This document shows, in pieces, positions 1-64,000 of a stretch of DNA of 64,000 nucleotides; positions within the stretch are counted from its first letter, which is position 1, and every line of letters begins with the position of its first letter. Source of the stretch: an uncultured Planctomycetaceae bacterium. Its GTDB lineage: Bacteria > Planctomycetota > Planctomycetia > Isosphaerales > Isosphaeraceae. The DNA lies in assembly GCA_963833985.1 (NCBI GenBank), contig CAWIAD010000002.1, positions 3,168,001-3,232,000 on the forward strand. Direction: 5' to 3'. Both the position numbers and the translations under genes were made by a program. Under the pieces are notes generated by a model, which was not told where the DNA came from, ran no database searches, and saw nothing but the letters and a program-made list of their open reading frames with translations.

Positions 1-221
1 GTGGCGGCGACGGACTCCAGCAGCTTCTTCTGCGGGTCGGTCAGCTTGACACCGGCCGCCTTCTTGGGAGCGGCCTTGGCGGCGCTGGCCTTGGGAGCGG
101 CGGTCTTGGCGGCGCTGGCCTTCTTGGGCGCCGCCTGCTTGGGAGCAGCCTTCTTGACTGCCGGCTTGGCCTTCACCATCTTCGTGCCGCCCTTGGGTGC
201 CGTCGACTTCTTCACTGCCAT
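1..221 (-). CDS. Lys/Ala/Pro-rich histone H1-like basic protein, N-terminal part (runs off the window)
   Basis: Manual translation from ATG at 221: MAVKKSTAPKGGTKMVKAKPAVKKAAPKQAAPKKASAAKTAAPKASAAKAAPKKAAGVKLTDPQKKLLESVAA. GAGGTG Shine-Dalgarno just upstream. Absent from the ORF track because it has no stop in the window. Confidence 0.8.
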   Translation of the reverse strand, partial: MAVKKSTAPKGGTKMVKAKPAVKKAAPKQAAPKKASAAKTAAPKASAAKAAPKKAAGVKLTDPQKKLLESVAA

Positions 222-826
222 CGCTCTCACCTCGTTGCTAAACATGTTCGCTCGTCTTCGACCAACTCTGATCGAGCGGTCCCTGCGCCAATTCATACCA
301 AATCTTTGAATTAGTGGAAGAGGAAGATTGCCCAAAAACGGTGATTTTCTCCGGTTTTTTTTGAGTTTACTCCCCAGTGCACTTCTCAAATCAGTAAGCG
401 ATGGAACCATCGCATAAAATGAGCTTAAATCATGATATTCTATTGATAAATGAGGCGACCGGCGAATTCTCCCGTGTTTTATTGGGTTTTCCGGCGCATG
501 ACCGGGAGGCCCGCGCGCCTTGCCATGCAGAGAGCGCCTCAGCCTGCGCGGTGTCGCGCCACAAGCTTCTTCAGCGCCGGCGCAAAAAATGTTTCAGCCT
601 GCGCGGTTTGTGGGTTCCGGGCAACCGAACCGCGCAGCGCGGCGCAGCGCGGCATCACGACCCGGTCAGCGCGACGGTACCGCGGCGCGGCAGCAGTCGC
701 CGCGGTGCGGCCGGTCCGCGCGCTGGCGGCTCGGGCTCGACCTCCGGCTCCGACACCCGCGGCGAGCGGCCCCGTCGCTCCGACCGCCGCGCGGGCATCG
801 GGCCGGCCGCGCCACCCGGCCTGCAC

Positions 827-855
827 TTGCATCGCCGGGGAACGTCAGGCATAAT
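827..855 (+). promoter_or_regulatory. sigma70-type promoter for ruvAB
   Basis: TTGCAT (827-832), 17-bp spacer, CATAAT (850-855), about 55 bp upstream of ruvA. Confidence 0.6.
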
Positions 856-909
856 GACTGAACAAAATACCAGATCTCCACGTGCTCGCGCGAAAGGACG
901 AAGTTAGCC

Positions 910-1566
910 GTGATCACGCACGTCCGGGGCATCTTGCGGGGCCTTGCCGAGGAGACGCTCACGCTGGGCGTCGAGCCGTTCGAGCTTGAGGTGCTTGTGC
1001 CGGAGCACACCAGGCGCCAGCTTCAGGGCAAGCTCGGCGAGCCGATCCGCCTGCATACCTCGCTGTACCTGGACGGCAACGCCATGACCAGCAGGATGGT
1101 CCCCCGCCTGGTGGGCTTCCTCTCGGCCGTGGATCGCGAGTTCTTCGAGATCTTCTGCTCCGTGGACGGCGTGGGCGTGCGCAAGGCGCTGCGGGCCATG
1201 GTCCGCCCGGTACGCGAGCTGGCCCGGACCATCGAGGACCAGGACGTGCGGATGCTCGCGACCTTCCCGGGCATCGGCGAGGCCATGGCCGAGCGGATCG
1301 TCGCCAAGCTGCGCCGCAAGGTCGGCAAGTTCGCCCTGATCATCGAGCCGGAGGGCTCTCCCATTGGTGCGGGACACCCCGACGGCAATGGCGAGGCTGA
1401 GCACGCCGGGCACGACGTGATTCGTGATACCTACGCCGCGCTGCTCTCGGTCGGCCATAACGAGAGCCAGGCGCGGCAGGCCATCGACCGCGTCCTGTCC
1501 GGCAAGAAAAAATTCAAGACCGTGGCCGATATGATCGAAGCGATCTATCACCTGAGTAAAGAATAG
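910..1566 (+). CDS. ruvA: Holliday junction branch migration protein RuvA
   Basis: MITHVRGIL N-terminus, two HhH motifs (VDGVGVRKA, FPGIGEAMAERIV), C-terminal AALLSVGH domain, adjacent to ruvB. Confidence 0.93.
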   Translation: MITHVRGILRGLAEETLTLGVEPFELEVLVPEHTRRQLQGKLGEPIRLHTSLYLDGNAMTSRMVPRLVGFLSAVDREFFEIFCSVDGVGVRKALRAMVRPVRELARTIEDQDVRMLATFPGIGEAMAERIVAKLRRKVGKFALIIEPEGSPIGAGHPDGNGEAEHAGHDVIRDTYAALLSVGHNESQARQAIDRVLSGKKKFKTVADMIEAIYHLSKE

Positions 1567-1651
1567 CGGGCAAGGGGCGAGGGGCCGGTGGCAGGAGTCG
1601 GTGGGCCGTGGCCGGTGGGCCGCAGGCGGTCTGCATTTTGCAAGGAATCTC

Positions 1652-2755
1652 ATGAGAGAGCCAATCATCCAGGGGAAGCGTGAGGGTGGCGGCGAGGAAA
1701 GCGATCCGGCCGACCTTTCGGGTCACGAGGGGCGGCAGCCTCGGGTCATCGATCCGGCCGATGAGAAGCTGCGTCCCCAGCGGCTGGACGAGATCGTCGG
1801 CCAGCGCGCCGTGGCCGATCGGCTGGCCATCGCTCTCCTGGCGGCCCGCAAGCGAGGTGAGCCGCTGCCGCACATTCTGTTCGATGGCCCGCCGGGCCTG
1901 GGCAAGACGACGTTTGCCACGGTGCTGCACAATGAGCTGGGCGTCGAGCTGAACATGACCAGCGGCGCGGCGCTCGACAAGAAGATGGACGTCATGCCCT
2001 ACCTGACGAACGCCGCGGAAGGCTCGATCCTGTTCATCGATGAGATCCACCGCCTGCCCAAGGCCGTCGAGGAGTTCATCTACCCGGTGATGGAAGATTT
2101 CCGGGTTGACGTGGTGCTCGGCGAGGGGATGTCTGCGCGGACCATCAACCTGCCGCTCAAGAAGTTCACCATCATTGGTGCGACCACTCGCAGCGGAATG
2201 CTCTCCGGGCCGCTCCGCGAGCGTTTCCACATGCACGAGCACCTCGAGTTCTACGATCGCGACGACCTGGCGCAGATCATCACCGTGAACTCGGCCAAGC
2301 TGCGCACGCGGATTGACGGTCCTGCGGCACTGGAGCTCGCCGGCCGTAGCCGCGGCACGCCGCGGATCGCCAACGCCCGCCTGCGCTGGGTCCGCGATTA
2401 CGCGCTGGCGCGGAGCGACGGCAACATCAATCTGACCATCGCCCGGGACGCGCTGGCCATGCAAGAGATTGATACCGAGGGCCTGGACAAGCAAGACAGG
2501 CGCTATCTGGAAACGCTGATCCGCGTCTTCAAGGGCGGCCCGACGGGCGTCGAGGCGCTGGCGGCCACGATGAACGTCGCCGTCGATACCCTCCGTGACG
2601 AGGTGGAGCCCTACCTGCTGCGCCGCGAGTTCGTGGTCCGCACCCCGCGCGGCCGCCAGGCCTGCTCGTCAGCCTACCAGCACATGGGGATCGCCGAGCC
2701 CGTGGTCGAGCCCGACTATCCGCTCCTGGAGCAGCAGAGGCGGCTGTTCGACTAG
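1652..2755 (+). CDS. ruvB: Holliday junction branch migration helicase RuvB
   Basis: LRPQRLDEIVGQ, Walker A GPPGLGKTT, FIDEIHRL, GATTRSG, RGTPRIAN, EPYLL..RTPRGR. Confidence 0.97.
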   Translation: MREPIIQGKREGGGEESDPADLSGHEGRQPRVIDPADEKLRPQRLDEIVGQRAVADRLAIALLAARKRGEPLPHILFDGPPGLGKTTFATVLHNELGVELNMTSGAALDKKMDVMPYLTNAAEGSILFIDEIHRLPKAVEEFIYPVMEDFRVDVVLGEGMSARTINLPLKKFTIIGATTRSGMLSGPLRERFHMHEHLEFYDRDDLAQIITVNSAKLRTRIDGPAALELAGRSRGTPRIANARLRWVRDYALARSDGNINLTIARDALAMQEIDTEGLDKQDRRYLETLIRVFKGGPTGVEALAATMNVAVDTLRDEVEPYLLRREFVVRTPRGRQACSSAYQHMGIAEPVVEPDYPLLEQQRRLFD

Positions 2756-2779
2756 ATTCCCGCGATATCGGACGAGAGC

Positions 2780-3547
2780 TCAGGGGCCTGCTGGCACGAA
2801 TTGCCGTGCCCAGGCCGCATCCTCTGCCAACAGGGCCGGCTCTGGCTCGCCGCTGTAAATGAAATGCTCGTAGCCCGGCCCGTCATGGGCGCGGTGGAGC
2901 GCTTCCTGGAGGTCGACCGGCGCGGCTTCATCCGGGAACCGCAGGGGAATCGGGATGACCGGCAGGCGATCCCGCAGGTGGATCGGCCAGAAGTCCGCGG
3001 CCCGCCGCTTCTCCGCCCGGCTGACCATCACCGAGTAGTCGCACTCGGGCCGGCTCTCCTGGGGCATGGGAGCCCACCCTCGCAGGAGGTCGATCTCGAC
3101 GAGGTGGCTCGGGCTGCGGAGCAGTTCCCGACGCTTGGCAAGGTACTGGTCGCGATCCGCACCAGTCCGCTTCTTCGACGGACTCAGGAGTTCGATGGCC
3201 GTCACCAGTTCACGGCCGAGCCGGTCCCGAACCTCCAGGAACGGGACTTTCTCAACTTCCTGCACCCGGAGCCAGACTTCCGCCGGGGCTTCAAGCACGC
3301 CGGTCGCTGACCGCGCCTGTTCGCGACCGGAAGACTGGACCAGCGACAGGTCAGACGTTCCCAGTCGTTGGCGAGGTTCTGGAGGCAAATCGTGAATAAA
3401 GATGTGCTCTTCGAGCTGAACGATGTACCTGGGGCCGACTTGCGGGGCCAGCAGGCGGCGCACTGACGACAGGAACTCGGAGTGAAAATCGAGCCAGAGG
3501 GCCGACTGCTCAAAGTAAGGATTCATGCCGGGAAAGGGTGAAGGCAT
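2780..3547 (-). CDS. DUF4058 family protein
   Basis: Signature start MPSPFPGMNPYFE; IELLSP and LVEIDLLRG motifs. Confidence 0.85.
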   Translation of the reverse strand: MPSPFPGMNPYFEQSALWLDFHSEFLSSVRRLLAPQVGPRYIVQLEEHIFIHDLPPEPRQRLGTSDLSLVQSSGREQARSATGVLEAPAEVWLRVQEVEKVPFLEVRDRLGRELVTAIELLSPSKKRTGADRDQYLAKRRELLRSPSHLVEIDLLRGWAPMPQESRPECDYSVMVSRAEKRRAADFWPIHLRDRLPVIPIPLRFPDEAAPVDLQEALHRAHDGPGYEHFIYSGEPEPALLAEDAAWARQFVPAGP

Positions 3548-3634
3548 GGCACTTCTCCTTGGAGTTCCGAATCATCAGTATCACGATCAGAAGGCTCAAA
3601 TGCCAGGGCAAGCGGCACGTCCGCTCCCGGGCGG

Positions 3635-4654
3635 TCAGGCGCCCGCGGGCTTCGTCGCTCGCAACAGGCGGTCGCGGATGGCACGCCAGGCGGGCTCATC
3701 GGGCGGCAGCACCACGACGATGACGTTGAGGCCGAGTACGTCGTGGTCGTGCAGAACGGCATAGAGCCGGCGTGCGGCGTCAGCGGGATCGCGCAGCCAG
3801 GTCACGGCCGTCCCGGCGGGGAGATCCGGCATGCGATGCGGCCCGAAACCGATTACCGCGGACTGCACCGGCAGGCGGATTCTGGCCAGGTCGGAAATGG
3901 AATCCACGCGCAGCGCCGGCGTACAGGGCGCGTAATGGACGGGCAGCATGCCCGGGGCCGGTGCGGGCCGGTCGTCATCCACCCGCTGATCGGACCACTG
4001 GTCCTGCACCTGGCCGATCCCTGCCAGGCACGCCACAAGCTCCTCGGCCTGGACCGGTCCCGGCCGGAGGATACGGAATGGCTCGGCCGTGAGGTCGAGG
4101 ACCGTCGACTCCAGGCCGAAGGCGGTCGGGCCGCTGTCGAGGACCAGGTCGATCCGGCCGGTCAGGTCCGCCAGCACGTGCCCGGCCCGCGTCGGCGAAA
4201 GGCGGTTGGAGCGATTGGCGCTGGGAGCGGCCAGCGGTTGACCAACCCGGGCGATCAACCCCAGTGCGACGGGTGTTGCCGGAACCCGCAGCGCCACCGT
4301 GTCGCGTCCGCCCGTGACCGCGTCGGGAACCAGGCTCGAGCGTGGCAGCACGAGAGTGAGCGGTCCCGGCCAGAACGTGCGGGCGAGCCGGTCGGCCGCC
4401 TCGGGCCAGGCCGAGACGCAGTGCGAAGCCTGGTCGATTCCGGCCACGTGAACGATAAGCGGATTGAACGCTGGCCGCCCCTTGGCCGCGAAGATTCGTT
4501 CGACGGCCACGGGATCGGCGGCCAGCGCACCGAGGCCGTAAACGGTTTCGGTGGCGAACGCGACGAGTCCTCGGTGCAGCAGGACACTGGCCGCTTCCGA
4601 GAGGGCTGCTTCGGATGGCTCTCGCGGATCAACCTGGATGAGGCGTGTTGGCAC
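3635..4654 (-). CDS. L-threonylcarbamoyladenylate synthase (Sua5/TsaC with SUA5 C-terminal domain)
   Basis: VAFATETVYGLGA, KGRPAFNPLIVH, FWPGPLT, APSANRS, GLESTV, APGMLPVHYAP. Start uncertain; the ORF is open to 4723. Confidence 0.93.
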   Translation of the reverse strand: MPTRLIQVDPREPSEAALSEAASVLLHRGLVAFATETVYGLGALAADPVAVERIFAAKGRPAFNPLIVHVAGIDQASHCVSAWPEAADRLARTFWPGPLTLVLPRSSLVPDAVTGGRDTVALRVPATPVALGLIARVGQPLAAPSANRSNRLSPTRAGHVLADLTGRIDLVLDSGPTAFGLESTVLDLTAEPFRILRPGPVQAEELVACLAGIGQVQDQWSDQRVDDDRPAPAPGMLPVHYAPCTPALRVDSISDLARIRLPVQSAVIGFGPHRMPDLPAGTAVTWLRDPADAARRLYAVLHDHDVLGLNVIVVVLPPDEPAWRAIRDRLLRATKPAGA

Positions 4655-4679
4655 CAGGACGTCCCGGTCATCGGCCCGT

Positions 4680-5811
4680 TCAATCGATCTTTTTTCGAGC
4701 GGAAGGGTCGGGCGGCTGCTCACCCCTGGCGTGGAAGTCGGCCTTGAGGGCTGCGTAGTCGCTGGCGCGGCGGTCGTAGAGCCGCTTCAGCGGCCGAGGT
4801 GCGTGGCGGGCCAGGGAGTACGCGGTCAGGAGCGGCAGGGCAATGGTGGAGTCGGTGTAGCAGGTGACGCTGTCGGGTAAGGTATCCGGGTCGATCTTGC
4901 CCCAGGTCATCGCCTCGCTGGCCGTGGCGCCCGAGAGGCCGCCGGTGTCGGGCCGGGCGTCCGTGATCTGCAAGAAGTAGTCGTGGCCGCTCTCGGCCAG
5001 GCCGAGCACTTCCTGGATCTGCGGCTCGGTCTGGAGGATGAAGTTTTTTGGGCTGCCTCCGCCCAGGATGAGCACGCCCGACTTGCCGCTGTTCTTCTTG
5101 GCGTTGTAGACGATGGCCGCGGTCTCGTTGACGTCGCGGAGGGTGTCGATTTGCAGCTTCCCCTCCTGGAGCGAAAGCGCGGCGAGGTTCATGCCGATGG
5201 AGCTGTCGCCGGGGCTCGAGGTGTACACCGGCACGGCGGCCTCGTAGGCCGCGGCCAGCAGGCTGTGGGCCGGCCGCCCCAGGGTCTCGGCGCGGGCGTA
5301 GAGATACTTGCCCACCAGGTGGTGGAACTCGGCGGTCCCCATGCTGTGGGCGAAGCTCTCATCCCGGATCAGCTCGCGGTAGAAGGCGTCGGTATCGAGC
5401 AGCGTCTTGTAATGAAAGACGACGTCGTAGATGCGGATGACGTCGTTCTGCCGGAGGGCGAAGTCGTCCAGGTTGGGACGGCTCTGGTGCAGTGGCAGGT
5501 CCAGCGCGAAGTGGGTGTCGTGGTAGAGGTTGGCGCCGGTGGAGACGATCCAGTCCACGAAACCGGCCTTGATGAGGGGGATGAGGCAGCTCATCCCCAG
5601 GCCGGCCGGAGTCAGCGCCGGAGATCGTCAGCCCGACGGTGCAATCCGGGTCCAGGAACTTGCGTGTGAAAACCTGGCAGACTTCACGCAGCCGCCCCGC
5701 GTTGTAGCTGAGAAAGGCGTGATCGATGAGGTCGGCGGCCACCTCCCGGCCGGTGACGGCGGGCGGACCGATCCGGTGCAGGCTGATCTTTTTGAGATAC
5801 TCCATGCTCAT
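4680..5811 (-). CDS. Deoxyhypusine synthase-like protein (homospermidine synthase type), apparent 1-bp frameshift near 5615
   Basis: Joining ORF 5359..5811 (..GLTISGA) to 4680..5594 restores [13 protein letters not shown]. Motifs [35 protein letters not shown]. Confidence 0.88.
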
Positions 5812-5839
5812 CCACCTTGCGGGGTGCTTCGAATCGCCA

Positions 5840-6385
5840 TCAGGCCAGCAGGATCGCCGCGGCGACCACGGTGGACCAGAGACCGTCCTTGTGGCCGATG
5901 GCGGTCTGAGTCACTTCCTTGGTCTTGAAGATCACGTCCGCGACCTTCCAGATCTCGCGCTTCTCGTCCCACGAGCTGTTCGGGTTGAACTCCACGCCCA
6001 GGACGGTGGCCAGCATCTCGGCGGCCAGGTCCTCGGCATAGTCGGCCGCGGTCTTCGCCGTCTGGCCGTAGGCATGGTGCTCCGATAGGTAGCCGAAGGT
6101 ATCGCGGTTCCGCGGAATCGCCACGCCCACGCTGGCGGCCACCAGGCGGTTGGGCTCGGCCGTGGCGCACTCGCTCATGACAACGTGAACGATCTGGCCG
6201 GGCTGGAGCTGCTTCAGACCTTGCTCGATGGAGATTTCCTTGCAACGCGGAGGGAAGATGCTCGAGACCCGCACCAGGTTGTAGCAGGCGATCCGCGCGT
6301 CCCGCAGGGCAAGCTCGAAGCTCGTCAGTTTCTCTCGGTGCGTGCCCACCCCTTTGGTGAAGAACAGCTTTGTGGGTACATACAT
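5840..6385 (-). CDS. Pyruvoyl-dependent arginine decarboxylase
   Basis: SFELALRDARIACYNLVRVSSIFPP with the Ser-Ser self-cleavage site; GYLSEHH. Confidence 0.92.
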   Translation of the reverse strand: MYVPTKLFFTKGVGTHREKLTSFELALRDARIACYNLVRVSSIFPPRCKEISIEQGLKQLQPGQIVHVVMSECATAEPNRLVAASVGVAIPRNRDTFGYLSEHHAYGQTAKTAADYAEDLAAEMLATVLGVEFNPNSSWDEKREIWKVADVIFKTKEVTQTAIGHKDGLWSTVVAAAILLA

Positions 6386-6723
6386 CTCTGGTCTGGCACC
6401 TCGCGGACCGGCGGACCCCGCGGGATCACGCTGGAAAATACGCCTGGAGATCGATACATCACGCCGCCGTGGCGCGGACGGACCATGGCAGGAACTGAAT
6501 TATTATGGTACGCAGGCCGTCGCATCAAGCCCTTCGATCATGAAGCCGCGATGAAGGCACTGCCGACAAGACCGGTCAGGCAATTCAGGGAGCTCCTTCA
6601 CAGCTCTGCGCCGCCATTCACCCGTCCAGCTTCTTGTCCCAGAGGATCGTTCGCACGCAAGCGCCGCGCTTGCCGGCCCGCGCGGGTCTGATTGCGAGGG
6701 GTCCCACTGCACGTCCATGCTCA

Positions 6724-7788
6724 TCACATCGGACCACCAGCGTCCGTCAATCCAAACCCAGCCGCCCCGGGCGCCGTCGGTGAGTCTTGTTTCAGGCTTT
6801 CCGCAAGTCGGCGCAGGCCCTCCTCGATGCCCACGATGGGCGCGTAACCCAGGTCGCGCCGAGCGGCGTCCAGGTTGTACCAGTGCGCGGTGGACAGCTC
6901 GCGGGCCAGAAACCGCGTCATCTGGGGTTCTCCAGGAAGCTTGAGCAGCGAGTAGCAGCCCTCGAGCACGCCGCCGGCGGCCACCGCAAGTGCGCGCGGC
7001 ACGCTGCGTTTCACCGGCGGCAAGTGGGCGACCTCCAGGAACCGATTCACCATGTCCCAGAGCGGAACGGGCTGGCCCTGCGCGATGAAGTACGCCCGGC
7101 CGCAGATCGCCGCGCCCGGATCCAGCCGGGCCGCGGCCAGCACGTGGGCGTGTGCGGCATTGTCGATGTAGGTCAGGTCGATGAGCGGGTTCCGGCGGCC
7201 GATCCGGTAGAGCCGTCGCGCCCGCGCGCGGGCGAAGATTCGCGGCAGGATGTTGTTGTCGCCAGGGCCCCAGATCAGATGAGGCCGCAGCGCCACGGTG
7301 GCCAGCGAGGCGTCGTTATTCGCCAGCACGAGCTTCTCGGCAATGGCCTTGGTGGCAGGATAGGCCGCGTCATAGTGTGAGGCATACGGGACCGATTCAT
7401 CCGCGCCTTCCAGATCGTGTCCCGTGAACACCACGCTGGGCGAGCTGGTGTAAATCAGCCGCCTCACCTGGTGCGTGCGGCACGCGGCGAGAACGTTTTC
7501 CGTGCCCACCACATTGATCCGGTGGTACTGCGGGTAAGCCCCCCAGAGGCCCGCCTTGGCGGCCACGTGGAAGACGATCGAGCAGCCGTCAACCGCCCGC
7601 GAGACGAGCGTGGCGTCCGCAACGTCGCCCACGAATTGCTCCACCCCAAGAGCGTCCAGTGCTGCGTACCGCCGCCGGTTCAGCGAGCGGACCGGCCGGC
7701 CCCGCAAGCGCAGCAAGCGCACGATCGCCGACCCGAGGAAGCCCCCGCCGCCGGTCACCAGTACGGGTCCTGCTCGATCGCCGGTCAT
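6724..7788 (-). CDS. oleD: 3-beta-HSD-like NAD-dependent reductase, OleD-type 2-alkyl-3-oxoalkanoate reductase
   Basis: VTGGGGFLG, HVAAKAG, YTSSPSVVF, YPATKAIAE, LRPHLIWGPGD; ATGA overlap with the oleC stop. Confidence 0.78.
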   Translation of the reverse strand: MTGDRAGPVLVTGGGGFLGSAIVRLLRLRGRPVRSLNRRRYAALDALGVEQFVGDVADATLVSRAVDGCSIVFHVAAKAGLWGAYPQYHRINVVGTENVLAACRTHQVRRLIYTSSPSVVFTGHDLEGADESVPYASHYDAAYPATKAIAEKLVLANNDASLATVALRPHLIWGPGDNNILPRIFARARARRLYRIGRRNPLIDLTYIDNAAHAHVLAAARLDPGAAICGRAYFIAQGQPVPLWDMVNRFLEVAHLPPVKRSVPRALAVAAGGVLEGCYSLLKLPGEPQMTRFLARELSTAHWYNLDAARRDLGYAPIVGIEEGLRRLAESLKQDSPTAPGAAGFGLTDAGGPM

Positions 7789-9527
7789 GGCAGCTTTCTC
7801 GCGGCCCATGCCGCCAGCTGCTCGCGAAAAATCTTGGAGTTATGGCGGATGTCCACCGGGAACGAGCGATGAAAGAGGATCGTGGCGATGCGGGCCGTGT
7901 GCGCGAACTGCTCTCCCCGGCTAAGCAGCTCGCGGCGCAGCCGTGCCTGGTCCGCGCGGCCGAGCGGCACGTCCGGCTCCACGCACAGCACGGGGACCAT
8001 CACGCCGTCGCGCCGCACCCCGACCAGCGCTGATCGAGCAACCTCGGGATGGACGTCGAAGACGCGCTCGCAGCAGACGGTGTACAGCGTGACGTCGTGC
8101 AGTACAATCCGGTGCGACTTGCGGCCGCAGAACCAGAGCCGCCCTTGCTCGTCACGATAGCCCAGGTCTCCCATGCGGTGAAAGAAGCGGTTCCGGTGCG
8201 GATCGGCAATCTTGGCGAGCGCCGTGGCCTCCGGCCGCCGGAAATACTCCCGCGTGACCACCGGCCCCGCCACGGCGATCTCTCCGATGCTGCCGGGGCT
8301 CAGTTCCAGCTCCCCGGACCACTCCGGGATGGCCTCGTCGCTGACGCGGATGATCCGCACGTCCATGCCTTCCACCGGCTGCCCCACACACACGCCGGCT
8401 CCGCGGTCGGTCTGGAAGCGGGTGTCCTCGAGGATCTCGTTGCTGCCGATCGAGGCCACCGGCAGGGCCTCGGTGGCACCGTAAGGCGTGAAGATCTGGG
8501 CCGGCCGCTCGAGCAAGCCGGCGAACGTCTCCAGCACCCGCGGCGCCGCGGGTGCTCCGGCGGTGACCACGCGTTTCAAGGTCGCAACCTTCCGGCCCTG
8601 CGCCGCGCCGCCGGGCCCACGCGCCGCAGCAGGGCGGGAGAGCCGAACATGTTGGTGGGGCCGAAATCGTCGATGGCCTGAAAGAGCCTGTCGGGATCCA
8701 CGCTGCGCCGGCCGCGTGGGGTCCATCTCCGGGACAATCGCCGTCATCCCCAGCGCCGGGGCGAAGAGGGCGAAGAGCGGGAACGTACAGAGATCGGTCT
8801 CGCCCGGCTCGATCGCGTACAGCGATCGGAACATTTCGACCTGCGATTGGAAGATCGCATGAGTGTAGACCGCGCCCTTGGGCGATCCCGTGCTGCCGCT
8901 GGTGAAGAGGATCGCGGCAAGGCCGTCCGCTACAGTCGGCCGGAAGACGGGCGTGGGGATCGTCCCCTCGTCGATGGCGCGCTGACCGAACCGGCGCAGC
9001 GTGTCAAGCGTTTCCACTCCCGGCCAGTTTCGCCCCTGCGTCACGGCGATGACGCGCCGCACCGAGCCGCTTCCCCAGCCCAGGACCTGCCTGGCCAGCA
9101 GGGCGCGCGGGATACCGAAGAAGAGTTCCGGCTCAGCCTGGCGCATGCACCCGCCAATGCTCTTGATTCCCATGCCGGGATCGATCATCACCGGGGCCAC
9201 GCCGGCCTTGAACAGCGCGAAGACCAGGGCGAAGAAATCGAGCCCAGGCCTGACCATGACGGCGGCGCGCGTCTGCGGCCGCACGCCCGAGGCGGCCAGT
9301 CCCGCCGCGATCCGGTCACTCTCGTCGTCGAGCTGGCGGTAGGTCAGGTGGGAGTAGCGAACCCGTCCCGCGCGGTTCCGTCCCTCCGGCACCACGACGG
9401 CGAGGGTATGCGGCTGCCGGGCGGCCATGGCATGCAAATGCCAGGCGATGTTGTCCTGCGCGTCGAGCGTCGTGGTCGGGCGTGAAGCAATCAAGGCTCC
9501 GGGAGGCTCCTCATCGGCACGGGACAT
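7785..9527 (-). CDS. oleC: AMP-dependent ligase, OleC-type olefin beta-lactone synthetase
   Basis: IDPGMG, AILFTSGSTGSPKG, TPYGATEALPV, HRMGDLG, WFCGRKSHR, FPVDIRHNSKIFRE. An internal stretch (~8590-8710) reads off-frame, with NMFGSPALL in an alternate frame, implying compensating indels. Confidence 0.85.
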   Translation of the reverse strand: MSRADEEPPGALIASRPTTTLDAQDNIAWHLHAMAARQPHTLAVVVPEGRNRAGRVRYSHLTYRQLDDESDRIAAGLAASGVRPQTRAAVMVRPGLDFFALVFALFKAGVAPVMIDPGMGIKSIGGCMRQAEPELFFGIPRALLARQVLGWGSGSVRRVIAVTQGRNWPGVETLDTLRRFGQRAIDEGTIPTPVFRPTVADGLAAILFTSGSTGSPKGAVYTHAIFQSQVEMFRSLYAIEPGETDLCTFPLFALFAPALGMTAIVPEMDPTRPAQRGSRQALSGHRRFRPHQHVRLSRPAAARGPGGAAQGRKVATLKRVVTAGAPAAPRVLETFAGLLERPAQIFTPYGATEALPVASIGSNEILEDTRFQTDRGAGVCVGQPVEGMDVRIIRVSDEAIPEWSGELELSPGSIGEIAVAGPVVTREYFRRPEATALAKIADPHRNRFFHRMGDLGYRDEQGRLWFCGRKSHRIVLHDVTLYTVCCERVFDVHPEVARSALVGVRRDGVMVPVLCVEPDVPLGRADQARLRRELLSRGEQFAHTARIATILFHRSFPVDIRHNSKIFREQLAAWAARKLP

Positions 9528-9712
9528 CGCGGGCGATCACTCCGCCCGACCAACGAATCCGGGCTCGCTCCGCAACAGAGAGACGCCAGGATACGAAACT
9601 CCGCCGCCGGATTCCAAGTGCCGTCACGCGGGAGACCCGTCCATGCCCGTTTCGTCTCTCTCCCGGCCTTGCCCCGGGAGCACGAAACGGCGCGGGCTGC
9701 TCGGCCAGGCGC

Positions 9713-9740
9713 TTGACTGACACGGCGTGTCGTTTATGAT
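9713..9740 (+). promoter_or_regulatory. sigma70-type promoter of tRNA-Glu
   Basis: TTGACT, 16-bp spacer, TATGAT, ending 15 bp before the tRNA. Confidence 0.65.
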
Positions 9741-9755
9741 TGTTCCTTGTAGACT

Positions 9756-9828
9756 GCCCCCATCGTCTAGCGGCCTAGGATACTTGGTTCTCAGCCAAGG
9801 GACCGGGGTTCGAGTCCCCGTGGGGGTG
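9756..9828 (+). tRNA. tRNA-Glu(CTC)
   Basis: Acceptor stem GCCCCCA/TGGGGGT, anticodon arm CTTGG-TTCTCAG-CCAAG, T-arm CGGGG-TTCGAGT-CCCCG; CCA not encoded. Confidence 0.95.
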
Positions 9829-9870
9829 CTGTTGGTTGTTCCATCGGCTAGCGACCGGAAGGGTCGTGCG

Positions 9871-11713
9871 GTGCTGGCCGGTTACCACGGCCGCTTTGTT
9901 GGCCTGCAAGCCACCGGCGGCTCGTGGTCTTTCCATCCCCTGGATCCCGCTGTCCTTCAAGGGTTTATTGGCGGCGTGGGCCTGGGCTCCTGGCTCCTGG
10001 CCCATCACAATCGGCCGGGCACGCTGCCCCTGGACGCGGAGAGTTCGCTCGTCTTCGCCCTCAGCCCGCTGGTGGGAACCCCGCTGACCACCTCGGCGAA
10101 GTTCGCCGTCGTGGCGATCAGCCCGCTCACGGGACGGGTTTGCGATGCGCTTTCCTCCTCGCACTTCGCCCTGGCGGCCAAGCGGCTGGGCGTCGACGCC
10201 ATCGTGATCTCGGGATGCTGCCCGGAACCTTCGATTGTGTTCCTCGCAGGAGAAGCGGACGGTTCGATCCGGGTGGAATGGCGGCCGGCGGGCTCGCTCT
10301 GGGGGTTGCCGGCCCGGCAGGCGGAGGAGGCCATCCGCGACCGTCACGGGCACGACTGGCAGGTGGCGTCGATCGGGCCGGCGGGAGAACGCCTCGTTCC
10401 GTTTGCCACCATCAGCCATGACGGCCGGCACGCCGGCCGCGGCGGGCTGGGCGCGGTGCTGGGATCGAAGCGCATCAAGGCCGTCGCCGTGCGCGGGCAG
10501 GTGCGAACGCCGGTGGCCGACGCGGAGGGGACCATCGCCCTGGCCCGGCGGCTGTCGGCCCTGTCGTTCGGGCCGGCCACGGAGAAGTATCGCGAGCTGG
10601 GCACGGTGGCCAACCTCTTGACGTTCAACCGCCTGGCGACCCTGCCCACCCGGAACTTCCAGGGCAGCTCGTTCCCGGAGGCCGAGCGGCTCGCGGCGGA
10701 GGCGCTTGGCCCCGCCCGGCGCGTGGCGCGCAAGTCGTGTGCTTCTTGCACCATCGGCTGCGAGCATCTGTATGCCGGCGAGCCCGGGGCGGGCCAGGCG
10801 GGAGTGCGCCTGGAATACGAGTCGCTGTACGCGCTGGGGCCGCTCTGCGGGGTCAGCGACCCGGCCGCCGTACGCGCCGCGGCGCGGGCTTGCGACGACC
10901 TGGGAATCGATACCATCAGCACCGGCGCGACGATCGCATTCCTCACGGAATGCGCGGAAAACGGCTGGATCGAGGGCCGGCTCGCCAGATCCGGAAAGTT
11001 CCTGCGATTCGGTGACGGCGACGCCGTGCGGGAAGCGATCGAGTCCCTGCTGGAGCGTCATGGCGAGGTGGGCGAGCTGATGGCGCTGGGCAGCCGCGCA
11101 GCGGCCGAGTCGATTGGCCCCCAGGCCCGCGAGATCGCACCGCACGTGAAGGGCATGGAGCTGCCGGGATACGATCCGCGCGGCCTGCACGCCATGGCGC
11201 TGGGGCTGGCGGTGGGCACCCGCGGGGCGGACCACAATCGCTCGGGCGCCTACGAGGCGGACTTCTCCAGCCGCGTCGACCGATTGGCCGGCGGAGTGGA
11301 TTCCGCCCTCGCCGCGATCGAGACCGAGGACCGCGCGGCGCTCATGGATTCGCTCATCCTCTGCAAGTTTCTCCGCGGGGTGTTCGAGGACTTCTACGAG
11401 GAATCGGCCCAGATGCTGCACCTCCTCACGGGCTGGCCGTTCACGACCCAGGAGCTGAGGACGGCCGCCCGGCGTATCGTCACCGCGCGGAAGTGCCTGA
11501 ACCAGCGCGAGGGATGGACGGCCCGGGAAGACACCCTCCCCGCGCGTCTGCTGGCTAATGAACCGTTGCAGCCAGGCGGGTCGTCCCTGTCGCGATCGCG
11601 CTTGGAAGCGATGATCGCTGCCTATTATGAGGAGCGCGGCTGGACCGCCGACGGCCGCGTGCCCGCTGGCGCTCCGGGCCGAACTGGGCCTTGGCGACCC
11701 CATGTTCGGCTAA
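9871..11713 (+). CDS. Aldehyde:ferredoxin oxidoreductase family protein (tungstopterin AOR)
   Basis: FIGGVGLG, SPLTG, SIGPAGERLV, GRGGLGAVLGSKRIKAV, CASCTIGC, EYESLYALG, GIDTIS, VKGMELPGYDPR, RGADH. Likely indel near 11665; the corrected frame ends ELGLGDPMFG* at 11713, while the ORF track runs to 11892. Confidence 0.88.
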
Positions 11714-11975
11714 GGGACGACCAAGCCTGCCGGCCAACGCCGGCGAACGCCGGGACGTTTCTTGCGATAGGCAGCGGAGAGACCGATCCGGTACACTCGG
11801 TGAAGTCGCTCCTTGAACCCGCGGGCGCAGGGAGTGTCTGGCGAATGGATCCTCACGGAACGGATCTCGCGCAGGACTTCGGAAGCAGTTGAATGGCTGA
11901 AAACACCCCTTCGATGAACCAACCCACTCCGCCTTCAAAATCCTCCGTACGCGCGAAATCGCTGCGCGGCGCTCG

Positions 11976-12398
11976 GTGAAGGCGGCGCAGGACGAAGTGA
12001 CCTCGCGCGCCGTCGAGCGGAGCGATCCGGAGCGAGTCAACCAGGCGCTCGAGCATGCACGGCTGGCCGCCCGCATGGCCGAGGAGAATGGCGGCAAGGA
12101 CGTCGTGCTCCTCGATCTCCGCAAGGCGACACCGCTGCTCGACTTCTTCGTGATCGCCACGGCCAGCTCGCGGCGGCTCAGCCACGCCATCGCCAGCGAG
12201 ATCGACGCCGAGATGAAGAAGCGGGGCGAGCGGAAGCTTGGCATGGAGGGCTCGGAAGAAGGGCGCTGGATTCTCATCGACTACGGCGACTTCGTCGTCC
12301 ACGTGTTCTCAGGGGACGGCCGCGCCTACTATTCGCTCGAGGAGCTGTGGGGCGATCCTCCGCGTCTGGAGTGGAACGAGCCCTCGCAGACCAGTTGA
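11976..12398 (+). CDS. rsfS: Ribosome silencing factor RsfS (Iojap)
   Basis: DVVLLDLR, DFFVIAT, EGRWILIDYGDFVVHVF..RAYYSLEELWGD. Start uncertain. Confidence 0.92.
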   Translation: MKAAQDEVTSRAVERSDPERVNQALEHARLAARMAEENGGKDVVLLDLRKATPLLDFFVIATASSRRLSHAIASEIDAEMKKRGERKLGMEGSEEGRWILIDYGDFVVHVFSGDGRAYYSLEELWGDPPRLEWNEPSQTS

Positions 12399-12456
12399 CG
12401 CCGGACTCATCCAATCCCATCCACCCCAGCAGAGCCCGGGCCGCCGGCGCTTCACC

Positions 12457-14176
12457 ATGAATGTCCTGGAACGACTCCGAACCGCCTTTGCCGCGGCCAC
12501 GCCTGAAGGAGGCGACGCCGCCACCTTCCGGTCAGCCGTCCGTGCCACGAACGACCCCAAGTTCGGCGATTACCAGGCCAACGGCTGCATGGCGCTGGCA
12601 AAGACGCTGAAGCTGAATCCACGCGTGCTGGCGTCGCAGGTCGCCGCGGCCGTTGACCTGGCGCCGCTGGCGGGTGCTCCCGATGTCGCCGGGCCGGGGT
12701 TCCTGAATGTCCGCCTGCACGACGCCTGGATTGCCCAGGCCCTCACCGAGCTGCTCCAGGGCGGCTTCCCCGGGATCGACCCCCCCGCGCTGCCGCGCAC
12801 CGTGGTGATCGATTTTTCTTCTCCCAACGTCGCCAAGCCGATGCACGTGGGGCATATCCGGTCGACCGTGATCGGCAACAGCCTGGCCCGCATCTTCCAG
12901 TCACTCGGGCATCACGTCGTCCGCGACAACCACCTGGGCGACTGGGGCTCCCAGTTCGGGATGATCCTCTGGGGCTGGAAGAACGCCCGGGATGATGCCG
13001 CCTACGAGGCGGACCCGGTGGCCGAGCTGGCAAGGCTTTATCGAGCGGCCCAGGACCGCATCAGGGCCGGCGATCGCTCGGTCGAGGACGCCGCCCGCGC
13101 CGAGACGGCCAAGCTGCACGCGGGCGATGCCCAGAACCGTGAGCTCTGGAACCGGTTCATGCCGCATTGCCTCCAGGCCTTGCAAAAGATTTACGACCGC
13201 CTGGGTGTCGCGTTCGACGTCGAGCTGGGCGAGAGCTTCTACGACCCGATGCTCGCCGGAGTGGTCGAAGACCTCCAGAACAGGAGCATCGCGGAAGAGA
13301 GCGAGGGGGCCATCGTCGTCTTCACGCCCGAGACGCCGGCCCCTTTCATCATCCGCAAACGCGACGGGGCCTTCAATTACGGCACCACCGACCTGGCGAC
13401 CATCAAGTACCGGGCCGAGACCTGGAACCCGCAGCAGGTCCTTTACGTGGTCGACCATCGCCAGGGCGACCACTTCAAGCAGCTCTTCGCCGTGGCCCGG
13501 CGCTGGGGTTACGATTCGATCGACCTGGAGCACGTCGCCTTCGGCACGATCCTGGGCGCGGATCGCCGGCCGTTCAAGACCCGCGAGGGCGACGTGGTGG
13601 GCCTGGAATCACTGCTCGACGAGGCCGTCTCCGAAGCGCGCAAGGTGGTTGATGCCAACAGCCCCGACCTGGAAGAGGACGCCCGCGCCCGGGTGGCCGA
13701 GGTGGTCGGCCTGGGCGCCATCAAGTATGCGGACCTCTCGCAGAACCGGCTCAGCGACTACATCTTCGACTGGCAGAAGATGCTCGCCATGAACGGCAAC
13801 ACGGCCACCTACCTGCAATACGCCTACGCACGCATCCAGAGCATCTTCCGCAAGGGGCAGACCGATCCGCGGAGTATCCGCGAGCGGCCGCCGGAGATCG
13901 TGCTCAACCACCCGGCGGAGCGAGCGCCTCGGGGTTCGTATTCTGCGGCTGCCGGAAGTGCTGGAGCTGGCGGCCCTGGAGCTGAAGCCCAACATCCTGA
14001 CCGACTACCTGTTCGACCTGGCGAACGCCTTCAGCACGTTTTTCGAGGAGTGCCCCGTGCTCAAGGCCGAGTCCCCCGCCCGGCGCGACAGCCGCCTGGC
14101 CATCTGCGACCTCACGGCGCAGACCTTGAAATCCGGGCTCGATTTGCTAGGAATCGACGTCGTTGATCGCATGTAA
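12457..14176 (+). CDS. argS: Arginine--tRNA ligase, apparent frameshift near 13925
   Basis: FGDYQAN, DFSSPNVAKPMHVGHIRST, NHLGDWGSQFG, FKTREG, GNTATYLQYAYARI. The anticodon-binding domain finishes in ORF 13958..14176 (GLDLLGIDVVDRM). Confidence 0.95.
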
Positions 14177-14263
14177 GATCCTGTACAGACCCACGATGAC
14201 CGCCGGGTTCGCCCACCCCGTCGGTGCACCCCGACCTCATTCCAACCTCCGGGAGCCTGCCAG

Positions 14264-16146
14264 ATGACCACGCCAGGCCACTTCGCCAGGATCGCCGAGG
14301 GCCTTGGTCTTGGACTGGGCGCGGTTTTTCTCGCCGTGGCCATGCCCTGTCTGCGGCCTGACCTCCGGGCGCGGAGCCGGCTCCGGCCGCGTCTGCCCCC
14401 GGTGAAGGACCGCATCGTTCGCCCATCTCCGTGAGTCTCAGTCGCGACGGCCGCCGGCTGCTGGTGGCCAACCAGACGGCCGGCTCGGTTTCGCTCGTCG
14501 ATCCGGTCGAGGGCAAGGTCCTCCACGAACTATCGACCGGTGAGAAGCCGGCGGGCGTGGCCCTCTGTGCCGACGCCACGCGCGGCGTGGTGACGCACTG
14601 GTACGGCTACGACCTGGCCCTGCTGGAGATCGATCATGACCGCATGACCGTACGCGGACGGGTCGAGGTTGGGCCGGAGCCGCGGGGGGTGGCCATCGAT
14701 GCCGCCGGCAAGACGGCCTTCGTGGCCGTGGGAGTGGCGAACGAGGTGGTCCAGGTCGACCTGGAGACCATGCGAGTGACCGCGCGCGTCGCCGTGGGCC
14801 GCGAGCCGCGGGGTATTGCCCTGGCGCCCGACGGCTCGTTCCTGCTGGTCGGCAACGCGCGGTCGCAGGACGTCGCCGTCGTCTCCACTCAGTCGCTGGC
14901 CGTGTTCCGGACAATCCCGATCGACGGTGACAACCTGCGGCAGGTGACGATCAGCGCTGATGGCAAGCACGGCTACGTGGCGAACATGAGGAACCGGGGC
15001 TTCGCGACCACCGCGAACAACATCGACCTGGGCTGGGTGCTCGGCCAGCGCCTCACCCGCATCGACCTGGACGCACCCGAACCCACGTTCGCCACGCTGT
15101 CGCTCGACCCGCACGGCAAGGCCGCCTCGGATGCCCACGGCGTGGCCGTGAGCCACGACAACCGCTTCGTTGCCGTCAGCCTGGGTGGGACGCACGAGGT
15201 GATGATCTTCCGGACCGACCAGCGCAGGCTCCCCTGGCGCATTGGCAGCTCACGGGACCTCATGTCGGCGGAGCTGCTCAGCGGCGACGGCCGGCTGCGC
15301 CGCGTCCCCCTGGGGGGACGGCCCACCGAGCTGGCCTTCGCGCCTGACGGCAAGACCCTCTACGTGGCGAACTACCTGAACGACGCCGTGCAGGTGGTCG
15401 ACGCCGGATCGGCTCGATTGGTCCGCACGATCGCGCTGGGAGGCCCGCACACCCTGTCCCTGGCGCGCCAGGGCGAGATCCTCTTTCACGCCGCCGAGCG
15501 GTCGTTCAACCAGTGGTACAGTTGCAACACCTGCCACAGTGACGGGCATACCAACGGCCTGAGCTTTGACACGCTCAACGACGGCCGGCAGGACCTCAGC
15601 ACAACCCATCTGCGCAGCCACAAGAAGGTGCCCACGCTGCGGCGCGTCACACGGACCGGCCCGTGGACCTGGCACGGCTGGCAGACCGATCTCGACGACG
15701 CCGTGGTCGAGTCGTTCACCAAGAGCATGCGGGGTCCGCAGCCTTCGTCCGACGAGGTCAAGGCGCTGGTCGCGTACCTTGGCACGCTGGAGTATCCGCG
15801 CAACCCCTACCTCGGTCCCGGCGGTCGGCTTTCGGCCGCAGCCGAGCGCGGTCAGGCCGTCTATCGCTCGGCCAAGGCCGCCTGCAACACCTGCCACGGC
15901 GGTCCCGAGCTCAGCGATGGCAAGGTTCACGTGGTCGGGCTCGAAGAACCCGAAGACGCCTACCGCGGCTACAACCCGCCCTCGCTGCGCGGCGTCTACG
16001 ACAAGGACCCCTACTTTCACGACGGCCGCACCGCGACTCTCCGTGAAGCCCTCTCGGGACCGCACAGCACCGATGCGGTCTCGGGGCTGGGCGAGCTCAG
16101 CGATGCCGAGTTAAACGACCTGATCGCATACCTGAAAACGCTGTGA
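14264..16146 (+). CDS. Secreted YVTN beta-propeller / di-heme cytochrome c protein
   Basis: YVTN-like repeats (LLVANQ, VGREPRG, LYVANY) and two CxxCH motifs (SCNTCH, ACNTCH); PSLRGV..PYFHDG. A signal-peptide-like segment from ATG 14264 is out of frame with 14431..16146 (indel near 14355). Confidence 0.78.
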
Positions 16147-16189
16147 AGCAAAGTCGGACGTCTGCTCGTTAGGCGCAGCCGATGTGCGC

Positions 16190-17524
16190 TCAGGCCCATT
16201 GCTTCTCCAGGCTGTAGGAGATCACCTTCACTCCGCGGTCGCGGAGAGGTGCGAGCGCCTCCTTGAGGGCCTGCCGCTCCTCCTCCCATTCCTCGGGCGG
16301 AAGCTCCCCGTGGAGGTCGGCTTCTTCCTCCCCTGCGCTGAGCTCACGCTCGTCGAGCAAGAAAACGAGGTCGCCGCGCCCCAGCTCCAGCGCCGACAGG
16401 AGACGCGCAGTCTCCGAGCGGTGCTGCGCGGCGTTCTCGTGGCCTCCGGCACCGGCCAGGATCAGCAGGCTGAGGCGGATGCCCGCGGATTTCAGACCCG
16501 AAACGACCCCTTGCAGGTCTTCGTCGCGCCACGCCTTGTGATACCGCTCGCGAATCCGCGGCGCGCCCGATTCGATGCCCAGAGTGACGTGTGCAAGATG
16601 GCGTTCGCGGAAGGCCCGCCATCCCGCCGGGTCGGGGCAGGGGGGGCTGAAATCGTCCAGGAAGGCAAAGACCTCCATCTTCCGCGTCAGTGGATCGCGG
16701 GCATTCTCGGGCAAGGCCAGCTCCTGCCCGGTCATTCCGAACGCGCGGTCGACAACGTCCAGGTATGCCGCGACGAGGTCCGCGTGGAGGCGGAGCACCT
16801 CGCCACCGCTCAGGAAGACCATACGCGACTGGAGCAGGCGTCGGCCAAGGAGCCGGACGACATCTTCAACGTGCTGCCGGAACTCGCCGGCCGAGCGCAC
16901 CACTATTGCGCTGGCCGGACCCTTGCCGAGGCCCGAACCCCGGCCCGCGTCGAACGTGGCCTGGGCCACCACCGCGTTCTGGCAGTCGGGAGGCAGAAAC
17001 GGGAGCGGCCCATAGGTGGCATGATATTGCCGGCGATGCGCGTCCCAGGCCCCGCTGTCCCAGCCGGCGATGCGGGCGAGGAACTCACGCAGGTCGTCCC
17101 GGCTGAGCGGCTGTGCCTTGCCCGCTGGCGGCTCGCGTCGGGCGACCTGGTTGCGGTCCAGCACGTCCATCAGGTCCAGCGCGACAGAGCGAACCTGATC
17201 ATCGAGCGCGCGGGTCTCGGCCTCCGTGTAGGTCCGGCGTTTGAGGATAAGATTCGCACCTTCGCGGACCCGGTCGATGGCGTGGACGCTTGTATCCAGG
17301 CTCTTGAGGTAATGCGTCGCGCCAATGTACGCGCGTTGCCAGCGGCCCTCGAGGTCGAAGTGGTAGATGGGCGCGTCGTCGAAGTAGAGCGAGAACGCAC
17401 CTTGCTTGAAACCCGCGAACGCCAGGTCGGACAGGCCGGGCAACTCCAGCAGCCCCACGCGGCTGCGGTAGAGGGCCCCTGATTCCAGCAAGCAAGCGGC
17501 TTCGGTCTTGGGCACGGAGGTCAT
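16190..17524 (-). CDS. Radical-SAM-fold-like protein lacking the CxxxCxxC motif
   Basis: LPFLPPD..AVVAQAT, VFLSGGEVL, VTLGIESG, LKSAGIRLSLLILAGAGG resemble a radical SAM barrel; no cysteine triad. Confidence 0.6.
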   Translation of the reverse strand: MTSVPKTEAACLLESGALYRSRVGLLELPGLSDLAFAGFKQGAFSLYFDDAPIYHFDLEGRWQRAYIGATHYLKSLDTSVHAIDRVREGANLILKRRTYTEAETRALDDQVRSVALDLMDVLDRNQVARREPPAGKAQPLSRDDLREFLARIAGWDSGAWDAHRRQYHATYGPLPFLPPDCQNAVVAQATFDAGRGSGLGKGPASAIVVRSAGEFRQHVEDVVRLLGRRLLQSRMVFLSGGEVLRLHADLVAAYLDVVDRAFGMTGQELALPENARDPLTRKMEVFAFLDDFSPPCPDPAGWRAFRERHLAHVTLGIESGAPRIRERYHKAWRDEDLQGVVSGLKSAGIRLSLLILAGAGGHENAAQHRSETARLLSALELGRGDLVFLLDERELSAGEEEADLHGELPPEEWEEERQALKEALAPLRDRGVKVISYSLEKQWA

Positions 17525-17586
17525 CCCAGTCAGTCCAGGTATGGCGCTGTAGCGAGCATTCGCGGCACGGCCAAACGGACCGGCAT

Positions 17587-19326
17587 GGGTGTAAGACACG
17601 GTTCGTTTTTCTGAGGTCCTACGCCGCTTTCCCAGTTTCCCTGGCTTTATAGTTGCGGAAGGGGCTGCTGGGCCTCTCTTTGAGGTACCGATCCAGGCGT
17701 CCGTCCTCCGAGAGGAACGACGCTCGAAGCTGAAGCATCGTCTCGGCACCGGCGTCGCTCCAGAATTTCTCCGACCCCTTGACCCGCCGGTTGAAGATCT
17801 TCACGGTCGACTCCACGTGACTGCTCGTCCACGGCAATCCCCCGCGTCGATAAGCAGGGTAGTCCATCCGCTCTCGATTATGCTCCAGGTAGCCGAGTTC
17901 TTGGGCGATGATCTTGCGCGGGTCATCGTCGGCCAGCCGTTCGAGCTCGTCTCCGGATAAGGACGCCTGGGCATCTCGCAGGGTACGGAGTTCCTCAATC
18001 ACCTGGCCCACGCGTCCCTTCCAGCAGGCCTCCGCCCATGCCTGGAACAACTCCCAGCGGCCTTCGGTCTCGATCGCCGCAGCCTTGGCGGCCGCGAACA
18101 GGTGACCCAGGGCGTGGAGAAAATCAACGATGGCCAGAAAGGTCGGAAAATGCCGTTGCTGCAATTTCCAGATCCAGGCCGAGCCGTCCCCCAGGAACGC
18201 CCGATGAGCCGCTTTCATGAGATTGCGTCGCCACGCCTCCGCGGCCACCATCGGCCCGAATTGCTCGCTGGAGCAGGTGCTCGCCACGTAAGTCCGCACC
18301 ACCAGTTCGGGCCTTTCCCTCGGCTCGGACCGATCCCCGGGGGACGGCAGAGATGCTTCGTCGATGTTCTCCGCCGGGGCCTCCTGTAGGCCCATCGAGC
18401 TCGACCCGCTGATCCCGCCGACAAGCTTCTCGACGTATCCCCGGTCGCGGTAGCAGGCGGGCAACTCCGGCTCCGGGTCGCAGTCCGAGACGACATTGGC
18501 CATGGTGGCCAGAATCGCGATCTTGTCCTCACGCCAGGACGCATCATGGGCACCGGGCCCTTCCCCCTGGCCGCGAATCTGCAGCCGGCCGCCGTCAACC
18601 TCGACCACTGCCAGAGCCGGCCGTGTCTCGACTCGCGGCTCGAGCTTATGGGCTTGAAGTTCGCTCACATGCTGATCTCTCTCGGCCTGCAATTGTTGGC
18701 CGACCTCCTGGGCGATGCGGCCGATCTGCCGACTGCCGATGGTCACCTCGGCCAATTCCGCCATCGCCTCGGCCGCCTCCCGGAAGGAGGGCTCCCGGGC
18801 ACCGCAACGGACGATCTTGCGCAGCACCGAAGGGCTGTAGTCATGTGGCGTGAGGCGCAAGGCCGGACGCTGAGGGAAAAAAATCCCGGCGACATGCCGG
18901 GCAGTGGCACTTCGGTTCGGCGTAGGTGACCTTGCCTCCCCAGAATTCAATGGTTCGATCGTTGCGTTGCACCGGACAGAGCCGCTTGCAGTTGGGACAA
19001 GGCTGCTCGGCCCCCAAGAGGGAGGCTTTCTGCTTCAGGAGTTCCTCGATGGTTCCCTTGGCCACGGCACAGGCCGCGGTCATGGCCATTTGTTCCATGT
19101 CGTCGGCATCGAGGTCCAGGTCAGGCCCAACTTCTTCGTGGACCCGTCGCGCCACAGTTTTCCCCCACCCTTTGGCCATCTGCTCGACCCCGGTGCGATC
19201 CATCGATGGTGACTTACGGAAAGGCATAGCAGGTCCCTCCTTGGACTTCCGGTGACGGACAATTTGGGAAACTTGACTTGACATGCTACCACCGGCCTCG
19301 GGCGGCGCGAACCGCGTCTTACACCC
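17587..19326 (-). mobile_element. ISKra4-type insertion sequence, copy 1 (1740 bp)
   Basis: 19-bp terminal inverted repeats GGGTGTAAGAC(A/G)CGGTTCG (18/19 match), flanked by the 9-bp direct repeat GACCGGCAT at 17578-17586 and 19327-19335. Confidence 0.92.
17619..19227 (-). CDS. ISKra4-type DDE transposase, two ORFs joined by a probable programmed frameshift
   Basis: orfA MPFRKS..CPNC..CPACRRDFFP; orfB FFPQRPAL..EVDGG..LGDGSAWIW..VDFLHA..SSHVESTVK. T7-CCC slippery run at 18874-18883, identical in both copies. Confidence 0.85.
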
Positions 19327-19335
19327 GACCGGCAT

Positions 19336-21075
19336 GGGTGTAAGACACGGTTCGTTTTTCTGAGGTCCTACGCCGCTTTCCCAGTTTCCCTGGCTTTATA
19401 GTTGCGGAAGGGGCTGCTGGGCCTCTCTTTGAGGTACCGATCCAGGCGTCCGTCCTCCGAGAGGAACGACGCTCGAAGCTGAAGCATCGTCTCGGCACCG
19501 GCGTCGCTCCAGAATTTCTCCGACCCCTTGACCCGCCGGTTGAAGATCTTCACGGTCGACTCCACGTGACTGCTCGTCCACGGCAATCCCCCGCGTCGAT
19601 AAGCAGGGTAGTCCATCCGCTCTCGATTATGCTCCAGGTAGCCGAGTTCTTGGGCGATGATCTTGCGCGGGTCATCGTCGGCCAGCCGTTCGAGCTCGTC
19701 TCCGGATAAGGACGCCTGGGCATCTCGCAGGGTACGGAGTTCCTCAATCACCTGGCCCACGCGTCCCTTCCAGCAGGCCTCCGCCCATGCCTGGAACAAC
19801 TCCCAGCGGCCTTCGGTCTCGATCGCCGCAGCCTTGGCGGCCGCGAACAGGTGACCCAGGGCGTGGAGAAAATCAACGATGGCCAGAAAGGTCGGAAAAT
19901 GCCGTTGCTGCAATTTCCAGATCCAGGCCGAGCCGTCCCCCAGGAACGCCCGATGAGCCGCTTTCATGAGATTGCGTCGCCACGCCTCCGCGGCCACCAT
20001 CGGCCCGAATTGCTCGCTGGAGCAGGTGCTCGCCACGTAAGTCCGCACCACCAGTTCGGGCCTTTCCCTCGGCTCGGACCGATCCCCGGGGGACGGCAGA
20101 GATGCTTCGTCGATGTTCTCCGCCGGGGCCTCCTGTAGGCCCATCGAGCTCGACCCGCTGATCCCGCCGACAAGCTTCTCGACGTATCCCCGGTCGCGGT
20201 AGCAGGCGGGCAACTCCGGCTCCGGGTCGCAGTCCGAGACGACATTGGCCATGGTGGCCAAAATCGCGATCTTGTCCTCACGCCAGGACGCATCATGGGC
20301 ACCGGGCCCTTCCCCCTGGCCGCGAATCTGCAGCCGGCCGCCGTCAACCTCGACCACTGCCAGAGCCGGCCGTGTCTCGACTCGCGGCTCGAGCTTATGG
20401 GCTTGAAGTTCGCTCACATGCTGATCTCTCTCGGCCTGCAATTGTTGGCCGACCTCCTGGGCGATGCGGCCGATCTGCCGACTGCCGATGGTCACCTCGG
20501 CCAATTCCGCCATCGCCTCGGCCGCCTCCCGGAAGGAGGGCTCCCGGGCACCGCAACGGACGATCTTGCGCAGCACCGAAGGGCTGTAGTCATGTGGCGT
20601 GAGGCGCAAGGCCGGACGCTGAGGGAAAAAAATCCCGGCGACATGCCGGGCAGTGGCACTTCGGTTCGGCGTAGGTGACCTTGCCTCCCCAGAATTCAAT
20701 GGTTCGATCGTTGCGTTGCACCGGACAGAGCCGCTTGCAGTTGGGACAAGGCTGCTCGGCCCCCAAGAGGGAGGCTTTCTGCTTCAGGAGTTCCTCGATG
20801 GTTCCCTTGGCCACGGCACAGGCCGCGGTCATGGCCATTTGTTCCATGTCGTCGGCATCGAGGTCCAGGTCAGGCCCAACTTCTTCGTGGACCCGTCGCG
20901 CCACAATTTTCCCCCACCCTTTGGCCATCTGCTCGACCCCGGTGCGATCCATCGATGGTGACTTACGGAAAGGCATAGCAGGTCCCTCCTTGGACTTCCG
21001 GTGACGGACAATTTGGGAAACTTGACTTGACATGCTACCACCGGCCTCGGGCGGCGCGAACCGCGTCTTACACCC
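19336..21075 (-). mobile_element. ISKra4-type insertion sequence, copy 2 (1740 bp)
   Basis: Near-identical to copy 1 at a 1749-bp offset, same TIRs, followed by a third GACCGGCAT at 21076-21084. Confidence 0.92.
19368..20976 (-). CDS. ISKra4-type DDE transposase, copy 2
   Basis: Same as copy 1 except GKIVARR versus GKTVARR in orfA. Confidence 0.85.
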
Positions 21076-21205
21076 GACCGGCATCGCTGTCCGGAAACGG
21101 TCTCGCCAGTTTCTGGCCTTTCATTATACTGCCGGATCCTGGACAGGGGTGCGGAGGGCGCTTCAGGTAAGGGATGCCCGCGGTCTTCAGCCGACAGGAC
21201 CGACG

Positions 21206-22958
21206 ATGAGCGATGTAATCGGGAACCAGGTTGATCTGGGCGCTCCCGGAGCGGGGGACGGCTCCGGCCGGGCCGCAGGGCGATGGGGCTGGACTGCCAG
21301 CCTTCTGATCGGGGCGGTCGCTCTGGGCATGAACCTCGCGGGCAATGCGCGGACGGGGCTCTGGGATCGCGACGAGCCCCGGTACGCGGTGGCCGTGCGC
21401 GAGATGCACGCCAGCGGCGACTGGATCTTCCCCACGTTCAACGGCCAGCCGCGCTACCACAAGCCCATCCTGATCTACTGGCTGATGGGGCTGAGCACGG
21501 CAGTGGCCGGGGATACGCCGTTTGGCGTGCGGCTCGTCTCGGCCATCGCGGGGGCGTGCACCTGCGTGCTGGTCGGTGGCATGGGCCGGCGCAGTCTGGG
21601 GACCGCGCACGGGTCTGCTTGCCGGGCTGATGCTCGCGGTGGCGCCGATCATGGTGGCCGACTCCAAGCTGGCGACCACCGATGCCACGCTGGCGCTCTG
21701 GGTCGTGGCCTGCCAGTGCTGCCTCCGCGAGCTGACCCTGCGTCCCTCCCGGTTGCTGGCGGGGACGTTCTGGACCTGCCTGGGCCTGGCCTGCCTGACG
21801 AAGGGGCCGATCGGGCCGACGCTGCTGGCCGTGTCCGCCGCCTTGGCATGGTGGTGGGGCTGGCCGGCACGCACGGTCTGGAAGCGGCTGCATCCACGCC
21901 TGGGCTTGCTCGGCCTCGCCGCAATCACGTTACCCTGGTTCTTGACCATCGCGGTGGTCTCCCGCGGCGACTTCGTTCGCTTCGCCGTGGGCAAGCAGCT
22001 CGTCGAGCGGGTGACGACGGGCGTGGAACAGCACGGCGGCTTCCCGGGGTATTACGCCTTGCTTTCGCTGCTGGCCTTCTACCCCTGGTCGGCCCTGGTT
22101 CCGGCCGCCCTGTGGGCCATCTGGAGCCGGCGGCGCACGAATCCGGATCTGGGATTCCTGCTCGGCTGGGTGCTCGGTCCGTGGCTGCTGCTGGAGTGCC
22201 TGCCCACGCGGCTGCTGCATTACTTCTTGCCGGCCTATCCCGCGTGTGCCCTGGCGGTGGCCTGGATGCTGGAAACCATCATCGCGGAGGAAGTGACCCT
22301 GCGACGCTGGCCGCTCGGACGGTTGGGCCTGGGGCTGCTGGGAGGGATCGGCATCGCGGGAACGCTCATCTTGCTGGCCATGGCGGTTCCCGCGCCGGGG
22401 TTCCTGCGGCTGCCGCTGGCCGCCGTCTCCATCGTCCTGGGTGCAGGAACGCTCATGGCCATGCTCTGGCTGCATCGCGGCGCGACCCGGCAGGCCGTGG
22501 CCGCGCTGGGCGCGGCCTGGGTGGTTCTCATGCTCGTGGTGGGGGGATGGTTGATTCCCGCGGCCGAGCCCTACCGCACCTCCAGCAAGATTGGCCGCAG
22601 GTTCGCCGAGCTGGCGTCGGCCACCGGCATCAAGCCGGTGCTCCTGAACTACCAGGAGCCGGGTGTGGTGTACTGCATGAAGCAGACCGTCGCCACGGTC
22701 CGCAACCGCCACGAGTTCTACGGCCTGCTGGATCAGCACCAGCAGTTGCTCACGATCATCGGCATCGAGGAAGCACCGGTGCTGCGGCAGAAGTACCAGA
22801 TCGACGTCGATCTGGTGGAGGGCCTGGAGGGCTTCAGCCTGACCAAGTGGCAAAAACAGACGCTCCAGATTGCCCTGCTCCGCCGCGCGGGGGCTGAACC
22901 GCCCTCGCTGCCGTCAATCGCCCGCGCCGGGCGCGGCGAGCAGACGCTCGTAAAGTGA
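21206..22958 (+). CDS. ArnT/GT39-like membrane glycosyltransferase, apparent frameshift near 21590
   Basis: LWDRDEPRYA..REM, HKPILIYW, LTKGPIG, HYFLPAYPA, many TM segments, split over ORFs 21032..22897 and 21522..22958. Confidence 0.85.
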
Positions 22959-24083
22959 GCGCAGTTGCCGGGTCATCGTCTCGTGCCGGAACTGCTCCGC
23001 GAACCGGCGCCGCCCCTCCCGGCCCATGGCGTGGCGCAGGGAGGCGTCTCCGGCCAGCCGGAGGATGGCCGCCGTGAGGCCGGGGAGGTCCCGCGGCCGC
23101 AGCAGGATGCCCGTTTCCGGCAGAACGACCTCCGCGGCGCCGTCGATGTCGTAGCTGATCACCGGGCGGCCCGCCAGGAGCGCCTGCGGGAGCACCCGGG
23201 CGAGGCCCTCGCGCAGGCTGGGATGGATCACGGCGTCGACCGCGCCGAGCAACTCGGGAATCCGGTCGGGAGGAACCAGGCCGGTGAGCACGAAGGCGCC
23301 GCGGATGCCCCGCCCTTCCAGCTCCGCGATGAGCGTGTCGCGGAGAATGCCGTCGCCAATCCAGACGAACCGGACCTCGGGGTGGCCGCGCAGCACGTCG
23401 GCGGCCACGGCCACGATGTCCTCGTGTCCCTTGAGCTCGAAGAGCCGCGCGACTGTTGCGAAGGCCACATGCTCAGGGGACAGGCCCAGCTCCTGCCGGA
23501 CCTCGTCCCGCGATCTGCGGGGTTGCAGGAATGCCTCGGTATCCATGCCGCTGTAGATGGTCAGGAACTGTTCGGGCCGGCCCACACCGGCGGCAAGCGC
23601 CTGGCGGGTCATGGCATCGCACACGCTGACGATGGCGTGGCAGCGCCGGGCCGCCCAGCGCTCCAGCCCGATGTAGAGCCGGTTCCGGGCCGGGGTCTCA
23701 AATGCCCCGAAGGGCATGCCGTGGATCGTGTGTACGATCGCCGGAACGCGCTCGTGCCAGGCGGCGGCGCGGCCCAGAATCCCTGCTTTCGAGCTGTGAG
23801 TGTGGACGACCTCCGGCCTGAGCCTGCGGAACGCCGCCCGCAGCGTCCAGTAGGCTTTCTGGTCGGTCCAGGGGCGGAGCGGCCGGACAAGCTCGGGCAT
23901 GACCTCGATCTGCAATTGCCGCTCCCGGCCGCGGTCGAAGAGATCGCCCTCCGGCCCCTCCGCCGGGCCTGTGAGCAGCGTCACCTCATCATGGTAGGCG
24001 TGCTGGAGGCCGTCCACCGTCAGCAGCGTGTTCTCCTGTGCGCCGCCCAGGATCAGGCGCGTGATCACGTGGACGATTCGCAT
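22914..24083 (-). CDS. Glycosyltransferase family 4
   Basis: MRIVHVITRLILGGAQEN, VHTHSSKAG, ARLFELKGH, SLREGLARVLPQA. Confidence 0.92.
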   Translation of the reverse strand: MRIVHVITRLILGGAQENTLLTVDGLQHAYHDEVTLLTGPAEGPEGDLFDRGRERQLQIEVMPELVRPLRPWTDQKAYWTLRAAFRRLRPEVVHTHSSKAGILGRAAAWHERVPAIVHTIHGMPFGAFETPARNRLYIGLERWAARRCHAIVSVCDAMTRQALAAGVGRPEQFLTIYSGMDTEAFLQPRRSRDEVRQELGLSPEHVAFATVARLFELKGHEDIVAVAADVLRGHPEVRFVWIGDGILRDTLIAELEGRGIRGAFVLTGLVPPDRIPELLGAVDAVIHPSLREGLARVLPQALLAGRPVISYDIDGAAEVVLPETGILLRPRDLPGLTAAILRLAGDASLRHAMGREGRRRFAEQFRHETMTRQLRSLYERLLAAPGAGD

Positions 24084-24135
24084 TGAAAACGGTTCCTTCG
24101 CTGGCGGGGGCGCGGCCGAGACGGAGGCCGGCCTG

Positions 24136-24912
24136 TCATGTCGCTGGTTCGGGGGCTGGTGTCCCGGGTCTCGGGGCGTGCTGCACGTAAACGAGGAACA
24201 ATCCCTGCGGGGGCGCCGTTGGACCCGCCGCCACGCGGCTACCGGCGCGCAGCACGTCGCCCACCCACGATTCGGGCCGCTTGCCCGAGCCCACCCACGC
24301 GAGCGTGCCGGCGATGGCACGCACCATATTGTACAGGAAGCCGTCGGCCTCGACCTCGAGAGCCACCCGATCGTCGTCCTGTCGCGCGACGGCAAGCTCG
24401 AAGATCGTCCGCACGCTGCTGGTCCGGTTCGGCCATTCGGTCTCGAAGCTGCGGAAATCGTGCCGGCCCACCAGCGCCCGCCCCGCGCGGTTCATGGCGT
24501 CGATGTCGAGTCGGTGCGGAAACTGCCAGCTATAGCGCAGATGGAACGGGCTGGGGATCGGACCGTCATCGATCACGTAGCGATACCGCTTCGACGTGGC
24601 GTCGAGCGTGGAATGGAACGACTGCGGCATCGCGCGGGCCTCGAGGACCCGCAGGTCGCGCGGGAGCAAAGCGTTCAGCGCCCGGGTGATGACGTCCTCG
24701 CGATGCCGGCAGTCAGTGAAGAAGTGGACCACCTGCCCGAGCGCATGAACGCCCGCGTCGGTGCGGCTGCTGGCTGTCGTCTTCGGCCGCACCTGCGTGA
24801 GCGAGTTGATAGCGTCCTCGAGCGTTTCCTGGACGGTCCTCAGTCCCGGCTGACGCTGCCAGCCGCGGAAGTCCGTGCCGTCATAGCTGAGGATCAGCTT
24901 GATGTTGCGCAT
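24136..24912 (-). CDS. truA: tRNA pseudouridine(38-40) synthase TruA
   Basis: SYDGTDFRGWQRQ, SRTDAGVHALGQ, GRHDFRSF, GFLYNMVR, TAPPQGLFL. Confidence 0.96.
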   Translation of the reverse strand: MRNIKLILSYDGTDFRGWQRQPGLRTVQETLEDAINSLTQVRPKTTASSRTDAGVHALGQVVHFFTDCRHREDVITRALNALLPRDLRVLEARAMPQSFHSTLDATSKRYRYVIDDGPIPSPFHLRYSWQFPHRLDIDAMNRAGRALVGRHDFRSFETEWPNRTSSVRTIFELAVARQDDDRVALEVEADGFLYNMVRAIAGTLAWVGSGKRPESWVGDVLRAGSRVAAGPTAPPQGLFLVYVQHAPRPGTPAPEPAT

Positions 24913-24949
24913 GATCCTGTTCGATTGCCCGAACGCCTCCTTCCCGGGC

Positions 24950-25966
24950 TCAGGACCGGGCCGGCTCCAGCTTGAGGAGTTCTTCGGCGATCTGGACGGC
25001 GTTGGTGGCCGCCCCCTTGCGGAGGTTGTCGCTGACGCACCAGAAGAGCAAGGTATTGGGGCGGCTGAGATCCTGGCGAATGCGTCCCACGAAGACGTCG
25101 TCACAGCCGGCAGCCGAGGCAGCCAGCGGATAGCTGCCGGTGGCTGGATCGTCGAGCAGGGTCACGCCCGGCGCGTTCGACCAGAGCCCGCGCGCTTGCT
25201 CGACGCTGATCGGCCGCTCGGTCTCGACAAGGATCGATTCGCTGTGGCTGTAGGCCACGGGCACGCGCACGCAGGTGGGAGAGACCTCCATCGTCTCGTC
25301 GCCCATGATCTTGCGCGTCTCGTTGACCATCTTCATCTCCTCCTTGGTGTAACCGCCGGCCAGGAAGTCGTCAATGTGCGGGATGCAGTTGCCGACGATG
25401 GGATGCGCGAACTTCGCCGGCGCGGGCATCGCCTGCTTCTGGACCGCGGCTCCGAGCTGGGACTCCAGCTCCTGGATCCCTCTCATGCCCGCGCCCGAGA
25501 CCGACTGGTACGTGCTGACGACGACACGGCGCACCCGCGCCACATCGTGCAGGGGCTTGAGCGCGACGACCATCTGGATGGTCGAGCAATTGGGGTTGGC
25601 GATGATCCCTTCGTTCCAGGCGATGTCGTGGGGGTTGACCTCGGGAACCACCAGGGGCACGCGCGGATCCATGCGAAAGGCGCTCGAGTTGTCCACGACG
25701 ACGGCGCCGGCGGCCGCGGCGATCGGGCTCCACTGCCGTGAGATGCTCGCCGGGGTGCTCGAGAGCACGATATCGACGCCGCGGAAGGCGTCCTGGGTGA
25801 TCGGCTCGATGACATGCTGCTGGCCGCGAAACTTCACGGCCTTGCCGGCGCTGCGTTCGGAAGCCAGGAACTTGATGCTGGCCACGGGAAAGGCCCGCTC
25901 TTCGAGCAGGCGGATCATCCGCTCTCCCACGGCCCCGCTGGCCCCCACGACGGCGATGTTCTTCAC
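24950..25966 (-). CDS. asd: Aspartate-semialdehyde dehydrogenase
   Basis: VVGASGAVG, DNSSAFRM, ANPNCSTIQM, STYQSVSGAG, TCVRVPV..HSE, DNLRKGAATNAVQIAE; GAGGAG SD before the GTG start. Confidence 0.97.
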   Translation of the reverse strand: MKNIAVVGASGAVGERMIRLLEERAFPVASIKFLASERSAGKAVKFRGQQHVIEPITQDAFRGVDIVLSSTPASISRQWSPIAAAAGAVVVDNSSAFRMDPRVPLVVPEVNPHDIAWNEGIIANPNCSTIQMVVALKPLHDVARVRRVVVSTYQSVSGAGMRGIQELESQLGAAVQKQAMPAPAKFAHPIVGNCIPHIDDFLAGGYTKEEMKMVNETRKIMGDETMEVSPTCVRVPVAYSHSESILVETERPISVEQARGLWSNAPGVTLLDDPATGSYPLAASAAGCDDVFVGRIRQDLSRPNTLLFWCVSDNLRKGAATNAVQIAEELLKLEPARS

Positions 25967-26523
25967 GGCCAAACTCCTCACACGACAAGAATCCACGGCA
26001 CGCAGCGCAAACACGAGAGCCGCGACCGATCGTCCCACGCCGGCCGGAACGCCGCGGGCGTGCTCGCATCGCCTTGATCGTATCACAAGAGCGGAATGTC
26101 CGGGAGACCGTGCGCCGCGCCGCAAGCCCTTCGCGATAAAACTGGCTCAATGGAAACTGTCAACGCGCCCGGATAGGACATCCCCTGTTTCCCGCGAAGG
26201 AGACCGCCCATGCCGAATGTCATGATCCCTGAAGAAACCTTCCTGACGCATGGTTCGGCACTGGACCGGCACCGCGAGGCGACTCGTGGGTCGCGGCCGT
26301 GAACGCACCGGTGTTCGAATCCGAGGTCGAGTCGATCCGCCCTTGCCTTCCGTGTAACCGGCCTTTCCGCGGCGAGGACTGGGGCCACCAGACCGCGGTC
26401 GCGCTGGGCTTGGTCTCGTCGCTGGCAATCCCTGGAGATCCAGTTCAGGGGGCCGTCCCGAAGAAACTCCACTGATGACGGGCCGCTTCCCATGTTATCC
26501 AACCTGACGTCATGCCTCACTAT

Positions 26524-28033
26524 TTCTACTGTATCTCTACGTTCGTAGTTGGTTCTTCAAAGGGGGTAAGAGTTTGCGTGAGTAATGCTGGAAGAATCGG
26601 GCGAGCTCGTTGCGTTCCAACCAACGTGTGGTGCACCGGGAGAGCTTCTCGGGGCTGTTGACGTTGAGACGTTCCTCGATGATCCCTGCGATCAGTTGCC
26701 GCAACCGCGGTGACGTCAATGCCGGTGTCTGTATTTTTTCCCCGCCGCGTCTCCTGATTCAGGAACCACGCGGCCACGAGCGACATGGTTTGATGGTGAT
26801 GCCAGGCGATCCAGTTCCGCACCTGGTAATCGGCCAGGCCCGCCTCCCCTTTGCCCCGCTCCAGGCACTCCTCGATCCGATGCGCCAGTTTGGCCACCCG
26901 GCCAAATTCGATCAACGGAGTTTCGGCTTTACTATTTGATAAATAATAATCATGTTTAACAGTTCCATCGGCCTGTTGCTCACGCGTGATGAAGAGGACC
27001 TCCTCGAAACCTGCACGATTGCCCGGTCCTCGAGATTGGACGCGCCGCTTGATCGCGTCGACCACCAAAGGTCCCTTCTCGCCATCACGGACGTCGAGCC
27101 TCGTCCACGCCGATTCCGGCAGGGCCGCACGCCAATGATCCACACGCATGAAAGGAGCCTTGGGGGGTTGACCCCGCCCCCCATATTCCGGTGGCGGTGC
27201 CTCCAGATCGCGGATCGTCGTGTTCGACGGAACCGCCAACAGATACTGCTCCCCCCGCTCCCTCAACGCCTGGCGAAAACTCGCGGGACGGCCCATTTCA
27301 TCGTCCCCCGCCACCCACGCGTGTGGCAGCAACCCACCTTGCTCATCCAGCATCGCCAGGGCCAATTGATGGCGCGTCTGGAACTTGATGGACTTGGGGA
27401 CGCCAGCCTTGTTCCGGCGGTCGCGATCCTTGGCCCATTCCTTGGGCAAGTAAAGCCTTACATTGGTAATCGTATGCTCTTTTCTAGACGCATAAGCCAT
27501 GTAGACGCCAACCTGACAGTTCTCAACCTTCCCCAGCCGGCCGCACCACTGCCGCGCGACGCCCACCGACATAGTCCCTTTCTTGGGGAAGCCCGAAGGG
27601 TCGAAGATAATCACCCCATCCTTCTCGCCCAGTTGCTCGCCGACCTGCTGCGCCAGGATCGTGAGCAGGGGTTGATGATCCCATGGCACGTGCCCGATGA
27701 ACTTTTGGATTCCTTGTCGTTCTTGATCGTGGAGATAAGCGATTCCCTCGCCGGTCTTGTGCTCAAGCTTCGACAGCAGACCGGTAACGTACTCGGTTGC
27801 ATGTCGATGTTGTTCAGGTTCACTCAGGGTCGCAGCGAACGGCTCGATGAAGACGTCCAACCGTTCCAGCAGACCATCGACCAAGTCAGGCGACACCTGC
27901 GATTGTGCCAGCATGTCAGCCAACCGTGCTTCGTATCGTCGATCCATGACGCCCTCGCTTCCTTGTAATATCCTTGACGGAAGCGAATATCAGAAAAAAC
28001 CTTACAGTTCGTCAACCCCAGGATACAGTAGAA
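26524..28033 (-). mobile_element. IS701-family insertion sequence
   Basis: 12-bp TIR TTCTACTGTATC / GATACAGTAGAA with a 4-bp direct repeat CTAT (26520-26523, 28034-28037). An alternative reading is an 11-bp TIR with 6-bp DR ACTATT. Confidence 0.85.
26526..27947 (-). CDS. IS701-family DDE transposase
   Basis: FDPSGFPKKG..SVGVARQWCGRLGKVENCQVGV, RLYLPKEW, WVAGDDEMG, IEECLERGKGEAGLADYQVR. Confidence 0.93.
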   Translation of the reverse strand: MDRRYEARLADMLAQSQVSPDLVDGLLERLDVFIEPFAATLSEPEQHRHATEYVTGLLSKLEHKTGEGIAYLHDQERQGIQKFIGHVPWDHQPLLTILAQQVGEQLGEKDGVIIFDPSGFPKKGTMSVGVARQWCGRLGKVENCQVGVYMAYASRKEHTITNVRLYLPKEWAKDRDRRNKAGVPKSIKFQTRHQLALAMLDEQGGLLPHAWVAGDDEMGRPASFRQALRERGEQYLLAVPSNTTIRDLEAPPPEYGGRGQPPKAPFMRVDHWRAALPESAWTRLDVRDGEKGPLVVDAIKRRVQSRGPGNRAGFEEVLFITREQQADGTVKHDYYLSNSKAETPLIEFGRVAKLAHRIEECLERGKGEAGLADYQVRNWIAWHHHQTMSLVAAWFLNQETRRGKNTDTGIDVTAVAATDRRDHRGTSQRQQPREALPVHHTLVGTQRARPILPALLTQTLTPFEEPTTNVEIQ

Positions 28034-28873
28034 CTATTCACTGAATAACCGATTACTGGAACGTGCAGGGAGATCTTCCCAATTAAGCCAGACTGTCTCG
28101 ACAGTTCGCTCTTTGACCTGCCCTCCCGATGAATGATTCGGCATGTCAAACTCTAACTTTCTCCAGCCGGTGAAAAGTCCATCGTAGACAGTTGATGGAT
28201 AACCACTTAATACTACTTTCGATTTGCATGAATTGAGAAGCCTTGCCAAATCACGATGATGTTCTTCGCTCATTTCGGCCCCATAGATCTTACGAGCACT
28301 GGGACTTCGCGTCGCATGTACATATGGTAGATCGCAATACATGAGAGTATCCGGCCCATCCCAATTACGGATGACCTCAAACGCATCTCGCTCCAAGATT
28401 TGGACCGATCGAAATCGCTCAACGACTTGGGGAAGCACCTCATCGATCGCAGACAGATAACCTGATACGACGTCGGCCATTCCCCTTCTGACTCTGTGTT
28501 TCGTGAAGCTGAATGACTCGTCCCTCCCTCCGACCGATTGTCGCCACCGGACAAAATCCTGCCTTGCTCTCTCGATGTCGTCTCCTTCATCCTCGGTACA
28601 CGCCTTCCATTCGACCTCGCTGTACGGAGTCAACGATAAACGCCGCTGGAACTCTGTGCCATGGTCGCGAATTACTCGGAAAAGTCGCGTGATTCGGTGA
28701 TCAAGATCGTTGTACACCTCGACCTGGGCTGGGGCCTTGTTGAGCAACACTGAAGCCGCACCGCCGAAAGGCTCCACATATGTATTATGTGCTGCAAAAA
28801 GAGCAATAATCCTATGGCAAAGGTAGTGCTTGCCTCCATGCCATTTTACGGGAGGTCGAAGGGGGTCAGCCAT
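28034..28873 (-). CDS. Dam-like (D12 class) DNA adenine methyltransferase
   Basis: KWHGGK, YVEPFGGAASV, EVYNDLD; the catalytic motif reads DLPY instead of DPPY. Confidence 0.88.
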   Translation of the reverse strand: MADPLRPPVKWHGGKHYLCHRIIALFAAHNTYVEPFGGAASVLLNKAPAQVEVYNDLDHRITRLFRVIRDHGTEFQRRLSLTPYSEVEWKACTEDEGDDIERARQDFVRWRQSVGGRDESFSFTKHRVRRGMADVVSGYLSAIDEVLPQVVERFRSVQILERDAFEVIRNWDGPDTLMYCDLPYVHATRSPSARKIYGAEMSEEHHRDLARLLNSCKSKVVLSGYPSTVYDGLFTGWRKLEFDMPNHSSGGQVKERTVETVWLNWEDLPARSSNRLFSE

Positions 28874-28947
28874 GCTTTCGCTTTCTGCTTCTACTGCTCT
28901 GTGAGACAAGCGGACGACATTGGACGAAAGGCTTATTCTTTGTCGCG

Positions 28948-29622
28948 TTACTTCCTAACACCTACACGGCGGCATCTAGCAACCAGAGGACAAATGCTGC
29001 AACGGGGGACCAGCGGAGTACAGATGTCGCGTCCAAATGCTATCATGTTAACGTGCAGGTCGTATCGTAGGTCTGGCGGGATTTTGTTCTGCAATCGGTC
29101 CATGTCCTTCGGAGAGCAACTCTTATTGGGTCGCGTTGGACGAATCCAACCTAATCGCCGCGATATTCTCCAGCAATGAGTATCAACTGGGAAAACCTCC
29201 CTTTCCAGAGCATACATCATTACGCACCTGGCGATTTTCCTGCCGACACCGGGGAGGCTGGTAAGAAACTGTTCGCATTCTTGGTCGCTGCGTTGCTGCA
29301 GCGGCGAGAGGGTCACTTCATCGAAAATATTGTTAATACGAGTTAATATACGCTTGATGATTCCTGCCTTTTGTGCCGCCAGCCCAGCCTCTCGAAAGCA
29401 ATCTGCGATATCCGAAGTCGGGGCTTCTACGAGTTGCTCTATCAGTGGATAACGATCTCTCAGTGTTTTATAAGACGCACGGTATTTCCGCTCATCGGTG
29501 CGGACACTACAGACGACGAATAGCAGATCGTCTAAAGGGTCCTTGTAGTTGTAGTGATCGGGGCTACCGTAACGATCTCTGAGTATCGAGGTTATTAAAT
29601 GCACATGTGATGCGTATGGCAT
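28948..29622 (-). CDS. Endonuclease III-like HhH-GPD DNA glycosylase with [4Fe-4S] motif
   Basis: LPGVGRKIA HhH with Lys, FPVDTH, CTPLVPRCSICPLVARC (C-x6-C-x2-C-x5-C). Confidence 0.9.
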   Translation of the reverse strand: MPYASHVHLITSILRDRYGSPDHYNYKDPLDDLLFVVCSVRTDERKYRASYKTLRDRYPLIEQLVEAPTSDIADCFREAGLAAQKAGIIKRILTRINNIFDEVTLSPLQQRSDQECEQFLTSLPGVGRKIARCVMMYALEREVFPVDTHCWRISRRLGWIRPTRPNKSCSPKDMDRLQNKIPPDLRYDLHVNMIAFGRDICTPLVPRCSICPLVARCRRVGVRK

Positions 29623-29677
29623 TGGGGCGATCGTCTCTGAATTGTCACCTTGCCGGACGCGGCAACTAGTGAACCCT

Positions 29678-30640
29678 CTAGAGCTGTGAGAAAAGGTTCA
29701 TCTGGGTACCAGGTGCTAATTTTATCGGCTTCCCATCCTTGAGGTTCATGGCAACTCGGATTACCTCGCCGAGTGCTCTGCCTAGGAGTGGAGGAACCGC
29801 GTTTCCAACTTGCTTCAGCTGCTGCCATTCACTCGTTCGTAGCACGAACCCGTCATGAAAACTCTGTAATCGCATGGCCTCACGAACGGTGATCCAGCGA
29901 TCAAGAGTAGGGTGAACCCATTCGCTGAGATCCCGGTGCATTTGGGCCATCAACGTGTATGCAACCTGATCCGGGTGGAACCTTCGCCATTTCTCGGGTC
30001 TTGCGTTGTCCCAAACGTGCTTGGGTAAGGAATCTGCTTTCTTGCCAGGAGCTAGGAGTTTGATCAGATTAAGCCTCCTCTCCTGTATTTCTTTAGTGTG
30101 ATGATTGAATAGCAGCACTTTCTGGGAATGAAGGTCGAACCGTCTCTGCTTCTCGTCCTTTGTGTAAGCCTTGCCATCCGCATCAAGACGCATCTCTCTT
30201 TGAAACTGCGTAAGTGACTTTCCCTTCGGGTAGAGGAGGGGTGTATCGGAGTCGGGTGCTTGAAGCGACGGTAGATCGCCTATCGCTTCAATGACGCTGG
30301 GTCCGGGATTTTTCAACTGACGCAGAGCAGCAGTGAAGACGTGCTCGATCTCAATATTGAGTACATCTGGCCGAGTCGCTAGGAAGATTGCACGCCTGCG
30401 TGCCTGCGGCACACCGAACTCCGACGCATCGACTATTTGTACTGAGAGATTAGAGTAGCCAACCGCGGAGAGTGCTTTTTGAATTCGACTGCGAAATAAG
30501 CCTTTTTTCATTAATAACATATTCGGCACATTTTCTATGATTACGAATTCAGGCTTGAGCATGGGTGCGAGGCGGCATAGATGCATGTATAGCTCATTCC
30601 TTGGGTCTGCCACGTCTCGCGGTCCAATTTGGCTGTAACC
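29678..30640 (-). pseudogene. C5-cytosine DNA methyltransferase, 5'-truncated
   Basis: ENV (motif VI), GVPQARRRAIF (VIII), RWITVREAMRLQSF (IX), QVGNAVPP (X). The frame extends upstream only to GYSQIGPRD, preceded by TAG; motif I and the catalytic PC are absent. Confidence 0.85.
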
Positions 30641-30728
30641 CTAAACCCAGAGAAAGGACAGGCAACGCATTCTTGACCTGGGCTGTGGGATCGGGTAGCT
30701 TGTGCGGATCTTGCTGGGAGGTCCGCTC

Positions 30729-31781
30729 ATGACGATTGCCCGTGCGCATCTGGTCGATCCGACTGTGACCCGCTGGTATCACTGCATCACGCGGTGCGTA
30801 CGGCGGGCGTTTCTGCTGGGTGAAGGCGGGATCGACCGCAAGGAATGGATCGAACGGCGAGTCCAGGAACTTGCGGAGATCTTCTCGGTCGGCGTGGGCG
30901 GGTTCGCTGTCCTGGATAATCACCTGCATCTGCTGGTGCGGCTCGACCCGGATGTGGCGGCGGGGTGGGCGGATGAAGACGTCGTGCGGCGCTGGGGGAG
31001 GCTCTTTCCACCGCGCGACAAGGCGCGGCGGGCACTGCCGGTCTCGGACGCGTGGGTCAAGGAACGGCTGAAAGACGCGAAGTGGGTGGCGATGGCACGC
31101 CAGCGGCTGCAAAGCCTGAGCTGGTTCATGAAGTGCCTCAAGGAGCCGCTGTCGCGACTGGCGAACCGCGAGGAGAATGCCCGCGGGGCGTTCTTCGAGG
31201 GGCGATTCCAGAGCGTGGCGATCCTCGATGACGAATCGCTGCTGGCGACGTGCGCCTACATCGATCTGAACCCGGTGGCGGCGGGGATCGCCGAGGTGCC
31301 CGAGTCGAGCGCCCACACGTCGATCAAGGAGCGGGTGGAGCACGTCCAGGAGCAGGGCCGGGCGGAGGACCTGAAGGCTGCCGAGGCCGGCAGCGTGGCG
31401 GGGTCGCAGGCGGCGGAGGGGCTGGAAGAAGGGCTGTGGCTGTGCCCGATCGAGGACCGCCGGAGGCTGGACTCGGACTCGGACTCGGGTCGCGGTCGCG
31501 AAGGGATGGTCGAGGGGTTTTCGCTGGGCAGCTACCTGCTGCTTGTGGACTACACGGGTCGGCTGTATCGCGAGGGGAAGGCGGCGAGCTCGGCGGAGCT
31601 GGCGGGGATCCTGGAGCGACTGGGGAGCAATGCCGAGAGCTGGCAGGCACGGCTGCTGAAGCTGGCCGGCGGCAGGCTGCTGGGGCGGTTCTTCGCGGCG
31701 AGCCGGGAACGGCTGCGGGAGATCGCGGGGCGGCTGGGCCGGCATCACCTGGCGAACCTGGGCGGGTGCGCGGTGAGGTGA
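30729..31781 (+). CDS. Y1 HUH tyrosine transposase (RAYT/IS200-like)
   Basis: WYHCITRCVRRAFL, AVLDNHLHLLV (HUH), FFEGRF, AYIDLNPVAAG (catalytic Tyr). TTGACC-17-TAGCTT promoter-like sequence upstream. Confidence 0.85.
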   Translation: MTIARAHLVDPTVTRWYHCITRCVRRAFLLGEGGIDRKEWIERRVQELAEIFSVGVGGFAVLDNHLHLLVRLDPDVAAGWADEDVVRRWGRLFPPRDKARRALPVSDAWVKERLKDAKWVAMARQRLQSLSWFMKCLKEPLSRLANREENARGAFFEGRFQSVAILDDESLLATCAYIDLNPVAAGIAEVPESSAHTSIKERVEHVQEQGRAEDLKAAEAGSVAGSQAAEGLEEGLWLCPIEDRRRLDSDSDSGRGREGMVEGFSLGSYLLLVDYTGRLYREGKAASSAELAGILERLGSNAESWQARLLKLAGGRLLGRFFAASRERLREIAGRLGRHHLANLGGCAVR

Positions 31782-32000
31782 CGTGGCGACGACGCGGCGA
31801 TGAGCGTGATGCTCGAGATGCTGGTCGGGCTCACGCCCGAGGTTGGGGGCTGCGCCCGTGAAAACCACGTGCTCACGCACGTGGCCATCCGTCGCGGACG
31901 CCAGGGCGCTGGAGCACGTGGCCATCCGGCGCTGGGTCGGCATCACCTGGCGAACCTGGCCGGCTGCCCGGCGCGGTGAGCGGCGACCACGAGGAGGGGA

Positions 32001-32105
32001 AACTCGAGTCCGTTCATTTGTTGGCCACTTTAAACGAACTGACACTGATTTTCCCTAAACGAACTGACACTGATTTTCCTCTCTCTGATTTCCCTCTGAT
32101 TTCCC
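32001..32105. repeat. REP-like inverted pair with tandem micro-duplications
   Basis: TAAACGAACTGACACTGATTTTCC(C) twice (32031-32079), TCTGATTTCCC twice (32084-32105), and an imperfect inverted copy AACTCGAGTCCGTTCATTT at 32001-32019. Confidence 0.7.
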
Positions 32106-32194
32106 TTCAGGCTAAGTCGACCAAGGGAGACAGGAGAGGCAAAGTCTGCTAGAATGGCCACAATGGCGGCGTAAACACGTGCAAGGATCGAACG

Positions 32195-32551
32195 ATGACG
32201 CATAACGAATTCAACCATCTCCTGGGCAGCATCAAAGCCCTGTCGCCGGAGCAGATGCGGCAGCTTCGCCAGCAGATCGACAGCGAACTCGCTCATGATG
32301 TTCCGCGTTCCGGGAGGCCGCCGAAGAAACCGCCTGCCCAGGCGTCCGGCAAGGGAGCCAAACGCGCCAAGGCCGCTCCGCAGTCGGCGAAGAAGCCGAT
32401 GACCAAGGACGAATTCCACCGCCACCTGATCGAGATCGGCCTGATGAGCCAGCTCCCCGATACCGCCGCCGATTTTGACGATCCCGCCGACGAGCCGATC
32501 CCCATCAAGGGAGAGCCCTTGTCGGAAACCGTCATCCGCGAGCGGCGGTGA
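32195..32551 (+). CDS. Putative antitoxin of a PIN/VapC module
   Basis: 118 aa ending GEPLSETVIRERR, 1 bp upstream of the PIN toxin; extended -10 TGCTAGAAT upstream. Confidence 0.7.
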   Translation: MTHNEFNHLLGSIKALSPEQMRQLRQQIDSELAHDVPRSGRPPKKPPAQASGKGAKRAKAAPQSAKKPMTKDEFHRHLIEIGLMSQLPDTAADFDDPADEPIPIKGEPLSETVIRERR

Positions 32552-32552
32552 G

Positions 32553-33017
32553 ATGGCGGATTTTTTTTTCGACACGTCCGGCCTGGTCAAGCGCCATGTG
32601 ATCGAGGTCGGAAGCGCCTGGGTTCGCTCCCTGGTCCACGCCAAGGCGGCCCATGACCTCTATATCGCCCGCGTCACCGCCGTCGAGGTCACGTCCGCGA
32701 TCACTCGCCGGCAGCACAGCGGTCATCTTTCGCGCGCTCAGGCCGACGCGATGCTCGGGCATTTCCGTCGGCATCTCGCCCAGCGCTATCACATCCTCGA
32801 GCTGACACCCGCCCTGTTCGATCAGGCAATGCAGGCGGCGCGGAAGCATCGGCTCAGGGCCTACGATGCCGTCCAGCTGGCCGTCGTCCTCGGTTTGCAC
32901 CAGCGCCACCAGGATGTTGGCTTAGGGGCGGTGACGCTGATATCCGCCGACCAGACACTCAACGGCGCCGCGACCGCCGAAGGGCTGACCGTGGACGATC
33001 CGCGGACCCATCCCTGA
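32553..33017 (+). CDS. PIN-domain (VapC-family) toxin
   Basis: FFFDTSGLVKR, EVTSAI, LRAYDAVQLA, ISADQTL. Confidence 0.9.
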   Translation: MADFFFDTSGLVKRHVIEVGSAWVRSLVHAKAAHDLYIARVTAVEVTSAITRRQHSGHLSRAQADAMLGHFRRHLAQRYHILELTPALFDQAMQAARKHRLRAYDAVQLAVVLGLHQRHQDVGLGAVTLISADQTLNGAATAEGLTVDDPRTHP

Positions 33018-33052
33018 GCCGTCAGCAGGAGGAAAAAGAGGAAAAAGGAAAA

Positions 33053-33772
33053 AAAGGACATGCAACGCAGTCTTCCCCTAGAAGTGCCCGAGGCGAGCCC
33101 GCACACGTCGATCAAGGAGCGGGTCGAGCACGTTCAGGAGCAGGGGCGAGCCGAGGACCTGAAAGCCGCAAAGGCCGGCAGTGTGGCGGGGTCGCAGGCG
33201 GCGGAGGGACTGGAAGAGGGTCTGTGGCTGTGCCCGATCGAGGACCGCAGGAGGCTGGACTCGGGCCGCGGTCGCGGTCGCGAAGGGATGGTCGAGGGGT
33301 TCTCGCTGGGGAGCTACCTGCTGCTGGTGGACTACACCGGGCGGCTGTATCGCGAGGGGAAGGCGGCGGTCTCGGCGGAGCTGGCGGGGATCCTGGAGCG
33401 GCTGGGGAGCAATGCCGAGAGCTGGGATGCGCGCCTGCTGAAGCTGGCGGGTGGGCGGCTGCTGGGAAGGTTCTTCGCCGCGAGCCGGGAGCGGCTGCGA
33501 GACGTGGCCGGGCGGCTGGGCCGGCATCATCTGGCGAACCTGGGCGGGTGCGCGGTGAGGTGACGACGAGGCGGTGATACGCGTGATGCGGCGCGGTGCC
33601 CGAGACGCTGGTCGGACTCACGCCCGAGGTTGGGGGCTGCGCCCGTGAAAACCACGTGCTCACGCACGTGGCCATGCGCCGCGGACTCCCAGGGCGCACG
33701 CGCACATGGCCATGCGCCGCGAACGCCAGGGCGCTGGAGCACGTGGCCATCCGCCGCTGGGTTGGCATCACC
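33053..33772 (+). mobile_element. Internally deleted copy of the Y1/RAYT element
   Basis: Left-end motif AAAGGACATGCAACGCAGTCTT (20/22 match to 30653-30674), then homology to ~31293-31947; HUH and Tyr motifs are missing. Confidence 0.8.
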
Positions 33773-33865
33773 GGGCGTATCAAGGGGGCGCCGCTGTTCG
33801 CGGCCGGCGATCGATCCTAGAATACAGGTCTACCGGATCATTGACCATTCTGGGGGGGACCGAGG

Positions 33866-35380
33866 TTGAAAGTTCTGGTGATCGGCAAGGGAGGGCGCGA
33901 GCACGCCCTTTGCTGGAAGCTCAAGCAATCGCCGCGGGTCAGCGCGGTCTTCTGCGCTCCGGGCAACGCGGGTACGGCCATGGAAGTGCAAAACGTGCCC
34001 ATCGAGCCGGGCGACCAGCGCGGTCTCCTCCAGTTTGCCCGGCGTGAGGCAATCGGGCTGACCGTGGTAGGTCCCGAAGAGCCGCTCGCCCGGGGAATTG
34101 TTGACGTGTTCCAGCGCGACGGCCAGCGCATCTTCGGTCCGCGGCAGGACGCGGCCGAGCTGGAGGGCTCCAAGGTGTTTGCCAAGGACCTGATGCGTCA
34201 GGCCGGGATTCCCACGGCCGATTACCGGGTTTTCCGCTCGGGGCCGGACGCCGAGCACTACATCTTCTCTCGTGAGGTCTCGCTGGTGGTGCGGTCGCGC
34301 GGACGGTCGACCATTCGCCACACGCTGCATTGCCGGACGGCCGGCGAGACCATCGAAGCGATCGAGCGCATCCTCGACCCGCGCGAGATGCTCAGCCCGG
34401 GGGTCCAGGTGGAGATCGAGGAGCGAGGGCATCGCCGCGTCTTCGACACAGCCGCGGACGCCCGCGACTTCGTCCTGGGCAGGCCGCTGGGCCTGGTGCT
34501 CAAGGCCGACGGACTGGCCGCCGGCAAGGGCGTGTACGTTTGTAGCAACCTGCGCCAGGCACTCGAGGCGATCGATCAGATCATGGTCCGGCGCATCTTT
34601 GGCCAGGCCGGCGACCGGCTGGTCGTCGAGGAGCGACTCGACGGTCAGGAGACGAGCATCCAGGCGCTCACCGACGGCCGCACGATCGTGCCGCTGGAAT
34701 CCAGTCAGGACTACAAGCGCGCATTCGACCACGACGAGGGCCCGAACACCGGCGGGATGGGCGCCTACTCGCCGTCAGCCCGCGTGACGCCGCGACTCAT
34801 GGAAGACATCGAGCGGGAGATCCTGGTGCCCGCTGTCCATGCGCTGAAGCGTGCGCGCCGACCGTTCCGGGGCGTCCTCTACGCCGGCCTGATGCTTACC
34901 AACCAGGGTCCCAAGGTGCTGGAATTCAACGTCCGCTTTGGCGACCCGGAGACGCAGGTCATGCTCATGCGTCTCAAGTCCGATCTGCTCGACGCCCTCG
35001 AAGCCGTGGTCGAGGAGCGGCTCGATTCCGTCGCCTTGGAGTGGGACGAGCGGCCGTCGGTGACCGTCGTCATGGCCTCGGACGGATACCCCGGCCATTA
35101 CGAGCGCGATCATCCCATCGAGAACCTGGAAGCCGTTGCCGGGATGCCCGACGTCAAGGTGTTCCACGCCGGCACGACCCTGCGCGTGGACGCCGCGGCC
35201 GCGGACAGCCGAGAGCCGCGTATCGTAAGCGACGGCGGCCGCGTGCTGAACGTCACCGCGCTGGGTGCCAATCTTGCCGAGGCGCGTGACCGGGCGTACC
35301 AGGCCGCACGCCTGATTCGCTTTCCCGGAGGCTACTTTCGCCATGATATCGCCGCCCGTGAAGCGGCCGGCGAGCACTGA
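33866..35380 (+). CDS. purD: Phosphoribosylamine--glycine ligase with a 70-aa internal duplication
   Basis: KVLVIGKGGREHAL, APGNAG, VVGPEEPL, LEGSKVFAK, KADGLAAGKGV, GPNTGGMGAYSP, EFNVRFGDPETQ. Confidence 0.96.
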   Translation: MKVLVIGKGGREHALCWKLKQSPRVSAVFCAPGNAGTAMEVQNVPIEPGDQRGLLQFARREAIGLTVVGPEEPLARGIVDVFQRDGQRIFGPRQDAAELEGSKVFAKDLMRQAGIPTADYRVFRSGPDAEHYIFSREVSLVVRSRGRSTIRHTLHCRTAGETIEAIERILDPREMLSPGVQVEIEERGHRRVFDTAADARDFVLGRPLGLVLKADGLAAGKGVYVCSNLRQALEAIDQIMVRRIFGQAGDRLVVEERLDGQETSIQALTDGRTIVPLESSQDYKRAFDHDEGPNTGGMGAYSPSARVTPRLMEDIEREILVPAVHALKRARRPFRGVLYAGLMLTNQGPKVLEFNVRFGDPETQVMLMRLKSDLLDALEAVVEERLDSVALEWDERPSVTVVMASDGYPGHYERDHPIENLEAVAGMPDVKVFHAGTTLRVDAAAADSREPRIVSDGGRVLNVTALGANLAEARDRAYQAARLIRFPGGYFRHDIAAREAAGEH

Positions 35381-35394
35381 CCCTTGGACCGGGT

Positions 35395-37269
35395 TTACTT
35401 CTTCCGCGCAGGGCCCTTGGGCAGCGTCACGGAATTGTCGATCTTGAAGAGCCCCGCCAGCGAGCTCTGGGAACGTCCGTAATGGACGGGAGACTTGTAC
35501 GGCGCCTGGGGAACGTTCGGCGGCACCACCGGCAGATGAGTGAGGTACACCTGCTTGGCGAAGAACGCCGAGGTCGACGGGATATTCGGGTCGACCAGGG
35601 GGCTGGTTCCCTGCTGCAAGCCCGTGTTATTCACCTGGCCTTCCACCTTCACGCTGAGCACTCCCCTGGGCAGGATGATGTTTTCTGGCGCTCCGAAGGG
35701 GAACGTGGTGCTGGTGAGCTGCTGGAACTGACCCGGGTTGTTGACGCCCGAAGGATTGGGATCGACCGACACGGAGATGATCGAGTTGGTCACGTTGCCG
35801 GCGATCCGGCCGTGGATCTCGCCTCCGCCATGTGCCAGCGGACTGTACGTGGCCTGGTTCAAGAGGGCGTTCGAGATCCGGTTGAAGATCGTCGGGGGCG
35901 CCTCACCGTTGAAGACTCCGCCGGCCGGTACGGTCTGACCCTGGATGGACGTGACCGGGGAGTTCGCAACGGCCGAGAGCTCCTGGTCGTAGCCAGACTG
36001 GATGAAGCTGTTGATGACGTCGCCGCCCATCACCATGTTGCCGATATTCCGCTTCACGGTGACGGCCGACCCGACGGCGCCCCGGTTGGCCTGGAGGTTC
36101 TGGATGAAGGCGGTGTTGATGTAGGTGTTGTCCATGCCCTGGCCGAAGTAGATGTTCCTGGACCCGGCCGGCGCGACAAGGATGACGTTCTGCGTCTGGC
36201 CGCCGATGAAGAAGTTGCTCACCTGCGGCCCGGAAATCGGGTCGGCGGACGGGAATGTGAACAGGTCGGTATCCATGGCCATGGCGGTGAAGTTGGTGAC
36301 ATTGCCGCCAATGCGCACGTCGCCGATCTGACCGGTCGTCACGCCGCCGCCGACGTCGGAAACGAGGTAGGTACCGCCGGGCAACTGGCTGGTTGTGGTG
36401 GACGTGGGTGCAGTAAACTGCGTGGGTGTCAACCCTGATCCGGTGGACCCGTCGATCTCGTTCGCCTGGAACAGGTCGATCCGGCCGTTGACCACGAAGC
36501 TGACGCTGTCCTGAAAGGTTGTCGTCGTGGTTCCTGAGGTGCTCGAGCTGCCGTCGGTGATGACCTTGTTGACGATGATGCTGGTGCCGCTGACAATCGG
36601 CGGGCCCAGGTTGATGATGAATTCATTATTCTGGTTGGTCTTGTTCAGCGGGGTTCCGCCGGCTGGCGTGTACGTCGTGTCGACGCCTCCAAAACGAAGC
36701 GTGTTGATTCCTTCCGGCGCCTCGATACCGCCGGCCAGCTTGAACGGTGTAGAGCCAATGACGCCGGCAACGGAGTGGTAATTCGAGTTCGCCGTTGGCG
36801 CCGTGCCGCTGGTATCGCCCAGCCAGAAATTCGGCATGTCGACGGCGGCGATGCCGTTCTGCGGCGCAGCCGCCTTGGGCCGCACCAGCGCGGTATTGAG
36901 CTCCGGGTACGCACCCGTGTTGTTGACATTGAGCTGCTGGAAGAACACGCGGCCATCGGAGCCTGTAGGAACATAGGTGACCTTGCCGACCAGCCGGCTC
37001 TGGGACGTGACCGTGCCGGACACCGTGATCAGGTAGATGTCATTCGGCGTGTACTGGTTGGCCTTGGTGAAAGCCACACCGCTTTTGTCCACAACATTCA
37101 GGGTTCCCGGACCGTAGAGCGTCAGTGTCCACCTGTCGCCCTTGCTGTCTGTCCCGGAGACCGTGGCGGAGGGCACGGTCGAGAGCGAAGAAAGCAACTG
37201 GCGGGTTTCCAGGCTCTCGGCCAAGGGTCGAAGAGACCTCCTCGCTGGCGCCGGCTTTCGCGTCGACAT
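35395..37269 (-). CDS. Planctomycete-type extracellular protein (LEPR-XLL-like N-terminus), Thr/Gly/Asn-rich
   Basis: RRSLRPLAESLETRQLLS N-terminal motif followed by a beta-rich body. Confidence 0.75.
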   Translation of the reverse strand: MSTRKPAPARRSLRPLAESLETRQLLSSLSTVPSATVSGTDSKGDRWTLTLYGPGTLNVVDKSGVAFTKANQYTPNDIYLITVSGTVTSQSRLVGKVTYVPTGSDGRVFFQQLNVNNTGAYPELNTALVRPKAAAPQNGIAAVDMPNFWLGDTSGTAPTANSNYHSVAGVIGSTPFKLAGGIEAPEGINTLRFGGVDTTYTPAGGTPLNKTNQNNEFIINLGPPIVSGTSIIVNKVITDGSSSTSGTTTTTFQDSVSFVVNGRIDLFQANEIDGSTGSGLTPTQFTAPTSTTTSQLPGGTYLVSDVGGGVTTGQIGDVRIGGNVTNFTAMAMDTDLFTFPSADPISGPQVSNFFIGGQTQNVILVAPAGSRNIYFGQGMDNTYINTAFIQNLQANRGAVGSAVTVKRNIGNMVMGGDVINSFIQSGYDQELSAVANSPVTSIQGQTVPAGGVFNGEAPPTIFNRISNALLNQATYSPLAHGGGEIHGRIAGNVTNSIISVSVDPNPSGVNNPGQFQQLTSTTFPFGAPENIILPRGVLSVKVEGQVNNTGLQQGTSPLVDPNIPSTSAFFAKQVYLTHLPVVPPNVPQAPYKSPVHYGRSQSSLAGLFKIDNSVTLPKGPARKK

Positions 37270-37715
37270 GGATCTGACACCTTATTCCAGGAAGCGGGGC
37301 CGGCCGACCGACCGAGCGCATCGCTCGAACATCGATTGAGGCTCGACCTGATCCATTTCTCCCAGGGAAACGCCCGCGGATCAGGGATACCTTTTGCACG
37401 CAACGATGATTGTGTGCGATCTTGACGGGCACTCTTCGTGTCCGGAGAAATGGTGGACGTTCTTAGAGAATCGGCCACGGGATCGGAATCCTTGAGAAAT
37501 TCGTTAGAATTGTTCCAGTCCCTACAGCCCCGACAACCGGAAGTCTTTTTCTGGAGCAACGATCCGTGCGTTGGCGGAGTCGCGGGAAAGAATGGATTTA
37601 GATCCCGCAAGCGGATCAATCGCGACCGATGCCGGTTGCTGCCTGCACGCCGCAGCCACTGTCGATGCGCAACTTTTGTCGCGGACCTTTCACGGTCCTG
37701 ACTGGACGGTCCATC

Positions 37716-38141
37716 ATGCCCAAGCCTGCAAATACGCGACGTCGGCCTTCGGTTCACATCACCTTGCAACGTGCGGCAAGACTCCATCGGCTGGTCTGGT
37801 TCCTGGCTGATACCGCCCGGACAAGGGACGCGATCCTGACCCATCTGAACATCGGATTGAGAACCTTCTACCGCGAGCTCGAGCTATTCAAGCGTTGCGG
37901 CATCAAGGTCCGGCACCGCAACAAGCAGTACGCGCTGGTGGCCACCGCCACGCAGGCCGAGGGGCGGTTGCCGTTTCCCGACCCCCAGCTCAGCTTTGCG
38001 GAAATGGTCGAACTGGCGGCCTGCTCCTGTGACGCGGGCCGGCGCCTTGCCGAACTGCTGGCCGCGGTTGTCAACGAGCCGGTCCCCGTGAAGAAGGGAA
38101 CAGGGCATTCACGCCGGAAAAAATCGGATACGAAGAAGTGA
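37716..38141 (+). CDS. Hypothetical protein with an HTH-like segment
   Basis: RAARLHRLV..TRDAILTHLNIGLRTFYRELELFKRCGI resembles an HTH_11-type motif; basic tail. Confidence 0.6.
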   Translation: MPKPANTRRRPSVHITLQRAARLHRLVWFLADTARTRDAILTHLNIGLRTFYRELELFKRCGIKVRHRNKQYALVATATQAEGRLPFPDPQLSFAEMVELAACSCDAGRRLAELLAAVVNEPVPVKKGTGHSRRKKSDTKK

Positions 38142-38302
38142 TCCGACTCCGGAAACCGGGTGCCACCACCTTGATACAGCCGAGAACGAAATCGAGTTCA
38201 GACGTGATCTAGACTTGAAAAAATGGCACCTCGTCGTTTTCCGAACTCGGCATATCGGAACGGGAATCACTCATTCACGGCTGGTCGGACGGAAACAGCC
38301 TG

Positions 38303-39286
38303 ATGAACTCCATGGCGCAAACGGCGACTGCTCTCCCCGGCCCGGATCAACCGGAACCCGCAACGCACGGCCCCGCGGATCTTGAACCACCCATTCTCGT
38401 TGATTTCTTCAAGAAGATGCTCGACGAGCTCTACGACGGTGTCTACTTCGTCGATACCAGGCGGCGGATTCTCTACTGGAACGACGGCGCAGAGCGGATC
38501 TCGGGCCATGCTGCGTCCGAAGTCGTGGGGAGCTTCTGCTTCGACAACATTCTGGATCATACCGACCCAACCGGTTGCCACCTTTGCCAGGACCGCTGTC
38601 CTCTGGTCGCCAGCATCCAGACCAGGTCGCAACACTGCAAGCGGGTTTTCCTCAGGCACAAGAATGGCGGACGTGTGCCGGTCGAGGTACGCACGTCTCC
38701 CGTGACCGACGACTGCGGCAGGGTGGTTGGAGCGGTGGAGATCTTCCGTGACGCCGGAGTGGACCTGGCGCTGGAGTCGGCATACCGTTCGGCGCGGGAA
38801 CTAGCGGAGCGCGATCCACTGACCGGACTGGCCAACAGGCACTCCCTGACCGCGTTCGTCACCGAGCAGGTGATGCTCTGCCGCCATTCGGGCCGCCGGT
38901 TCTCGGTTATCATGGTCGACCTCGACCATTTCAAGGAAATCAACGATTCCCTTGGCCATCCCGCAGGGGATACCGTGCTGGTCGGTATCGCCAGGCTGCT
39001 GCTGAGCGCCTGCCGCGATACGGATCTCGCCGGGCGCTACGGAGGCGACGAGTTCCTGGTGCTCCTGCCCAACACCGGCCTGGACTTCGCGACCGCCATC
39101 GCGGAGCGAATTCGAGCGGGGATCATGGACTCCAGTCGCTCAGGGAACGCGAGCCTGCCAGGCTTATCGGCGAGCATCGGGGTTGCCGAGACGACCCCCG
39201 CGGATAGCTGGGACTCGCTGATCGCACGCGCCGATGCCGCCCTCTACCGCGCCAAGCACCAAGGCCGCAACTGCGTCCGCTCGTAA
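38303..39286 (+). CDS. PAS-domain diguanylate cyclase
   Basis: PAS (GVYFVD..ILYWNDGAERISG), DPLTGLANR, DLDHFKEINDSLGH, RDTD I-site, RYGGDEF. Confidence 0.95.
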   Translation: MNSMAQTATALPGPDQPEPATHGPADLEPPILVDFFKKMLDELYDGVYFVDTRRRILYWNDGAERISGHAASEVVGSFCFDNILDHTDPTGCHLCQDRCPLVASIQTRSQHCKRVFLRHKNGGRVPVEVRTSPVTDDCGRVVGAVEIFRDAGVDLALESAYRSARELAERDPLTGLANRHSLTAFVTEQVMLCRHSGRRFSVIMVDLDHFKEINDSLGHPAGDTVLVGIARLLLSACRDTDLAGRYGGDEFLVLLPNTGLDFATAIAERIRAGIMDSSRSGNASLPGLSASIGVAETTPADSWDSLIARADAALYRAKHQGRNCVRS

Positions 39287-39328
39287 GCGGAACGAAGCGC
39301 CGGGGCATGCTCTGCTTTCTTTTTTGAA

Positions 39329-39727
39329 TGACCGGGGAGGGGCTCGAACCCTCGACCAACGGATTAACTTGCCTCATCGGCTTTCACCGACCACCCTGAC
39401 CGCATCGAGCTGGCGCACGTATCGCGGACAGGATGTTGATGGTCTGGACTATCTCTTCGCCATCGCAGGCGTGCCGCGTCTAGTCTCTGGGGCCGGGGCC
39501 GGTGCTCCACCGGTCCCTTGCCTGCTGATTACCCAATCCCCCTGCTTTTCAGGCCATCACGCTCGCCGTTGCCGGCCACGTTGTGGCGAGTGGGCTCTGA
39601 GGGCGTCCCAGCATACTGCGGCATCCACTCGTCGCGGTTCCGCTTCTTCCCGCGCGAGGCTCCGAACGGCGCGTCCCTTTCAAGAAGCGCTCGAAGTCCG
39701 TTGCTCTACCGACTGAGCTACCCGGTC
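39329..39727 (-). tRNA. tRNA-Lys(TTT) interrupted by a group I intron (exons 39727-39694 and 39367-39329)
   Basis: Exon 1 GACCGGGTAGCTCAGTCGGTAGAGCAACGGACTT plus exon 2 TTAATCCGTTGGTCGAGGGTTCGAGCCCCTCCCCGGTCA gives a fully paired cloverleaf with anticodon arm ACGGA-CTTTTAA-TCCGT and discriminator A. Confidence 0.93.
39368..39693 (-). ncRNA. Group I intron (326 nt, no evident homing endonuclease ORF)
   Basis: 5' exon ends in U and the intron ends in G. Core elements in order on the minus strand: P TATGCTGGGA, Q AATCAGCAGG, R CAGAGACTAGA, S AAGAGATAGTCC; P3 GCCGC/GCGGC; P7 GACTA/TAGTC. Confidence 0.9.
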
Positions 39728-39748
39728 CGGGATCGATCAGACACTCCT

Positions 39749-39777
39749 ACGTTAAGCTCCGGCGTCGCGTTCGTCCA
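39749..39777 (-). promoter_or_regulatory. Putative sigma70 promoter of tRNA-Lys
   Basis: TGGACG, 17-bp spacer, TAACGT, ending 21 bp before the tRNA. Confidence 0.5.
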
Positions 39778-39929
39778 GTCTCCAGACACCCGTCCTCCTG
39801 GCTGACTGCTCGCTCTTCCACCCGGAGGGGTGCTTTTTCTTTGGAGAGGCGCAACAGCCCTGGTATGTTCGCGAGTGAGGCACCCAGGGTCGGAATCGCG
39901 GTCAGAACAATGTCGTTAGGAGCCAGGCC

Positions 39930-42445
39930 ATGAACCAGAGCCGGGCATGCAGCAAGCGGACGGTGGTCTTTTCGGTCGCGGCCGCAGCACTCGGGATTGC
40001 GCTGGGCCTTTCCTCCCAGGTGTGGGCGCAAACGGAAGCCGCGCCATCGCTGAGCCGGTGCATCCCCGCGGAAGGTCTGGGCGCGGTCCTGGTTCACGAG
40101 GGGTCAGGAAGCAACCCCGGCGCCTGGAAGTCGACCTCCTTTCAGAAGATGCTCAACGAGACAACGCTCGGCGCTATGCTCGAGGACGTGCTGGCACAGC
40201 TCGCCGACCATGGATTGCGCTCGGCTCGCCGACTGCCGTTCTCCGGTAAGCAGATCACTGAGCTGGTCACATGGCTGCTCGATCACGGTTTCGCCGTCGC
40301 CGTGCTGGAGAAACCGCAGGTGCGTGGCCCGGCTGGTTATCTCGTCGTGGTGCGAGACGCCAGGCGGAATGAGCTCTTCCGCCGCGTCTTGAAGAGCATC
40401 CCTCCGCTCAATCCGCCGGCCGCGCGGGAGGTCCAGGAGGGGGGTCGCAAGCTCTGGTTGTTCGATAACGGCTTGCTGGGTGGCATCCGCTGGTGGTTCG
40501 AAAAGGACGATTTCGTGTTCCAGCTCGCGGCGAGCGATCGCGGCAACATGATCGCCGCGGCTCTTGACGGCAAGACGCCCAGCGTGCTGAGAGATCCGAA
40601 TTACACGAAGGTCGAGCGGCTTGACGCCGGCGCGGCGCCGCTGGGCAGGCTGTTCGTGAAGCTCTCGGTCTTGCCGCCGATGCCGCCTCGGGCCCACGAG
40701 CTTGGCCTGGATGACATCGAGCGGATCGAGGCGCGCTGGGGGCTCGATGGCAAGAAGACGGTCTTCTCGGTTGGCGTCCAGGCACCGCGGCCCCGGCGCG
40801 GGCTCCTCGCCCTGCTCGAGCAGCCTGCCATCCCGGCCGGAACGAGCATCAGGACAGCCAGGGGGGCCGATGGGTACACGCTGCTGTCGATCGATCCCGT
40901 CAAGACGGCCCAGACAATCATGGCCCTTCTGGAACGGGACGATCCGAATTCCGCCGCACGGATTCAACAACTGGCCGCGTCGTTCCGGGAGCGCAGTGGT
41001 CTGAGCCTGCGCGATGACCTGTTCGCGCACGTCGGGCCGCGGGTCGTCATCCTCCAGCCGGCCGGAAGCTCTCTGGGGAGCATTTTCTCGTTCTGGTTCC
41101 ACCCACCCGACTGGGCGGTAGCCGCCGAGCTGAAGGACGCGAGCGCCTTCGCGGCGACCCTCGATCGGCTGATCGACTTCGCCAACCGCGAGCTCAAACG
41201 CGCGGGGGCGATGGTGCCGTCGAGGGCCGGGCAGACGCTTCTTCCGGGGGCGGAGTTCGCGGAGTTCCGACGCCTGCCGGCTTCCGAGCACGGCTACACC
41301 CTGGCCGTGCCTCCGGCCGTCGTCCCCACTCCCGCGGGCCTGCGGCCGACGATCCTCATCGACTCCGAGCACAAGACGCTCATCCTGGCCGGATCCCCGA
41401 AGGTGGCGCGCGCGGCCCGGTCGGTGGTTGCCTGGAACGGTCCACCGGGCGAGGAGACGTGGGGACGGGAGGCCATGTTTGTTTCCCGTTTCGACCCGAG
41501 TGGGTTGCTCCCCGAACTGCTCTGCAACGTTCCCTCGCTCGTTCAGTTGATCGGCCTGGCCGCCAGCCAGCAGCGGGCACCCGGCGCGCCGCCGGCCATG
41601 CCTGGCCAGGGTGCGAGATCGGCCCTCAGGCTGCAAATCGATCCCGACCGCATTCCCGACCCCGACCAGCTACGAACGTACCTCTTTCCTTCCCATCTTA
41701 CGATCGCGGTCGGCGATGAGTCGATCCGCATGACGTCGACTCAGGCGTTTCCCTTCCCGGCTCCCTCGCTCAACGTGGGCACGGAAATGCCGGTGCTGAT
41801 CGCCCTGCTGCTGCCGGCCGTCCAGGCTGCCCGCGAGGCGGCGCGGCGGGCCCAGTGCACGAACAACATGAAGCTGATCATGCTGGCGATGCACAACTAC
41901 CATTCGGCCACGAACGCCTTCCCGCGCAACATCACCAGCAAGGACGGCAAGCGGCTCCTGAGCTGGCGCGTGGCGATCTTGCCCTACATCGATCAAGCGG
42001 TGCTCTACAGCAAGTTCAAGCTGGACGAGCCCTGGGACAGTCCGCACAACAAGGAGCTCATCCCCGCCATGCCGGGTGTGTTCCAGTGCCCGAGCCGGGG
42101 GACTGGCCCGCCCTTCACCACGACGTACCGCGGCTTCACGGGCCCCGGCGCGTTTTTTGAACCCGGCCGCGACCTGAGCATTGCGGATTTCACGGACGGG
42201 ACCTCAAACACGCTGGCGATCGTCGAGGCCAGGGAGGCCGTTCTCTGGACGATGCCCGACGAGCTCCTCTTCCCGAACCAGGCGGAGGGCGCTCCCTGGG
42301 CGCAGGCTCCGCGCATCCCGGCGGGTTCAACGCGGCCACGGCCGATGGCGCCATCCGCTTCATCAAGATGTCCATCAGCCCGGAGACGCTGAAGGCTCTC
42401 ATCACCCGTAGTGCGGGCGAGGTCATCCGGTCCGACAGCTTGTGA
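39930..42445 (+). CDS. Large exported protein with a C-terminal DUF1559 domain, apparent frameshift near 42300
   Basis: Signal peptide; [51 protein letters not shown]. An alternate frame supplies [23 protein letters not shown]. Confidence 0.82.
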
Positions 42446-42487
42446 GCAATCGCCACGCGCAACCGCCTTTTCGAGGACGGAAGCAAC

Positions 42488-43258
42488 ATGTTCCAGCTTG
42501 GCATCGTGACCTACAACATCGCGAAGGACTGGGACCTGCCGACCATTCTGGCCCGGCTTGAAAAGCTCGGCTATGCGGGCGTGGAGCTGCGTACCGGGCA
42601 TGCCCACAAGGTGGAGGTCAGCCTGACGGCGGACGAGCGCTCGGAAGTCCGCAAGCGATTCCAGGACTCCCCGGTGCATCTTGCCGGCCTGGGAAGCGCG
42701 TTCGAATACCAGGCGATGGATCCTGCGGTGGTCCGCCAGAACATCGCTGGCACGAAGGAGTACGTCCGCCTCGCCCACGACATCGGCGCGCCGGGCGTGA
42801 AGGTGCGGCCCAATGGCATTCCTCGCGGTGCGAACCTGGATGCCACGCTCCGGCAGATCGGCCGCTCGCTCCATGAGGTTGCCGAGGATGCCGCCGGCTT
42901 CGGAATTGAGATCCGTGTCGAGGTGCATGGAGCGATCACGCAGGAGCTGAAGCACTTCGCCCGCATCATCACCTACGCCGACCACCCCAACGTCTTCACC
43001 TGCTGGAACTCGAACCCGACGGACGTGCAAGCCGGATCGATCAAGGAGACGTTCGCCCTGGTGGCACGCTCGGTCCGCGAGGTACACCTCCGCGACCTGT
43101 ACGACGCGTCCTATCCCTGGCGCGAGCTCTTCGCCTTGCTGGCGGCTCAGAAGTTCGAGGGCTATACCCTGGCCGAGATTCCCGAGAGCTCCGATCCGGA
43201 GCGCGTCCTGCGCTATTTCAAGGCGCTCTGGTTGAGCGACCAGCCCGCCGCGCGGTGA
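42488..43258 (+). CDS. Sugar phosphate isomerase/epimerase (xylose isomerase-like TIM barrel)
   Basis: GYAGVELR, IRVEVHG, WNSN, VHLRDL, YTLAEI. Confidence 0.85.
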   Translation: MFQLGIVTYNIAKDWDLPTILARLEKLGYAGVELRTGHAHKVEVSLTADERSEVRKRFQDSPVHLAGLGSAFEYQAMDPAVVRQNIAGTKEYVRLAHDIGAPGVKVRPNGIPRGANLDATLRQIGRSLHEVAEDAAGFGIEIRVEVHGAITQELKHFARIITYADHPNVFTCWNSNPTDVQAGSIKETFALVARSVREVHLRDLYDASYPWRELFALLAAQKFEGYTLAEIPESSDPERVLRYFKALWLSDQPAAR

Positions 43259-43311
43259 TGGCGCGGGACCTGCCGCGGTCACCGCCTTGAACCAGGGCCG
43301 TGTTGCCGCAC

Positions 43312-44031
43312 TCAGCGTTCCGCCCAGTGCCTGAGCAAGAGAAACAAGGCCAGCAGCGCAGGGAGGCCGATGGCGATCAAGAACAGCAGGCTCCGCCGCA
43401 GTGCGTCTCCCTCGTCGGCGAGATCCGCGCGATCCGGTTCCGCTGCCTGGGGCGCGTCATCTCCACTGCCATTGACCTCGTCCTCGACCTCGTCCTCGTC
43501 CTCAGGCTCCAAGTCCAGTTCCGCGGCGAGGGCTGTCCAGGTTTGCGCGAGGATGATCCGCGCCTCGCCGGTGTATCGCTCCGGCACCTTCAACGGGACT
43601 CCCCGACCGTGTGCATGGTACAGGGACGGGGCGCCCATGTACCCTTCATCCAGCAGGGTTGGAATTCCCTCGGCCTCAAGCCTGATGCGCGGCGCCTGCG
43701 CGGCCAGCGAGCTGGAGCAATGGCAGACCGTGACCCAGTGGACAGGAGCCTCGAGCCGTTCGAGGAGCAACGGCGGACCCTGCTCGTCCAGTGGCAAGTC
43801 GTGCTTGGGGCAGGACGTGCCGGCGGCCAGCAGCCAGAAATCCTCACAGACCGGACAGTATCCCTGCCGGATCAGCCGATCGCCGCAGGCCGGACAGAGG
43901 CCCTCTCGCACCCCGGCAGCCGCGGGTGTGCGACAGCCGGGACAGAAGAGGGGACCGCGCCCAGTGCCCGACTGTGATTGTGAGGAAGAGAAGGGGCCAA
44001 TCATCACGAATCGTTCTCGAGGGGAAGTCAA
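43312..44031 (-). CDS. Hypothetical membrane-anchored protein with zinc ribbons and a DUF2007-like domain
   Basis: CPGC, CPAC, CPVC, CPKH; RLEAEGIP..GVPLKVP; acidic linker; C-terminal TM. Start uncertain. Confidence 0.65.
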   Translation of the reverse strand: MTSPRERFVMIGPFSSSQSQSGTGRGPLFCPGCRTPAAAGVREGLCPACGDRLIRQGYCPVCEDFWLLAAGTSCPKHDLPLDEQGPPLLLERLEAPVHWVTVCHCSSSLAAQAPRIRLEAEGIPTLLDEGYMGAPSLYHAHGRGVPLKVPERYTGEARIILAQTWTALAAELDLEPEDEDEVEDEVNGSGDDAPQAAEPDRADLADEGDALRRSLLFLIAIGLPALLALFLLLRHWAER

Positions 44032-44159
44032 AGCGGGCCGAAAACGGACCGGTGCCGCGGCATATCAGGAAGCATGCGAATGTAATCTGGCAGAGCACCT
44101 GAAGCCAGGGTTCTTCTGGACAAGGTGACCGGCATGCACGAATACCCCCGCATCGAGGA

Positions 44160-44188
44160 TTGACAGGCATGCCGATCTTCCCTACAGT
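44160..44188 (+). promoter_or_regulatory. sigma70-type promoter upstream of the small ORF and efflux locus
   Basis: TTGACA, 17-bp spacer, TACAGT. Confidence 0.7.
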
Positions 44189-44225
44189 TCAGTAGGTACC
44201 GGTCATCCTCAGTACTCGAGGCCCG

Positions 44226-44573
44226 ATGATTCGTTCAGACCTCGACCATATCCTGTTTCGATCCGCGATCTCCATTGCATTGGTCGCCGCGCTCTCCCTA
44301 TCGCCAATGCATGCCGAGAATGGTCTCAGTGCCAGCACCCTGCGGCGTCACTTCGCGCTGCCCGCCAAGAGCCTTTCGCCACTGGCGGCCTCTTCGCACC
44401 TTTCCGGGCTGGCTCGCCTGAAGGCCATCTCCAGGCATGAGCAAATGGAGCGGAACGGCTCTCACGGGCCGCGCACCATTCGCCTCGTGTCCACGCCGTC
44501 TCGCACCTTGCGAAGTTATCAGGACGTCACATTCGCGGAGTTCGGCAACGACCACTATCCCCTCCGCTGTTAG
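44226..44573 (+). CDS. Small exported-type protein ending YPLRC
   Basis: GAGG SD, hydrophobic N-terminus (AISIALVAALSLSP), 115 aa, directly behind the promoter. Confidence 0.55.
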   Translation: MIRSDLDHILFRSAISIALVAALSLSPMHAENGLSASTLRRHFALPAKSLSPLAASSHLSGLARLKAISRHEQMERNGSHGPRTIRLVSTPSRTLRSYQDVTFAEFGNDHYPLRC

Positions 44574-45023
44574 ATCAACCCTGCGGGCTGAAGTCACTGA
44601 TCGATAATTCAATCGATGCATTTCCTCAGGCATGCCATGCCATGCCAGCAGCGACGCACTCCGACAGGCGCCCCGCCACGGGTCGTGCGCACGTTCTGCT
44701 TTGAGTGGCACGGATCTCGCCTCAGGTGACTGCGCACTGGCTTCGTGAACGGTCGAGCTGCTCATCCGCCGCGCCGCACCCGCTCTCCTTCTCTGCGAGA
44801 GGGACTCCGGGGTGACGCGTACGATGGCGGCACCGCGTCCAGGGCCGCGGCTCCTGGCGGAGCGGTTCGCACGGGCCAGTGCCGGGCACACGGGCTGGTT
44901 TTCGTAGTTTGTTTGTGAACCTGTAACGACAGCGGATCACGGCTGCTCCGTCTCCGGGAACGTGCAGGCCGCGGGGAGTCGCGGCCAGGGCATGCGGCGA
45001 GTCCTTTGGGAGTCACTCTGTCC

Positions 45024-48000
45024 ATGAATCCAACCGTATTTGCCATGCGGCGTCCCGTGACGACCATGATGATGGTCGTGGCGCTCATCAGCGGGGGCGT
45101 CCTCGCTTACAGCCGCATGCGCGTCGACATCTTTCCCTCGCTCAACACACCAAAAATCTACGTCTTTCTCGACTACATCGGCATGAGTCCGGACCAGGTC
45201 GAGGGCTTCATCGTCAACCAGCTGGAACTCTACTTCCAGTACGTGGATGGCATCCAGGACATCAATACCCGGAACATCCAGCAGGTGGCGCTCTGTGAAC
45301 TGTCGTTCTTTCCCGGCACCGACATGGGCCAGGCAATGGCTCAGGTGGTAGCGATGTCCGACCGGGCCATGTCGTGGATGCCCAAGGGGACGTTGCCGCC
45401 GATGATCATGCGCATGGACGCCGGCAGCGTGCCGGTGGGCTACCTGGTCTTCGAGAGCAAGGAGACGTCCCTGGGGGCGATGGGGGACCTGGCGCAGAAC
45501 GTGGTGCGGCCGCTGGTGCAGAAGTTTGTGCCCGGCACGGTGGCGATCTCGCCGTTCGGCCCGAACATGCGGTCCATCGTCATCAATGTCGATCCGAACA
45601 AGCTACTGGACTACAACGTCACGCCGCAGCAAATCATCACCGCCCTGTCGAAGGGGAACACGATCATTCCGGCGGGGAACATTTACATCAAGGATTCCAT
45701 GCCGGTGGTCGCCAACAATGCGACCGTGGTGGACATCAAGCGTCTGGGAGACATTCCGGTCAAGCTAGGGCTGAACGTTTACCTGCGCGACGTGGCAACG
45801 TTCTCGGATGACACCGACATCACCTACGGCTACGCGCTGGTCAACGGCAAGAAGTCGGTGTACTTGCCGATCATCAAGAAAGACACCGGCTCGACCCTCA
45901 CGGTCGTGGCCGACGTTCACAGGTCGATGCAGCTCTTCCGCGACGCGGTGCCCAAGGACGTGACGGTGAACTTCGAGTTCGACGAATCGCCCACGGTGGT
46001 CGCCGCGGTGGAGAGCGTCGCCACCGAGGGATTGATCGGCGCGGGTCTGACGGGGCTGATGATCCTCCTGTTCCTTAAGGACTGGAGGAGCGTGCTGGTC
46101 GTGGTATCGAACATCCCGCTGGCCCTGCTCGGCTCGCTGTTCGGGCTCTGGGTGACGGGCAACACCATCAACATCATGTCGCTGGGCGGCATGGCGCTGG
46201 CCATCGGCATCCTCGTGGACGAGTCCACCGTGACCGTGGAATGTATTCACGTGCAGATGGAACATACGCAGAATATAGCGTCGGCCGTGCTCCACGGCAG
46301 CTTGATCACGGCAGTGCCCCGGCTGCTGGCCCTGCTGTGCATCCTCTCTGTGTTCATACCGGCGTTCATCATGGCCGACCCGTTGCGGTCTCTGTTCATG
46401 CCCCTGACCCTGGGCGTGGGCTTTGCCATGATCTCGTCGTATCTCCTCTCCAGCACGTTCGTGCCGATCATGTGCGTGACCTTGCTGCGGCACATGGGTC
46501 ATCACGATGAGGAAGCGGGATTCTTCGGTAAGATCCTGCACGTCTATCGCAAGCTGGTGAACGCGTTCGTGCGTGCCCGCTGGCTCCTGGTGCCGGGATA
46601 TCTCGCAGCTTGCGGACTCATCCTCTGGCTGCTGGGGTTGCAGGTCGGCAAGGAGCTCTTCCCGCAGATCGATTCGGGACAGTTCGTGCTGCGGTTCCGG
46701 CCTCCGCCGGGCTCGAACTTCGAGCTCACCCGGCAGATGGCCGTGAAGTGCCTGGAAGAGATCGAGCGCGAGGCGAAGCCCGAGAACATCCAGATCACGA
46801 TGGGTTTCGTGGGTCAGGTGGCGCCGAACTTCGGCATCGATAACATGGTGCTGTTCATGCGCGGGCCCGACGACGGCCAGCTACGCGTGGCCTTGCGGGA
46901 AGAGAGTGGAATCAAGCTGGACCGGTTCCGGGAGAAACTGCGCAAGGTGCTTCCCGAGCGCGTGATCCCCTGGCTGGCCCAGCGGCTGGAGCAGGGGGGC
47001 CTGTCGAAGAACGACGCCCTGATCGAGGCCAAGAAGTCGACCTTCGGTTTCGAGCCCGGCGACATCGTGACCAACGTCATGAGCTTCGGCTCGGCCAAGC
47101 CCATCGCGGTGCGCGTGGTCGGCACCGACCTGAAGATGGTGCGGCAGCACGCCGAGAAGATCGCCGCCGAGATGAAGCGCATCCCGTTCTTGCGGGACGT
47201 TGAGTTCCAGCAGACGCTCGATTACCCCACCGTCGAGGTGGAGATCGATCGCGAGAAGGCGGGCCTCAGCGGTGCCAGCGTCGAGGACGTGGCGCACGCC
47301 CTGGTCATGGCCACGGCCTCCACCCGCTTCGCCAACCTGAACTACTGGGTGGACGTCAAGACGGGCTTTGACTACCTGGTCCAGATCCAGATTCCGCCCC
47401 TCCGCATGAACAAGGCGGAGGACGTGGAGACGCTGCCGCTGGAATCGGTCAATCCACTGGTGAACCTGATGATCCGGGACGTGGCGAAGGTGCGCCAGGG
47501 CGTTCGCCCCGGCGAGCTCGACCGCGACATGTCCCAGCGTTACCTGACGCTGGTGGCCAACGTGGAAGGCGAGGACATGGGCCGGGCGTCGGACCAGGTG
47601 GCGCAGGCGATTGCCACGGCTGGTGAACCGCCCCGCGGAGTCCGCGTCGAGCCGATGGGTCAGTTGCCGCCCATGCTGGAGATGTTCAAGGCCTTGTATG
47701 TGGGAATGGGAGTGGCGGTGTTCGTGATCTTCGTGCTGCTCACGGCCTACTTCCAGTCGCCCCGGCTGGCCCTGATCTCCATCGGCGCCGTCCCCGGCGT
47801 GCTGGCCGGCATCGCGACCATGCTTTACTTCACCAACACCTCGCTGAACATCGAGTCGTTCATGGGTTCGATCATGAGCCTGGGCGTCTCGGTTTCCAAC
47901 TCGGTCATGCTGGTCACGTTCATGGACGAACACTGGAAAGGCGGGGCGCCGGCGACCAAGGCGGCCATCCTGGGCGCCGGCGACCGACTGCGGCCGATTC

Positions 48001-48512
48001 TCATGACGGCCTGTGCCATGACGGTGGGTATGGTGCCCATGGCGCTGGCGCTGGAACGAGGCAGCCAGATGCAGGCCCCGCTGGGACTGGCGGTGATCGG
48101 CGGACTGGTGATGTCCACCTTCGCTACCCTGCTGGTGCTCCCCTCGATCTTCTCGGTGGTGATCGGCCGCAGCGCCTACCGCTCGCCGTCCATCTATCCG
48201 GATGACCGTGAGAGCGTGCACTACGACCCGCGGGTGTTTGCCGACGAGGTCGACCATGGCGAGGAGGCCGAGTCGTCTGCCCACGAGGTGGTGAAGCACC
48301 ACACGGTGGACGAGCTTCTCGGGTTCCTCAGGAGCATCCTGCACGAGGTCCGCTCGAAGCGGCATGACATGCTCACCCACCACACCGTGGACGATCTGCT
48401 GCACACCCTCGGCTTCACCAAGGAGCATCCGGATGCTGCCGGGCCCGAGGAGTTCAATGGTGGCGAGGATTCAGGTTCCGATCCACACGGTGCGCCACGC
48501 GTACCCCACTGA
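45024..48512 (+). CDS. RND efflux permease, copy 1
   Basis: FAMRRPVT, VDIFPSL, TINIMSLGGMALAIGILVD, RLRPILMT, APLGLAVIGGL; His-rich C-terminal tail. Confidence 0.95.
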   Translation: MNPTVFAMRRPVTTMMMVVALISGGVLAYSRMRVDIFPSLNTPKIYVFLDYIGMSPDQVEGFIVNQLELYFQYVDGIQDINTRNIQQVALCELSFFPGTDMGQAMAQVVAMSDRAMSWMPKGTLPPMIMRMDAGSVPVGYLVFESKETSLGAMGDLAQNVVRPLVQKFVPGTVAISPFGPNMRSIVINVDPNKLLDYNVTPQQIITALSKGNTIIPAGNIYIKDSMPVVANNATVVDIKRLGDIPVKLGLNVYLRDVATFSDDTDITYGYALVNGKKSVYLPIIKKDTGSTLTVVADVHRSMQLFRDAVPKDVTVNFEFDESPTVVAAVESVATEGLIGAGLTGLMILLFLKDWRSVLVVVSNIPLALLGSLFGLWVTGNTINIMSLGGMALAIGILVDESTVTVECIHVQMEHTQNIASAVLHGSLITAVPRLLALLCILSVFIPAFIMADPLRSLFMPLTLGVGFAMISSYLLSSTFVPIMCVTLLRHMGHHDEEAGFFGKILHVYRKLVNAFVRARWLLVPGYLAACGLILWLLGLQVGKELFPQIDSGQFVLRFRPPPGSNFELTRQMAVKCLEEIEREAKPENIQITMGFVGQVAPNFGIDNMVLFMRGPDDGQLRVALREESGIKLDRFREKLRKVLPERVIPWLAQRLEQGGLSKNDALIEAKKSTFGFEPGDIVTNVMSFGSAKPIAVRVVGTDLKMVRQHAEKIAAEMKRIPFLRDVEFQQTLDYPTVEVEIDREKAGLSGASVEDVAHALVMATASTRFANLNYWVDVKTGFDYLVQIQIPPLRMNKAEDVETLPLESVNPLVNLMIRDVAKVRQGVRPGELDRDMSQRYLTLVANVEGEDMGRASDQVAQAIATAGEPPRGVRVEPMGQLPPMLEMFKALYVGMGVAVFVIFVLLTAYFQSPRLALISIGAVPGVLAGIATMLYFTNTSLNIESFMGSIMSLGVSVSNSVMLVTFMDEHWKGGAPATKAAILGAGDRLRPILMTACAMTVGMVPMALALERGSQMQAPLGLAVIGGLVMSTFATLLVLPSIFSVVIGRSAYRSPSIYPDDRESVHYDPRVFADEVDHGEEAESSAHEVVKHHTVDELLGFLRSILHEVRSKRHDMLTHHTVDDLLHTLGFTKEHPDAAGPEEFNGGEDSGSDPHGAPRVPH

Positions 48513-48630
48513 TCTGGAGATCTCCATGTATTTCCAGCATGCCAGGCAAAAGACGCTGTTGCGGTTACACATTGGAAAGATGTTCGGGGCGGTCGCCCGT
48601 GTGCACCGCCCATTCCTCTGGAGGTCCCTG

Positions 48631-50126
48631 ATGAATCGAGTTGCCACGTGCTTCGTTCGTGAACGCTGCCTGGGTTTACGCCCGGTGGCATGTCTTGCGC
48701 TGTTCCTAGCCGCGGTGCCAGGCTGCGGATCTCATGAAAAGGCCGATGGCAAGAGCGTCGCTGAGCCGCCCACCGTGCGGATCGTGCAGCCCGAGGTGCG
48801 CAAGATCGTGCGGGAAGTCGGCCAGCCCAGCTTCATCGAGTCGTTCGAACGAACCTCGATCTATCCCAAGCTCACGGCGTACATCGATCACTGGATCGCC
48901 GACATCGGCGACAAGGTGAAGAAGGGGGACGTTCTGGCCACGCTCTTCGTGCCCGAGCTGGTGGAGGATTTCGGCACCAAGAACGCCACCGTCCAGCTTG
49001 ACGTGGAACGCGTGGACCTTGCCACCAAGATGGTGCAGGTGGCCTCGGCGGACGTACAGGCTGCCGAGGCGCGGCTGGTGGAGGCGAAAGCGATCCTGGC
49101 CAAGTACGAGGCCGAAGTCGATCGCTGGGACACCGAGGTCAAGCGGCTCACGCACGAGGTCAGGCAGGGCGTCGTCGATCCGCAGATCCTCCTGGAATCC
49201 ACCAACCAGTGGAAGTCGGCCTCGGCTTCGAGAGACGCGGCGAAAGCCAGCATCGCCAAGGCGGACGCACAACTGCTTTCCAGGAGGGCCACTCTGGCCA
49301 AGACGCGGGTGGACGTCTCGGTGGCCAAGGCCGACCTGGCGGTGGCCACCAGCGAGGCCAAGCGGATCGAAGCGTGGGTCGGCTACCTCACGCTCACCGC
49401 GCCCTTCGACGGGGTCGTGGTGTCCCGGAACGCCAACACGTTTGACTTCGTCCTGCCGTCCTCGGGAGATCCGACCACGGACATCCGTGCTTCGCACCTT
49501 TCGCCCTCCGGAAACGCCGCTCCGATCTACGTCGTCGACCGGACCGACAAGGTACGCATCTTCGTGGATATTCCCGAGCAAGACGCCAATTCAGTGATGG
49601 TCGGCACCAAGGCGAGCGTGCTGGCGCGGGCGTACCGCGACGAGCCGATCGTCGGCACCGTGACGCGCACCTCGTGGGCGCTGAATGTCAAGAGCCGCAC
49701 GCTGCGCGCCGAGGTCGACCTGCCCAACCCCGGCGGACAGCTCTTGCCCGGTATGTACGCCTACGCGAACGTGATCATCGATGCCCGGGGGTTCGTGCCC
49801 TGCCGGTCTCGGCGCTGATGCACAGCGGCGACCAGACCTTCTGCTGGCTGTACCAGGACGGCCATGCCCGGCGCGTCGAGATCCAGACCGGCGTCAGCGA
49901 CGGCGAATGGATCGAGGTCACCAACCTGGAGCGGCCCAGGGCAAAACCCACGGACCACCCCTGGAAGCGAATCAACGGATCGGAGCAGGTGATCCTGGGC
50001 GACCTGTCGACCCTGGCCGACGGCGCACCCGTGAAGGTGGCGTCGGCACAGGGGCAGACGGAAGTCGCCAGCACAGCAAACCCGCTTGAAACGGCGACTC
50101 CGCCCGTGGCGGGGATCCGCGAGTGA
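48631..50126 (+). CDS. RND periplasmic adaptor (MFP), copy 1, apparent frameshift near 49785
   Basis: Lipobox-like VPGC, DIGDKVKKGDVLATL, TAPFDGVV, SRTLRAEVDLPN..LLPGMY; continues in ORF 49674..50126 (PGVRALPVSAL). Confidence 0.9.
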
Positions 50127-50183
50127 ACTCATCAACCCTGGGCGGTTTTCTGACGGTTGCAGGCCGTTTCTGAGTTGTGAAAG

Positions 50184-50247
50184 GGGGGGCAGACATTCCT
50201 GTCTGCCAGGGCAGGCCTGCTCCGGCAGGCAGGAATGCCTGCCCCCC
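50184..50247. repeat. REP-like inverted doublet
   Basis: GGGGGGCAGACATTCCTGTCTGCC ... GGCAGGCAGGAATGCCTGCCCCCC: 24-bp arms, 22/24 complementary, each arm itself palindromic. Confidence 0.75.
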
Positions 50248-50759
50248 GGTCTCAGTCTGCGATCCGAGTGAAAACCGCTCAAGCCCGCCATCGGCTCCCA
50301 TCGAGACAACCTCGGTGGGTGCCGACCCGCGAAGTCCGCGAAGAATGCGGCCATGGCGGCCTTATTCCGCACGCGAACCCATCGGCCAGTGACTCCGAGG
50401 AACTCCGGATGGGCGTCTATCCCGAGTTACTGGAAGAGTTCATCTCTCCCCTGTCGAAGGCGCGCGATTGCTGGCCCGGACGGAAGCGCGAACCGGATCA
50501 TTCCCATGTCGACGTCACGAGCTGCGCGGCGTCACCTGATGTCATCCCGGGCGGAACAGCGAATTCTTCCCGATATCGGCTGTACCCACTTGCCAGCAGT
50601 CATCCAACGGTGTCTAAACAAGGAGAGGCAAATCACGTCCATGCTTTATCGTGAAAATATCTTAATGAACCAAAGGGTACACACCTTCACTCTCGTGCGA
50701 CCGGCGCGCTTTCGGCGTGAGTAGATCTCACGCGAGCGAGCCGGTTGGGGGATCGCTTC

Positions 50760-53700
50760 ATGAATCCCACCGTCTTCGCGATGCGGCGTCCCGTGACGAC
50801 CATGATGATGGTCGTGGCTCTGGTCAGCGGTGGCATCCTTGCCTACAACCGCATGCGAGTGGATATCTTTCCCTCGCTGAACACACCAAAAATCTACGTC
50901 TTTCTCGACTACATCGGCATGAGCGCCGACCAGATCGAGGGCTTCATCGTCAACCAGCTGGAACTCTACTTCCAGTACGTGGATGGCATCCAGGACATCA
51001 ATACCCGGAACATCCAGCAGGTGGCTCTCTGTGAACTGTCGTTCTTTCCCGGCACCGACATGGGCCAGGCAATGGCTCAGGTGGTAGCAATGTCCGACCG
51101 GGCCATGTCGTGGATGCCCAAGGGGACGTTGCCGCCGATGATCATGCGCATGGACGCCGGCAGCGTGCCGGTGGGCTACCTGGTCTTCGAGAGCAAGGAG
51201 ACGTCCCTGGGGGCGATGGGGGACCTGGCGCAGAACGTGGTGCGGCCGCTGGTGCAGAAGTTCGTGCCCGGCACGGTGGCGATCTCGCCGTTCGGCCCGA
51301 ACATGCGGTCCATCGTCATCAATGTCGATCCGCACAAGCTGCGCGATTACAACGTCACGCCGCATCAGGTGATCGAGGCCCTGTCGAAGGGGAACACGAT
51401 CATTCCGGCGGGGAATATTTACATCAAGGATTCCATGCCGGTGGTCGCCAACAATGCGACCGTGGTGGACATCAGCCGTCTGGGAGATATTCCGCTCAAG
51501 ATCGGTCTGAACGTTTACCTGCGCGACGTGGCGACGTTCTCGGATGACACCGACATCACCTACGGCTACGCGCTGGTCAACGGCAAGAAGTCGGTGTACT
51601 TGCCGATCATCAAGAAGGACACCGGCTCGACGCTGGCCGTCGTGGCCGACGTTCACAGGTCGATGCAGCTCTTCCGCGACGCGGTGCCCAAGGACGTGAC
51701 GGTGAACTTCGAGTTCGACGAATCGCCCACGGTGGTCGCCGCGGTGGAGAGCGTCGCCACCGAGGGATTGATCGGCGCGGGCCTGACGGGGCTGATGATC
51801 CTGCTGTTCCTCCGCGACTGGAGGAGCGTGGTGGTCGTGGTGCTCACCATTCCCCTGGCCCTGCTGGGCTCGCTCTTCGGGCTCTGGGTGACGGGCAACA
51901 CCATCAACATCATGTCGCTGGGCGGGCTGGCTCTGGCCATCGGCATCCTTGTGGATATGGCAACGGTCACCATCGAGAATGTGAACGTGCAGATGGCGCG
52001 CACGCCGAAGATCGCCACGGCCGTACTCCACGGTAGCCTTACCACGGCGGTGCCCATACTGCTCGCCCTGCTGTGCATCTTGTCGGTATTCGTCCCCGCA
52101 TTCATCATGGCCGACCCGTTGCGGTCGCTCTTCATGCCGCTGACACTGGCCGTGGGTTTCGCCATGATCACGGCCTACCTGCTTTCCAGCACGCTCGTGC
52201 CCATTCTGTGTGTGAGTCTGCTGTCCCATGCGGGTCATCATGACCAGGCCGGCGGGTTGTTCGCTCGTTTCCTTGGCGGCTATCGAATGCTGGTGGGCTG
52301 GTTCGTGCGCGCGCGGCGCGTCGTCGTCCCGGCTTACCTGGCGATCTGCGGCCTGATTCTCTGGTTGTTCGGTTCTCAGGTCGGCAAGGAACTGTTCCCG
52401 CAGATCGATTCGGGGCAGTTCGTGCTGCGGTTCCGGCCTCCGCCGGGCTCGAACTTCGAGCTCACCCGGCAGATGGCCGTGAAGTGCCTGGAAGAGATCG
52501 AGCGCGAGGCGAAACCCGAGAACATCCAGATCACTATGGGTTTCGTGGGTCAGGTGGCGCCGAACTTCGGCATCGACAACATGGTGCTGTTCATGCGCGG
52601 GCCCGACGACGGCCAGCTGCGCGTGGCCTTGCGCGAAGACAGTGGAATCAAGCTGGACCGGTTCCGGGAGAAGCTGCGCAAGGTGCTTCCCGAGCGCGTG
52701 ATTCCCTGGCTGGCCCAGCGGCTGGAGCAGGGGGGCCTGTCGAAGAACGACGCCCAGATCGAGGCCAGGAAGTCGACCTTCGGTTTCGAGCCCGGCGACA
52801 TCGTGACCAGCGTCATGAGCTTCGGCTCGGCCAAGCCCATCGCGGTGCGCGTGGTCGGCACCGACCTGAAGATGGTGCGGCAGCACGCCGAGAAGATCGC
52901 CGGAAGACTCAAGGAGAACCCGTTCCTGCGCGACGTTTCGTTCGACCAGACGCTCGATTATCCGAGTGTCGAGGTCAATATCGACCGCGAGAAGGCCGGT
53001 CTGAGCAATGTGAACGTCGAGGACGTGGCCCACGCCCTGGTGATGGCGACGGCCTCCACACGCTTCGCCAACCTGAACTACTGGGTGGACGTGAAGACCG
53101 GCTTTGACTACCTGGTCCAGATCCAGATTCCGCCCCTCCGCATGGAGAAGCCCGAGGACGTGGAGATCTTGCCGCTGGAATCGGTCAATCCGCTGGTGAA
53201 CCTGATGATCCGCGACGTGGCGAAGGTGCGCCAGGGCGTTCGCCCCGGTGAGCTCGACCGCGACATGTCGCAGCGCTACGTGACGCTCGTGTCCAACGTG
53301 GAAGGCGAGGACATGGGCCGGGCGTCGGACCAGGTGGCGCAGGCGATTGCCACGGCTGGTGAGCCGCCCCGCGGCGTCCGCGTCGAGCCGATGGGTCAGT
53401 TGCCGCCCATGCTGGAGATGTTCAAGGCCTTGTATGTGGGAATGGGAGTGGCGGTGTTCGTGATCTTCGTGCTGCTCACGGCCTACTTCCAGTCGCCCCG
53501 GCTGGCCCTGATCTCCATCGGTGCCGTCCCCGGCGTGCTCGCCGGCATCGCGACCATTCTTTACTTCACCAACACCTCGCTGAACATCGAGTCGTTCATG
53601 GGTTCGATCATGAGTCTGGGCGTCTCGGTGTCCAACTCGGTCCTGCTGGTCACGTTCATGGATGAATACTGGAAAGCGGGAGCAAGAGCCAGCGAGGCTG

Positions 53701-54281
53701 CGGTGGTGGGCGCGGGCGACCGGCTGCGGCCGATTCTCATGACGGCCTGCGCCATGACGGTGGGTATGGTGCCCATGGCGCTGGCGCTGGAACGAGGCAG
53801 CCAGATGCAGGCCCCGCTGGGACTGGCTGTGATCGGCGGACTGGTCATGTCCACCTTCGCGACCCTGCTGGTGCTCCCCTCGATCTTCTCCATGGTGATC
53901 GGCAGTCGCATCTTCCACACTCCATCGATCTACCCGGATGACCGCCAGAGCGTGCACTATGACGCAACGGTTTTCGCGGAGGATGGCGATCACGAGAGCC
54001 AGAGAGCCAGCGGGATCACGGGCGCGAGTGCAGCTCGGACGTCGGATGAGATCATCGGGTTCCTCAGGAGCATCCTGCACGAGGTGCGGTCGAAGCGGGA
54101 CGACATGGTCACACACCACAACGTCAATGACCTGCTGCGCACCCTGGGCTTTGGCAAGGAGCGACCCTCGGAGGGAGGCGACTCTGGCCCGCACGATGGA
54201 TCTGCCCCGCCGCTTGATGGCCTGGACGCAGGACTTGAACCGGTCGAGCCCCCGGTCGTTACAATGCAAGGAGAGAAATGA
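50760..54281 (+). CDS. RND efflux permease, copy 2
   Basis: Close paralog of 45024..48512 with long near-identical tracts. Confidence 0.95.
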   Translation: MNPTVFAMRRPVTTMMMVVALVSGGILAYNRMRVDIFPSLNTPKIYVFLDYIGMSADQIEGFIVNQLELYFQYVDGIQDINTRNIQQVALCELSFFPGTDMGQAMAQVVAMSDRAMSWMPKGTLPPMIMRMDAGSVPVGYLVFESKETSLGAMGDLAQNVVRPLVQKFVPGTVAISPFGPNMRSIVINVDPHKLRDYNVTPHQVIEALSKGNTIIPAGNIYIKDSMPVVANNATVVDISRLGDIPLKIGLNVYLRDVATFSDDTDITYGYALVNGKKSVYLPIIKKDTGSTLAVVADVHRSMQLFRDAVPKDVTVNFEFDESPTVVAAVESVATEGLIGAGLTGLMILLFLRDWRSVVVVVLTIPLALLGSLFGLWVTGNTINIMSLGGLALAIGILVDMATVTIENVNVQMARTPKIATAVLHGSLTTAVPILLALLCILSVFVPAFIMADPLRSLFMPLTLAVGFAMITAYLLSSTLVPILCVSLLSHAGHHDQAGGLFARFLGGYRMLVGWFVRARRVVVPAYLAICGLILWLFGSQVGKELFPQIDSGQFVLRFRPPPGSNFELTRQMAVKCLEEIEREAKPENIQITMGFVGQVAPNFGIDNMVLFMRGPDDGQLRVALREDSGIKLDRFREKLRKVLPERVIPWLAQRLEQGGLSKNDAQIEARKSTFGFEPGDIVTSVMSFGSAKPIAVRVVGTDLKMVRQHAEKIAGRLKENPFLRDVSFDQTLDYPSVEVNIDREKAGLSNVNVEDVAHALVMATASTRFANLNYWVDVKTGFDYLVQIQIPPLRMEKPEDVEILPLESVNPLVNLMIRDVAKVRQGVRPGELDRDMSQRYVTLVSNVEGEDMGRASDQVAQAIATAGEPPRGVRVEPMGQLPPMLEMFKALYVGMGVAVFVIFVLLTAYFQSPRLALISIGAVPGVLAGIATILYFTNTSLNIESFMGSIMSLGVSVSNSVLLVTFMDEYWKAGARASEAAVVGAGDRLRPILMTACAMTVGMVPMALALERGSQMQAPLGLAVIGGLVMSTFATLLVLPSIFSMVIGSRIFHTPSIYPDDRQSVHYDATVFAEDGDHESQRASGITGASAARTSDEIIGFLRSILHEVRSKRDDMVTHHNVNDLLRTLGFGKERPSEGGDSGPHDGSAPPLDGLDAGLEPVEPPVVTMQGEK

Positions 54282-56170
54282 TGTCGACGGTTCCGCCCAG
54301 TGCGGAGGAATGTCAATGCTCCAGGGCGGTGGCGCCGCGTCGCCGCCCTCATACCTGGAGATCCATGATGCGCCGCCAAGTCTGCCAACCCCGCGCGAGA
54401 TGGTCTTCCCCATGCTTGCCCGCTGGACTCTGCCTGCTGGCCGCCCTGGCGACGGCAGGCTGCGGTGAAGAGGAAAAGTCGCATTACACGAGCGTCGCCG
54501 AGCCGCCGACTGTGCGGGTTGTCCAGCCTGAGGTGCGCACGATCACGCGGCTTGTCGGCCAGCCGAGCTTCATCGAGGCGTACGAGCGGACCTCGATCTA
54601 TCCCAAGCTCACGGCGTACATCGACAAGTGGATCGTCGACATCGGCGACAAGGTGAAGAAGGGGGACGTACTGGCCACCCTTTTCGTACCCGAGCTGGTG
54701 GAGGACTTCGGCACCAAGAAGGCCACCGTGAAGCTGGATGAAGAGCGTGTCGACCTTGCCAGCAAGCTGGTGGAAGTCGCGGAAGCGGACGTCAAGGCCG
54801 CCGAGGCGCAACTGGTGGAAGCCAAGGCGATTCTGGCCAAGTACGAGGCCGAGGTCGATCGCTGGGACACGGAAGTCAAGCGGCTCACGCGCGAGGTGAA
54901 GCAGGGCGTCGTTGACCCGCAGATCCTCCTGGAATCCACCAACCAGTGGAAGTCCAGCGTGGCCTCGCGGGATGCCGCCAGGGCCACGATCACCAAGGCC
55001 GAGGCCGAGCTGCTCTCCCGGCGAGCCACACTCGCGAAGGCGCGCGTGGACGTCTCGGTGGCCAAGGCCGACCTGGCGGTGGCCACCAGCGAGGCCAAGC
55101 GGATCGAGGCGTGGGTTGGCTACCTCACGCTCACCGCCCCCTTCAACGGAGTGATCGTCACCCGTAATGCCAACACGTTCGACTTCGTCCTGCCATCCTC
55201 CGGCGACCCGACGGCCGATGCGCGTGCCCCGCACCTCTCTCCCTCCGGAGGCGCCGCCCCCATCTATGTCGTCGACCGGACCGACGTGGTGCGGATTTTC
55301 GTCGATATTCCCGAGCAAGACGCAGACTACGTGCACGGCAGCGACTTGCGGCTCATGCCGGCGATCAAGGAACCCGGCGAGCTGCCGTCTGCCGGCAAGG
55401 ACCTCGTGGTTCTGGCGAACCGCGGCGGTGTGCTCTGGGTGCGAATTTTCAACTCCGCCGGAAAGCGGGTCGTGGACGGCGACGAGAAGCAGTTCGCCGC
55501 GAAGGAATCGGTGCTCGGCGAGCTCAAGTCCTTGCTCGCCGTGCTCTGGAAGACTCCGCGCATCTCTCCGCTGGACAAGGACCGTGTCCTCGCAGTGCTT
55601 GGCTCGCTCTGCGGCGAGTCCGCGGTCCCCGTCGGGACCAGGGCCACCGTGCTGGCGCAGGCCTACCGCGACGAGCCCATTCCCGGCACCGTCACCCGCA
55701 CGTCGTGGGCGCTGAACGTCAAGAGCCGCACGCTGCGCGCGGAGATCGACCTTCCCAACCCAGGCAGCCAGCTCCTGCCGGGGATGTATGCCTACGCCAA
55801 CGTGATCATTGATCGGCCTGGGGTCCGTGCGCTGCCGGTCTCGGCGCTGACGCACAGCGGCGATCAGACCTTCTGCTGGATCTACAGAGATGGCCATGCC
55901 GAACGCGCCGAGATCCAGACCGGCGTGAGCGACGGTCTCTGGGTGGAAGTCACCAACCTCGGGCAAAAGAAGAGCGGTCCGGACGATCGCGGCTGGCGGC
56001 CGATCAGCGGGACCGAGCAGGTGATCCTGGGCGACCTGTCGATTCTCGCCGAGGGCACGGCTGTGCAACTCTCCGCCGAACCCGCGGCCGCTCAGGCCCC
56101 GGAAACCGGGACTGCGGCCGGAACGGCCACATCCCAGACAGGTGAAGGGAAGCTGGTCCGATCTCGCTGA
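54278..56170 (+). CDS. RND periplasmic adaptor (MFP), copy 2, with a 98-aa insertion
   Basis: Lipobox-like TAGC, same MFP motifs as copy 1. Start uncertain. Confidence 0.92.
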   Translation: MMSTVPPSAEECQCSRAVAPRRRPHTWRSMMRRQVCQPRARWSSPCLPAGLCLLAALATAGCGEEEKSHYTSVAEPPTVRVVQPEVRTITRLVGQPSFIEAYERTSIYPKLTAYIDKWIVDIGDKVKKGDVLATLFVPELVEDFGTKKATVKLDEERVDLASKLVEVAEADVKAAEAQLVEAKAILAKYEAEVDRWDTEVKRLTREVKQGVVDPQILLESTNQWKSSVASRDAARATITKAEAELLSRRATLAKARVDVSVAKADLAVATSEAKRIEAWVGYLTLTAPFNGVIVTRNANTFDFVLPSSGDPTADARAPHLSPSGGAAPIYVVDRTDVVRIFVDIPEQDADYVHGSDLRLMPAIKEPGELPSAGKDLVVLANRGGVLWVRIFNSAGKRVVDGDEKQFAAKESVLGELKSLLAVLWKTPRISPLDKDRVLAVLGSLCGESAVPVGTRATVLAQAYRDEPIPGTVTRTSWALNVKSRTLRAEIDLPNPGSQLLPGMYAYANVIIDRPGVRALPVSALTHSGDQTFCWIYRDGHAERAEIQTGVSDGLWVEVTNLGQKKSGPDDRGWRPISGTEQVILGDLSILAEGTAVQLSAEPAAAQAPETGTAAGTATSQTGEGKLVRSR

Positions 56171-56430
56171 AGCCCTGGCCGCGGAGCCTTTCACTGGCTC
56201 TCTGATACGCCCCTCGGCCGTCATGATCCGCACGATCCTCAAACTCGAACCGCATTTCACGGTTCGGGGCGGGGGTTGCCCCGTCACCAGAGTAAGATCC
56301 TGGAATTCAGACCCTTTAATCATTCAATCACACTGACGCTGAAAACCGATAAATCCCGTGAACCGGTCGGAACGGCGCAGGCCGCTTCCTCCGCAGGGAA
56401 CGGTACAGGGATGTCATGAGGTGCAGAACG

Positions 56431-58222
56431 ATGGAACGATCCACCTGGGCATGGATGCCCGCGGCGGCTCTGCTGCTCTGCGGGGTGGGCGCCTCGCGGG
56501 CTTTCGCGCAGGCACCGGTACCGCCTTCCCCGATGCCTTCGACCGTGAACCCGCTGGCCGGCCCGACTCTGGGGCCGCCACCGTTTCCGCCGTCCGCGGG
56601 GGGCCTGCCCGGAACGAGCCCGGCGCTCGGCGGCGGCTCTGGCACTGGCGGACGCAGCGGACAGCCCGCGTTCCCATTACCGCCGGCCTTGCCGGGAACC
56701 TCCGGGCCGCAGCCGCCGGTACGGCTTCCGGGAACGCCGGCGGGCGCCAATCCCGTCGCGCGGCCGGAGGTCAATCCGCTGGCCACCGGCATGCGGCTGC
56801 GGCCGGTTCCCTACGAATCCACGGACCTGCGCTTCCCGATCAGCCTGGCGGCCGCGCTGCGGCTGGCGGACGCCCGGCCGCTGATCGTGGCGGCCGCGCA
56901 GGCGGGCGTCTGGGTGGCCGAGGCCCAGTTGCTGCGCGCCAAGGTGCTCTGGATTCCCACGCTCAACATCGGCTTCGACTACCTGCGGCACGACGGCGGC
57001 GGCCCGGACTTCAACAAGGGCATCATGACCGCCCCGAGCGTGAACTTCTTCTACGGCGGTGCCGGCATGTGGGGCGTCCTCTCCGGAACCGACATCATCT
57101 TCCAGCCGCTGGCCGCTCGGCAGTACCTCAACTCGGCACACTGGGGAATTCAGTACGCCAAGAACGAGGCGCTGCTCCAGACTGCGATGGCCTACTTCAG
57201 CGTCCACCAGTATCGCGGCATGTACGCCGGCGGCCTGTACGTCGTCGAACGCGGCCACGAGCTGGTCGACCGCATCGCCAACCTGAGCCGCGAGTTCGTG
57301 CCCAGGGTGGAAGTCGACCGGGCGCGGAACCTGCTGGCCGAGCTCGAGCAGCAAACGGTCTACTCGCGGCAGGAGTGGCGTGTCGCCAGCGCCAACCTGA
57401 CCCAGGTGCTGCGGCTCGACCCGCGCTGTCGTCGAGCCGCTGGAGCACGACCACGCGCAGGTCACACTCATCGACCCCACGAGGTCGCTCGATGAAATGA
57501 TGCCGATCGCGCTCACCAACCGCCCCGAGCTGGGCGCCTACCAGGCCATTGTGCAGGCGTTCATGCGGCAGATCCAGCGCGAGAAGGCGCGGCCGTTCCT
57601 GCCCAGCGTGCTGATCAACGGCTTTCAGACTCCGTACGAGATGATCCAGGCCGGTATCTTCGGCCTTGGCCCCAACAGCAGCATGAACCAGTGGCGCGGC
57701 CGCGACGATTTGAGCTACCAGCCCCTGTGGCAGCTCGAGGCGTTCGGCATCGGCAACCTGGCGCGGATCAAGGAGCAGCGCGGGATGCAGTCGAAGGCCA
57801 TCATCGACTACTTCATGAACCAGGACGCGGTGGCGGCCGACGTGACCCGGGCCCTGGCTCGGGTGCAGTCATCGGCGGCCCGGGTTGTCCAGGCCGACCG
57901 TGCCATGCGCACGGCGATCATCACCTTCAACGGCAACTACGAGGGCTTGCAGCAGACCACGCGGCTGGGCAACGTGCTGGTGCTGGTCAACCGGCCGCAG
58001 GAAGCGGTGTTCGCCCTCCAGCTTCTGAAGCTGGCCTTCGACGAGTACTTCACCACGGTCGCCGAGTACAACCGGTCGCAGTTCGAGCTCTTCCACGCGC
58101 TGGGCTACCCGGCACGCGAGCTGGCACAACTGAGATCCCCGGGTGCCGTTGTGCCGGTGGACACGGCGCGGCCTCCGTACTTGCCGCGGGTGGGCAATGG
58201 TCCTCCGCCGGCAACCCGCTGA
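56431..58222 (+). CDS. TolC-like outer membrane efflux protein, copy 1, apparent frameshift near 57425
   Basis: Signal peptide, Pro-rich linker, FPISLAAALRLA, ALTNRPEL, EYNRSQFELFHALG. Collinear with copy 2 once ORFs 56416..57495 and 57497..58222 are joined. Confidence 0.85.
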
Positions 58223-58293
58223 TCGCTGGCTGATTGTGATCGCCCGTCGCGTCGTGGTTTGGTCTACCTGCGGTCGCCTGAGGGACCTGATCG

Positions 58294-59061
58294 ATGCACC
58301 GTACGACTCCGAAATATCATCCCAGGCTCGAGCCCCTGGAAGAGAAACGGCTGCTCAGTGCCGGGGGAACCGGGGCGGCGCAGGCGCACGCGAAGCCTGC
58401 CCCGCGGATCCTGCCTGCGCACGCGGCCCACATCGCGCCGGCTCCAGCGGTCGCCGGCGGTACGACGGCTTCGGGGGGTGTCCAGACCCCGCTGGCCGGA
58501 GCAAAGAAGCCCACAAAGGGCTTTCTCATGTACCGCATCACCAACGCCGACCGCTTCAACAACCACTTCGTCCTGCCGTTCCAGCAGGTGATGGTACAGA
58601 CACAGCAGCCGGTGCCGGGTCATACGTATAACCTGCTCTATGTGGTCGCACGAAACGGAACCGCGCAGACCTTCGATGCGAACAGCGGCTTCTACGTGAA
58701 GATCCCCCAGTCGCCGACCAAGTTCCCCATCCTCACGGGCAACGAGCAGTGGAAGCCGGGACACTGGATCATCTTCTACATTCTCACGCAGAAATACTAT
58801 CCGATGCCATCGCAGGTGCACTCGGGATTCCAGTTCGATCTCGCGGGTGCCCGATCCGTCGCGATTCCCGGCCCGTCGGCGATCGCTCTGCGGATCACGT
58901 ATGAGCCGAACCAGTTCAGCACGACGCTGGATCGGATCGTTGTCTTCGGCCAGGGGAACCAGGGAGGGGCAGGCATCAAGAACGGGGGACTGGCGAACAC
59001 CGCCATCAACCAGTTCGTCTTTGCCCTCACCCAGCGCAATGATTTCGGCGGCTATTTCTAG
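58294..59061 (+). CDS. Planctomycete-type extracellular protein (LEPR-XLL-like motif)
   Basis: YHPRLEPLEEKRLLS N-terminus; GAGGGA SD. Confidence 0.75.
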   Translation: MHRTTPKYHPRLEPLEEKRLLSAGGTGAAQAHAKPAPRILPAHAAHIAPAPAVAGGTTASGGVQTPLAGAKKPTKGFLMYRITNADRFNNHFVLPFQQVMVQTQQPVPGHTYNLLYVVARNGTAQTFDANSGFYVKIPQSPTKFPILTGNEQWKPGHWIIFYILTQKYYPMPSQVHSGFQFDLAGARSVAIPGPSAIALRITYEPNQFSTTLDRIVVFGQGNQGGAGIKNGGLANTAINQFVFALTQRNDFGGYF

Positions 59062-59174
59062 TCGACACGGAAGTCGACCGGACCGTCCAGAACGGGAACA
59101 TGAGAGCCAAAAGCGCAGGAAGCGAACATGGCACTGGTCTCCTGGAGAGCCAAGGAAATCGAGGGGGGCTCCTC

Positions 59175-61109
59175 ATGAAAAGCGCCGCCGGCTGGTCCAC
59201 GACCATGGGACTGGCCGCTCTACTGGCCTGCCTTGCCGTCACGCCCGGCAGGGCGCAGGCCCCGACGCCAGCGAGGACCCCGAGCGCCACCCGTCCCGAT
59301 CTGCCGGGCCGGCTGGAGCCGATGACGCTCCCCCCGCCCGTCGATCCCGACCCGAAGGACGGCGTCGGCGGTCCATCGGCGCTGCCGTCGACAGTCTCTC
59401 CGGCCATCGAGCGGTACGTCAAGCAAAGCGGCCGGGTGCTGCCTCCGCTGCGGCTCTCTCCGGCAGCGGCCATGATCGAGCGGCGGCAGGAGCAGCCTTC
59501 GCCGGCCAGGGCCACGGCGCCGCTGCGTTCCGGCACCGTGTCGCCCCCGCTGGCCCAGGCGGGTCAGCCGAACTTGCGGCAAGGCGCGCCTTCCTTGCCA
59601 GCGCCGTTACTCCCGATCGCACAACCTCCGAGGGCCGGCATCCCCGTGACGGGTGCCTCGCCTTTGGCCTTCAACCTCAAGCTCAAGTCCGCTCCACTCG
59701 AGCCGACGGACCTGCGGTTTCCCATCAACCTGGCGACCGCTCTGCGGCTGGCCGACGCGCGGCCGCTCATCGTCGCCTCCGCCCAGGCGAGCGTGTGGGT
59801 CGCCGAGGCACAGCTCACCCGTGCCAAGATCCTCTGGGTGCCGTCGGTTCTGCTGGGCGCCGATTACATCCGCCATGACGGCGGCGGCCCGGATATCAAC
59901 AAGGGCGTCATGACGTTTCCCAGTGCGAACTTCTTCTACGCCGGTCCAAGTTTGTACCAGTACGTCAACCTCACGGATGTCATCTTCGAGCCGCTGGCCG
60001 CACGGCAGGAGCTGAACGCGAGACAGTGGGACACGCAGGCCGCCAAGAACGACGCCCTGCTCCAGACCGCGGACGCCTACTTCCTGGTTCACCAGTATCG
60101 CGGGATGTACGCCGGCGCACTCTACACCGTTGACCTGGGTCAGGACCTGGTCGATCGCATCGCCAGCCTGAGCAGCGAACTGGTCTCCGCGGTGGAGGTG
60201 GACCGGGCCAGAAACTTCCTGGCCGACCTGGAGCAGCGCGCCGTGATGGCGCGGCAGGAATGGCGTGTCTCGAGCGCCAATCTCACCCAGGTGCTGCGGC
60301 TCGATCCCCGGGCCGTCGTCGACCCGATGGAGCACGACCACACCCAGGTCACGCTCATCGACCCTGCGCGCTCCTATGACGACCTGATGCCGATTGCCCT
60401 CACCAACCGTCCCGAGATCCTCTCGCGGCGGGCGCTGGTGCAGAGGGCGGAGCTCACCGTCCGCCGCGAGAAATCACGTCCGCTCCTGCCGCTGATCATG
60501 CTCAACGGCTTCCAGAGCGCGGGCATGTTCATCCAGGGCGGCGTCTTCGCGCTGGGTCCCAACAGCAGCCTCAACCAGTGGGTTGGCCGCGACGACGTCA
60601 CGATCCAGCTCATGTGGCAGCTGGAAAACTTCGGCATGGGCAACCTGGGCAGGATCAAGGCGCAGCGCGGCAACGAGTCGCGGACGATCATTGAACTGCG
60701 GAATGCTCAGGACAGGGCGGTGGCCGAGGTGACACGCGCCGTCTCACGACTGCAATCGGCGGCGGCCCGTGTGCTGCAAGCCGACCGAGCGCTCCGCGCG
60801 GGCATCATCACGTTCAACGGGCACCTTGAGGGCCTGGGTCAGACCCGGCGCCTGGGGAACGTGCTGGTCCTGACATTCCGGCCCCAGGAGGCGGTCTACT
60901 CGCTCGACCTCCTGAGTCTGGCCTTCAATGAATACTTCACGACGGTCGCGGAGTACAACCGCGCCCAGTTCGATCTCTACCACGCTCTGGGCTTCCCGGC
61001 GGCCGAGCTGGCACGGTTCCGTCCCGCTGGCGAGGTCTTGCCGGTGGACACCTCTCGGCCGGCATTCCTTCCGCGGGTGGGCAATGGGCCGCCGGCGGCC
61101 ACCCGTTAG
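59175..61109 (+). CDS. TolC-like outer membrane efflux protein, copy 2
   Basis: FPINLATALRLA, ALTNRPEI, EYNRAQFDLYHALG; same C-terminus LPRVGNGPP(P/A)ATR as copy 1. Confidence 0.88.
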   Translation: MKSAAGWSTTMGLAALLACLAVTPGRAQAPTPARTPSATRPDLPGRLEPMTLPPPVDPDPKDGVGGPSALPSTVSPAIERYVKQSGRVLPPLRLSPAAAMIERRQEQPSPARATAPLRSGTVSPPLAQAGQPNLRQGAPSLPAPLLPIAQPPRAGIPVTGASPLAFNLKLKSAPLEPTDLRFPINLATALRLADARPLIVASAQASVWVAEAQLTRAKILWVPSVLLGADYIRHDGGGPDINKGVMTFPSANFFYAGPSLYQYVNLTDVIFEPLAARQELNARQWDTQAAKNDALLQTADAYFLVHQYRGMYAGALYTVDLGQDLVDRIASLSSELVSAVEVDRARNFLADLEQRAVMARQEWRVSSANLTQVLRLDPRAVVDPMEHDHTQVTLIDPARSYDDLMPIALTNRPEILSRRALVQRAELTVRREKSRPLLPLIMLNGFQSAGMFIQGGVFALGPNSSLNQWVGRDDVTIQLMWQLENFGMGNLGRIKAQRGNESRTIIELRNAQDRAVAEVTRAVSRLQSAAARVLQADRALRAGIITFNGHLEGLGQTRRLGNVLVLTFRPQEAVYSLDLLSLAFNEYFTTVAEYNRAQFDLYHALGFPAAELARFRPAGEVLPVDTSRPAFLPRVGNGPPAATR

Positions 61110-61191
61110 CGGTCGCCGGCGAGCAGGGACGCTCGCCAGCGCATGGGTTGGAACATTCCTACGGATCCACGATATTGACAGGAGCTCGCCG

Positions 61192-62187
61192 ATGGTCAGG
61201 CACAGGCGGGGCAGAGGCGCGAACACCGGAAAGTGGGTGGCCCTGGTGCTGGGAGCGACGCTCCTTCGCGGCACCGAGGTGCAGGCACAAACGGGGTCCA
61301 TGGAGGTGGCTTCGCAAGTTCTGGTTCCACCCCCGCCAGTGACGGCGGTCCCGCCGATCAAGGCGGGCTGGCTGCACCACCCGCCTACGACGGCCGGCAC
61401 GCTGGGCTACGGGCCTCCAGGCGTGTATCCCGGCTTCCAGGGGTTTGGACTGGGTTATCACCTGGGCTACGGCTACGGCGGATACGCCCTGGGTCCCGGC
61501 CTGTTCGGAGGCTACCCCTTCTACGGAGGGCCCGGCTATCCCTGCGGGATGGTGCCGCAGCTTCGGCGGCTCGGCCCCATCGTTCCGTTCCCCTACAATG
61601 GAAGCCCCGGCTATCCCACGCCCGAGCATCCCAACTATTACGGTCAGTTCGGCCCGCTCGTCCCTGACAGGCCGGTGGTCACGGTTATCAGCGATCGCGG
61701 CGAGGAGGTCACAGGAACCGGCTACGGGGACTTCACGGGCGCCGTCGCCAACCCGGAAGCTCTCTTCGCCCCGTTCACCGCGCGGGCCGCGGCGGGCGTC
61801 TCCTCGATGCGGGCACGATCCACCAACCCGGTGCTGGGCTCGCCTCCACTGCCAGGCGCCGGCGCAGGGCAACCGGTCAACGGCGGGATCGACGGGCTAT
61901 CTCCCTCGCCCCGCGCCCGTAACCTTCTGGGCCTCGAGGCCGAGCCTGCTGCCGCGCCTGATGGGGCAAAAGGCATGAGGATCACCCAGATCGCTCCCGG
62001 CTCGGCAGCCGAGCGGGCCGGTCTCCACGTGGGCGATCTCATCCTGTCCATCAACAATTACCTGACCCAGCAGAGAGGCAACATGGAGTGGGTCTTCGTG
62101 AATGCCGCGCCCAGCAACATCTTGCAGATCAACGTGAAGTCCGCGAGCGACGGCCAGGTCCACCCGGTCACCACCCAGGTTCCCTGA
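61192..62187 (+). CDS. Exported Gly/Tyr/Pro-rich protein with a C-terminal PDZ domain
   Basis: Signal peptide, GYG-rich low-complexity region, GMRITQIAPGSAAERAGLHVGDLILSIN. Confidence 0.85.
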   Translation: MVRHRRGRGANTGKWVALVLGATLLRGTEVQAQTGSMEVASQVLVPPPPVTAVPPIKAGWLHHPPTTAGTLGYGPPGVYPGFQGFGLGYHLGYGYGGYALGPGLFGGYPFYGGPGYPCGMVPQLRRLGPIVPFPYNGSPGYPTPEHPNYYGQFGPLVPDRPVVTVISDRGEEVTGTGYGDFTGAVANPEALFAPFTARAAAGVSSMRARSTNPVLGSPPLPGAGAGQPVNGGIDGLSPSPRARNLLGLEAEPAAAPDGAKGMRITQIAPGSAAERAGLHVGDLILSINNYLTQQRGNMEWVFVNAAPSNILQINVKSASDGQVHPVTTQVP

Positions 62188-62347
62188 CACGGGCCCCAGA
62201 ACGGCCACATGCCCTGCGACGGCTGTTTCTCATCCATCCTCTCGACAGAACCCGCGGGCGCGGCAAGCCATACCTTGCCGCGCCCGCCTGTTTTCTCATT
62301 TTGGGCAGTTTGCCATACCTTATACAGTTTCGCCCGCATAACTTCTC

Positions 62348-62376
62348 TTGACATTCCCCCTATCTTGCCGCATGAT
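62348..62376 (+). promoter_or_regulatory. sigma70-type promoter of the Gly/Ser/His peptide locus
   Basis: TTGACA, 17-bp spacer, CATGAT. Confidence 0.65.
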
Positions 62377-62689
62377 TCTTCTCGCTAGCCTATCCAGGGC
62401 ACTCAGTTTACCAGGTCTACGGAAACGGCATGCTTCAGCACCAGGTTGTTGTCACTCCGCCTTCCGACAAGCGCCGGATGCCGGGGGTATGCAACCCGGC
62501 TGAAACATTGTCGCCGGGTTTTCGCCCGGCGGCATGACGTGATCTCTGACGGCCTGGAAACAGGGTTCGGCAAGGTTGCCACGCCGGGGTTGCCCGGCGA
62601 TAGGTGAGCGGTTGGGCGATCGAACGACATCTTCGGTTCAGTTCATCCGTGATGAAACCGGGCTTGATTCACATCACACGAGGGTACCC

Positions 62690-63070
62690 ATGACGAAGTC
62701 TCGAAGCTCCATCCTGACACTGGCCACAACGGGAGTTCTCACCCTGGCACTCGGCGCCGGCCCCGTGCTTGCAGCGGGCGGCTCCAGCGGAGGCGGCTCC
62801 AGCGGAGGCGGTTCCAGTGGTGGCGGGCTCTTCCACCACAAGAAGAGCGGTGGCTCCAGCGGAGGCGGTTCCAGTGGCGGCGGGTTCATGCACCACGGCT
62901 CCAGCGGCGGCTCCAGTGGTGGCGGGTTCATGCACCACAGCGGAGGCTCGAGCGGAGGCTCCAGCGGTGGCGGCCATCACAAGAAAAGCGGCGGTTCCAG
63001 CGGTGGCGGCCTGTTCCACCACAAGAGCGGCGGTTCCAGCGGTGGCGGCTCGAGCGGCGGATCGTACTGA
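62690..63070 (+). CDS. Secreted Gly/Ser/His-rich repeat peptide (126 aa)
   Basis: GAGGG SD; Sec signal ending PVLA; mature part made of GGSSGG repeats with LFHHK, FMHH and HHKK motifs. Confidence 0.85.
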   Translation: MTKSRSSILTLATTGVLTLALGAGPVLAAGGSSGGGSSGGGSSGGGLFHHKKSGGSSGGGSSGGGFMHHGSSGGSSGGGFMHHSGGSSGGSSGGGHHKKSGGSSGGGLFHHKSGGSSGGGSSGGSY

Positions 63071-63234
63071 GCCGCGTCCTCTTGCAGGCCCTCCCGTCGC
63101 GCTCGTTCAGACTCACGCTGAAAGGAAGCGTGACGCGGAGGGTGATTCGTCGACTCCTACCGGGAACGATCGCAGGACACGATCTTCCCGGTTGTTCGTT
63201 GTTCAGGCTGCATGACCCAGCGGGAGATCCTCTC

Positions 63235-63816
63235 ATGTCCAGCAACTTCCTTGCGGACGCCAGCGGTTCGCGGCCGGACTCCGCCCAGCGCCCACGCTTC
63301 AGCCGGTATGGCCGCTGGCTGGTCAGTCTCTGGCTGGTCTTTCATGTCGTGGCCATCACCAGCGCCCCGGCCGCCCTGGAGCCAACGTCCGATCTTTTCG
63401 CCTCGATCCACGAGGCCTGCCAGCCCTATCTCGAGGCGCTCTTTCTGGACCATGGCTACCACTTCTTCGCACCCGAGCCGGAAGAGAGCAACCTGCTGGC
63501 GTTCGAGGCACAGCGTCCGGACGGATCGGTCGTCGCGGGGCGCATCCCCGATCGGGCCACGCGGCCCCGTCTGCTCTACCACCGCTACTTCATGCTCACC
63601 GAGCACATGAGCAAGGCCCCTGAAGAATTCCGGGATCTCTGGAACCGGTCGTACGCAGATCACCTGGGCCACGAACATGGGGCCACGCAAGTGGAGCTGA
63701 CGCAGCAGACGCACCTGCTGTCGTCGATGGAGCGAGTTCGAGAGGGAGGACGGCTGGACGATCCGGAGAGCTACGAGGACCACTTTCTGGGGAGCTTCGC
63801 ATGCGACGGGCACTGA
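63235..63816 (+). CDS. SdpA/DUF5819-like single-TM protein
   Basis: N-terminal TM (WLVSLWLVFHVVAI), PYL..LFLDHGYHFFAPEP motif, LLYHRYFML; overlaps the start of the next gene. Confidence 0.6.
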   Translation: MSSNFLADASGSRPDSAQRPRFSRYGRWLVSLWLVFHVVAITSAPAALEPTSDLFASIHEACQPYLEALFLDHGYHFFAPEPEESNLLAFEAQRPDGSVVAGRIPDRATRPRLLYHRYFMLTEHMSKAPEEFRDLWNRSYADHLGHEHGATQVELTQQTHLLSSMERVREGGRLDDPESYEDHFLGSFACDGH

Positions 63817-64000
63817 GCGGGTTCGCTCGGCGAGTCACGGCAACGGCAGGCTCGCTGGCCGACGGCTGGAACAGCTTCTGGTTCCGGCCCGCCGATCCCA
63901 CCCTGCTGGGGCTGGTGCGCATCCTGACGGGGCTCATGCTCCTCTACACGCATGCCGTCTGGAGCCTGGCACTGCGGCAGTTCTTCCGGCCCGATGGATG
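63801..64000 (+). CDS. HTTM-domain (SdpB/vitamin-K carboxylase-like) membrane protein, N-terminal part
   Basis: Manual translation MRRALSG..GWNSFWFRPADPTLLGLVRILTGLMLLYTHAVW..FFRPDG resembles an HTTM N-terminus; runs off the window. Confidence 0.65.
   Translation, partial: MRRALSGFARRVTATAGSLADGWNSFWFRPADPTLLGLVRILTGLMLLYTHAVWSLALRQFFRPDG

Follow-up and report, generated by a model that had tools for sequence, protein, structure and literature searches.

A tRNA-Lys(UUU) gene of the Isosphaeraceae with a likely self-splicing group I intron inside its anticodon

Positions 39329–39727 of the window (the whole stretch of 64,000 nucleotides analysed here) raise the question whether two tRNA-like halves on the minus strand form one tRNA-Lys(UUU) gene and, if so, what kind of element separates them. 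ARAGORN with its intron option (-i) called a tRNA-Lys(ttt) at c[39329,39727] with a full cloverleaf, an insertion between positions 34 and 35, and an intron of 326 nt (39368–39693). The 5′ exon (39694–39727, minus strand) comprises nucleotides 1–34, ends with C32-U33-U34, and matches the corresponding half of the uninterrupted alleles in three relatives (G075, G076, and G089). The 3′ exon (39329–39367, minus strand), placed by the same two lines of evidence, extends from U35 to the discriminator A73 and does not encode CCA. Read along the minus strand, 39727–39694 ends with ACGGA-CUU and 39367–39329 begins with UUAA-UCCGU, and the cloverleaf, the UUU anticodon, and A73 are all present as identity features of tRNA-Lys(UUU). 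The coordinates, strand, intron length, and U34/U35 break given in the initial annotation were reproduced exactly by ARAGORN -i, and its guess of a planctomycete host was supported. The gene had also been expected to be easily missed; indeed, neither tRNA half nor the intron was reported at this locus by default ARAGORN or by Rfam at the gathering threshold, and because both miss the gene, genomes of the family appear to lack tRNA-Lys(UUU) under these default procedures. An ARAGORN -i call alone is weak, because in this GC-rich genome the intron mode yields many false split tRNAs (141 calls versus 53 without introns, most of the extra ones being false). The junction and the anticodon are fixed by the three relatives mentioned above, whose uninterrupted tRNA-Lys gene has the loop CU-UUU-AA and otherwise near-identical exons.

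The insert was delimited by ARAGORN -i, by an alignment of 30 homologues of the 399-nt locus (A1), and by covariation as a 326-nt group I intron without a homing-endonuclease ORF (39368–39693, minus strand). The 30 homologues showed no variation in the exons, in the GGAG guide, in the core, or at the final intron G; variable positions are those at the very start of the intron and the base preceding the final G (A, G, C, or T). Helices were assigned by hand from one member, and the pairs were then counted on A1. In the resulting P2–P9 fold 98.0% of 2,784 cells were paired, and 22 of the 93 pairs, three of them within the tRNA exons, showed double-sided changes. None of 500 shuffled controls was as high and slid controls reached 31–43% pairing. 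Its derivation from one member gives the structure an advantage over the slid controls, and relatedness is disregarded in the shuffling; it is the double changes that count as the real evidence. The four sequence elements (P, Q, R, and S) and the helices P3 and P7, which the initial annotation had recognised, were all recovered by the hand assignment and the covariation on A1. A group I intron at position 34/35 of tRNA-Lys(UUU) is upheld by the invariance in A1, the intronless relatives, and the covarying fold taken together.

All of the following elements lie on the minus strand. The internal guide GGAG (39660–39663) is conserved in 30 of 30 homologues and is predicted to form P1 with the 5′ exon through C32-G, U33-A, and U34·G at the 5′ splice site (30 CG, 30 UA, and 30 UG), extended by a pair between the first intron base and G in 29 of 30; being invariant, the three exon pairs give no covariation evidence. 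The loop of P1 is a hairpin (39664–39692) whose length and sequence differ widely in A1. It is followed by P2 with an A-rich loop (39628–39658; 9 pairs, 97.4% paired, two with double changes), by P3 (39623–39618 with 39477–39472; 6 pairs, 100% paired, three with double changes), and by P4 and P5 (39523–39613), which are supported by the hand fold, by A1, and by RNAalifold. P4 is invariant (UGCUG/CAGCA) and contains the P and Q elements. The P5 extension (39535–39600) consists of a P5a-like stem, a nested stem with a GNRA loop, and an A-rich bulge; all 4 pairs of helix 9 show double changes, as do 2 of the 12 in helix 10. P6/P6a/P6b (39491–39522) comprises 12 pairs, six with double changes. P7 (39487–39481 with 39451–39446), which holds the R and S elements, is 100% paired, its last pair being A-U in 21, C-G in 8, and U-A in 1 of the homologues; it has a bulged A at 39486 and a predicted guanosine-binding pair, G39485-C39447, whose role we take over from established knowledge of group I introns. 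Further downstream are a short P8 (39458–39471; 4 pairs, one with a double change), a hairpin of variable length between P7 and P9 (39393–39434), P9 with a GAAA tetraloop (39376–39391; 6 pairs, 100% paired, changes one-sided only), and the terminal (omega) G at 39368, which is invariant in 30 of 30 and whose junction is set by the intronless alleles. RNAalifold recovered P2–P6, P8, and P9 unaided, and, in preference to the named fold, it placed the 5′ exon opposite the 3′ strand of P7; this predicted pairing is a possible misfold. P10 is weak, only the G·U at its first position (G65·U) being constant and the following pairs varying, and P9.0 is not clear, as its candidate pairs are ambiguous.

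The covariance-model search that had been proposed as a check formally gave no hit: RF00028 scored 12 bits on this intron (E 2.4), below the gathering cut-off of 50. This counts against the reading without refuting it, as the threshold is a detection criterion and not a defining one for group I introns. The close homologue L040 reached 36.9 bits, and of 19 other loci nine matched the model, two of them, both same-site introns, above the cut-off (L032, 54.4 bits; L096, 53.7 bits). Two named family members, L065 and L086, had no match to RF00028 at E ≤ 1.

Splicing can be outlined by analogy with the known mechanism and chemistry of group I introns (e.g., Williams, 2020; PMC3984707). The guide GGAG would pair with C32-U33-U34, with U34·G marking the 5′ splice site, and free guanosine bound in P7 would attack after U34. 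The terminal G would then replace the guanosine in P7, and U34 would attack U35, thereby ligating the exons; CCA would be added after splicing. Once the loop is restored, the anticodon modifications at U34 and A37 would follow. The contigs of 8 of 24 listed RNA runs (X1–X4, X7, X9, X10, and X14), all from other strains, span exon–intron boundaries of relatives and contained neither transcripts of the split tRNA-Lys gene nor a spliced joint attributable to it. One joint of 39367 with 39694 in X14 (depth 2.5) was rejected, since on account of the different acceptor stem and long flanks of its contig it is taken to be an intronless tRNA-Lys of another organism.

Other readings of the locus concern the identity of the spliced product and the way in which it is made. 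ARAGORN -i assigned 18 of the 30 homologues to Asn(gtt), six to Lys, and six to other isotypes, and with only 6 of 30 called Lys these calls were left out of the junction placement. Taken at face value, the Asn calls imply that the cut lies one base earlier, that the G belongs to the exon, and that the product is tRNA-Asn(GUU). The last intron base would then be variable, whereas the G itself is invariant; moreover, the intronless alleles read CU-UUU-AA, the genome has a separate intact Asn(GUU) gene, and the discriminator at the split locus is A, so that an asparagine product can practically be dismissed. The fold could also be that of a group I intron which needs a protein helper in the cell and is not strictly self-splicing. 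Protein helpers have been documented in the splicing of several other introns of this class (PMC3984707), and the weak P10, the lack of a clear P9.0, and the competing exon–P7 pairing in RNAalifold would fit this reading. The invariant core, the GNRA loops, and the conserved P5 extension, which probably stabilises the fold, speak against it, as does the fact that no maturase candidate ORF was found inside or beside the intron, and we consider dependence on a helper unlikely. The preferred reading, in which we have high confidence, is that an ORF-less group I intron, likely self-splicing, separates U34 from U35 in the tRNA-Lys(UUU) gene and that the spliced tRNA is predicted to read AAA.

A related question is whether the cell depends on this gene, which the initial annotation had made conditional on its being the only tRNA-Lys(UUU). 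The assembly has a size of 10.16 Mb in two contigs and is 96% complete; any single-copy statement is limited to it, and a second copy could lie in a gap. Among its 53 intronless tRNAs, ARAGORN found Lys(CUU) and no Lys(UUU); BLAST revealed no second exon pair within the genome; and in an anticodon-arm scan of the same genome 8 of 81 YTTTTAA sites had a stem, none of which was combined with a T-loop. Within the assembly the split gene is the only tRNA-Lys(UUU) gene by all three approaches. AAA accounts for 9,183 of 57,907 lysine codons (15.9%) and is present in 3,465 of the 4,455 long ORFs obtained by crude calling. Under standard wobble rules a tRNA with C34 does not read AAA, and because tRNA-Lys(CUU) should thus not replace it, splicing is likely essential and the predicted spliced tRNA-Lys(UUU) is likely required for AAA decoding. 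The opposite view is that the intron is dead or the gene a pseudogene, AAA codons being decoded by a different tRNA or by a gene that the assembly lacks. The low Rfam score, the RNA contigs of relatives, in which no spliced read was seen, and the assembly, which is not closed, would agree with this view. It conflicts with the perfect exons and the compensatory changes across 30 genomes, and an intronless Lys(UUU) allele was found, by the pattern used, in none of 56 intron-bearing genomes. A non-functional locus is therefore very improbable compared with a functional, intron-bearing gene.

The distribution of the intron points to an old association with the family. Queried with the 399 nt, BLAST matched 32 of the 36 other family genomes over the full length, and the 24 genomes representing other families of this class had no such homologue. 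With a set of 60 family genomes (≥90% complete), the intron was found in 56, and three of the four others (G075, G076, and G089) carry the exact intronless allele; G092 shows neither. The search for an intronless tRNA-Lys(UUU) that had been suggested was accordingly negative for the genome itself and positive for three relatives. In an RpoB tree calculated by a quick method, G075 and G076 group as sisters of an intron-bearing genome, and G089 (92% complete, 410 contigs, partial RpoB) falls inside an intron-bearing genus; these two placements indicate two losses, and precise intron loss likely happened twice or more within the family. Intron distances followed RpoB distances (rho 0.85, reached in 0 of 2,000 permutations), the 25 genomes compared being kin and not independent. 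The intron and RpoB trees shared 8 of 22 splits, all of them shallow, and differed in 14, with one well-supported conflict (G072). Because the distances of intron and RpoB agree, the intron likely was inherited vertically, without a homing endonuclease, and its gain likely dates to the base of the family or earlier. No endonuclease was found in or beside the intron, where two overlapping ORFs lack a Pfam match.

Among the 150 of 196 matches listed for 150 other genomes of the phylum, there was no intron-type junction other than that of the window itself. Of 31 labelled records with ≥190 bits against the A1 profile, 20 belonged to Isosphaeraceae or its genera, 9 to broader planctomycete ranks, and 2 to other phyla, which points to Isosphaeraceae as the family. 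Introns and exons of the Isosphaeraceae type were seen in L040 and L111, labelled Alphaproteobacteria and Terriglobia, respectively, which are either mislabelled bins or cases of transfer. One genome (G005, 74% complete) has two intron-bearing copies, on its contigs C49 and C33, reflecting either duplication or contamination. Cultured carriers are Singulisphaera acidiphila DSM 18658, Tautonia sociabilis, and Paludisphaera soli, which makes splicing and its necessity directly testable.

The same tRNA site is also intron-bearing in Microbacteriaceae, Rhodothermales, Alphaproteobacteria, and other groups. A pattern scan of 20 of the 64 parts of a species-genome collection yielded 119 loci; in 57 of them, matching tRNA halves enclose a complete intron at the 34/35 Lys site. 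The P4 core UGCUG/CAGCA occurs in 40 of these 57 (Isosphaeraceae, other planctomycetes, Microbacterium, Agromyces, Arthrobacter, and Rhodothermales), 16 are of a compact type with 212–252 nt (Alphaproteobacteria, Microbacterium, Nesterenkonia, and Gemmatimonadaceae), and one belongs to a further, different type. Over 65 core positions, introns of the UGCUG/CAGCA type are 80–97% identical to the window intron where correctly anchored, in contrast to 58–63% for the compact type; only these identity ranges were used, as the tree of the 65 columns has poor resolution, 3 of its 40 rows were unparsed, and at least three (L033, L107, and L256) were mis-anchored. Because the two core types differ to this degree, their sequences suggest that the site has probably been invaded more than once. 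Species of Microbacterium carry either of two unrelated types at the same Lys site (L077, L131, and L132 versus L032, L042, and L059).

With respect to subgroup, the four classical tRNA introns are marked IC3 in the database cited by Williams (2020), and P5(a-d) is reported to be lacking in IC3 (PMC11835236). The Lys intron has a covarying P5 extension of about 65 nt. The hairpins P7.1 and P7.2, given as characteristic of IA2 (PMC4227781), have no room here, with only 3 nt between P7 and the 3′ strand of P3. Compared by eye with nine GISSD seed rows of IB4 (Nawrocki et al., 2018; PMC6125680), the window intron resembles them in its 4-nt J3/4, in its P4, which in the rows is mostly UGCUG/CAGCA, in the extended P5 with an A-rich bulge, in its 3-nt J6/7, and in its short J7/3 without P7.1/P7.2. 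The rows viewed are cox1, nad5, and psbA introns (PMC6125680), whereas the window intron resides in a tRNA, and its likeness to IB4 is to be taken as a lead.

Viral contigs scanned with the Q motif gave 120 loci, including many introns outside tRNAs whose P5 extension agrees in length and motifs with that of the Lys intron. These viral introns scored as high as 88 bits against the A1 profile, a similarity inflated by their selection through the Q motif. Phage introns in protein genes that share the P5 extension were seen in L220, L229, L232, L240, and L273, some of them with long ORFs inside the intron. The UGCUG/CAGCA core type was also observed on viral contigs inside tRNAs, at 35/36 of Lys(UUU) in L256/L262 and at 34/35 in L331, which has an ORF in P6; a further viral contig, L317, carries the Isosphaeraceae's own intron. 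Among tRNA introns, the cyanobacterial and plastid tRNA-Leu(UAA) intron (Leu.3Ug, IC3) is described as occupying the same 34/35 site after CUU. We take it to share the three-pair P1, the GAG guide, and the subsequent P2 with the Lys intron, and presumably the Azoarcus pre-tRNA-Ile(CAU) intron (IC3) is likewise ORF-less with a GAAA-capped P9. The Azoarcus intron lies at 36/37 and not at 34/35, and the Leu(UAA) intron differs in its host tRNA and through the P5(a-d) reported to be lacking in IC3 (PMC11835236), compared with the P5 extension of about 65 nt here.

Some relatives of the intron are associated with integrative elements. Behind an intron-bearing tRNA in L170 (G022:C3; positions 832 and 6952) lies an element of 6.1 kb, which encodes a tyrosine integrase (PF00589) and also carries a primase-like gene. 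Because its far-end repeat comprises the 3′ exon and the last ~7 intron bases, the sequence suggests that crossover may occur at the 3′ splice site of the intron. Similar orphan 3′ halves after intron-like bases were noticed in L039, L055, L117, L126, L074, and L124, and in L169 (G020:C14:327788–327857) a repeat of P9 and the 3′ exon of about 70 nt is located 2.5 kb downstream of the tRNA.

How far the locus is new depends largely on one survey, which extended the tRNA/site classes from 4 to 21 on the basis of 80,413 bacterial assemblies of January 2017 (Williams, 2020; bioRxiv 10.1101/2020.01.27.920355). In agreement with the initial annotation, a Lys(UUU) 34/35 intron lies outside the four classical classes of that work; high novelty was not borne out, as the site is common across several phyla and the list had grown to 21. 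The Lys intron fits the set, as described there, in its loop position 3 (0–7 numbering; 34/35), U at −1, terminal G, U·G wobble in P1, and usual length, and isotype, position, U at −1, and terminal G give the name Lys.3Ug in the nomenclature of Williams (2020). The complete genome of S. acidiphila carries the Lys intron. We assume that this genome is older than the January 2017 assembly set. It is quite probable that the tRNA-Lys 34/35 site is already catalogued among the 21 classes. Among the papers listed by a literature search, none dealt with the Lys(UUU) intron in planctomycetes; tRNA introns of Patescibacteria and of complete bacterial genomes have reportedly been surveyed, and that survey may cover this lineage. 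The tRNAscan-SE 2.0 paper, in the part considered, names fMet and Ile2 alone as tRNAs with missed introns. The main text of Williams (2020) names only the four classical classes and Leu.3Cg, and family-wide fixation and a non-IC3 core are not mentioned there.

The Lys intron is not a new kind of element. What may be unreported are its fixation across a family, a core that resembles IB4 more than the IC3 tRNA introns, and the integrative elements that seem to use the 3′ splice site. These points can be joined, tentatively and with rather low confidence, into a scenario in which an IB4-like ribozyme, sharing its P5 domain with phage mRNA introns, entered the tRNA-Lys(UUU) of the isosphaeracean ancestor and has since been obligatory for AAA decoding, at least two unrelated lineages independently invaded the 34/35 site, integrative elements adapted to the 3′ splice site as attachment site, and none of this has been described. 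Like the cyanobacterial Leu intron, the locus offers a clean case of an endonuclease-free tRNA intron that is inherited vertically and is only seldom, but then precisely, lost. Should its core turn out to belong to IB, bacterial tRNA introns could no longer be assumed without qualification to be IC3.

A second intron-split tRNA is present in the same genome outside the window (G000:C2:3350324–3350759, plus strand; L150:1469–1904). It has the anticodon CAU, is the third CAU tRNA of the genome, and probably is of the isotype Ile2; its intron is at the classical site 36/37 and scores 53 bits on RF00028. Because its identity to the Lys intron amounts to 63% over 65 core positions and its score on the Lys-intron profile is only 0.3 bits, the two are, judged by these comparisons, separate acquisitions. 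The split tRNA-Lys gene is flanked by a PAS-GGDEF gene and a DUF1559 gene. A consensus promoter scan returned no sigma-70 site for it; a −35/−10-like pair with a 17-nt spacer, found by eye and not returned by the scan, lies upstream of the tRNA at 39777–39749 (minus strand). An ordinary tRNA-Glu(CUC) is encoded elsewhere in the window at 9756–9829 (plus strand).
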